Shown: positions 1 to 32,000 of the stretch, one piece after another
Layout: the number at the start of each line of letters is the position of its first letter
Position numbering within the stretch: the stretch's first letter is position 1
Origin: a virus
IMG/VR virus record: IMGVR_UViG_3300017971_000311
Location: 27,967 to 59,966 of that record
DNA: 32,000 nucleotides
Direction: 5' to 3' (one strand)
Position numbers and translations under genes: made by a program
Notes under the pieces: generated by a model
The model's database searches: none
Seen by the model: the letters and a program-made list of their open reading frames with translations, nothing else
What the model was told of the DNA's origin: nothing

Positions 1-29
1 TGAGTGGGTGGAGGGAGAAAGGCCAGAAA

Positions 30-272
30 GTGAAGAGTAGAGCTTACAGGCGAGCTCAGCGGCAGCGTTTATGGAAGAAGCGCCAAACGTACTACGGCGG
101 CTGGGTGGCTAGGCATGCCTACGGTAAGATGTTCATCGATACGCCTAAGAGATGCTCCTGCTCAGGTTGTAGTCAGAACTGGGAGCGTAAGCACATGGGA
201 CGAGTAACACGGCAGGAAGAGATCTCAGAGCTACGCATGCAGGAGCAGCTCCTTGAAGAGGGGATCGGATGA
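30..272 (+). CDS. Small Arg/Lys-rich protein with CSCSGC cysteine cluster (hypothetical)
   Basis: 80-aa ORF with a GTG start. ATGA overlap with the next ORF. The basic YRRAQRQRLWKKR motif resembles ORFs 6512-6766 and 30263-30622. Confidence 0.5.
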   Translation: MKSRAYRRAQRQRLWKKRQTYYGGWVARHAYGKMFIDTPKRCSCSGCSQNWERKHMGRVTRQEEISELRMQEQLLEEGIG

Positions 273-835
273 ACGTCTACTTGGTGATAGGTCACTTTGC
301 CTGCTTCGGGGATGACTGCTTATGGAATGTGGCAGTTTTTACGGACAAGGAACGGGCAGAGAGCTGGTGCGCTGAGGCCAAGAAGTTTGCTGATCGGATA
401 TATGCGTTGTGCGAGAAGAGTTGGGAGGGTCACGCGCATGCTACGTCTGTTCCGCAAGAGTTCGGTGATCTCTACCACAAAATGGACATGGATTGCATAG
501 GGGATGAGAGTAGCACCGAAGAGGATCTCAAGGCCTCGATGACCGAGTGGGGTCGGTTGCAGGATATGTTCAGGTACAACCTGAACCCATTTGATCACAA
601 GGATTCTGCTATGCAATGGATACGCGAGCGCTGTCCCATCGAGTACCGTGTCCACGATTTTGAGCTCGATCCTCCTTTACCGCAAACCCTCCACCAAGAA
701 ATCACTCCAGAAAACACGCCGCTTCTGGCTAGACAAGTCGCCGAGGCCGACTATAAAAAGCTCCAGGAGTTGTGGGATCTTTCTCCGGAGCAACGCTTCG
801 AGACGTACGACCCGGAAAAAGACGACGACTTCTAG
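269..835 (+). CDS. Hypothetical acidic protein
   Basis: 188-aa ORF with an ATG start overlapping the upstream stop (ATGA). Balanced composition. I recognise no family. Confidence 0.6.
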   Translation: MNVYLVIGHFACFGDDCLWNVAVFTDKERAESWCAEAKKFADRIYALCEKSWEGHAHATSVPQEFGDLYHKMDMDCIGDESSTEEDLKASMTEWGRLQDMFRYNLNPFDHKDSAMQWIRERCPIEYRVHDFELDPPLPQTLHQEITPENTPLLARQVAEADYKKLQELWDLSPEQRFETYDPEKDDDF

Positions 836-837
836 TT

Positions 838-912
838 GGGGGTGTGGTGAAGCCTGGAGTTCACGCGGCGTTGTCAGCGCCGAGGCCGCGGGTTCGAATC
901 CCGTCACCCCCG
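838..912 (+). tRNA. tRNA-Asp(GTC)
   Basis: Acceptor GGGGGTG/CACCCCC. D stem GTGA/TCAC. Anticodon stem CGGCG/CGCCG with loop TTGTCAG. T arm GCGGG-TTCGAAT-CCCGT. Confidence 0.9.
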
Positions 913-998
913 TAGGGAAGCTTTCCGCCAATTCACAAGTAGTTACTTTAAACAAAGGCAACTACGTTAGCCTCAGCCACTTGTGAATTGGAGGCACC

Positions 999-1103
999 AT
1001 GTTTATTGTTGGTCTCACGATTGTTGGTCTGTGTTTGCTGCTCACCATCGGAATGCTCTTCTACGCTATCAGAGACAGAAGAAATCCACCTCATATGTTG
1101 TAA
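999..1103 (+). CDS. Small membrane protein (34 aa)
   Basis: GGAGG lies 5 nt upstream of the ATG. Product is MFIVGLTIVGLCLLLTIGMLFYAIRDRRNPPHML, a single hydrophobic helix. It is below the ORF-track length cutoff. Confidence 0.4.
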   Translation: MFIVGLTIVGLCLLLTIGMLFYAIRDRRNPPHML

Positions 1104-1114
1104 AGTAAGATTGT

Positions 1115-1188
1115 GGCGCGGTAGGCAAGCGGTTTAAGCCACCGGCCTTTCACGCCGGTCATCGCGGGTTCAAATCCCGTCCGCGTCT
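1115..1188 (+). tRNA. tRNA-Glu(TTC)
   Basis: Acceptor GGCGCGG/CCGCGTC. Anticodon stem CCGGC/GCCGG with loop CTTTCAC. T arm GCGGG-TTCAAAT-CCCGT. Confidence 0.9.
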
Positions 1189-1204
1189 TCAGGAGGCGAA
1201 AGCA

Positions 1205-1411
1205 ATGTCTGATGAATATGTAGAGGTTTACGTTGATGAGGTGGTGGCAGAGACCGACGAAGCCATCTTGATCAAACCTTTTATCGACGAGCCCTTTGAG
1301 GCATGGATCCCTAAAAGCTGTATCAGCAAGGATTCGGGGGTGCGCCATAAAGGCGAAGGCGGCGTCTTGGAGATCAAGGAATACATGGCTGAAAAGAAAG
1401 AGCTCATCTAG
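1205..1411 (+). CDS. Hypothetical protein
   Basis: 68-aa ORF preceded by AGGAGG 8 nt upstream. Confidence 0.6.
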   Translation: MSDEYVEVYVDEVVAETDEAILIKPFIDEPFEAWIPKSCISKDSGVRHKGEGGVLEIKEYMAEKKELI

Positions 1412-1419
1412 GAGCGATC

Positions 1420-1770
1420 ATGTATTATTTGATCCATCCGGTCGCTCCTGAGGGCATCGAGACACCAGATTCCAATGTGGAATCGGCCCTCACCTACTTG
1501 GACTACTTGGTGCGCGAGCTCAGCCTTCCAGTAGCCGCTCCATGGGTACCTTACGTAATGCTCTACGGGAATAGTCCAGAGCACCGAGAGGCATGCTTAG
1601 AGAACTCCATCAAGATGCTTAAGCGCTTTGACGGAGTGATTATGGTGGGGCCACGGTTCTCAGCGGGCATGCGCGCAGAAGCGAGGGCAGCTATGGAAGC
1701 CGGCAAAGAAGTAATCGACGCCATCGGCACATGGGATCACTTCGTCGCGGTGTTTCGCGAATGGCTTTAG
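1420..1770 (+). CDS. DUF4406 / nucleoside 2-deoxyribosyltransferase-like protein (tentative)
   Basis: 116-aa ORF. The pattern Y..HP...N...A....L...V..PW...R...D...L...DGVIM...S.GM..E...A...GK.V recalls the DUF4406/DUF1937 family. This is from memory, not searched. Confidence 0.45.
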   Translation: MYYLIHPVAPEGIETPDSNVESALTYLDYLVRELSLPVAAPWVPYVMLYGNSPEHREACLENSIKMLKRFDGVIMVGPRFSAGMRAEARAAMEAGKEVIDAIGTWDHFVAVFREWL

Positions 1771-1773
1771 TCG

Positions 1774-1959
1774 ATGGCCGTCCTCGCCTGCGTTACAAAC
1801 TGGAGATGTCCTTCATGTGGGGAGGAGTCTCTGGACAATGATCCATGGGAAGGACCTGTGTACTGGGCAATGCCGGTCGATTTGCCTGTGTGGTGCTTCC
1901 TTTGCGGCTGGATGGGTACCGTCGGTGATCTTTCTGGAAACACGGAATTCAAATTTTAA
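1774..1959 (+). CDS. Zinc-ribbon mini-protein (hypothetical)
   Basis: 61-aa ORF carrying CPSC ... CFLC cysteine pairs. Confidence 0.5.
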   Translation: MAVLACVTNWRCPSCGEESLDNDPWEGPVYWAMPVDLPVWCFLCGWMGTVGDLSGNTEFKF

Positions 1960-2032
1960 GGGGCTGTAGCTCAGCTGGGAGAGCGCTAGAATCGCACTCT
2001 AGAGGTCAGGGGTTCGATCCCCCTCAGCTCCA
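1960..2032 (+). tRNA. tRNA-Ala(CGC)
   Basis: Acceptor GGGGCTG/CAGCTCC with a G3:T70 wobble, the Ala identity element. D arm GCTC-AGCTGGGA-GAGC. Anticodon loop ATCGCAC. T arm AGGGG-TTCGATC-CCCCT. Confidence 0.9.
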
Positions 2033-2048
2033 AATCGGATTACGCTAT

Positions 2049-2300
2049 ATGGTATTGTCAAGTAAGATGTATGAATCTTTGGCAGGTCGTACTGTTCGCC
2101 TTTTGCGCGCGTATACCGTCGAAGAAGATTGCCTACCTTCAGCTCCATTTAAATTCAGCATTTGTCTTCCCAAAGGATTACGGGGCACCGTGATCAAAGT
2201 GGTCATGATTCCAGAATCTAAGGTATTCGTGGACTTCTCTATCGGCGAGACAAAAATTCAATGCTGGATCCCCAAATTACTCACCGAACTTGTAAAATAG
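2049..2300 (+). CDS. Hypothetical protein
   Basis: 83-aa ORF with no recognisable motif. Confidence 0.5.
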   Translation: MVLSSKMYESLAGRTVRLLRAYTVEEDCLPSAPFKFSICLPKGLRGTVIKVVMIPESKVFVDFSIGETKIQCWIPKLLTELVK

Positions 2301-2334
2301 CTGGTAGTAGTTCTAGCTCACAGGAGAACCAGCT

Positions 2335-2646
2335 ATGCCAGAGGACAGAAAATCAGACTTAGTAGAAATCGGGGCACTGTGGATTGGGGAAACGAAGACG
2401 GGGGAGATGTATCTCAACGGGAAAATGGGTAGAGCCAAACTGCTCGTGTTCCGCAACAAGTTCAAGGACACAGATAGGCATCCAGACTACAAGGTCTACG
2501 TCACCAATCCTGAGCGTCAAGATCAAGATCGAGCGCAGCCGCCAGCAGACAAGTTCCAGCAGTCTATGACATCCCCGCAGCAAGATAAGAAGTCCGATAG
2601 CCACGTTCCACCAGACGAGGATCCCTACGACGAGATTCCATTCTGA
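2335..2646 (+). CDS. DUF736-like protein with SSB-type acidic C-terminal tip
   Basis: GGAGAA RBS. The N-terminal LLVFRNKFKDTDRHPDYKVYV matches the DUF736 hallmark (vf.N..K....PDYrv). The C-terminus DEDPYDEIPF resembles the SSB tail DDDIPF. Confidence 0.65.
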   Translation: MPEDRKSDLVEIGALWIGETKTGEMYLNGKMGRAKLLVFRNKFKDTDRHPDYKVYVTNPERQDQDRAQPPADKFQQSMTSPQQDKKSDSHVPPDEDPYDEIPF

Positions 2647-2658
2647 GGTGCAATCATC

Positions 2659-3573
2659 ATGCTCGATCGTATTAGAAAAGCCTTTCGCGAGAACGTCTAC
2701 ACGCATCTTATCAACGACGATCGTCTACCCAACAAAAAGAAGGGGTCGGTGTGGCGCCACGGACGTTTGTACATTCGCCCTCGCAAAGAAAAGAGGCTGA
2801 AGCTCACGAACAGATCTCCAGAGGCACATGTCAGCTGGGCGCTTCTTGGGGCTGCTCATCATTTGTGCTTCCACATTCGCCTGGAGTCTCCAGGTGGAGA
2901 AGATGACATCAGCATTTCCGGTGGCATCCCGTACCTCTTCTACTTAGGAGGAAGTGTAGAGGGGCTAGTACCGCAGGAGGTCAAGCAGTGGATCGGTCTC
3001 TACAATCCAGGCGCCAAGACAGGGGACGTCTATATTGACAGGTCCATTGGCTGGTCGATTCACGACGGCACTGCTTGGATTTCCATCTGGGAAAACGATA
3101 ACGGGTGGAGCAGTAGAGACCCGAAGTGGTGGAAGTTCAACTTTTCCATCAACCCTCTAGATCTTCTGGGCCGCAAGAAGTACACTAGCGAGGTCGTCGA
3201 GGAGAAGACGGTGGCCATCCCGATGCCTGAGGGAAGCTACCCAGCGAAGATTAAGTTGTGTGCAGATACATGGGCACGTCCGCGCTGGCCTCGTTGGCCG
3301 TTCTCGGAAACCATTTTGCGCATGCACGCTGATATGGTCAAACCCATCCCCACTCCCGGTAAAGGCGAAAATTCTTGGGATTGTGGTGACGATGCGGTGT
3401 GCGGTTTAACAGCTCCCGCGCGCACAATGGAAGAGGCGGTAGGTAAGCTAGTAGCTACTGCTTTGCAGGACAGGCAGCGTTACGGTGGAAGCCACGAGTT
3501 CACACCGCGGGATCCACCTCCTGATGAAGCCACAGAAAATGCGCCGGTAGAGATGAAGAACGCCGATGCCTAA
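2659..3573 (+). CDS. Hypothetical protein (304 aa)
   Basis: Long ORF with a GAGGTG RBS. Trp-rich. No family recognised. Confidence 0.7.
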   Translation: MLDRIRKAFRENVYTHLINDDRLPNKKKGSVWRHGRLYIRPRKEKRLKLTNRSPEAHVSWALLGAAHHLCFHIRLESPGGEDDISISGGIPYLFYLGGSVEGLVPQEVKQWIGLYNPGAKTGDVYIDRSIGWSIHDGTAWISIWENDNGWSSRDPKWWKFNFSINPLDLLGRKKYTSEVVEEKTVAIPMPEGSYPAKIKLCADTWARPRWPRWPFSETILRMHADMVKPIPTPGKGENSWDCGDDAVCGLTAPARTMEEAVGKLVATALQDRQRYGGSHEFTPRDPPPDEATENAPVEMKNADA

Positions 3574-3577
3574 GACG

Positions 3578-3664
3578 ATGCGCGATTTATTACTGGGCTT
3601 CACTGTAGGCGCGGTGATCTTCTCTGTTCTAGCGTTGACTCTAGGATACTGTTACCATGGCTGA
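3578..3664 (+). CDS. Possible 28-aa membrane peptide
   Basis: Product MRDLLLGFTVGAVIFSVLALTLGYCYHG. The stop overlaps the next ATG (ATGGCTGA). It is short, so weakly supported. Confidence 0.3.
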   Translation: MRDLLLGFTVGAVIFSVLALTLGYCYHG

Positions 3665-3839
3665 AGAAAACGGACATGATTGGATCACCAACGGGCTCGA
3701 ACAGGCAGTCCCATTCACAGGCCCACAGCCAGATGATGAACCACGGGTAGAGCATGTTCCAGAGGACCTGGCTAGCGTAGCGCGTGATGCGGGTATGCTC
3801 ATTAATCCAGCAATTGCTAGGCACGGGAAGCTAGCTTGA
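3657..3839 (+). CDS. Hypothetical protein
   Basis: 60-aa acidic ORF. Confidence 0.45.
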   Translation: MAEENGHDWITNGLEQAVPFTGPQPDDEPRVEHVPEDLASVARDAGMLINPAIARHGKLA

Positions 3840-4276
3840 CCGTGGGGATAGGGTCTAAACGAAAACGCCTTAGGCGCTTAAAGGCAAAGTACGGTGGTCC
3901 AGGGCTGCTACCAGCAGGAGAAACGAAAATGAAATTGAAGTATGGTGGTTCAGGTGTACCTCCTACAGGACCGCATCCCAATCCTCCTCGTCCGAAACCG
4001 CGCCCGGATTCTCACAAAGAAGACGCTTGCAAGTGCTCCAACGACTGCGGTGCTACAATAGCTGCCCTGAAGATGCTTGCGCAGTCCCTGGAACGAGAAA
4101 ATGAATTTCTGCGCGACGAGCTCAAGCGGCTGCGCGAAGGAGCCCCAGAAAATTGGGTCCACCTAGGCCAAGGTGGGGAGTACGTCCGCAATTTGGGGGA
4201 TCCTTTGTGGGAGCGCGGCGAGTTCGTGTGTGAGTATAAAGAACCAAAAGAACCAGGAGAATCCGATGACAAGTGA
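3836..4276 (+). CDS. Hypothetical protein with KxKYGGxG tandem repeat and coiled coil
   Basis: TTG start overlaps the upstream stop. An alternative ATG at 3929 has an AGGAG RBS. The repeat is LKAKYGGPGLLPAG / MKLKYGGSGVPPTG. A heptad-like LERENEFLRDELKRLREG segment follows. Confidence 0.55.
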   Translation: MTVGIGSKRKRLRRLKAKYGGPGLLPAGETKMKLKYGGSGVPPTGPHPNPPRPKPRPDSHKEDACKCSNDCGATIAALKMLAQSLERENEFLRDELKRLREGAPENWVHLGQGGEYVRNLGDPLWERGEFVCEYKEPKEPGESDDK

Positions 4277-5372
4277 TAACGGGGGCCTGAATTTCAACGA
4301 GATAAAGCTCACAGCAGAAATAGTTTTCAGAAAGAAAAGCGGAGCCATCATCGACCTCAGCGATCCGGATTTTTCGGGCTCCAATTTTTTCAAGGCGTGG
4401 CATGAAGGGGTTGTTTGGCGTGATATCGAGTTAGAGTTAACAGGCGCAACGTGGGAAGATCTTACTTCTTACGTTCGTAGTGTTTCCCTCTCGTCCAACC
4501 CCATAACGCTCTTTGAGCTGCTGGAGAATTTCTGCACCCCCATCCAGGAGTGCGTGCTCTCGCTCAACGAGCAGCTCAATCTCGTTCATCGCTTTCTAGA
4601 CAATCAAAGTCTTCCGCCAGAAGGTATTCCTGTAATTAATCTTGAGGGCAAGGAACAGGTTGTGTGGACTACCAACGGCTTGTCCGATGGAACGGTGGTT
4701 GAAGGAACCCTTCCAGCCAATAAGCTGTATCCCTACGTATACCCTGTGGACAGCACCTTCATTATGGATCAGATGGAGCTCTTCAAAGAGGATATTTCTG
4801 TGAAGGAGCTCTTCCACAAGGTTGTTCTCTGCATGTTGAAGGTGGCTACCAAAGACAACGCTACCTTATGCTTCATGCTGGACCAGGCAGCAGAAGCGCA
4901 GGGGCATCGTTATGCAGCCGAGCAGCTATCGCCAGCATCAGTGCAGTATCTTCGGCATGAGATTGAAAAGTGGCAGCTACCGGCCCCGCAGATGCTGGTC
5001 ACCCCCAGAGCCGTGTCTGAGCTCCTGGGGGATCCAGACCATATCCGGTTCATGGATTTGGTAACAAAAATGGAGCTCTTCTCGCGAGGTATTGTTGGGC
5101 GATGGGGCGGCATAGAGCTCATCTGCGTGGGGTCCAACTACGATAGTTTTGTGGAGTATGGCAGCCACTCAGAGGCGATGTTGTGCACTGCGCCCTCCTC
5201 TTTGGGGATTAGGCAGGTGCGTGTTCCGTTGCTGGTGCACCCAGTCATCTTGCCGCCACCTACCACGCAGAAGACACCACCCGAAAAAGTTGGGTGGTAT
5301 GTGTATCAAAAGGTCACCACCAGCATCCTTCAGTCTCGTGGTGTGGCCACCTGTACGCGTTTGAAGAAGTAG
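4266..5372 (+). CDS. Hypothetical 368-aa protein, possibly HK97-fold capsid-like
   Basis: ATG at 4266 follows GGAGA and overlaps the upstream stop. The C-terminal pattern G.VGRWGGIELICVGSN...MLCTAPSSLGIRQVRVPLLVHP loosely resembles major capsid C-termini. The functional call is very tentative. Confidence 0.6.
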   Translation: MTSDNGGLNFNEIKLTAEIVFRKKSGAIIDLSDPDFSGSNFFKAWHEGVVWRDIELELTGATWEDLTSYVRSVSLSSNPITLFELLENFCTPIQECVLSLNEQLNLVHRFLDNQSLPPEGIPVINLEGKEQVVWTTNGLSDGTVVEGTLPANKLYPYVYPVDSTFIMDQMELFKEDISVKELFHKVVLCMLKVATKDNATLCFMLDQAAEAQGHRYAAEQLSPASVQYLRHEIEKWQLPAPQMLVTPRAVSELLGDPDHIRFMDLVTKMELFSRGIVGRWGGIELICVGSNYDSFVEYGSHSEAMLCTAPSSLGIRQVRVPLLVHPVILPPPTTQKTPPEKVGWYVYQKVTTSILQSRGVATCTRLKK

Positions 5373-5384
5373 GGCGGCACACAC

Positions 5385-5630
5385 ATGGAACACAAATACT
5401 ACTGTGCAGTTATCGTCAACGAGCATGACAGGAAGCCACGCAACTGCCTTTTCAAGAGCGTGTTCCCTCCTTTGTGGGTTGTTGGTTCTTATTCCAGTGG
5501 TATGTGGGCCACGCAGCGCTTTATTCTTTTGAATTTCTGGGAAATTTCTGAAGAGCATTATCTCCAGTTTCCCTCAGAAATGAGAGATTTTGCGGAGAGC
5601 ACGTGGCAGCGCAGGAACGAAGCTCTATAG
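5385..5630 (+). CDS. Hypothetical protein
   Basis: 81-aa ORF. Confidence 0.5.
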   Translation: MEHKYYCAVIVNEHDRKPRNCLFKSVFPPLWVVGSYSSGMWATQRFILLNFWEISEEHYLQFPSEMRDFAESTWQRRNEAL

Positions 5631-5639
5631 GTCGTTACG

Positions 5640-5846
5640 ATGCCCCTTTACGAGTACCTTTGCAACAGCTGTGGTGAGCTCACCGAGCATGAGTGCAAGA
5701 TGGCTGACCGTCCCAAGCAGGTGCGCTGCGAGCACTGCAGCTCGACGAACACGCAGCAGCTCATTTCCGGTACCAGCTTCATGCTAAAAGGCGGTGGCTG
5801 GGGTTCCTCTGGGTATTCATCCGGAGGAAAGAAAAAGAGGAAGTAG
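5640..5846 (+). CDS. FmdB-family zinc ribbon protein (CxxC_CxxC_SSSS)
   Basis: The MPLYEYLCNSCGE...CEHCSS motif is followed by a Gly/Ser-rich tail, typical of the FmdB family. Confidence 0.8.
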   Translation: MPLYEYLCNSCGELTEHECKMADRPKQVRCEHCSSTNTQQLISGTSFMLKGGGWGSSGYSSGGKKKRK

Positions 5847-6089
5847 ATGTCCTACGATGTCAACGGTAAAGTGGGGTATGAAGTTAAGTACTGCTCCAAT
5901 TGCCTGGCAGCTGGTATATTAAGTGAGGTGCGTGGTGAGATTACTCCGTCAGCCTTGCACAAGTGCGAAGCGTGTGGTTTCACGCATGGTGGGTTTAAGG
6001 CTGCCAGAGCTAAAGAGTTTCTGCAGAGGAAGATAGACATCCTCCAAAGCGCTATGGCCCAGCTAAATAAGAATGACCTCGGATCATAA
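5847..6089 (+). CDS. Zinc-ribbon protein (hypothetical)
   Basis: 80-aa ORF abutting the previous stop. Cysteine pairs CSNC ... CEAC. Confidence 0.6.
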   Translation: MSYDVNGKVGYEVKYCSNCLAAGILSEVRGEITPSALHKCEACGFTHGGFKAARAKEFLQRKIDILQSAMAQLNKNDLGS

Positions 6090-6273
6090 GAAAGCACCCG
6101 GACCTAATGGCCGCATTATGCTGCGCCTTCCTAAGTCTCTACACAAGAAGTGCGTGGAGCTTGCCAAGCGGGAAAATACGAGCCTCAATCAGTTTATCTT
6201 AGGTGCCGTTGCTGAGAGGGTGGGCGCTACTCAGATGTACCACGAGCTCGCAGATCGGTTAGAGCAGAAGTAA
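6073..6273 (+). CDS. Ribbon-helix-helix DNA-binding protein, HicB-antitoxin-like
   Basis: IMLRLPKSLHKKCVELAKRENTSLNQFILGAVAERVG matches the HicB/Arc-type RHH pattern. No HicA-like partner is present. Confidence 0.7.
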   Translation: MTSDHKKAPGPNGRIMLRLPKSLHKKCVELAKRENTSLNQFILGAVAERVGATQMYHELADRLEQK

Positions 6274-6279
6274 GTCTTC

Positions 6280-6308
6280 TTGACATCTCGCCTTTTTCTG
6301 CCATTAGT
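6280..6308 (+). promoter_or_regulatory. Sigma70-type promoter driving the tRNA cluster
   Basis: cTTGACA (6280-6285), 17-nt spacer, ATTAGT (6303-6308). tRNA-Asn starts about 25 nt downstream. Confidence 0.6.
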
Positions 6309-6332
6309 CGTGAAGGTTTATACAAAATACGA

Positions 6333-6403
6333 GGGTTCATAGTTCAATGGCAGAACGAGTGGCTGTTAACCACTAAGTCCCAGTTCGACTCTGGGTGAGC
6401 CCG
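6333..6403 (+). tRNA. tRNA-Asn(GTT)
   Basis: Acceptor GGGTTCA/TGAGCCC. D arm GTTC-AATGGCA-GAAC. Anticodon stem AGTGG/CCACT with loop CTGTTAA. T arm CCCAG-TTCGACT-CTGGG. Confidence 0.85.
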
Positions 6404-6410
6404 CTAGGCC

Positions 6411-6476
6411 CTTCTTGTAGCTCAGCTGGTAGAGCATGGGACTCCGAGGTCGTGGGTTCGAGTCCCACCTGGCCCG
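6411..6476 (+). pseudogene. Truncated tRNA-like element (canonical D and T arms, no acceptor pairing, 3-bp mini anticodon hairpin)
   Basis: TA-GCTC-AGCTGGTA-GAGC and GTGGG-TTCGAGT-CCCAC are canonical. Only 15 nt lie between them where about 22 are expected. The 5' strand CTTCTTG cannot pair with CTGGCCC. Confidence 0.4.
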
Positions 6477-6511
6477 CTACTTATGTCGAGGCGACGCGCG
6501 AGGAGCCGTTG

Positions 6512-6766
6512 ATGAGTAGATCACGCAAACGAAGTCGGGTAGTAGTAATCGTTCGAGGCAGTCTTGGCAGGCTTTTCCGACGTAGGGCGAACAAGGCTAT
6601 GCGTCGGCGCACGAAGCTAGCGCTTGTTCGAGGTCGATATGAGCACGCTCCCAGGCGGCTTGAGGAGGTAAGCGATATCTACGATTACAAGGACTGGAGT
6701 CGTTACGTAACCAGTGAGGACTCTGAGAGCTTGCACCGTGCGCTCAAGAAGCAGATGCGGAAGTAA
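6512..6766 (+). CDS. Small Arg-rich protein (hypothetical, possible RNA binder)
   Basis: The internal ATG at 6512 follows GAGGAG. The annotated ORF start at 6395 would run through tRNA sequence. Contains the FRRRANKAMRRRTKLAL basic motif. Confidence 0.55.
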   Translation: MSRSRKRSRVVVIVRGSLGRLFRRRANKAMRRRTKLALVRGRYEHAPRRLEEVSDIYDYKDWSRYVTSEDSESLHRALKKQMRK

Positions 6767-6840
6767 CGGGCGGAGGGCTTGAAGGTAAGCCGCCTGACTG
6801 GGGGTCAGGAGTTGTGCGGGTTCGACTCCCGCTCGCCCGA
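6767..6840 (+). tRNA. tRNA-Pro(GGG)
   Basis: Starts immediately after the stop codon. Acceptor CGGGCGG/TCGCCCG. D stem GGCT/AGCC. Anticodon stem CCTGA/TCAGG with loop CTGGGGG. T arm GCGGG-TTCGACT-CCCGC. Confidence 0.9.
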
Positions 6841-6850
6841 TAGGTACTTT

Positions 6851-6923
6851 GGTGCCGTAGCTCAGCAGGTAGAGCAGTGGACTGAAAATCCACGTGTCGG
6901 TGATTCGACTTCACCCGGTACCA
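6851..6923 (+). tRNA. tRNA-Phe(GAA)
   Basis: Acceptor GGTGCCG/CGGTACC. Anticodon stem GTGGA/TCCAC with loop CTGAAAA. T arm GGTGA-TTCGACT-TCACC. Confidence 0.9.
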
Positions 6924-6928
6924 CTTCG

Positions 6929-7002
6929 CGGGGAGTAGCTCAGACTGGAAGAGTGCTCGGTTCGGATCCGAGAGGTCGCAGGTTCAAGTCCTGTCTCCCC
7001 GA
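6929..7002 (+). tRNA. tRNA-Pro(CGG)
   Basis: Acceptor CGGGGAG/CTCCCCG. Anticodon stem CTCGG/CCGAG with loop TTCGGAT. T arm GCAGG-TTCAAGT-CCTGT. Confidence 0.9.
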
Positions 7003-7014
7003 TTTCTTCCTACC

Positions 7015-7043
7015 TTGACATCGTCATCCATTCAGCTTATGCT
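7015..7043 (+). promoter_or_regulatory. Sigma70-type promoter
   Basis: cTTGACA (7015-7020), 17-nt spacer, TATGCT (7038-7043). Confidence 0.6.
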
Positions 7044-7126
7044 CTTACCGATTCTGAAGAGGCAGGCGCAACAGCTCTTCGGAAGTTGGCAGCTGGGGGC
7101 GCCACTCCGCTGCCGCCCTCTTGTTT

Positions 7127-7333
7127 ATGGGGTGCGTTATGTGGGACACCTTTGAGGATGGTTACCGCGACGCTTCGGGGGGTTGGCCTCCGAGGGGGTA
7201 CAAAGAGGATTACAAGCGCGGGCGCGCAGCGTGGCACAAGGAAGCCAGGAGACGGCTTCTTGCTTCTTTAGATCCTACTAAACCAAAGCACATATCTATT
7301 TTGATCCGGCTTCCAGAAGAGTCACCAGAATAG
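7127..7333 (+). CDS. Hypothetical protein (start uncertain: 7121 TTG, 7127 or 7139 ATG)
   Basis: ORF of about 68 aa downstream of promoter 7015. Its 3' end converges on and overlaps the minus-strand gene. Confidence 0.4.
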   Translation: MGCVMWDTFEDGYRDASGGWPPRGYKEDYKRGRAAWHKEARRRLLASLDPTKPKHISILIRLPEESPE

Positions 7334-14993: not shown

Positions 14994-15022
14994 TTGACAC
15001 CAAGCCCCTCACTGGTTATATA
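14994..15022 (+). promoter_or_regulatory. Sigma70-type promoter for the radical-SAM operon
   Basis: cTTGACA (14994-14999), 17-nt spacer, TATATA (15017-15022). AAGGAGG and ATG 15042 follow. Confidence 0.65.
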
Positions 15023-15041
15023 CTAGTAAAGGAGGTGCAGC

Positions 15042-15848
15042 ATGCCCTTCCAACCCTTCCTGATTAGCAAACAGAAACAGTTCACCAACGGGATCGTCTA
15101 TGGCCTACGCACCGCGGATGGCTACCCTATCGAGGTCACCGATACCTTCCTCCCCTGCTACACCAAAGATGCTGTTGGGCGCCGGCAGAACAAGCTGACG
15201 GGGGTTGGCGTAGGAGATCGTTACGAGCGTTGGATGGTAGGCGTATCTGTGATGAGTGGCTGCCCCGTACGCTGCAAATTCTGCGCAACAGGTCAGCTTA
15301 AGAAGTGGCGTTCTCTCACCGCGCAGGAGATAGCTGCCCAGGTCCAGTTCATCCTGGAGCGCAACTTGCGCTACGATCCTGCTAAATCTTACGAGTTCAA
15401 AGTGAACTACACCCGTATGGGGGAGCCATTTCTCAACATTGAGGAAGTGATTCAAGCCATCCATTTGATCGACGAGCTTCTGCCAAACGTTGACGTACAC
15501 CACTACATCTCCACTATTGGAATCGTCGGCTCAGACTTCGACTGGATCGCAGACAACGTCACTCTGCAACTCTCCCTTCACTCTCTCGACCCTGAACGCC
15601 GCAATTGGTTGATCCCCTACAAGAAGAAGCTCACCATCCCAGAGCTCGGCGACGTCAGAACGTACAGCGATCTGAAAACTACCCTCAACCTCACTCTGGT
15701 GGAAGAAGCCGACTTCGACATCGTGCGGCTGCAGAAATTCTTCCCTCCAGAGCACTTCTTCGTCAAGCTCAGTCCCATCAATCCAAACGAAACCTCAGAG
15801 AGACACGGCTTAGGTACCGGTGTTATCGACGAGGTTAATTTGCATTAG
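15042..15848 (+). CDS. Radical SAM enzyme, RlmN/Cfr-like RNA methyltransferase core (C-terminally truncated relative to RlmN)
   Basis: CPVRCKFCATG is a CxxxCxxC cluster. MGEPFLN, ISTIG, LQLSLHSLDPERRNWLIP and KLSPINPNE are collinear with RlmN motifs. Gly replaces the RlmN Cys118 position. Confidence 0.8.
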   Translation: MPFQPFLISKQKQFTNGIVYGLRTADGYPIEVTDTFLPCYTKDAVGRRQNKLTGVGVGDRYERWMVGVSVMSGCPVRCKFCATGQLKKWRSLTAQEIAAQVQFILERNLRYDPAKSYEFKVNYTRMGEPFLNIEEVIQAIHLIDELLPNVDVHHYISTIGIVGSDFDWIADNVTLQLSLHSLDPERRNWLIPYKKKLTIPELGDVRTYSDLKTTLNLTLVEEADFDIVRLQKFFPPEHFFVKLSPINPNETSERHGLGTGVIDEVNLH

Positions 15849-15862
15849 CGAGGAGGCACGCT

Positions 15863-16006
15863 ATGGATACCGACAAGATCAAAGAAGAACTGGAAGCTGC
15901 TGGGTATGACCACGCAGTAGCGATTGCGACCCAAGCTGAGGTGGAAGCGGGCGCTGCCTGTGGGCAGCTCAGCGTCATCACAGAGAGTGAGGAAGACCAG
16001 CAATAA
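15863..16006 (+). CDS. 47-aa peptide homologous to the RlmN/Cfr C-terminus (AACGQL motif)
   Basis: It has its own GAGGAGG RBS. IKEELEAAGY...AGAACGQL aligns with the RlmN F..L...G......DIDAACGQL segment that carries the methyl-carrier Cys355. Confidence 0.55.
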   Translation: MDTDKIKEELEAAGYDHAVAIATQAEVEAGAACGQLSVITESEEDQQ

Positions 16007-16010
16007 GTGC

Positions 16011-16040
16011 TTGACAACGTCAAAGGGGCGTGCTTAACTT
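16011..16040 (+). promoter_or_regulatory. Sigma70-type promoter, probably leaderless mRNA
   Basis: cTTGACA (16011-16016), 17/18-nt spacer, TTAACT/TAACTT (16034-16040). ATG 16047 lies at the expected transcription start and has no SD. Confidence 0.5.
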
Positions 16041-16046
16041 GCTGGC

Positions 16047-16271
16047 ATGCCAACCTACCTCATTGACGATCAAGCTGCCTTTGATGCTGCTCTCGCTCGT
16101 CTTAGAAAAGAGCGTGACGCAGAAGAGCGCTCTTTTTTCTCTTCAGACCCTCCTCCTGTTCACGTTATTTCTACACAGACGTTTGAGCGCCAATATCAGG
16201 AGACGAACGAGCGCTGCAGGCAAGAACTATTCAGTGTATTCAAGATCCCAAAGGGTCTGATGGAGAAATAA
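16047..16271 (+). CDS. Hypothetical protein
   Basis: 74-aa ORF. Confidence 0.55.
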   Translation: MPTYLIDDQAAFDAALARLRKERDAEERSFFSSDPPPVHVISTQTFERQYQETNERCRQELFSVFKIPKGLMEK

Positions 16272-16273
16272 GG

Positions 16274-16492
16274 ATGTCTGATGAGATTCAATACTTGACC
16301 ATCGAATGCCCCCTATGTGGAGGCAAGTCCGCTATCCCTCATGCTTCCGAGCTCAGTGACATCGTCCACTGTGTTGTGGGTTGCCCAGGTTGTGGGAAGC
16401 ATCTTCTGTGTTTGCCTCCTGGAAAGCTTGTCAAGTTTGACGACCAGGGAGAACACCGGGATTATCCTGTGCACGAGCTGCCAAAAGGGTAG
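16274..16492 (+). CDS. Zinc-ribbon protein (hypothetical)
   Basis: 72-aa ORF with CPLCGG ... CPGCGK motifs. Confidence 0.6.
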   Translation: MSDEIQYLTIECPLCGGKSAIPHASELSDIVHCVVGCPGCGKHLLCLPPGKLVKFDDQGEHRDYPVHELPKG

Positions 16493-16516
16493 CCCGTCTT
16501 GTAAAATACAATTAAG

Positions 16517-16897
16517 ATGAGCGACTTTTTGATTTGCCGCAAGTGCGGCAGCCTCAAGCGGGCGCATACCCATATTGTCTTTCACGACTTTGGCTTCCAG
16601 CTAGGGGAGCCTGGCGTTCATTATTGCCCCACCTGCGATCCTGAGCCGGCGCCCCCGCAAGTGCATCCTATTACCGATCCCGAGGAAGTGTTTGGGAGCA
16701 ATATCGCCGGAATGATTTTTGCCTCCCTGAAAGAAAAAGAAGCCAGGATTAAAGCGCTCGAAGACGCTGTGCGGGAGATGCTCAAGTATGAATGCCCGCG
16801 CTGCGATCTGGACGTGCAGGCAGCAGTAGACGTTTACGGCGTGCAGTTGACCATCACCGGAGTGTTCGATGACAACGAAGAAAAAGAGCCGCGTTGA
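16517..16897 (+). CDS. Hypothetical protein with CxxC pairs
   Basis: 126-aa ORF with CRKCG, CPTC and CPRC motifs. Confidence 0.6.
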   Translation: MSDFLICRKCGSLKRAHTHIVFHDFGFQLGEPGVHYCPTCDPEPAPPQVHPITDPEEVFGSNIAGMIFASLKEKEARIKALEDAVREMLKYECPRCDLDVQAAVDVYGVQLTITGVFDDNEEKEPR

Positions 16898-19661
16898 CCT
16901 CCTGAAGGAGATGTTCAAGGAGTATGGGCTCGATACCGAGTTCTTTTCGCAGTATGCCACGTACGTTGGGACGCAGCTAGATGAGGTGGATCGGGATCTA
17001 TGGCAAATATGCCAAAGCTACAGCTTGGATGTAGAATCGGATTTTGAGCGCGCGAAGTCCGATCCAAAAATCCAGGCCTTGGGGGCTGCCATGGCTGCCA
17101 CCACAAAAGAGTTCCTGGGAATAGGAGCTCCACGCAGCCCAGAAGAAGCATTTGCGGCTCGTAATGTAGGGGTGCCCAATACTACACTCCGTCAAGCAGA
17201 AACCGCAGTCATACTAGGTGCAACAGAGGTTACTCCGATGAGCGCAACAAAGTCCACAAAGAAACCGCAGGGTGCGGGAAGCAACCAAGAGGAAGTAATC
17301 GATCCGGCAAGGGAGCGGGCTATCACTTTATCCAATTGCTTGGAATTTCTGCAGTCAGGTGCAGCAGAGGACTTGCTTGTAGACGCGCGCATTCGCGTTT
17401 CGGAGCATCGACATGCCCAATCCAAGTACCGGCACGATCTGAGTGTGAACAATACTGTCCTGATGCCAGTTGCTATCTTGCGGTTGCTTGCGCACTTTGA
17501 CAGGTCCTCTGAAGGCTGGGCGCAACTGTGGCCTGCGTTGAAGAGGTGGCGCGTAGCTACCATTTTCCGAGATGCGCATCGAAAGGATCTACCAGAAAAT
17601 ATTCGTGTACCGGCGCAGCTGGCTGTCGATGTGTTAACGGTTATCTGCCCGCTTGCAAACGAGCGCAAGATCTCCGACCAGCTGATAAAAGAGAAGAAGA
17701 GCACCGCTTATCATACGTCTGCGATAGATCCTTCACAACGCTCCAACATGCTGGACACGGAGCCGCTATTCGTTCAGTACGGAGAATTCCCTCAGGTGTT
17801 CATGCAGAAGGGCGGTACCGTTACTTGTGACGTGTCCAAGCCAAACATTATAGTTGACGTGCGGGCAGAAACCACCTCCCTTGTTGGGCATCTTCTGCCG
17901 TCAGAAGGATTCACTGCGCCGTCCGACGCGACGATGACCGTAGTAAACTTTCCGTATGAAAACACGGACAAGCTGGTTTGTGTACTTACTCATGGGGATC
18001 TGTACCTGGTTAAGCGAAAGTATATTCCAGAGAGCAAGTATTTAGATGTTGGGCCGCTCTTTAAAGACTGGGGAAACCTGTGCATGGCTTTTGCGCTCCC
18101 AGATGGTACGGTCACCTGTGATTTCGACAAGGGCGGGAAGGCCCTGGGGCGCGTGTGGTCGCCGAACATGTCTGTTCCTGCAGGGGAGCAGGTAGTCGAG
18201 GTTCAGTATGAAGACACCGGGAAGCTGATACGAATTTGCATGCGTGGCATGGCAATGGCACTAAAGATGCCGGAGAAACCACAATACATCAGGCCAGGCG
18301 TGTACAGTGCTTCTGTTGTCGATGGCAAGTATCCTTTGCTTAATTCAGAGACGGGCCGTTTTTCGTCTGAGAAGACTAATGAAGCCAACAAGCCAAGAGG
18401 CGCAGGAGACTACAAGCTCACCACGAACCGGTATGTGCGTCCTCAGCTTAATACTAATAAGAGGTACGTAGCGTCCAAGGCATCCAAACCCCATTCGTCT
18501 GAGACTGGCCGGGTAGCGTCGGATAAGCCTAATATGAAAGAGGTTGGCAGTAAGAATGGCTACCACCGCAAAACGATATCCGCAAACTACAAAGACACAG
18601 AGCTCCGTGTGATTCTGCCATTCCTCTTCACTACGGAATTCGAGCGGATGGCAGAGGATAGTCTCTATGGGTCTGCAGAGGCTAGGTGGCTCACAGAGGA
18701 CCTCGGTATTCCCTACACCAAGCTTAATAATTGCGTGGACGCTTCGCAGGTACGCGAGCTTGTTTGTGAGAGACTGAGGCGCCTACCATGTACGCACACG
18801 CTGTTTCAAATTCCAGGATATCTACGACCAATTTTGCACCTGCTTCATGCAGGGGGCGCCACGTTCGAGAAGGACGCGCACTGGACGCATGTCCATCAAC
18901 GAGAAGAATTTTCTCTTACTATCAACGATGCCCCTTTGGAATTCCATCGGATTGGGTTCTGTCGAGATGGTCGTACTCTACGCCTGCAGATTCCTCGGCA
19001 TACCAATTCGGTAGACTTTAGACCAGATCAAAACGTCCAGGACCTGAAGCGGTTCACGCTACGGTTACGCTGCCTTTCTGCATGGCATGAGATTATTTTT
19101 GCCGACTGCTTCGTTAAGCAATACGAAGAGGCCGGAGAGATCATTCATATTTGGTATACAGGTGGACGAAGGAGCTACGGTTGCCTGCCCAACCCGCATG
19201 GGGAGACGATGGATATGTTGGGCATCTCAGGTCCGTACCCACCTCTAATCGACAACACAAAGCTTCTTGCCCCAGTTGAGGACTACCTTATTTCATGGAC
19301 CAAGGGAAAGCGGCGCCGCCAGGTAGCGGTGACTTGCATGGATCAGCTCACGGTCGAAGTGAACGGCGTGCCGATACAACCAGACTGCATCGAGTTTGAG
19401 GCATTCCCAGAAACAACTCCGCATCCGCGCGTCCATTTATTGATGAGCGGGAAGGATTGGGATGCGCATAAGGATTCGTACATCCCCTCGTTCATCAATG
19501 AGGAATTTCCAATCAAGATCACCCTTAAGGATAAGGGGGTGGTGCTCAGGTCGGATAGGTGCGTTGGCAAAATGAAAAACGCGAGCCAGGATAAGAAGTT
19601 CCGGCTTCGCGTGACGATGCTTAATTTGGAGGCGGTTGGCCGTGAGCCAAAAGAAGATTAA
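16869..19661 (+). CDS. Large 930-aa protein with degenerate family-A polymerase-like motifs
   Basis: It is the longest ORF in the window. Residues about 490-750 carry SETGRFSSEK / SETGRVASDKPNMKEV (compare TGRLSS.PNLQNIP), ANYKDTELRVI (compare DYSQIELRV), SLYGSAEARWLTEDLGIP (compare YGMSAFGLARQLNIP) and IIFADCFV (compare QVHDELV). A G(G/D)TVTCD domain is tandemly repeated at residues about 315-475. Confidence 0.8.
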   Translation: MTTKKKSRVDLLKEMFKEYGLDTEFFSQYATYVGTQLDEVDRDLWQICQSYSLDVESDFERAKSDPKIQALGAAMAATTKEFLGIGAPRSPEEAFAARNVGVPNTTLRQAETAVILGATEVTPMSATKSTKKPQGAGSNQEEVIDPARERAITLSNCLEFLQSGAAEDLLVDARIRVSEHRHAQSKYRHDLSVNNTVLMPVAILRLLAHFDRSSEGWAQLWPALKRWRVATIFRDAHRKDLPENIRVPAQLAVDVLTVICPLANERKISDQLIKEKKSTAYHTSAIDPSQRSNMLDTEPLFVQYGEFPQVFMQKGGTVTCDVSKPNIIVDVRAETTSLVGHLLPSEGFTAPSDATMTVVNFPYENTDKLVCVLTHGDLYLVKRKYIPESKYLDVGPLFKDWGNLCMAFALPDGTVTCDFDKGGKALGRVWSPNMSVPAGEQVVEVQYEDTGKLIRICMRGMAMALKMPEKPQYIRPGVYSASVVDGKYPLLNSETGRFSSEKTNEANKPRGAGDYKLTTNRYVRPQLNTNKRYVASKASKPHSSETGRVASDKPNMKEVGSKNGYHRKTISANYKDTELRVILPFLFTTEFERMAEDSLYGSAEARWLTEDLGIPYTKLNNCVDASQVRELVCERLRRLPCTHTLFQIPGYLRPILHLLHAGGATFEKDAHWTHVHQREEFSLTINDAPLEFHRIGFCRDGRTLRLQIPRHTNSVDFRPDQNVQDLKRFTLRLRCLSAWHEIIFADCFVKQYEEAGEIIHIWYTGGRRSYGCLPNPHGETMDMLGISGPYPPLIDNTKLLAPVEDYLISWTKGKRRRQVAVTCMDQLTVEVNGVPIQPDCIEFEAFPETTPHPRVHLLMSGKDWDAHKDSYIPSFINEEFPIKITLKDKGVVLRSDRCVGKMKNASQDKKFRLRVTMLNLEAVGREPKED

Positions 19662-20013
19662 GCGTAAGCAGCCGCGCATCAAATTCACTCCACACATCGA
19701 GAAGCGTGTAGAGGTGCCGCGGCCAGCGCACAGCGGAGTTGTCTGGGTTGACGAGGTCGAGTATGGGATCACTGTGCGCGACGGCGGTGTTGTGCTGACA
19801 GCCAGACCAAATAATGGAGCTAGCAGCAATAATGATGAGAGCGGCACCGCGCACAACACTCCTTTGGAGGAGACTTCTAGCACGTCCAATCAGGTAACCC
19901 GTCCTGCGCCAATAGCTATAGTGATGGACACCGCTGAAGCGAAAGCGGTCGGCCGCTATCTATTGGAAGCCTCGAAGCTTGCCAGCCGCATGAGGGGGAC
20001 ACGAAATGGCTAG
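19636..20013 (+). CDS. Hypothetical protein (start TTG 19636 or GTG 19642)
   Basis: 125-aa ORF following GGAGG at 19628-19632. Confidence 0.5.
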   Translation: MAVSQKKIKRKQPRIKFTPHIEKRVEVPRPAHSGVVWVDEVEYGITVRDGGVVLTARPNNGASSNNDESGTAHNTPLEETSSTSNQVTRPAPIAIVMDTAEAKAVGRYLLEASKLASRMRGTRNG

Positions 20014-20632
20014 CTATGCAGCTACTGTGCATGAAAACCTTTTGTGTGCACCGACGGTTTACGGGTTTGATGGTTTGGAAGAGCTGCGCGTGGCGGATCA
20101 TCTTTTCCTGACCTCCGGTAACGGATACAAGTGGGAGGCTGGGGAGCTCGTTGACAAATTCCCAGAGGAGTCCCCTCGTCCTTACTGGGGTACGTACATT
20201 AGGGATGTTCTCTATTTGTACTATGCGTACCAGGGGGTCCTTGTCGGGGAACCTAAGATGACCGACTCACTGCAAACTTTAATCTGCGTTGGGGAGCTTA
20301 AACAGTTTTCAGAAGAAGCCGCATTGCAGCGCTTCTTAGAAGAGGAAAGGGAGAAGGGACTCTCTTTCGCTCAGGTCTCCCCACGTTACAGTAGAGCCTT
20401 TAACGTTCCAGACGATGTGAAACCAGATTGGCTAGACGCCATGATAGGTTTCTTGGAGATAGTGGTAGAAGCCCGTGCGGACATATTTAGTGTGCAGATG
20501 GAAAGTGCTGCTCAGCAGCAGGAGACTTGTAGGGAGCAGCTACAGAAGCTCAAGGGATTTCGTAAAGAGCGGAGTGAGTCAACTGTACGTGGGGCTGTTT
20601 GGCACCACAACCTTCGTTGCGGGAATTTGTAG
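20006..20632 (+). CDS. Hypothetical protein
   Basis: 208-aa ORF. Confidence 0.6.
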   Translation: MASYAATVHENLLCAPTVYGFDGLEELRVADHLFLTSGNGYKWEAGELVDKFPEESPRPYWGTYIRDVLYLYYAYQGVLVGEPKMTDSLQTLICVGELKQFSEEAALQRFLEEEREKGLSFAQVSPRYSRAFNVPDDVKPDWLDAMIGFLEIVVEARADIFSVQMESAAQQQETCREQLQKLKGFRKERSESTVRGAVWHHNLRCGNL

Positions 20633-20985
20633 TGGCCACTGATTTAGACAGGCTGCATGAGGTAGCCAAGTGGGATCGCGTTCCAGGGGTCAGACCGTTT
20701 GTTCCACGTGGGGGCGGGGTAACCTATTATGACTGCCACTTGGTAGCAGGGGTAGTAAGCTTGGGCGAGGAAGCTGTCGCTTGTGTGGTGCCTGAGTATC
20801 GGTGGTTAGCTCATGTTTTACCGATGATGCGCGAAGTTTTTCAGGAAGCCGGCTTACCTTTTAAACGGACCTCACAATTAAGATTTGAATCCGGAGAAAC
20901 GCTCATTCGCTTTGCAATATGCGCAAACCCTGATTTTGCTTTGCGCTTCTGCGGGTACACAGAAGCTATGGTATATTTCCGATGA
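20632..20985 (+). CDS. Hypothetical protein
   Basis: GTG at 20632 overlaps the upstream stop (TAGTG). The track start is 20599. Confidence 0.5.
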   Translation: MATDLDRLHEVAKWDRVPGVRPFVPRGGGVTYYDCHLVAGVVSLGEEAVACVVPEYRWLAHVLPMMREVFQEAGLPFKRTSQLRFESGETLIRFAICANPDFALRFCGYTEAMVYFR

Positions 20986-21350
20986 GCCGCAAGATGCAGA
21001 CACCAATCCCTATCGAATCTTATGCGCGTGAGGGGCGTAAACTACTAGCGCAGCCAGGAGGAGCTCGTCTGGCCTTGGAGTTCCTGCTTGATTGTCTGGA
21101 GCGCCACAAGGATGAGCTGCGAGAACTGAGAACCGCACCTGCTCCGAAGACGCCAGCCTTGGCTGATTTGGGCCTTAGATTCGGTCAGATGAAAGAGGTG
21201 GTGGGAGAGCAGGTGGCAATTATGGAGCGGGCTCTAATTGTGGAGGCTCTTTATCGTACCGATGGGAATGCGACTAAGGCAGCAGAGCTTCTTGGGATAA
21301 GTCGTAAGGGTATCCAGCTGAAGATGCAGTCTTTGGGGATCAAGCGGTAG
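20982..21350 (+). CDS. Fis-type (HTH_8) DNA-binding protein
   Basis: The C-terminal MERALIVEALYRTDGNATKAAELLGISRKGIQLKMQSLGI matches the Fis/NtrC-type HTH pattern. Confidence 0.75.
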   Translation: MSRKMQTPIPIESYAREGRKLLAQPGGARLALEFLLDCLERHKDELRELRTAPAPKTPALADLGLRFGQMKEVVGEQVAIMERALIVEALYRTDGNATKAAELLGISRKGIQLKMQSLGIKR

Positions 21351-21352
21351 AA

Positions 21353-21444
21353 AGGGCACGACGGGATTTGAACCCGCGTTGTCGGGGGCCTTAATCCTCG
21401 ACAACCATCCAAAGCGCGCCCAAGCGGCCCGAGTGGTTGTACCC
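21353..21444 (-). ncRNA. Non-canonical tRNA-like RNA (extended helix capped by an ATTAAGG loop)
   Basis: Minus strand has T arm GCGGG-TTCAAAT-CCCGT and 3' strand CGTGCCC. It pairs either with GGGTACA (6/7) 92 nt upstream or with GGGCGCG (7/7) 69 nt upstream. A helix of about 10 bp, GTTGTCG(A)GG/CC(C)CGACAAC, carries a U33-UAA-G37-like loop. No normal D arm. Confidence 0.4.
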
Positions 21445-21510
21445 TCACACCCGGACCTAGTATTGCCAGTATATTCGAATCACCGATGGCATTTAAGCTG
21501 CTGCGTAAGG

Positions 21511-21589
21511 CATTAAGTCTTGCGTGCTGTCTTTACACTACAAACCCATAAAGAGAGGGTTTGGCGGGAATCAAACCCGCACTTCAAGA
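21511..21589 (-). ncRNA. Candidate circularly permuted tRNA gene (3' half, 8-nt linker, 5' half)
   Basis: Minus strand reads TCTTG-AAGT-GCGGG-TTTGATT-CCCGC-CAAACCC-T, then CTCTTTAT, then GGGTTTG-TA-GTGT-AAAGACA-GCAC-G-CAAGA-CTTAATG. The acceptor pairs 7/7 and the anticodon stem 5/5 only in the permuted order. Confidence 0.45.
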
Positions 21590-21678
21590 TAGTTTGTCGG
21601 CAGCGTTCGAGCCGGTGAAACTGGCGAATGCTTAGTTTTGGAGAATAGCTTGACGTTCAGTTCGGGCATCTATAAAGC

Positions 21679-21840
21679 CTCGACAGCCGTCTGCATCAGA
21701 CACGACGACCGCGTTTACCAGATTTCGCCACCCGTACGCAAAGTAATGGGGCTGGGAGGCGCATCGCGTCTCCACTGTTTAAGCGCATCGCGTCTAAACG
21801 CCCCGATTGTACGGGGAAGGGTTCGAACCTCCAAGTCGAG
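21679..21840 (-). ncRNA. Candidate circularly permuted class-II-like tRNA gene (3' part, 70-nt spacer, 5' part)
   Basis: Minus strand reads CTCGAC-TT-GGAGG-TTCGAAC-CCTTC-CCCGTAC-A, then a 70-nt spacer, then GTACGGG-TG-GCG-AAATCTGGTAAA-CGC. A bulged 7-bp hairpin with loop TCTGATG follows, then CT-GTCGAG. The acceptor pairs 7/7 and the outer helix GTCGAG/CTCGAC pairs 6/6. Confidence 0.35.
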
Positions 21841-21909
21841 TTTGGTGTGCTTCATAATCATCGCCCTTGAGATTCCTGCTTAAGTTAAGCTTGTCTCCAT
21901 CCTAAGCCG

Positions 21910-29293: not shown

Positions 29294-29434
29294 GCATGAG
29301 TGGCGAAACGGAGAAGCATTGCTTCTATGAAACGCTTTATCGGTAATTGAGACGTGGCCGATACATACCGACAAGGCTGCGGTGCAAACATCGCGGCGCT
29401 TCCGGATGCAGGGTTCGAGTCCCTGCCTCGTGCA
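29294..29434 (+). ncRNA. Giant tRNA-like module A (141 nt)
   Basis: Acceptor GCATGAG/CTCGTGC (7 bp) followed by TG. T arm GCAGGG-TTCGAGT-CCCTGC with a 6-bp stem. Internal 9-bp hairpin GCTGCGGTG-CAAA-CATCGCGGC and hairpin AGAAG-CATTG-CTTCT. Confidence 0.4.
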
Positions 29435-29464
29435 AAATCCTGGGCATGATAGCAAAAACTGCCC

Positions 29465-29611
29465 GTGCGTGTGATTGCGGAAAATTGGTCCGCTACAGCA
29501 AGTTGCAGCCACCCTTAAAAGTGCTGCACAGACACGGCTTGCTACACCAGTACAGCTTGCGTAGTGCGCTACGTATTGTTGTGCGCAGGGTTCGAGTCCC
29601 TGCCGCGCGCA
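29465..29611 (+). ncRNA. Giant tRNA-Leu(UAA)-like module B (147 nt)
   Basis: Acceptor GTGCGTG/CGCGCGC. Leu-type D arm GCGG-AAAATTGGTC-CGC. A bulged 7-bp helix is capped by a loop containing CTTAAAA. UNCG-capped hairpin CGTAG-TGCG-CTACG. T arm GCAGGG-TTCGAGT-CCCTGC. Confidence 0.45.
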
Positions 29612-29671
29612 ACACTGTAAAGTACGAGGCCTGGTTGCGCACCCGATTAAGTTCAGGGGAAAGTCCAGGGT

Positions 29672-29817
29672 GCATGCGTGGTGGAAGAGGTAGACACTAA
29701 CGAGTAAATCGTTGAGGGTAACACCAAAGGGATGAGGTTCGAGCCGGTGGCGTAACCGCTGCCGGTAAATAAGCCCCAGAGTCGAACCATGCAGGGTGCA
29801 AATCCCTGCCGCATGCA
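29672..29817 (+). ncRNA. Giant tRNA-like module C (146 nt)
   Basis: Acceptor GCATGCG/CGCATGC plus TG. Leu-type D arm GTGG-AAGAGGTAGA-CAC. Hairpin AACG-AGTAAAT-CGTT. A 76-nt insert carries the 9-bp hairpin CCGGTGGCG-TAAC-CGCTGCCGG. T arm GCAGGG-TGCAAAT-CCCTGC with G at position 55. Confidence 0.4.
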
Positions 29818-29948
29818 GATTGGTTGCAACGCAGCGCGGGACTTCCCTGCTCTCGCGTGCTGTGACTTGCAGCTAACTGGGAGTGGATGCGTCTTTCAGG
29901 GAGGCTTTACTCACTCACAGCGACCTGGGATTGTCGTAAAAAGCACCA

Positions 29949-30070
29949 GCGTGGATGGCGGAAAAGGTAGACGCTACTGAATGGGTATGTCGAACTGCTG
30001 GCAAAGCCGATAAATTTCACCCATGAATGTGCAGGACGACACTGCAGGGTGCAAATCCCTGCTCCACGCA
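29949..30070 (+). ncRNA. Giant tRNA-like module D (122 nt)
   Basis: Acceptor GCGTGGA/TCCACGC plus TG. Leu-type D arm GCGG-AAAAGGTAGA-CGC. A 44-nt irregular hairpin is closed by ATGGGT/ACCCAT. T arm GCAGGG-TGCAAAT-CCCTGC. Confidence 0.4.
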
Positions 30071-30230
30071 AAGGTAGCACGACTATTTTTCAGTTGTGGT
30101 CGTAGCAGTAGCCAAACGAAAACGCCCGGTAACTGAACGCGAGTGAGAGTAGCCTTGGCCCAGCTCCTCCGGCGATCGGGATTAAATATGGGCCACTTTT
30201 AATCATGGTTCACATTTTTCTGAGCAACGG

Positions 30231-30257
30231 TCTCCTGTTTTTAAATATTACAGGAGG
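30231..30257 (+). promoter_or_regulatory. Hairpin sequestering the SD of ORF 30263
   Basis: TCTCCTGT (30231-38) pairs with ACAGGAGG (30250-57): 8 bp including one G-U, with a T/A-rich 11-nt loop. The 3' arm is the RBS. Confidence 0.35.
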
Positions 30258-30262
30258 TCAGT

Positions 30263-30622
30263 ATGAGCAGAACGAGGAGAAAACTGCCAGGCAGGTTCTT
30301 CAAAAAGGATCCCTGGTGCGGTGAACCAGATAGGGAGTGGTACGACAACTACCTGCTTGCGATGCAGCGAGGCCACTTGGTGGCTGGTTACGTGCACTGC
30401 TACCCGCGGAGAGATGGTGGGTACCGTTGGTACGAGACCGCAGAAGGCCCAGTATCCAAGCGGTACTACAAGAGGCTCGTGCGGAGATTTCGGCGCCGGG
30501 TGGCGAAGGAAAAAATAAGACAGCTCTCACAGGAGATAGAAAAAGATGCCGAAGAAAAAGAAACAGGCCAAAACAGAGGGCAGGCTTCGGAGGGCACGCA
30601 GATTAAAAGTACCTGGCAATGA
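30263..30622 (+). CDS. Arg-rich small protein (hypothetical, possible RNA binder)
   Basis: AGGAGG RBS. The YYKRLVRRFRRRVAKEKI basic motif is like those in 30-272 and 6512-6766. Confidence 0.6.
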   Translation: MSRTRRKLPGRFFKKDPWCGEPDREWYDNYLLAMQRGHLVAGYVHCYPRRDGGYRWYETAEGPVSKRYYKRLVRRFRRRVAKEKIRQLSQEIEKDAEEKETGQNRGQASEGTQIKSTWQ

Positions 30623-30767
30623 CCGCGAGTATGTCCTATGGGGCATTTATGATAAAGGTGTTTCCTTGTTAGCGTCGGACGTAAGCCTTTTTATGGGACC
30701 GGACCCTGATGACAAGACCGCTTGTCTGGAAGGGGTCGATCCCGAGAGCATCATCATTGTGCGGTAG
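30546..30767 (+). CDS. Hypothetical protein overlapping the previous ORF by 77 nt
   Basis: 73-aa ORF in another frame. It has a Lys-rich N-terminus. Which ORF is translated across the overlap is unclear. Confidence 0.4.
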   Translation: MPKKKKQAKTEGRLRRARRLKVPGNDREYVLWGIYDKGVSLLASDVSLFMGPDPDDKTACLEGVDPESIIIVR

Positions 30768-30774
30768 CATCGGA

Positions 30775-30981
30775 ATGCCGACAGTAGATCTGAAAGACAC
30801 GGTAATCAACGTTCCCAAGAATGCGCTCACCGCACGTGTGTTCTACAACATCGGCGAGGAGCGCGTGGAAATCGCCACCGTGGTGTCTAAGCCTCCGGCT
30901 TGGGTGACAATTCTTCGGTACGCTGCTTGCGTGTTGATTGGAGCTCTTGCAGGAGGAGCTTTTATCTGGTACACGAGATAA
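30775..30981 (+). CDS. Small protein with C-terminal transmembrane helix
   Basis: Internal ATG at 30775 lies just after the upstream stop. The C-terminus is WVTILRYAACVLIGALAGGAFIWY. Confidence 0.45.
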   Translation: MPTVDLKDTVINVPKNALTARVFYNIGEERVEIATVVSKPPAWVTILRYAACVLIGALAGGAFIWYTR

Positions 30982-31230
30982 GCGGTTTGGGCGACGCAGG
31001 CCGCGAAACAACGTAGCCAAGAGGGCAGTTCATATTGAACATCCATGGTGCGCTTGAAGCTGGGTTGTTGGGACAGTCGCTGCGTTGGGCGAAGCGCGCA
31101 TTAAACTGCAAGCCCCGGTTTATGGGTGTTGGCCTCAGATTCCCGGCAGGACGTTACAAGCTGCCGAAACGGGCAAGTGAGCTCTTGCATTTATTGGTGG
31201 TCCCAGCTAGGATGTAATGAGCTCGCGTCT

Positions 31231-31303
31231 TGGGGCGTCGACAAGTGGAAAGTCACCGGCTTTTGATGCCGGCATTTCGTAGGTTCGAATCCTACCGCCC
31301 CAG
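31231..31303 (+). tRNA. tRNA-Gln(TTG)
   Basis: Acceptor TGGGGCG/CGCCCCA. Anticodon stem CCGGC/GCCGG with loop TTTTGAT. T arm GTAGG-TTCGAAT-CCTAC. Confidence 0.85.
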
Positions 31304-31518
31304 TAGGTGAGGGATGCAGCATTACCTCACTGTGGCAGTGTTTGAGCTAAGCGATCGTAGGTTTAAGCATTGCTGGTTGCTGTGCACAGGACCCCGCTGT
31401 GGTTAAGAAAGTGTGGGCGTTTCCGGGTACCGTGATACTCGGCGCGGACTAGTGCCTGATAACCGTGATGTAAATGCAGGCACACGGAGCTCACGGTTAG
31501 CCGCTGTGGGTTCCAAAT
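31304..31518 (+). ncRNA. Structured inter-tRNA RNA with pseudoknot-type pairing
   Basis: GTGCCTG pairs with CAGGCAC (7 bp), interleaved with TAACCGTGA pairing with TCACGGTTA (9 bp). Direct repeats CCGCTGTGG x2. The ORFs here overlap the tRNA and look spurious. Confidence 0.35.
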
Positions 31519-31594
31519 GGGCGATTAGCGAAGTGGCTTTACGCGGCGGTCCTACAAACCGCGACCTACGCTGGTTCGAACCCAGCATCGCCCA
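31519..31594 (+). tRNA. tRNA-Val(TAC)-like with C33 and a 7-nt variable loop
   Basis: Acceptor GGGCGAT/ATCGCCC. D stem GCG/CGC. Anticodon stem GCGGT/ACCGC with loop CCTACAA, where position 33 is C rather than U. T arm GCTGG-TTCGAAC-CCAGC. Confidence 0.65.
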
Positions 31595-31639
31595 TCGAAC
31601 TCCTGAGTATAGTTACCTGTAGGTAATGATCAGGAGTTC

Positions 31640-32000
31640 ATGATGAGCAAAAAGACCGAAGCAATTAAATTAAGAATGCGTGGCCATACCTATAAGGAGA
31701 TAAGCGGCGCTTTAGGTGGAGTGCCAAAGAGCACTTTATCTAGCTGGCTTTCTGACGTTCCGGTTTCTGGTAGGGCGAAAAAACGGCTAGCTCGCATCAG
31801 GCGTACCCGTCAGGCTGAATGGGCCAGAAAAGGTTCGCAGGCTATGGCTAGAAAATCCCGAGAGCATAGAGCATCTTTGCTTAAAGGAGCACAAAACCAG
31901 ATTGACGGACTGCGTTTGACTGTTGGCACAGCCGCTTTGGTGGGAGCGGCGTTGTACTGGGCGGAGGGAGACAAAGCACGCAATATGTTACGATTCACGA
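31640..32000 (+). CDS. HTH plus LAGLIDADG-like homing endonuclease (3' truncated by window end)
   Basis: CAGGAG RBS with ATG ATG. The frame stays open to the window end and is not in the ORF track. N-terminal HTH HTYKEISGALGGVPKSTLSSWL, then LVGAALYWAEGDK, resembling the LAGLIDADG-type motif. Confidence 0.55.
   Translation, partial: MMSKKTEAIKLRMRGHTYKEISGALGGVPKSTLSSWLSDVPVSGRAKKRLARIRRTRQAEWARKGSQAMARKSREHRASLLKGAQNQIDGLRLTVGTAALVGAALYWAEGDKARNMLRFT

Follow-up and report, generated by a model that had tools for sequence, protein, structure and literature searches.

A giant phage carries an RlmN/Cfr-type radical-SAM enzyme that lacks the second catalytic cysteine and has its key cysteine loop on a peptide of 47 residues encoded by a gene of its own. 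The two genes lie on the plus strand of the window, by which we mean the whole stretch of 32,000 nucleotides that was analyzed (positions 27,967 to 59,966 of IMGVR_UViG_3300017971_000311), and both reading frames were present exactly as described in an earlier note made from the letters of this DNA. Together they probably specify a single functional enzyme, specific to phages, that derives from the class A radical-SAM methylases (RlmN and Cfr) and has two components, with the peptide acting as a dissociable co-substrate. RlmN is a dual-specificity C2-methyltransferase of 23S rRNA A2503 and tRNA A37 (PDB 3RFA, 5HR7, and 6FZ6), and Cfr is a C8-methyltransferase of 23S rRNA A2503 that confers antibiotic resistance (PDB 9P0P). 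The resolving cysteine is C118 in RlmN and C105 in Cfr, and the methyl carriers are C355 and C338, respectively. To our knowledge, every class A radical-SAM methylase described to date (RlmN and Cfr) is a single-chain RNA methylase with two cysteines, and full-text literature searches yielded no account of an RlmN-like system that is split or phage-encoded. The genes belong to a very large, essentially phage-specific family that has kept the fold and the carrier loop and has dropped the resolving cysteine and the RNA-recognition domain. Most likely the two genes encode an active enzyme of two components whose only reactive cysteine is supplied in trans by the peptide.

The core gene encodes a radical-SAM subunit nearest to RlmN and Cfr

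The core gene (15042-15848, plus strand) encodes the 268-aa catalytic subunit and is preceded by the Shine-Dalgarno sequence AAGGAGG (15029-15035, plus strand), which ends 6 nt 5' of the ATG at 15042. The motif for binding the [4Fe-4S] cluster and SAM, C74-x3-C78-x2-C81 (15261-15284, plus strand), was read directly in the sequence, and its three cysteines were invariant in the alignments. Also read in the sequence were MGEPFLN (residues 126-132), ISTIG (156-160), LSLHS (177-181), RRNWLIP, and SPINP (244-248), so that the CxxxCxxC, MGEP, STxG, and SLH(S/A) elements of RlmN are all shared with the phage protein. Membership of the radical-SAM superfamily was recovered with Pfam PF04055 Radical_SAM (E 7e-9; 36.4 bits against a cut-off of 29.5), and the best NCBIfam matches were all RlmN or Cfr models, led by TIGR00048 for RlmN (E 2e-21). 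The curated models tested were TIGR00048, TIGR04432, and NF000424. The core fell below their thresholds (RlmN, 76.2 bits where 290 are required; Cfr, 47-53 bits where 468-550 are required), and despite these scores RlmN and Cfr remained its best-matching families. With Cfr scores of this size nothing supports a resistance-gene annotation, and the genes should not carry the RlmN, Cfr, or resistance labels that some pipelines now give them.

The structural comparison led to the same families. RlmN from the PDB (6fz6) was aligned to the core with HMMER at E 1.9e-11, and an AlphaFold2 model was obtained with a pTM of 0.84. When the predicted structure was searched against the PDB with Foldseek, the top 11 matches were all RlmN or Cfr, with E-values from 4e-15 (6fz6) to 1.8e-7 (Cfr) and query-normalized TM-scores of 0.54-0.69; after a gap in E-values, the next family was spore photoproduct lyase (E 1e-3). 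The closest relatives of the core are RlmN and Cfr, both by sequence and by predicted fold, which bears out the assignment that had been made from motifs. RlmN gave the best match by either measure, and Cfr has the same class A architecture and differs from the phage system in the same respects as RlmN does.

One of these differences lies at the N-terminus. The N-terminal accessory (HhH2-like) domain of RlmN is absent from the core, which has 61 residues before the matched region; the alignments begin at about position 103 of the RlmN model, leaving its first ~100 positions, accessory domain included, unmatched. The N-terminal residues of the core were predicted by AlphaFold2 as three beta-strands and a conserved, low-confidence loop, with no helical domain. 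The accessory domain of RlmN and Cfr has been implicated in recognition of the RNA substrate, both rRNA and tRNA (PMC8752094). It is also lacking in the short fused RlmN-like proteins of four other phages, namely Stenotrophomonas phage ANB28 (XMQ95057.1), Salmonella phage Arash (gp133c), Vibrio phage 166E36-1, and Bacteroides phage Versailles. These share 26-30% identity with the core but are single chains of 308-335 aa that carry the cysteine of a CGQ(L) or CGN motif in cis; at the Cys118 position ANB28, Arash, and 166E36-1 have Cys and Versailles has Thr.

The carrier cysteine is supplied by a separate peptide

The peptide gene (15863-16006, plus strand) encodes a 47-aa acidic peptide consisting of a helix, a beta-strand, and a cysteine loop, and is homologous to the C-terminal segment of RlmN and Cfr. 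Its Shine-Dalgarno sequence, GAGGAGG (15850-15856, plus strand), ends 6 nt 5' of the ATG at 15863. The AACGQL motif was read in the sequence at 15953-15970 (plus strand), and its Cys33 (codon 15959-15961) is the equivalent of RlmN Cys355. Cys33 is the sole cysteine of the window peptide and was invariant in the peptide alignment, and 99 of the 120 peptide clusters possessed a single cysteine. The helix, strand, and AACGQL loop with the methyl-carrying cysteine thus have direct counterparts at the C-terminus of RlmN; the difference is that in the phage system this segment is a separate polypeptide, and the carrier cysteine is available in trans only.

The homology had been proposed from the AACGQL motif, and profile comparisons agreed with it. 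A profile of core plus peptide aligned collinearly through aaCGQL to RlmN (6fz6) and to Cfr (9p0p), covering Cfr residues 105-341 with the C-terminal cysteine motif included. By hhalign, residues 3-43 of the peptide profile matched the last ~40 residues of the fused RlmN-like proteins (94.4% probability; E 8.7e-8). The relationship was seen only with the concatenated profile and with profile-profile comparison; a peptide-only profile searched directly against PDB sequences gave no significant match, and Pfam, NCBIfam, and PHROGs gave none for the peptide. Several homologous peptides had been called RlmN, independently, by the JGI pipeline. The net charge and pI of core and peptide were also computed and are uninformative as to a nucleic-acid substrate.

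In the AlphaFold2 model of a concatenated core and peptide chain, the peptide was predicted to form a helix (residues 271-280) followed by a strand (284-287), the blocks containing them having mean pLDDT values of about 80 and about 73. In the model of P0244, a natural fusion, the corresponding residue blocks reached 92 and 85. The cysteine loop was of low confidence in both models, with pLDDT below 50 in that of the window. Such values are expected of a mobile loop, so that its access to the active site is here a proposal.

The position of the resolving cysteine is an invariant glycine

The loss of the resolving cysteine, suggested earlier for this one sequence, was found to extend to every core cluster that was inspected. 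The codon of Gly67 (15240-15242, plus strand) corresponds to RlmN Cys118 and lies seven residues ahead of the first cluster cysteine, and in HMMER alignments Gly67 falls on the mutated Ala of 4pl1 (the C118A mutant) and on the native Cys of 6fz6. The position was Gly in 120 of 120 core clusters and invariant in two alignments. No non-cluster cysteine is conserved in the core, and none besides the carrier is conserved in the peptide. Cys39 in the FLPCY motif, which the earlier note had offered as a substitute, was rejected, as its column is variable (C, F, I, M, V, R, F, Y, Y) and seven core clusters hold only the three cluster cysteines.

In RlmN, C355 carries the methyl group and the second cysteine resolves the covalent RNA adduct (PMC5130265). 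When Cys118 is replaced by alanine, m2A is not made and the adduct is trapped (PMC5130265; PDB 5hr6 title), and in vivo the mutant becomes stably crosslinked to tRNA through a covalent protein-CH2-adenine bond (PMC5130265). In this mutant (PDB 4PL1, 5HR6, and 5HR7), as in the phage system, the resolving cysteine is gone and the carrier cysteine is kept, and at the Cys118 position the phage-encoded system is the natural equivalent of RlmN C118A. It differs in that the crosslinking cysteine would be on the 47-aa peptide, so the catalyst would escape consumption.

Because the glycine is invariant and no other cysteine is conserved, the canonical disulfide-forming release should be impossible within the complex. 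A large clade of fused proteins (EKWVxIxSTQxGC ... SNCGQ) likewise lacks a cysteine at the Cys118 position, and it possesses only one universal non-cluster cysteine. Since the position has been lost there too, covalent trapping does not follow automatically from the glycine and is treated here as a proposal. A second, core-only family was also encountered with Gly at this position (KIGVSLxSGC). One of its members, flanked by pyruvate kinase and GreA in a cellular operon, leaves no space for a peptide gene, and this group was treated as a different family and not as part of the split system.

The split is conserved across a large phage family

We examined whether the division into two genes is kept in related phages. 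A separate peptide gene was found in all 84 related viral loci in addition to the window, and in 44 of the 45 split-type cores on genome or MAG contigs. Among the close relatives every locus is split, and none carries the single fused ORF that would have pointed to a recent nonsense mutation. Core clusters number at least 2,240 and stand-alone peptide clusters at least 2,798, almost all of them from contigs of viral or metagenomic origin. The division into two genes is ancient and general, and on this pattern of co-occurrence core and peptide appear to be obligate partners. An inactive enzyme, one of the outcomes suggested earlier, is very unlikely because conservation is strong over thousands of clusters. 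Cultured carriers, which make genetics possible, include the Pectobacterium phages Arno18, Arno162, and Wc4, Yersinia phage P778, Kehishuvirus 'tikkala', Moorella phage MTATph1, and Vibrio phage D479. Neither core nor peptide matched the PADLOC defense-system models, and the family represents an abundant, unannotated phage function for which host takeover, counter-defense, and nucleic-acid modification are candidate roles.

Several departures from the two-gene arrangement were noted. No C-terminal re-fusion of the peptide to the core was encountered among about 130 loci and 240 clusters. Permuted fusions, in which the peptide is joined to the N-terminal end of the core, do occur in nature (P0244 and P0262), and P0262 joins peptide, core, and a second radical-SAM protein in one chain. 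Tandem double peptides were found in Vibrio phage D479, P0121, and P0122. In P0242 an intein is inserted at the third cluster cysteine of the core homologue, a position that suggests that this gene is of importance to the phage. Between core and peptide, 37 loci carry a second radical-SAM gene (MoaA/viperin-like), joined by overlapping stop and start codons, and in 35 loci a class I methyltransferase-like gene stands beside it, so that the peptide gene sometimes comes after two inserted genes; the window possesses neither.

Proposed mechanism and alternative readings

In the mechanism that we propose, the core would bind the [4Fe-4S] cluster and SAM, and the peptide (~40-47 aa) would dock through its N-terminal helix and beta-strand at the site occupied in RlmN by the C-terminal extension, placing the single invariant cysteine, on the flexible AACGQL loop, into the active site. 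By analogy with RlmN, one SAM would S-methylate the peptide cysteine, a 5'-deoxyadenosyl radical from a second SAM would abstract a hydrogen atom from the cysteine methyl, and the resulting thiomethylene radical would add to an sp2 carbon of the target. By the same analogy, the site of addition is most likely C2 or C8 of an adenine, in RNA or in a nucleotide. The peptide would then be a dissociable co-substrate and not a fixed part of the catalyst. It would depart attached covalently to the target through a methylene-bridged thioether, or else a methylated product would be freed by an external thiol, whether that of another peptide molecule or a small one.

We counted the absence of C-terminal re-fusion, the tandem peptides, and the strong ribosome-binding site of the peptide gene in favor of a peptide that is dissociable or consumable. 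Against it stand the fused clade without Cys118 and the rare permuted fusions, in which a permanent adduct would mean single-use proteins. These proteins favor a general alternative release step and weaken the view that the peptide must leave.

It is conceivable, and we advance it tentatively, that the first of these two outcomes is the biological one and that the core is a natural peptide-tagging enzyme, welding a disposable, acidic 40-47-aa peptide through Cys-S-CH2 to an adenine or another sp2 carbon. The target would be a host or phage nucleic acid or nucleotide, and the product would be the natural counterpart of the crosslink between C118A RlmN and tRNA. With the consumed cysteine on a cheap, separate peptide, the core could turn over many times. 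In loci that possess the second radical-SAM protein and the methyltransferase, the adduct may become a hypermodified base, with the peptide as a sacrificial donor of carbon and sulfur. If the peptide is consumed, the system would represent a new kind of enzymatic conjugation of a peptide to a nucleic acid (or nucleotide) and would show the outsourcing of a 'suicide' active-site residue to a disposable peptide.

A second possibility, likewise on the doubtful side, is that the system is an ordinary adenine C-methyltransferase forming m2A or m8A in tRNA or rRNA, perhaps in the phage's own tRNAs, with the peptide as a recyclable, non-covalent subunit and a cellular thiol or reductant in place of Cys118. 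It would then be a minimal two-component methylase in which the RlmN adduct is resolved without Cys118. All SAM- and cluster-binding motifs of RlmN and Cfr are retained, fused relatives without Cys118 are common and suggest other means of product release in the superfamily, and a tethered peptide is tolerated in the permuted fusions. A resolving thiol could also come from the second cysteine that 16 of 120 peptide clusters carry at +7, or from duplicated peptides, but most systems, that of the window included, possess no second peptide cysteine. The reading leaves unexplained why the split has been kept in thousands of lineages with no C-terminal re-fusion, it must accommodate the missing N-terminal domain for rRNA and tRNA recognition, and it stands against the abolition of m2A formation in RlmN by loss of Cys118 (PMC5130265).

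The tRNA genes bear on the same reading. The window phage encodes 18 of them, as the description of the locus as lying amid tRNA genes implied, but the setting is peculiar to this phage: a tRNA gene was nearby in only 6 of the 58 other loci scanned, the window being the seventh case, and a conserved link was ruled out. Position 37 is A in 11 of the 18 window tRNAs, which is uninformative, and Rfam detected nothing but tRNAs over the whole window.

It is improbable that the peptide is instead the substrate, as a RiPP-like or cofactor precursor modified by the core at or near its cysteine, after the manner of PqqA with PqqE or MftA with MftC. In those systems and in the RiPP maturases, as here, a short conserved peptide gene adjoins a radical-SAM gene. 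The second radical-SAM protein and the small methyltransferase of many loci would, on this reading, also act on the peptide, and the single chain of P0262 and the tandem peptide repeats are consistent with it. However, homology and collinearity tie the peptide to the C-terminal active-site segment of the enzyme family itself, so that it is a detached piece of the active site, and its predicted docking is that of a structured helix and strand. It is highly conserved over its whole length, with no pattern of a leader and a variable core as in RiPP precursors. No SPASM, RRE, or PqqD domain was detected in the core by Pfam and NCBIfam scans, and the window lacks both of the additional modifying genes.

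Junction and transcriptional setting

At the junction, the TAG stop of the core (15846-15848) is followed by 14 nt, including GAGGAGG, before the peptide ATG, and the peptide ORF lies in the -1 frame relative to the core, a frame that is open from 15839. Despite this geometry, it is extremely improbable that the split arose by recent nonsense or frameshift mutation or by sequencing error, or that programmed -1 frameshifting yields one fused protein, and these were ruled out as general explanations, as the junction was 100% identical in three independent assemblies (ENA, JGI, and Logan), all three relative frames occur among the uniformly split relatives (43, 30, and 9 loci), the gap between core and peptide ranges from -17 to +2673 nt, other genes intervene in many loci, the order is reversed in one locus (L127, with the peptide gene upstream of the core), the peptide gene has its own Shine-Dalgarno sequence, and no canonical slippery heptamer was seen on reading the overlap window.

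Upstream of the core, a 108-aa ORF showed no homology to the corresponding upstream gene of Kehishuvirus. A promoter-like site was read 5' of the core gene (14994-15022, plus strand), consisting of TTGACA (14994-14999), a 17-nt spacer, and TATATA. The earlier note had credited the operon with its own consensus promoter; a promoter-like site is indeed present, but a strict consensus scan, which needs T at the last -10 position, did not call it. The looser motif to which the site belongs, TTGACA-N15-19-TAnnnW, is enriched in the window, with nine occurrences against 1.7 expected by chance, and expression is probably from a host-type promoter. The next promoter-like site (16011-16040, plus strand), a further copy of this motif, lies just 3' of the peptide gene and bounds the two-gene unit downstream.

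An apparent two-gene unit encoding an RlmN/Cfr-like core and a separate peptide

Read directly from the sequence, the two open reading frames lie as the earlier note had described them. The radical-SAM core gene at 15042-15848 (+; 268 aa, stop TAG 15846-15848) is followed by the peptide gene at 15863-16006 (+; 47 aa), which lies in the -1 frame relative to the core. The 14 nt between the core stop and the peptide start contain GAGGAGG, and the core gene is preceded by its own Shine-Dalgarno sequence, AAGGAGG. The consensus promoter that had been proposed for the pair was recovered as a promoter-like site upstream of the core at 14994-15022 (+; TTGACA, 17-nt spacer, TATATA), although a strict scanner made no call there. 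Nine copies of this motif (TTGACA-N15-19-(C/G)TTAnnCT-like) occur in the window, where chance alone would give 1.7; they are at 7015, 9315, 12991, 14994, 16011, 23119 (-), 26683, 27861 and 28303. Each copy precedes genes or a tRNA cluster and is on the coding strand, and the motif is probably an early or middle promoter type of this phage. Because one copy stands upstream of the core and another, at 16011, directly 3' of the peptide gene, the two genes look like a self-contained unit, and one that is read by a host-type RNA polymerase. A scan for an intrinsic terminator found none.

Pfam assigned the core only a generic Radical_SAM domain, and its eight best NCBIfam models were without exception for RlmN or Cfr. 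Among them, TIGR00048 (E 2.2e-21) matched residues 62-210 with model positions 103-253 at a score of 76 bits, below the cut-off of 290. A phmmer search of the PDB returned RlmN (6fz6, E 1.9e-11; E. coli RlmN, ~1e-9) and Cfr (6e-7) only. An AlphaFold2 model was built from the window's core and peptide, concatenated with a block-diagonal alignment (mean pLDDT 79, pTM 0.84); its top 11 Foldseek matches were RlmN and Cfr only (E 4e-15 to 1.8e-7), with the next fold listed at 1e-3. The HMM and structure comparisons thus agree with the family placement suggested from the sequence alone. The 61 residues ahead of the matched region contain nothing that corresponds to the N-terminal accessory domain of RlmN/Cfr. 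Recognition of the RNA substrate is attributed to this domain, and an N-terminally truncated Cfr does not function (PMC8752094).

The peptide profile alone gave nothing significant against the PDB. A concatenated core and peptide profile from 19 loci was collinear through aaCGQL with RlmN 6fz6 residues 117-356 (E 2e-23) and Cfr 9p0p residues 105-341 (E 7e-19). In a profile-profile comparison of 22 peptides with 16 fused RlmN-like proteins (94.4% probability, E 8.7e-8), peptide residues 3-43 matched the C-terminal ~40 residues of the latter (L..xG(Y/F)xxxVxxxxGxDIxaxCGQL). Judged by these alignments, the peptide is, as had been supposed, an RlmN-type C-terminus that has become detached from its enzyme; several stand-alone peptides were independently named 'RlmN' by the JGI pipeline. 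The concatenated model placed a peptide helix at 271-280 (block mean pLDDT ~80) and a strand at 284-287 (~73), followed by the Cys loop at low confidence.

Conservation of the split in viral relatives

A tblastn search of 50,697 phage records identified the cultured carriers Kehishuvirus 'tikkala' (61% identity), Moorella phage MTATph1, Pectobacterium phages Arno18, Arno162, Wc4 and Wc4-1, Yersinia phage P778 and Vibrio phage D479. Each cultured genome checked possessed a small ORF (...A(I/V)AT.AE(I/V)..(G/K/Q)AACGQ(L/M/V)...) adjoining or near the core. Among uncultivated viral contigs, the peptide gene was present in all 80 IMG/VR loci retrieved, two of them with the G-to-S variant AACSQL. 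The separate peptide gene is therefore conserved in related phages, a check that the earlier note had called for. Across 82 loci, the gap between core and peptide ranged from -17 to +2673 nt and the relative frame was +2, +1 or 0 in 43, 30 and 9 loci, respectively; at one locus (L127) the peptide gene precedes the core. The junction in the window was 100% identical across three independent assemblies (ENA, JGI, Logan). The rival account of a recent nonsense mutation, sequencing error or frameshift is excluded by the presence of the split throughout the relatives, by the varied gaps, frames and gene order, and by the agreement of the assemblies. The split is ancient and universal, not translational.

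The core family comprises at least 2,240 clusters at 90% identity (E up to 1e-5), with a length of 260-285 aa in all of the best 120, and the peptide family at least 2,798 clusters, nearly all of 40-56 aa. A survey of 185,579 bacterial and archaeal species, with a single genome per species, yielded only 49 loci, mostly on MAG contigs; 44 of 45 split-type cores there had a peptide. Set against the viral and metagenomic abundance, this indicates that the family is essentially viral.

Taken together, core and peptide probably form a working two-component enzyme, derived from the RlmN/Cfr class and specific to phages. Three features that define this class are a carrier cysteine in cis, a resolving cysteine and an N-terminal domain, whereas here the carrier cysteine is on a separate peptide, glycine occupies the resolving position and the N-terminal domain is missing. 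The system is better described as acting in the manner of RlmN or Cfr than filed under either. A literature search found no publication on it, and the cultured carriers make experiments on its target and on the fate of the peptide feasible.

Cysteine inventory and fused relatives

In RlmN, C355 is the methyl carrier, and the covalent adduct with RNA needs another cysteine to be resolved (PMC5130265). In the C118A mutant the adduct stays trapped and m2A is not formed (PMC5130265; PDB 5hr6/5hr7 titles). In PDB alignments, Gly67 of the core lies opposite E. coli RlmN Cys118, aligned with the Ala of the C118A mutant in 4pl1 and with the native Cys in 6fz6. The absence of a resolving cysteine, noticed earlier in the window, extends to the family: the position is an invariant Gly in core alignments and Gly in 120 of 120 core clusters. 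Across alignments spanning 40-100% identity, the only invariant core cysteines are the three cluster ligands, and seven of 120 core clusters have three cysteines in total. The substitute once suggested in FLPCY, Cys39, is rejected, as this position is variable among relatives. One cysteine was found in 99 of 120 peptide clusters, and a second at +7 in 16. From these counts, many systems, including that of the window, have just one conserved non-cluster cysteine per complex.

Wider relatives, as representatives clustered at 50% identity, were sorted into four groups. Group a (n = 24), including the split family, has Gly at the Cys118 position and no C-terminal Cys in cis; group b (n = 21), the canonical and phage fused forms such as those of ANB28, Arash and Vibrio 166E36-1, has both cysteines. 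Group c (n = 28) has Ile, Asn, Thr, Met, Val or Leu at the Cys118 position and a C-terminal Cys in cis (SNCGQ), and group d (n = 18) comprises the remaining combinations at that position, with the C-terminal Cys mixed. A 20-member alignment, mainly of group c, has only four universal cysteines, and one member has four in total; the split family is thus not alone in having lost Cys118.

Two rare fusions that occur naturally, P0244 (L146:44-991; found in two independent samples) and P0262 (L148:67-2154; one 695-aa chain of peptide, core and second radical-SAM protein), are circularly permuted, with the peptide module N-terminal to the core and not at the ancestral C-terminus. The P0244 model has the same helix-strand-loop module (mean pLDDT 92 for the block with the helix, 85 for that with the strand). 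These fusions prove that peptide and core work together and, with group c, show that single-cysteine enzymes are viable in tethered form. Such enzymes could be single-turnover, or release could proceed in another way, for example through an external thiol. Since they fit either reading, we infer only tentatively that the peptide is consumed in the reaction.

In a large clade of fused RlmN-like proteins (P0295-P0376; ~300-325 aa, motif EKWVxIxSTQxGC ... SNCGQ), to which Bacteroides phage Versailles (L088:2318-3325) belongs, the Cys118 position lacks Cys and the universal cysteines are the three cluster ligands and the C-terminal one only; adduct release poses the same puzzle as in the split family. 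Vibrio phage D479 (L004:3785-4066), P0121, P0122 and P0124 carry two tandem peptide copies per ORF, or only a duplicated EAGAACGQLSII segment, giving two reactive cysteines per chain. The core homologue P0242 (601 aa) has an intein-like insertion of ~330 aa (CLLPES...VLVHN|C) exactly at the third cluster cysteine (CPVRCAF-[intein]-CATAKLG).

Gene neighbourhood

In 37 related loci (e.g. L066:4768-5956; also L089-L100, L011, L023, L039 and others), a second radical-SAM gene is inserted between the core and peptide genes, with stop and start codons that overlap; its product (255-295 aa) best matches MoaA/viperin-type proteins and has non-canonical Cys spacing. A class I methyltransferase-like gene (~150 aa) occurs in 35 loci, and both genes are absent from the window. 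NAD-salvage genes (NAMPT/NAPRTase, Nudix/NrtR-like, and NAD synthase with or without an isochorismatase domain) lie within ~5 kb in ~20 divergent loci (among them L008, L025, L040, L109, L123, L125-L131 and L087) and also adjoin a fused relative. Two distant RlmN-like proteins, P0306 and P0327, are fused to an isochorismatase/nicotinamidase-like domain, one of the two lying in a cellular metabolic operon. Such associations are a hint that the wider group may act on more than RNA. They could arise from a functional tie to NAD or adenine nucleotides, or equally from the clustering of auxiliary genes in phage genomes.

The phage of the window is large, an identical core protein occurring on a 260-kb contig. 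The placement of the pair amid tRNA genes, of which the window has 18, is true of the window, but a tRNA-rich neighbourhood is not conserved in relatives. Phage tRNAs Leu-AAG, Ser-AGA and Arg-ACG (23175-23348 (-), 14469-14543 (+)) have A at wobble position 34; to our knowledge, only Arg-ACG is usual in bacteria. Two weak extra tRNA-like Rfam matches (6417-6469 and 10614-10684) were not called by ARAGORN. A gene for an HNH homing endonuclease that ends in a helix-turn-helix at its C-terminus (13174-13785, +) lies among the tRNA genes ~1.3 kb upstream of the pair, and a 930-aa ORF without Pfam or PHROGs matches (16869-19661, +) begins ~860 nt downstream of the peptide gene. A weak major-head-protein match is also present in the window. 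At 14626-15012 two ORFs on opposite strands overlap and leave the coding assignment ambiguous: one of 108 aa on the + strand, with a TTG start, a CxxC-type motif and a weak DUF6076 match, and one of 94 aa on the - strand. The latter is preferred by public gene calls (90-aa call), yet it contains the core's promoter-like site.

Follow-up and report, generated by a model that had tools for sequence, protein, structure and literature searches.

The window, the whole 32,000-nt stretch of viral DNA analysed here, carries on its minus strand a gene for a DUF7873 protein followed by two structured RNAs, which we call RNA A and RNA B, in this order (Table 1). Two small ORFs separate the gene from RNA A, so that the gene-to-RNA spacing is above the usual; the one of 77 amino acids shares 40 to 48% identity with ORFs of 73 to 75 amino acids right after the DUF7873 gene in L062 and L063. 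RNA B, with its conserved CTTAAAYG internal loop, scores 38.2 bits with model R1, and comparison with tRNA isotypes gave no assignment for it. Beyond RNA B lies a hairpin with a GGGUAC loop, which corresponds to the terminator hairpin of bacterial copies and is followed by a U run there and in L001. It is succeeded by element C, whose acceptor, T arm and middle arm show covariation across 7 loci and which gives a weak match to tmRNA ends. The window as a whole is rich in tRNA genes.

Table 1. Features of the DUF7873 locus in the window (coordinates count from the first letter of the window).
Feature	Position	Strand	Remarks
DUF7873 gene, 244 aa	22339-23073	minus	Pfam PF25283, E = 8e-97
Small ORF, 77 aa, between DUF7873 gene and RNA A	21910-22143	minus	conserved only in the window's phage clade
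RNA A, full extent	21630-21907	minus	5'/3' rod and tRNA-Leu-like domain; unit of the first-pass annotation is its core
RNA A outer helix, 5' strand CTCGAC	21840-21835	minus	variable-arm position; pairs with 21679-21684, 6/6
RNA A TT after outer helix	21834-21833	minus	
RNA A T arm GGAGG-TTCGAAC-CCTTC	21832-21816	minus	T-stem covariation in 34 homologues
RNA A acceptor 3' strand CCCGTAC	21815-21809	minus	pairs with 21731-21737, 7/7; 7/7 pairs covary family-wide
RNA A discriminator-position A	21808	minus	
RNA A 70-nt insert in acceptor-closing loop	21807-21738	minus	13-nt repeat twice; lineage-specific
RNA A acceptor 5' strand GTACGGG	21737-21731	minus	MFE fold and covariation
RNA A TG (U8-G9)	21730-21729	minus	precedes D arm
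RNA A D arm GCG-AAATCTGGTAAA-CGC	21728-21711	minus	tRNA-Leu type; 3-bp stem, 12-nt loop with GG
RNA A capped hairpin, anticodon-arm position	21710-21685	minus	10 bp, one bulge; no conserved anticodon arm
RNA A outer helix, 3' strand GTCGAG	21684-21679	minus	pairs with CTCGAC
RNA A 3'-rod motif CGTCAAGCTATTCTCCAAAACTAAGCA	21629-21655	minus	family consensus approximately CTCAGATTATYGCTCYAGAYTCAGCA
RNA B	21480-21618	minus	capped tRNA mimic, YrlA-like stems; first reported as 21511-21589
Hairpin with GGGUAC loop	21426-21457	minus	covariation in 7 phage loci
Element C, third tRNA-like element, normal order	21353-21422	minus	specific to the window's phage clade

The core of RNA A had been described in the first-pass annotation as a permuted tRNA-like gene of 162 nt. 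Each sequence segment named there is found base for base at its place on the minus strand, and the two long-range helices, the acceptor stem (GTACGGG/CCCGTAC, 7/7) and the outer helix (GTCGAG/CTCGAC, 6/6), agree with the MFE fold; an unconstrained MFE fold of 21670-21850 recovers all five helices. The limits of the unit, by contrast, have to be redrawn, as the flanks form a conserved rod that reaches about 21907 on one side and about 21630 on the other. In the full-length MFE structure this rod pairs GCUUAG with CUAAGC, GGAGA with UCUCC, UUAUGAAGC with GCUUUAUAG, and CUCGAC with GUCGAG, and the motif on its 3' side is based on alignments of 24 and 19 relatives together with bacterial copies. 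The z-scores of the folding energies are modest overall, with -2.39 for the 285-nt full RNA A element and -0.64 for 21670-21850, a value that is not unusual alone. The ensemble also contains a competitor, in which the acceptor 3' strand pairs locally with the beginning of the spacer (CCCCG/CGGGG).

At the anticodon-arm position, the bulged hairpin reported earlier is present and non-canonical, but the MFE fold gives it 10 bp, one bulge and a 5-nt CUGAU loop rather than 7 bp and a 7-nt loop. The 70-nt insert in the acceptor-closing loop does contain the direct repeat and the GGGGC/GCCCC closure attributed to it: the 13-nt sequence GCGCATCGCGTCT occurs exactly at 21759-21771 and 21783-21795, with 0 such occurrences expected by chance, and in the MFE fold the closure surrounds two hairpins. 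Comparison shows that this spacer with its repeat is not shared by the family. The closest relative, with a protein 85% identical, has a 7-nt loop (AATTTAC) instead, and the loop inserts of other lineages, 20 to 76 nt long, are unrelated to that of the window.

A composite pattern (T arm 5/5 with a TTYRANN loop, downstream 7/7 acceptor complement, U8 and D arm) matches the 32-kb window exactly twice, once at 21832 and once at 21580, on the minus strand in each case, whereas 200 dinucleotide-preserving shuffles yielded a mean of 0.005 matches and none with two. Chance similarity or decaying tRNA gene fragments, which the first reading had already thought less likely, would find some favour in the tRNA-rich window and the unremarkable z-score of the core. 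This explanation is refuted by the shuffles and by compensatory conservation in phages and at least seven bacterial phyla, and its probability is close to nil. The two matching loci had been regarded as independent of each other; their common topology stands, but they are RNAs A and B of one module tied to DUF7873.

The order of this module is DUF7873 gene, RNA A, RNA B. At least 50 of the 53 metagenomic phage loci from IMG/VR carry it 3' of DUF7873, with RNA A approximately 70 to 150 nt and RNA B approximately 220 to 350 nt from the DUF7873 stop. Both RNAs are present in isolate phages of Gordonia, Arthrobacter, Pseudanabaena, Klebsiella and Ralstonia, and the scan found a single copy in those of Vibrio and Rhizobium, so that the isolate phages carrying module RNAs represent seven host genera. 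Among bacteria, the module was detected in 77 of 80 genomes from at least seven phyla, and also on two long bacterial contigs. A reverse search by the RNA motif alone located DUF7873 107 to 643 nt upstream in 24 of 26 permuted elements, and DUF7873 is the only conserved flanking gene across 54 phage and 82 bacterial loci. The DUF7873 family itself comprises more than 2,600 protein clusters at 50% identity, in genomes of more than 597 bacterial species and in many phages. A DNA similarity search of 21300-22000 against GenBank phages gave no match, nor did the exact T arm and acceptor string in IMG/VR. Rfam at gathering score returned only ordinary tRNAs and one tmRNA from the window, 16 phage loci and 20 bacterial loci, and our literature search found no paper on these RNAs or on a DUF7873-RNA module.

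Phage copies of the module sit in tRNA gene arrays. Bacterial copies with scanned neighbours are mostly found among ordinary genes; in one bacterial genome the module lies directly after hsdM-hsdS-AAA_21-RloB-hsdR, a defence-island setting. The rod loops of the module RNAs include CTCAGATTATYGCTCYAG and CTTAAAYG. In L088 a WD40 gene is located between the DUF7873 gene and the RNA, and in Klebsiella phage FBKp24 a promoter is annotated at this position.

The RNAs lie on the same strand right after the ORF, bacterial copies then continue into the terminator hairpin, and in the window no convincing promoter was found between gene and RNA. This arrangement would suit a cis-acting 3' element of the DUF7873 mRNA, serving 3'-end processing or message stabilisation in the way that mascRNA does for MALAT1. 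Two elaborate, conserved RNAs with long rods, however, far exceed the needs of a processing signal. Moreover, the two ORFs of the window and the WD40 gene of L088 intervene, and FBKp24 has its annotated promoter before the RNA. We consider a cis-acting role very unlikely.

The fold is conserved across the family with extensive covariation. In the RNA A core (34 sequences), 99.6% of cells are paired as opposed to 38 to 50% in slid controls, a percentage that is circular where sets were picked by a filter requiring pairing. The double-change counts are not affected by this circularity: double changes occur at 14 of 15 pairs, amounting to 132 cells versus 36.6 in shuffles, and none of 500 shuffles reached the observed number. 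Long-range complementarity in relatives had been proposed as a check, and both the acceptor stem and the outer helix are indeed kept there with covariation, the latter appearing as CTCGGC/GTCGAG, CCGGC/GTCGG, TGGTT/GACCA, TCACC/GGTGA, GTACC/GGTAC, GTTTC/GAAAC and others. Within the variable-arm class, the outer helix is perfect (5/5) in 23 of 37 elements with a Leu-type D arm, compared with 15% for mismatched strands; these numbers cover this class only, as differing stem and variable-loop lengths made the automatic classifier overlook most elements with the rod at the anticodon stem. The long 5'/3' rod seen in the window copy is also predicted for most relatives folded singly. In RNA B, RNAalifold on 18 sequences shows compensatory changes at 27 of 31 pairs, and the tertiary pair 19-56 is G19/C56 in 62 copies and A19/U56 in 12, with no instance of G19/U56. 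The permuted order, in which T arm and acceptor 3' strand precede acceptor 5' strand and D arm, is both real and conserved.

A covariance model of the RNA A core, built from the 34 homologues, assigns 50 to 81 bits to other loci, even those with inserts of 62 to 74 nt, on a scale on which junctions of tandem ordinary tRNA genes reach up to approximately 50 bits. Since the model is nonspecific in tRNA arrays, the position relative to DUF7873 and the acceptor complementarity were used as well. The window copy gives a match that the 70-nt insert and the alternative pairing split into 20.3 and 18.9 bits (local search, each E ~1e-5); by eye it is collinear with its closest relative, L057. With this insert, the two small ORFs before RNA A and the alternative pairing, the window copy is atypical and could be a drifting one.

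The tRNA that RNA A resembles is tRNA-Leu. Its D-arm region is nearest to tRNA-Leu in 58.5 of 64 distinct sequences, and the alternative form of the RNA A D arm recurs unchanged in ordinary tRNA-Leu genes of phages; overall, the D arm is identical or near-identical to that of bacterial and phage tRNA-Leu. Of the long Leu/Ser type first suggested for it, the tRNA-Leu assignment is confirmed. The equivalent of A73 is likewise common to both: an A occupies the discriminator position in all 38 bacterial and in 32 of 39 phage RNA A copies (70/77), while RNA B has U or G. The tRNA-type positions U8, A14, A15/U48 and G18G19 are conserved. The helix placed earlier at the variable-arm position does open there in the window's clade, with linkers of 1 nt before and 2 nt after it, as in E. 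coli tRNA-Leu. Unlike tRNA-Leu, RNA A has a closed acceptor end and a stub or rod instead of an anticodon arm, and the window copy has no CCA end.

These last features bear on whether the locus is a genuine circularly permuted tRNA gene that gives rise to a contiguous, decoding class II tRNA, as was first proposed. Such genes are known from Cyanidioschyzon merolae, other algae and some archaea, where they have a normal anticodon arm, undergo circularisation at a bulge-helix-bulge and mature into decoding tRNAs of the ordinary kind. RNA A shares with them the 3' half before the 5' half, the short intervening sequence and the complementary acceptor strands, and it resembles a tRNA in its T arm, D arm and 7/7 acceptor stem. 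However, a conserved anticodon arm (5-bp stem, 7-nt loop, U33) is absent: the hairpin at this position ranges from 8 to 33 nt in relatives, is often capped by a tetraloop, and is replaced in most family members by an open rod with no anticodon loop at all. The ends of RNA A form a long, imperfect, conserved rod and apparently not a bulge-helix-bulge, and neither ARAGORN nor the Rfam tRNA model makes a call. The hosts, moreover, are bacteria and phages, and bacteria are not known to have the splicing endonuclease pathway that permuted tRNAs use. We therefore do not regard the locus as a tRNA gene, a reading we hold to be highly improbable.

The closed end of the acceptor stem shows further regularities. 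The stem has 7 bp and stacks on a 5-bp T stem in every copy counted (the picking filter required 7/7), and the loop opens with a type-specific nucleotide, which is A for RNA A and either U or G for RNA B, followed by C; for each of the two RNAs, 25 of 77 copies extend this to CCA. At its other end the loop finishes with U in 55 of 77 copies of RNA B and in only 9 of 38 bacterial copies of RNA A. In the window's clade the loop, A-AUUUA-C or a close variant, lacks CC and has C at -1, and in several lineages the acceptor stem is prolonged into a long perfect hairpin with no unpaired discriminator. The type-specific N-C start, often N-CCA, fits processing of the loop better than a simple cap, and mature RNA A may not be the closed form.

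Processing of this kind could yield a two-piece tRNA-like molecule, which would team up with DUF7873 as an aminoacyl carrier without a decoding role or as a tmRNA-like entity. RNase P would cut 5' of the acceptor 5' strand, the 3' side would be trimmed to the discriminator or C74 and its CCA completed, and the pieces would be held together by the acceptor stem and the rod. Because LeuRS reads A73, the D arm and the elbow, not the anticodon, the open end could also be leucylated. The constant 7-bp acceptor on a 5-bp T stem, the type-specific loop start and the terminal U of most RNA B loops are consistent with this scheme, as is a gene order equal to that of permuted two-piece tmRNA. A precedent exists in Mycobacterium smegmatis, whose YrlA has a 7-bp acceptor stem: RNase P cleaves this RNA, and CA is added to it in vivo (PMC4201824). 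The loop of the window's clade, the scarcity of a terminal U in bacterial RNA A and the lineages with long perfect hairpins argue against it, and on balance we think the two-piece form unlikely; it would be compatible, as a maturation step, with the explanation we prefer below. That RNAs A and B are both opened by RNase P, CCA-tailed and aminoacylated, to act as rod-borne carriers outside normal decoding (e.g., as tmRNA-like ribosome ligands or aminoacyl donors for DUF7873), appears doubtful.

Pfam returns for the protein only the DUF itself, and PHROGs, PADLOC and NCBIfam gave no matches; sequence and profile searches against the PDB found nothing, and our literature search revealed no paper mentioning DUF7873. 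The AlphaFold2 model (pLDDT 87) has no structural neighbour in the PDB or BFVD according to Foldseek, with a best TM of approximately 0.2 bar one, an uncharacterised phage protein at TM 0.45 (E = 0.026). The protein is not basic (pI 6.1), no recognisable RNA-binding domain was found in it, and no domain fusions occur among the best 150 of 2,629 clusters. A vault link was considered and rejected: the closest relative has an MVP_shoulder/Vault_3 gene beside the module, and the 930-aa ORF of the window is no homologue of it.

We propose, with a probability of approximately 0.6, that RNA A is part of the DUF7873 module and is a non-decoding, tRNA-Leu-shaped RNA with a function in a ribonucleoprotein of the YrlA type. 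RNA A folds as a tRNA-Leu-shaped L with T arm, 7-bp acceptor stem, Leu-type D arm and elbow contacts, in which a loop closes the acceptor stem and one arm, here the variable arm, is drawn into a rod formed from the RNA's own ends. Having no usable anticodon, RNA A does not decode. It most likely works like a YrlA-type Y RNA: a dedicated protein, for which DUF7873 is the most probable candidate, would bind the rod and its conserved internal loops, while the tRNA-Leu mimic would engage a factor that ordinarily reads tRNA-Leu or the elbow and acceptor of tRNAs (for instance LeuRS, RNase P, the CCA-adding enzyme or a modification enzyme). The comparative data establish the fold with its conservation and covariation, the likeness to tRNA-Leu, the tie to DUF7873 and the lack of a linked Ro60 gene; binding by DUF7873 and the action of the complex are inferred. 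Counting against this reading are the pI of the protein, its lack of a recognisable RNA-binding domain and of a structural neighbour, the atypical window copy, the modest z-scores and the loop starts that fit processing.

The same mimicry could serve as a decoy or sponge in phage-host conflict, titrating a host protein that binds tRNA-Leu or the tRNA body (a tRNA-targeting toxin, a defence nuclease or LeuRS) independently of DUF7873. The location of phage modules inside tRNA gene arrays and the bacterial copy behind the hsd-RloB cluster would be in line with such a role. Most scanned bacterial copies, however, lie among ordinary genes, PADLOC gave no matches, the anticodon loop needed by known anticodon nucleases is absent, and the strict DUF7873 linkage and the conserved rod motifs would be left unexplained, which renders the decoy improbable.

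If RNA A does act in a DUF7873 ribonucleoprotein, the module would offer a handle on the purpose of tRNA mimics, YrlA included. RNA A copies the identity set of one tRNA species, tRNA-Leu. The module accounts for unannotated gaps of 400 to 500 nt in many phage genomes and for at least one mis-annotated "suppressor tRNA". It is present in tractable organisms, including Gordonia phage GodonK, Klebsiella phage FBKp24, Ralstonia phage RSL1 and Kitasatospora/Streptomyces strains.

Of the known systems, two-piece tmRNA (RF04321), which acts with SmpB, resembles the module in that the acceptor piece comes first, the tRNA-like domain sits on a long helix and the partner protein gene is commonly adjacent. 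Unlike two-piece tmRNA, the module RNAs have no tag reading frame (there is no room for one) and no pseudoknots, they possess a true D stem, and the acceptor of the window carries A3-U70 instead of G3-U70. The Rfam model tmRNA_permuted reaches 13.6 bits, on the RNA B core only, versus a gathering score of 47, and ARAGORN found no tmRNA.

The likeness to YrlA (RF02553) extends to the whole architecture. YrlA is laid out as stem, V, T, acceptor stem-loop and D (Chen et al. 2014, PMC4201824), and the module RNAs likewise have a 5'/3' stem with internal loops, an optional V hairpin, a T arm, a loop-closed acceptor-like stem and a D arm. In both cases a tandem pair of RNAs lies beside a protein gene, in bacteria as well as phages. 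The Rfam YrlA model scores 21.0 bits on RNA B of the window, over T arm, acceptor hairpin and D arm, has no match in its RNA A, and gives 17 to 37 bits in relatives. It aligns in full length with the RNA B copies of L009 and L130 (29.7 and 36.9 bits), scores that bracket the 32.5 bits of a genuine YrlA, the one adjacent to Ro in phage Bxz1. None of the 16 phage and 20 bacterial loci has YrlA at the gathering score of 69 bits, which is a weak test as the Bxz1 YrlA itself falls short of it. Unlike YrlA, the module is tied to DUF7873 and not to rsr: no TROVE (Ro60/rsr) gene occurs among the scanned ORFs of the window or the flank ORFs, which are unrelated, and Ro-like genes are absent from the records of the module-carrying Klebsiella, Serratia, Arthrobacter, Pseudanabaena, Ralstonia and Rhizobium phages. 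The rod motifs also differ from the Ro-binding GNCGAAN0-1G, which RNA A does not contain; the equivalent internal loop of RNA B, conserved as (G/A)ATCGACCG and reading CTCGAACG in the window, resembles it loosely. RNA A, furthermore, is a specific mimic of tRNA-Leu that may open at the variable arm rather than at the anticodon stem. Closed-acceptor tRNA mimics have so far been known as partners of Ro60, in the form of YrlA; the same design, tied here to a large family of proteins of unknown fold, points to tRNA mimicry as the basis of a second, independent protein-RNA system.

The strings reported for the element at 21679-21840 in the first-pass annotation were all verified at their positions by direct reading of the minus strand, including the 13-nt spacer repeat, which exceeds chance expectation. 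The element is the core of a longer, tRNA-Leu-shaped RNA (RNA A), whose rod runs in the window from GCUUAG at 21907 to CUAAGC at 21630. An unconstrained fold recovers all five annotated helices of the core at unremarkable energy (z = -0.64), so that the window sequence by itself is suggestive but not decisive; a 285-nt fold of the full RNA A reaches z = -2.39. The window yields 18-20 ordinary tRNA calls from ARAGORN and from Rfam at its gathering score, but nothing at RNA A. A second permuted tRNA-like RNA (RNA B) lies at 21480-21618 on the minus strand. Chance is the least probable of the readings considered here: a composite pattern of a perfect T arm, a downstream 7/7 acceptor complement, U8, and a D arm matches twice in the window, at the RNA A locus and at 21511-21589 within RNA B, against a mean of 0.005 matches in 200 dinucleotide-preserving shuffles, none of which had two.

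Parts of the RNA A core as read directly from the window sequence
Feature	Position	Strand	Followed by
Outer helix, 5' strand CTCGAC	21840-21835	-	TT
T arm	21832-21816	-	
Acceptor, 3' strand CCCGTAC	21815-21809	-	A at 21808
70-nt spacer	21807-21738	-	
Acceptor, 5' strand GTACGGG	21737-21731	-	TG
D arm	21728-21711	-	
Hairpin after D arm	21710-21685	-	
Outer helix, 3' strand GTCGAG	21684-21679	-	

The nearest same-strand upstream gene with a family assignment (22339-23073) encodes DUF7873 (PF25283). Homologs occur at 53 IMG/VR loci, and in nearly all of these a simple scan found two tandem elements of the permuted topology directly downstream, with acceptor stems that are wholly unlike in sequence between loci but complementary throughout. 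All-against-all clustering of flanking ORFs left DUF7873 as the sole conserved gene around the phage loci. Among cultured phages, Gordonia GodonK, Arthrobacter Mimi, Pseudanabaena Pam2, Klebsiella FBKp24, and Ralstonia RSL1 carry the RNA pair without annotation; one copy only was detected by the scan in Vibrio D520 and Rhizobium RHph_TM61. Built from 34 sequences, a covariance model for the core of RNA A scores 50-81 bits at the expected site in 44 IMG/VR loci and lower in 6 others. With one genome scanned per species, DUF7873 is found in more than 597 bacterial genomes, and 77 of the 80 bacterial loci kept have one or two model matches just downstream of it; elsewhere in these 77 loci there is no match at E < 0.001, and no neighboring gene besides DUF7873 is conserved in the bacterial loci. 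Carriers belong to Myxococcota, Actinomycetota (including Streptomyces, Kitasatospora, and Actinomadura), Abditibacteriota, Planctomycetota, Acidobacteriota, Chloroflexota, and Armatimonadota. From the RNA side, a search with the RNA A D-arm motif returned 26 permuted elements, 24 of them with DUF7873 107-643 nt upstream.

Individual loci show further features. In Klebsiella phage vB_KpM_FBKp24, the annotation places a promoter between DUF7873 and RNA A, and a "tRNA-Sup-TTA" annotation (L065 3512-3591 = MW394391.1 46041-46120) is probably a mis-call because it overlaps the 5' part of RNA B. On a 3.48-Mb bacterial contig (ctg355664; L069 1-8732), the module comes straight after a type I restriction neighborhood that resembles a defense island (hsdM, hsdS, an AAA_21/AAA_15 ATPase, RloB, and hsdR); a second module copy from the same sample (L070) lies among ordinary genes. 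The window's closest relative, L057, encodes a large major-vault-protein-like protein (MVP_shoulder and weak Vault_3; 2154-3930, minus strand) convergent to the module. A vault-protein link was rejected, the window's 930-aa ORF at 16869-19661 not being homologous to it.

In the 34-sequence alignment, 14 of 15 pairs in the T, acceptor, and D helices show changes on both sides, and double-change cells number 132, compared with 36.6 in column shuffles (observed value reached in 0 of 500); slid controls for the same helices are 38-50% paired. The overall figure of 99.6% paired is partly circular because the scan itself demanded pairing, but the double changes are not, and with them the long-range acceptor complementarity proposed from the window is seen to be kept in relatives. 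RNA B has three extra helices beyond its tRNA-like core, with compensatory changes in 27 of 31 predicted pairs. Its positions 56 (T loop) and 19 (D loop) switch jointly (C56 with GG in 62 copies, U56 with GA in 12, U56 with GG in 0); since 19-56 is the tRNA elbow pair, this supports an L-shaped fold. In RNA A, the two flanks pair into a long, imperfect rod that contains conserved motifs.

The D arm of RNA A combines a 3-bp stem with an 11-12-nt loop and occurs in two forms: GCG...CGC matches canonical tRNA-Leu, and GCC...GGC is identical to the D arm found in short tRNA-Leu genes of phages. ARAGORN typed nine ordinary tRNAs with the same motif, all of them as tRNA-Leu. Short tRNA-Leu genes (74-77 nt) without a long variable arm are present in many IMG/VR phages (L157, L166, L167, L173, L178, L188, L192, L193, and L212), and their D arm, GCCCAANNGGTAGAGGC, is that of RNA A's commoner form. 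U8, A14, A15, U48, and G18G19 are near-invariant. Immediately beyond the acceptor 3' strand, 38 of 38 bacterial and 32 of 39 phage copies have A; the equivalent base in RNA B is U or G.

Which arm is opened varies within the family. Mostly it is the anticodon stem, and the variable region is then a 5-nt loop or a closed hairpin. In the window's class, a closed hairpin follows the D arm, and the rod begins 1 nt on and returns 2 nt short of the T arm, equal in length to the linkers that flank the variable arm in tRNA-Leu. The class includes the loci L057-L059, L062-L064, L001, L004, L008, L026, and L034 and many copies from Myxococcota, Abditibacteriota, and Acidobacteriota. A short helix at the rod base covaries widely and is perfect in 23 of 37 elements with the Leu D arm, versus 15% with mismatched strands. 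Linker lengths and covariation together support placing the open helix at the variable-arm position, as first proposed.

Other parts are specific to lineages. The DUF7873 protein of L057 is 85% identical to that of the window and its RNA A is collinear, with acceptor ACTGGAG/CTCCAGT, a hairpin unlike the window's, and a closing loop of 7 nt. Hence, the 70-nt spacer and its repeat are not a family feature but a private insertion; other lineages have unrelated inserts in this loop. The window insert makes an alternative pairing, CCCCG/CGGGG, which splits the covariance-model match there into 20.3 and 18.9 bits. The anticodon-position hairpin ranges from 8 to 33 nt across relatives, commonly with a GAAA-type tetraloop, which excludes decoding and counts against the original reading as a true permuted tRNA gene. 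Alternatively, RNase P could open the closing loop and the CCA be completed, yielding a two-piece tRNA-like molecule. The strictly 7-bp acceptor stem, the type-specific "discriminator" base of RNAs A and B, closing loops that often begin N-CCA, and the YrlA of M. smegmatis, which is cut by RNase P and receives CA (PMC4201824), are consistent with such processing; the CC is, however, missing in the window's clade, and we consider this route unlikely. A decoy role is less likely still, followed by a cis-acting mRNA element and then the permuted tRNA gene.

The window module has additional neighbors. Downstream of RNA B lie a conserved hairpin whose loop is GGGUAC (21426-21457, minus strand) and a third tRNA-like element, C (21353-21422, minus strand), of normal order. 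Element C has an acceptor stem of 8 bp, a T arm, and a middle arm capped by the conserved loop GGAKUAAGG; the region 21353-21457 shows covariation across seven phage loci. The bacterial counterparts of the GGGUAC-loop hairpin precede a U run and resemble a module terminator. In two Acidobacteriota genomes, a tRNA-like gene comes directly after RNA B (L104 3748-3820 and L138 3630-3699; Rfam tRNA 59.7 and 35.6 bits); the former has GUU in its anticodon loop and a mismatch at the first acceptor pair. A normally ordered third element may therefore recur beyond the window's clade. Between DUF7873 and RNA A are two small, coiled-coil-like ORFs (21910-22143 and 22145-22336, minus strand). The first (77 aa) shares 40-48% identity with the ORF that comes immediately after DUF7873 in two relatives (L062 and L063) and hence is a clade-specific addition; the second (63 aa) has no match among the few ORFs compared. 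Just upstream of DUF7873, at 23175-23348, are the window's sole minus-strand tRNA genes, tRNA-Leu(AAG) and tRNA-Ser(AGA), which with DUF7873 and RNAs A to C form a minus-strand island amid plus-strand genes. The Rfam tRNA model gives both low scores (43.8 and 38.2 bits), and their anticodons begin with A34, which is unusual in bacterial-type tRNAs. On the plus strand, weak Rfam tRNA matches that ARAGORN does not call, at 6417-6469 (32.4 bits, model positions 7-64 only) and 10614-10684 (29.5 bits), may be degraded or unusual genes within tRNA arrays. HNH_3 homing-endonuclease-like genes with HTH domains (10648-11376 and 13174-13785, plus strand) lie among the tRNA genes, as they do in other tRNA-rich phages.

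DUF7873 (~244 aa) is encoded as a stand-alone protein. It has many invariant residues, 2,707 near homologs, 2,629 clusters at 50% identity, and no domain fusions in the top 150 clusters. Its AlphaFold2 model is confident (pLDDT 87) but has no meaningful structural neighbor in the PDB or BFVD, and the sequence libraries searched give no function. Given the observed linkage, fold, and mimicry, we propose, with a probability of about 0.6, that RNA A serves as the RNA component of a ribonucleoprotein with DUF7873, in which the rod would bind the protein and the capped tRNA-Leu mimic would engage tRNA-recognizing machinery; protein binding and activity are the putative parts of this proposal. The rsr-yrlA and smpB-ssrA gene pairs offer a model for such a pairing of protein gene and RNA.

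No family describing RNAs A and B was found in Rfam release 15, and the literature searched, whose coverage is incomplete and leaves an earlier description possible, contained no paper on them or on DUF7873. We regard RNA A as a tRNA mimic of the YrlA type, set apart by a new proposed partner protein, its specific tRNA-Leu identity, and an opening at the variable arm. YrlA itself is Y RNA-like, mimics tRNA, and is a partner of Ro60; it is ordered as terminal stem, optional V hairpin, T arm, acceptor-like stem-loop, and D arm (Chen et al. 2014, PMC4201824), which is the "permuted" order of the window RNAs. At relaxed thresholds, the 21511-21589 locus matches the Rfam YrlA model over three parts: T arm, closed acceptor hairpin, and D arm. 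The model aligns over the full length with RNA B copies from other loci at 29.7-36.9 bits, under the gathering score of 69, and the genuine YrlA adjoining the Ro gene of phage Bxz1 likewise reaches just 32.5 bits. The window has no Ro60/TROVE gene. Ro-like proteins are on 356-369 phage records, chiefly of Mycobacterium and Streptomyces phages; the records of phages of Klebsiella, Serratia, Arthrobacter, Pseudanabaena, Ralstonia, and Rhizobium, where DUF7873 and the RNAs are present, have none. We therefore regard RNAs A and B as lying outside the Ro60-linked YrlA family as defined, while having YrlA's design and possibly its ancestry.

Follow-up and report, generated by a model that had tools for sequence, protein, structure and literature searches.

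Several tRNA-shaped RNAs do not decode. In mascRNA/MALAT1, the tRNA-miRNA (TMER) units of gammaherpesviruses, the bacterial Y RNA YrlA and the 'tRNA scaffolds' engineered for recombinant RNA, a non-decoding tRNA-shaped module is joined to another RNA function, and these modules probably exploit RNase P, RNase Z and CCA addition. Phages P1 and P7 make the small C4 antisense RNA, which RNase P matures and in which variable segments determine the specificity. The tRNA cluster of phage T4 contains, on the tRNA strand, 'species 1' and 'species 2' (rnaC and rnaD), stable RNAs of about 120-140 nt that are entered in the T4 record as "small, stable RNA"; the 3' end of rnaC is formed by a canonical T arm and an acceptor-like stem. 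Among tRNAs, the acceptor/T stack of tRNA-Sec and allo-tRNAs departs from the canonical 12 bp (PMC7609411).

The window analyzed here (a viral stretch of 32,000 nt) harbored four tandem tRNA-like units, A to D, on the + strand at 29294-30070. Judged from sequence and covariance models, units C and D, and more distantly unit A, belong to a large unannotated phage and prophage RNA family. No description of this family was found in the full-text literature, the coverage of which was incomplete, so that an earlier description is possible.

Four tRNA-like units in the window

The array displayed four direct repeats of GCAGGG-T(TCGAG or GCAAA)T-CCCTGC followed by the 7-nt 3' strand of an acceptor stem (29408, 29585, 29791 and 30044). 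Run over the whole 32 kb, a structural scanner picked out units A to D and nothing else, and 50 shuffles yielded no unit; the regular array described by the sequence-only reading is real. The features were as follows.

28597-28669, + strand: canonical tRNA-Gln(CUG), upstream of the array on the same strand
29294-29434, + strand: unit A, 141 nt, divergent family member (MFE fold z -3.66; repeat family D1)
29294-29300 pairing with 29427-29433, + strand: unit A acceptor stem, then UG at 29301-29302; A73 at 29434
29303-29305 with 29333-29335, + strand: unit A D stem (GCG...CGC), the D loop holding an inserted hairpin
about 29336-29405, + strand: unit A core; T arm at 29408-29426 with a 6-bp stem and loop TTCGAGT
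29467-29611, + strand: unit B, 145 nt, marginal paralogue
29467-29473 pairing with 29604-29610, + strand: unit B acceptor stem, with two G.U pairs; A73 at 29611
29474-29476, + strand: unit B AUU linker; D arm at 29477-29493 with a 4-bp stem GCGG/CCGC and loop AAAAUUGGU
29514-29520, + strand: CUUAAAA in an 8-nt loop on the long bulged helix of unit B, accompanied by a UGCG-capped hairpin
29585-29603, + strand: unit B T arm, same sequence as that of unit A
29672-29817, + strand: unit C, 146 nt, bona fide family member
29672-29678 pairing with 29810-29816, + strand: unit C acceptor stem, then UG at 29679-29680; A73 at 29817
29681-29697, + strand: unit C Leu-type D arm, GUGG-AAGAGGUAGA-CAC
29698-29788, + strand: unit C core, a hairpin of 9-10 bp within a 7-bp long-range helix (GGUUCGA/UCGAACC)
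29789-29790, + strand: unit C AU junction; T arm at 29791-29809 with loop UGCAAAU (G55)
29949-30070, + strand: unit D, 122 nt, bona fide family member
29949-29955 pairing with 30063-30069, + strand: unit D acceptor stem, then UG at 29956-29957; A73 at 30070
29958-29974, + strand: unit D Leu-type D arm, GCGG-AAAAGGUAGA-CGC
29975-30042, + strand: unit D core; T arm at 30044-30062 with loop UGCAAAU (G55)
31230-31304: tRNA-Gln(UUG), on the downstream side of the array
31518-31596: tRNA-Val, on the downstream side of the array

In the MFE folds every unit had a closed acceptor stem of 7 bp together with a D arm and a T arm of 6 bp (z -2.8 to -4.0). These three cloverleaf-type helices all showed covariation. 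The T stem of 6 bp, and hence the 13-bp acceptor/T stack that had been proposed from the letters, was borne out in every unit, none of which had the 5-bp T stem of canonical tRNA. Units A and B carried the canonical T loop UUCGAGU, while the loop UGCAAAU placed a G at position 55 in units C and D, in agreement with the two such units seen earlier. G1-C72 and A73 were present throughout, and the cores measured 60-85 nt.

The 5' pattern of the family (a covarying 7-bp closing stem, UG, then the D arm GYGG-AAnAGGUAGA-CRC) was found in units C and D, and also in unit A, whose D loop holds an additional hairpin of the kind seen in L006, L008, L013 and L085 of the family. It was absent from unit B, which has the AUU linker and a different D arm. 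The sequence-only reading had assigned a Leu-type D arm to units B, C and D, which stands for C and D (GYGG-AAxAGGUAGA-CRC) and not for B, and unit A possesses a D arm as well. Its acceptor helix followed by TG likewise held for A, C and D, while in unit B the acceptor and D stems are separated by the 3-nt ATT, and 29467-29611 is the preferred extent of the unit; the GC-alternating stem also permits another register, from 29465. Unit D has CU where unit C and the family have the AU junction.

Standard tools did not recognize the units. ARAGORN, with or without introns, called none of them a tRNA, and Rfam (gathering threshold, and E up to 10) gave no tRNA call for units A-D and no RF00005 match at 29294-30070. 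No Rfam family covered any unit, nor were there matches at the family units of three cultured-phage loci and 40 viral loci; identity with a known RNA family was therefore rejected. The weak resemblance detected was to mascRNA, at 18-21 bits and below the gathering level. An anticodon arm (5 bp and 7 nt) at the standard elbow distance was absent from the MFE folds of the window units. The CTTAAAA of unit B, previously taken for a canonical Leu-UAA anticodon loop, is indeed present on a bulged helix, in a loop of 8 nt. No Rfam match to a group I intron (Intron_gpI) was obtained for the window units, the cores of which are too short for one (about 200 nt or more), and a genuine interrupted tRNA-Leu(UAA) gene (L229) was dissimilar to them. 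Searches for tRNA-Sec (no Rfam match, no UCA anticodon arm, D stem of 3-4 bp in the window units), for tmRNA (ARAGORN tmRNA search and Rfam) and for GOLLD, ROOL or other large ornate RNAs of 500-800 nt (Rfam) were likewise negative in the window.

Family members in other phages and covariation of the scaffold

Exact matches to the T arm of units C and D came from at least 118 viral contigs of IMG/VR; in 113 of these a 7-bp stem was closed upstream. In 79 of 90 unique units this stem was followed by UG and a near-invariant D arm. The layout common to most matches consists of a variable 7-bp stem, UG, the near-invariant tRNA-Leu D arm and a hypervariable core of 35-180 nt, followed by AU, a 6-bp T stem with the UGCAAAU loop (G55) and the 3' strand of the closing stem. 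Units ranged from 88 to about 230 nt (median 127 nt), and while the D and T loops were almost invariant, the rest of the unit varied. Large insertions were accepted in the D loop of some members and in the T loop of one (L213). The discriminator was variable (A in 34, C in 30, U in 18 and G in 10), CCA was encoded in only 3 of 92 units, and no consistent anticodon was found across the family. Copies without annotation were present in prophages (Heyndrickxia and Pediococcus among them) and in cultured phages infecting Listeria, Bacillus, Lactobacillus and Brochothrix. The carriers include Listeria phage LP-101 (unit at about 42785-42915 of KJ094023), Bacillus phage Grass (32370-32489 of KF669652) and L. 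plantarum phage ATCC 8014-B2. Unlike the four-unit array of the window, the family is usually single-copy.

The pairing of the scaffold was strongly supported by comparison among homologues. With strands set solely by distance from the conserved boxes, the acceptor paired in 96% of cases (56% when shuffled). In alignment A1, 98.3% of cells were paired against 78% in shuffled and 35-44% in slid controls, and cells changed on both sides numbered 154 against 35 shuffled; all seven acceptor pairs and three T-stem pairs covaried. The closing helix often continued beyond 7 bp, position -1 pairing with 73 in 62% of units (37% shuffled) and -2 with 74 in 59% (42% shuffled). Cleavage by RNase P may be displaced or impeded by this extension of 1-2 bp in combination with the T stem of 6 bp.

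Model R2, a covariance model trained without the window, recovered unit D with 73.7 bits (E 5e-19) and unit C with 65.6 bits (E 1e-16). Unit A scored 25.8 bits (E 2e-5) with R2 and 39.3 bits with model R1. Unit B reached 29.5 bits with R1 and a non-significant 12.8 bits (E about 0.1) with R2, and its tie to the family, through the T arm and its position in the array, is marginal. Phage copies outside the training set scored 66.8 bits (phage Grass), 70.6 bits (LP-101) and 72.1 bits (a Brochothrix phage). Searches of viral and metagenome contigs and of a protein database through the neighboring proteins of 119, 136 and 519 aa displayed no orthologous arrays beyond two contigs identical to the window, and the structural scanner found no unit in 53 distant relatives retrieved through DUF7873. 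Apparent matches in L126 and L252 proved to be false, produced by an overly permissive regular expression.

The family D arm also occurred in 105 genuine bacterial tRNA-Leu genes. A73 and a T stem of 5 bp were found in every one of these genes, the UGCAAAU loop in none. This common D arm indicates that the units derive from tRNA-Leu.

Genomic context, variable cores and possible roles

tRNA genes on both sides of the array suggest its co-transcription within a tRNA island, and no convincing + strand promoter or terminator was found between the flanking tRNAs and the array. Across the family, a terminator-like site lay downstream of only 3 of 84 units, neighboring ORFs were co-oriented with the unit in about 77% of cases, and G.U exceeded A.C (19 against 5). 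Together with the rarity of encoded CCA, these figures point to processing from longer transcripts. Four temperate phages or prophages of Firmicutes, independent of one another, had the unit between an ArpU/RinA-type late activator and an HNH/terS-terL-portal segment, and the commonest upstream neighbor in IMG/VR was phrog_36/248 (about 9 loci); in the window, phage Grass and phage ATCC 8014-B2 it sat among tRNAs. A conserved partner protein was rejected, as neighbor clustering and PHROG scans of 300 flanking ORFs gave no universal neighbor. The tRNA set of the window includes a single tRNA-Leu (AAG). Degenerate tRNA-like remnants were also observed at 21659-21737 (- strand), 6417-6469 and 10614-10684.

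The units had also been proposed to be modules of a larger ornate RNA. This was not supported, as the family is mostly single-copy and neither the 624 nt upstream of the array (z -1.8) nor the spacers (z 0 to -1.4) were notably structured; these z values also led to the rejection of a single RNA over 28670-30262.

The 96 cores fell into 82 unrelated clusters. One class of six members shared three covarying helices, including a pseudoknot (97% paired), with an invariant loop; double changes affected 14 pairs, where shuffled controls gave 6.6. The structure behind these values had been drawn by eye, and from the very six sequences on which it was then scored. One compensatory change (A-U to G-C) separated L025 from L027 in a core helix. 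A second, putatively covarying class (L005, L010, L013 and L101) gained no more members and is anecdotal. Family-wide, cores folded slightly better than shuffled sequences (mean z -0.39, 6% below -2), and those of the window were unremarkable (z +0.5 to -1.6). A role of the core as antisense regulator of its own genome was rejected (the longest complement of a core measured 9.15 nt in its own locus and 9.21 nt in other loci, p = 0.34), complementarity of the window cores to their own genome being at or below shuffled expectation. Cassette swapping among near-identical phages was not borne out either: one pair of loci shares long flanks, and its cores are 96% identical.

Our tentative preference, held at somewhat less than an even chance, is that the units are non-decoding genes derived from tRNA-Leu, in which a constant chassis carries variable RNA modules. 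Among the options of the sequence-only reading, tRNA mimics or decoys is the one that gained support, from a tRNA-Leu D arm without decoding. The chassis would retain the 7-bp closing stem, U8-G9, the Leu-type D arm, the AU junction, the 6-bp T stem and the UGCAAAU loop, and the hypervariable core of 35-180 nt would stand in place of the anticodon and variable arms. The array would be transcribed from the + strand jointly with the flanking tRNAs, and each unit, the scaffold helices of which are backed by covariation, would adopt a tRNA-like L shape. The chassis would then be a substrate of host RNase P, RNase Z and CCA addition (the last because no CCA is encoded), yielding discrete stable RNAs of 120-150 nt. 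The observed absence of an anticodon arm, the 13-bp stack and G55 would exclude the RNA from translation, and the core would be a putative effector module, the array supplying four different ones, a step that is partly supported. Under a more specific and doubtful version, the genes could be a natural 'tRNA scaffold' display, an inert, host-matured and host-stabilised chassis presenting fast-evolving structured modules that would serve as aptamer- or decoy-like effectors against host factors or defence; the D- and T-arm boxes would double, with the same doubt, as recombination handles, and the four-unit array would be multivalent.

It is rather unlikely that the top half acts as a decoy or sponge, in which elbow and acceptor/T stack would titrate a host factor reading tRNA shape (LeuRS, RNase P, a modification enzyme, or a defence nuclease cutting tRNA bodies) and the core would be filler. 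The near-invariant D and T loops amid a variable rest, the weak overall structure of cores without self-genome targets and the dosage expected from a four-fold tandem array all fit titration. Units A-D might also be ligands of LeuRS, since G1-C72 and A73 are retained in them as in true tRNA-Leu; the E. coli enzyme is not known to read the anticodon. The discriminator is, however, not conserved in the family, which makes uniform recognition by LeuRS improbable. Large insertions, accepted by the D loop and in L213 by the T loop, also argue against a decoy, as do the median unit of 127 nt where short cores are expected and the covarying pseudoknot and invariant loop of one core class, which filler would lose. 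A cis-acting leader or punctuation element, retained in a long phage transcript as an RNase P/Z cut site between segments, a 5'-terminal stabiliser of the mRNA downstream or a put-like antitermination RNA heading an operon, is an unlikely reading. It would account for the recurrent position between ArpU/RinA and HNH/terS-terL-portal, phrog_36/248 upstream, the location of units at module boundaries in the orientation of their neighbors and almost never with their own terminator, the closing helix often of 8-9 bp, and the likeness to mascRNA, a tRNA-like 3'-end processing signal. The context is nevertheless heterogeneous, with no single downstream gene class, and in the window, Grass and ATCC 8014-B2 the units do not head a protein operon. 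A pure processing signal would leave the near-invariant Leu-type D loop, G55 and the pseudoknotted core unexplained, and four punctuation marks in succession have no obvious use.

Functionless pseudo-tRNA genes decaying after duplication within a tRNA island are very improbable. Divergence of units A and B and the tRNA-like remnants elsewhere in the window would suit them, but the architecture was kept, with compensatory changes, across very diverse phages and prophages, and the covariation of units C and D contradicts decay, under which pairing would be lost. Scarcely credible are decoding tRNA-Leu genes with novel introns or expansion segments, unit B being tRNA-Leu(UAA), as the sequence-only reading had allowed. 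The Leu-type D arm, A73 and G1-C72 of the window units, CUUAAAA in a hairpin loop of unit B and the lone tRNA-Leu (AAG) of the window were in line with such genes. Against them, ARAGORN in intron mode (introns of 0-200 nt, default threshold) called none of 90 family members and none of the four units of the window, and anticodons assigned at a relaxed threshold were random. At 88 nt the smallest member, L092, is as long as a normal tRNA-Leu and leaves no room for an intron, yet where the anticodon arm should be it has a stem of 4 bp capped by a CAA triloop. The UAA of unit B occupies a loop of 8 nt that ends a helix of about 15 bp, no group I intron matched in Rfam, and the 105 genuine tRNA-Leu genes lacked both G55 and a 6-bp T stem.

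If the preferred reading of constant chassis and variable modules is true, a common structured RNA gene would have been overlooked in phage genomes, including model phages of Listeria, Bacillus, Lactobacillus and Enterococcus, and the reason for phage tRNA-like genes would extend past codon supply. New phage-host RNA interactions could come to light, and the covariance model could be used to annotate family genes that pipelines would otherwise miss or mislabel.

Comparison with described RNAs

Bacterial tRNA-Leu shares with the family an identical D arm (GCGG-AAUAGGUAGA-CGC) and U8-G9, a common G7-C66 and the five-helix layout, and with the window units G1-C72 and A73. It differs by its anticodon arm of 5 bp and 7 nt, which the family lacks, by a T stem of 5 rather than 6 bp and by the T loop UUCRANU in place of UGCAAAU (G55), and the discriminator is free in the family. 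The 13-bp acceptor/T stack is common to tRNA-Sec and the window units; these are partitioned 7/6 rather than 8/5, 9/4, 8/4 or 9/3 as in tRNA-Sec and allo-tRNAs, and have neither a UCA or other anticodon nor a long D stem.

Homology to T4 rnaC and rnaD was rejected on the covariance model score, as rnaC scored lower with R1 (10.9 bits, E 0.19) than T4 tRNA-Leu (20.6 bits). Neither T4 RNA has the Leu-type D arm, the T stem of 6 bp or the G55 of the family; if the preferred reading is true, the units would nonetheless be a defined family comparable with these species 1 and 2 RNAs. The P1/P7 C4 RNA has no sequence or structural similarity to the units, the cores of which show no excess complementarity to their own genome. 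YrlA gave no gathering-level Rfam match at the units. Compared with mascRNA, TMER, YrlA and the engineered scaffolds, the family belongs to bacterial phages, its chassis is tRNA-Leu-like, and its cargo is embedded at the position of the anticodon and variable arms; if its constant chassis does carry exchangeable cores, nature would have its own version of the tRNA scaffold engineered for recombinant RNAs.

Four oversized tRNA-like units and their setting

The window displayed a phage-like character, encoding a major head protein and a tail protein (PHROG matches) along with a radical SAM enzyme, a metallophosphoesterase and a DUF7873 protein, and harbored 18 canonical tRNAs according to ARAGORN and 20 according to Rfam. 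Its DNA was recovered 100% identical from two independent sequencing runs. Four oversized tRNA-like units occupied a single ORF-poor stretch, with more same-strand tRNAs beyond its right border.

Features of the array (window positions)
28597-28669, tRNA-Gln(CUG), left border of the ORF-poor stretch
28670-30262 (1.6 kb), ORF-poor stretch holding the four units
29294-29434, + strand, unit A
29467-29611, + strand, unit B
29672-29817, + strand, unit C
29949-30070, + strand, unit D
30263 (start), 119-aa ORF, right border of the ORF-poor stretch

The four units claimed by the sequence-only reading were borne out by a repeat finder, by individual folds and by a structural scanner, and its details held apart from three corrections. 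The repeat finder returned four copies of GCAGGG-T(TCGAG/GCAAA)T-CCCTGC with a 7-nt tail (29408, 29585, 29791 and 30044), and a 7-bp terminal stem, a D arm and a 6-bp T arm formed in every unit folded alone (z -2.8 to -4.0). The scanner, whose criteria were a closing stem of 7 bp without mismatches, a D stem, and a T stem of 6 bp carrying a 7-mer that resembles a T loop, picked out exactly units A, B, C and D in the 32 kb; 50 shuffles yielded no unit. The TG described after each acceptor helix was recovered except in unit B, whose linker has three bases (AUU); the Leu-type D arm attributed to B, C and D did not apply to B, which has a non-Leu type, and unit A, listed without a D arm, possesses one with a hairpin inserted in its loop. 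The CUUAAAA loop of unit B is present, but is 8 nt long and caps a long bulged helix. The units had been considered too large for decoding tRNAs. ARAGORN made no call on them with introns allowed or not, nor did Rfam at the gathering threshold or E<=10; their best weak Rfam similarity was to mascRNA, a tRNA-like processing module.

No relatives of the array-neighbouring proteins were found in phage, viral-contig, metagenome or protein collections, so that the phage is an orphan. The DUF7873 protein (22339-23073, - strand, Pfam E 8e-97) was the sole window protein with many relatives. These lie on 53 viral contigs, several of them 130-390 kb long, and the tRNA-like unit was absent from all 53 loci. 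The 620 nt that separate tRNA-Gln from unit A (28670-29293) are GC-rich and poor in ORFs, showed no significant folding (z -1.8), contained a second CTTAAAA near 28854 and had short repeats in common with the units (GAGGGTAAAAC, and TGCTAGACCCTGCTC, which resembles the T-arm 3' half); eroded units may be present there. Not far from the tRNA-Leu and tRNA-Ser encoded on the - strand (23175-23348), positions 21659-21737 (- strand) displayed a Leu-like D arm (GGGUGGCGAAAUCUGGUAAACGC) and a weakly paired closing stem, scored 16-17 bits with both covariance models (R1 and R2, below), received no ARAGORN or Rfam call and folded no better than shuffles (z -0.3); they may be a decayed tRNA-Leu or a unit remnant. 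Two Rfam tRNA matches just above the gathering score, neither called by ARAGORN, are possible truncated or aberrant tRNAs adjoining canonical ones:
6417-6469, + strand, 32.4 bits, truncated to model positions 7-64
10614-10684, + strand, 29.5 bits

A tRNA-Leu-like scaffold in other phages

At least 118 IMG/VR contigs contained an exact match to the 19-nt T arm shared by units C and D (GCAGGGTGCAAATCCCTGC). Among the matches listed, the 7 nt 3' of the T arm paired with 7 nt located 77-234 nt upstream in 113 of 118, and 79 of 90 unique units displayed the 5' closing strand, then UG, then a near-invariant D arm (GCGGAAUAGGUAGACGC). The first covariance model (R1) gave 67-72 bits to untrained copies from Bacillus phage Grass, Listeria phage LP-101 and a Brochothrix phage, and only 10.9 bits to T4 rnaC. 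This family had no entry in Rfam 15, and no description of it was found in full-text searches of incomplete literature coverage.

With R2, a covariance model built without window sequences, D scored 73.7 bits (E ~5e-19), C 65.6, A 25.8 (E ~2e-5) and B 12.8 (E ~0.1), and the real tRNAs of the window 9-12 bits. Units C and D thus belong to the family. A belongs as well, in a divergent form whose D loop holds an insertion and whose T loop is canonical, and B is a marginal paralogue, linked by a T arm identical to that of A and by its place in the array. Confidence is high that units C and D are part of a genuine, conserved RNA family that descends from tRNA-Leu and does not decode.

Closing-stem strands, set solely by distance from the conserved boxes without selection for complementarity, were paired at 96% of positions against 56% with shuffled partners (maximum 60%), with all four Watson-Crick pair types at positions 1-6. 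MAFFT alignment of 47 sequences gave 98.3% pairing in the three scaffold helices (78% shuffled, 35-44% with the partner slid) and 154 cells in which both sides had changed, where shuffles gave 35. The covariation proposed as a test of the acceptor, D and T helices was found in all three, with compensatory changes at every pair of the acceptor stem (7 of 7), at three of the T stem and at one of the D stem. It was clearest for the T stem in prophage copies (GCAGGG/CCCUGC, GUAAGG/CCUUAC, GUGUGG/CCACAC, GUCAGG/CCUGAC, GCUAGG/CCUAGC), which always kept 6 bp and a UGCAAAU loop. G.U pairs outnumbered A.C mismatches (19 vs 5), consistent with this strand being the one from which the RNA is read. Pairing past the 7-bp stem was common (-1:73, 62% vs 37% shuffled; -2:74, 59% vs 42%); to our knowledge this is not a trait of real pre-tRNAs, and the true ends of the RNAs are therefore uncertain.

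An identical 20-nt D-arm string in bacterial genomes was part of genuine tRNA-Leu genes (105 examined), so that the phage family derives from tRNA-Leu. These genes were 77-87 nt long, with anticodons UAA, GAG, CAG or CAA, A73 always, a 5-bp T stem and T loops of UUCRANU type. In contrast, the phage family lacks the anticodon arm, has one more T-stem pair (hence a 13-bp acceptor/T stack) and G at T-loop position 55 (G55), leaves the discriminator free (A 34, C 30, U 18, G 10) and encodes CCA in only 3 of 92 members. Separately, an Acidobacteriota MAG contig (L229) carried the 5' half of a genuine tRNA-Leu(UAA), broken directly after CUUA of the anticodon loop; a group I intron is the presumed cause.

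Cultured carriers included phages of Listeria, Lactobacillus, Enterococcus, Bacillus, Brochothrix and Paenibacillus, nearly all with the element unannotated. Four temperate carriers, each an independent phage or prophage (LP-101, Brochothrix BtpYZU01, a Heyndrickxia prophage and a Pediococcus prophage), had it between an ArpU/RinA-type late activator and HNH/terS-terL-portal genes. The LP-101 leader (L173, 2812-3237), between a RinA-like activator and HNH/terminase genes, held three RNA elements in a row:
2812-2944, Rfam rli62
2995-3125, tRNA-like unit
3187-3237, Rfam mcrA RNA

Larger virulent phages harbored the element within tRNA clusters (ATCC 8014-B2, Grass and the window). In Grass (L298), an 840-nt unannotated gap (1650-2492) contained the family unit (2001-2120) and, at about 2405-2484, another tRNA-like element, of a different kind and likewise unannotated, which spans ~80 nt, is closed by a 7-bp stem and has a GGGGUUCGAUUCCCC T arm. 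Across 99 viral loci the element was nearly always single-copy, which makes the four-unit array unusual for the family, and a tRNA lay within 1 kb at only 15. No neighbouring gene family dominated among the loci analysed. The surroundings of family units also held a twister-sister ribozyme (L003, 2892-2961, -) and a DUF3800-VII RNA (L105, 126-215, +), at distances of up to a few kb, or about 120 nt; the 40 loci scanned showed no consistent association.

Variable cores between the D and T arms

The D-arm-to-T-arm region ranged from about 35 to 180 nt, and its core was essentially unalignable, 96 cores falling into 82 similarity clusters. Large insertions also occurred in loops that are normally invariant, as a D-loop hairpin in four viral contigs (L006, L008, L013, L085) and in unit A, and as ~25 nt inside the T loop of an Acidobacteriota MAG contig (L213).

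Evidence for functional cores was mixed. Against function, isolated cores folded only slightly better than shuffled ones (mean z -0.39, p=3e-4; 6% below -2), and no excess complementarity of cores to their own loci was detected. In favor, one class of six distinct members (L012, L022, L083, L107, L299, L301) displayed three helices with compensatory changes, arranged around a GAUCGC loop that did not vary, and two of these helices cross to form a pseudoknot; 97% of cells were paired and 14 pairs changed on both sides vs 6.6 shuffled, for a structure drawn by eye on these same six sequences. Between the family members L025 and L027, a core helix differed at a single pair, by a compensatory change.

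Another core class (L005, L101, L010 and L013, viral contigs) contained a nested T-arm-like hairpin, GGGUUCGAUKCCC, and a conserved NUAAAAAC loop, resembling a second miniature tRNA-like domain within the unit. Its helices looked compensatory by eye among only three distinct sequences, and a targeted scan returned no more members.

Possible roles and comparison with known systems

The family has a conserved, covarying tRNA-Leu-like chassis without a decoding arm and hypervariable cores with at least one structured class, and its units are embedded in co-oriented transcription units without terminators of their own. Tentatively, we favor a division of labor in which the constant chassis would give maturation and stability and the core specificity. 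The RNA would fold into an L shape, be excised by RNase P and RNase Z, and then receive CCA. By analogy with tRNA-Sec (PMC7609411), G55 and the 13-bp stack may keep the RNA off EF-Tu and the ribosome. A second precedent for this step comes from Staphylococcus, where the tRNA-Gly species reserved for cell-wall synthesis have GUGC instead of GTΨC.

A decoy, with the upper half of the unit as its active part, is rather doubtful. For a cis-acting leader or punctuation element, an unlikely reading, the context to be weighed is that neighbouring ORFs were co-oriented with the unit in about 77% of cases and that a terminator-like site followed it in only 3 of 84. Decaying pseudogenes are very improbable beside such scaffold pairing. 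At 88 nt, the smallest member (L092) matches a class II tRNA in size and in its five-helix layout, with a 4-bp stem and CAA triloop in place of the anticodon arm, and ARAGORN's intron mode returned nothing on the family at default settings and scattered anticodons once relaxed; decoding is thus excluded as far as computation can show, and intron-bearing tRNAs are barely credible. The family itself is of interest, being widespread, present in tractable cultured phages and easy to test.

Among known systems, T4 rnaC and rnaD are alike in genomic niche, size and likewise unassigned function, but are not homologous. tRNA-Leu is the ancestor, and tRNA-Sec and allo-tRNAs share non-canonical acceptor/T branches. 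mascRNA, gammaherpesvirus TMERs, YrlA and engineered tRNA scaffolds are analogous as tRNA-like processing or stability modules. None of these fits as the family of the units, which represents a form of tRNA mimicry, a kind already known.
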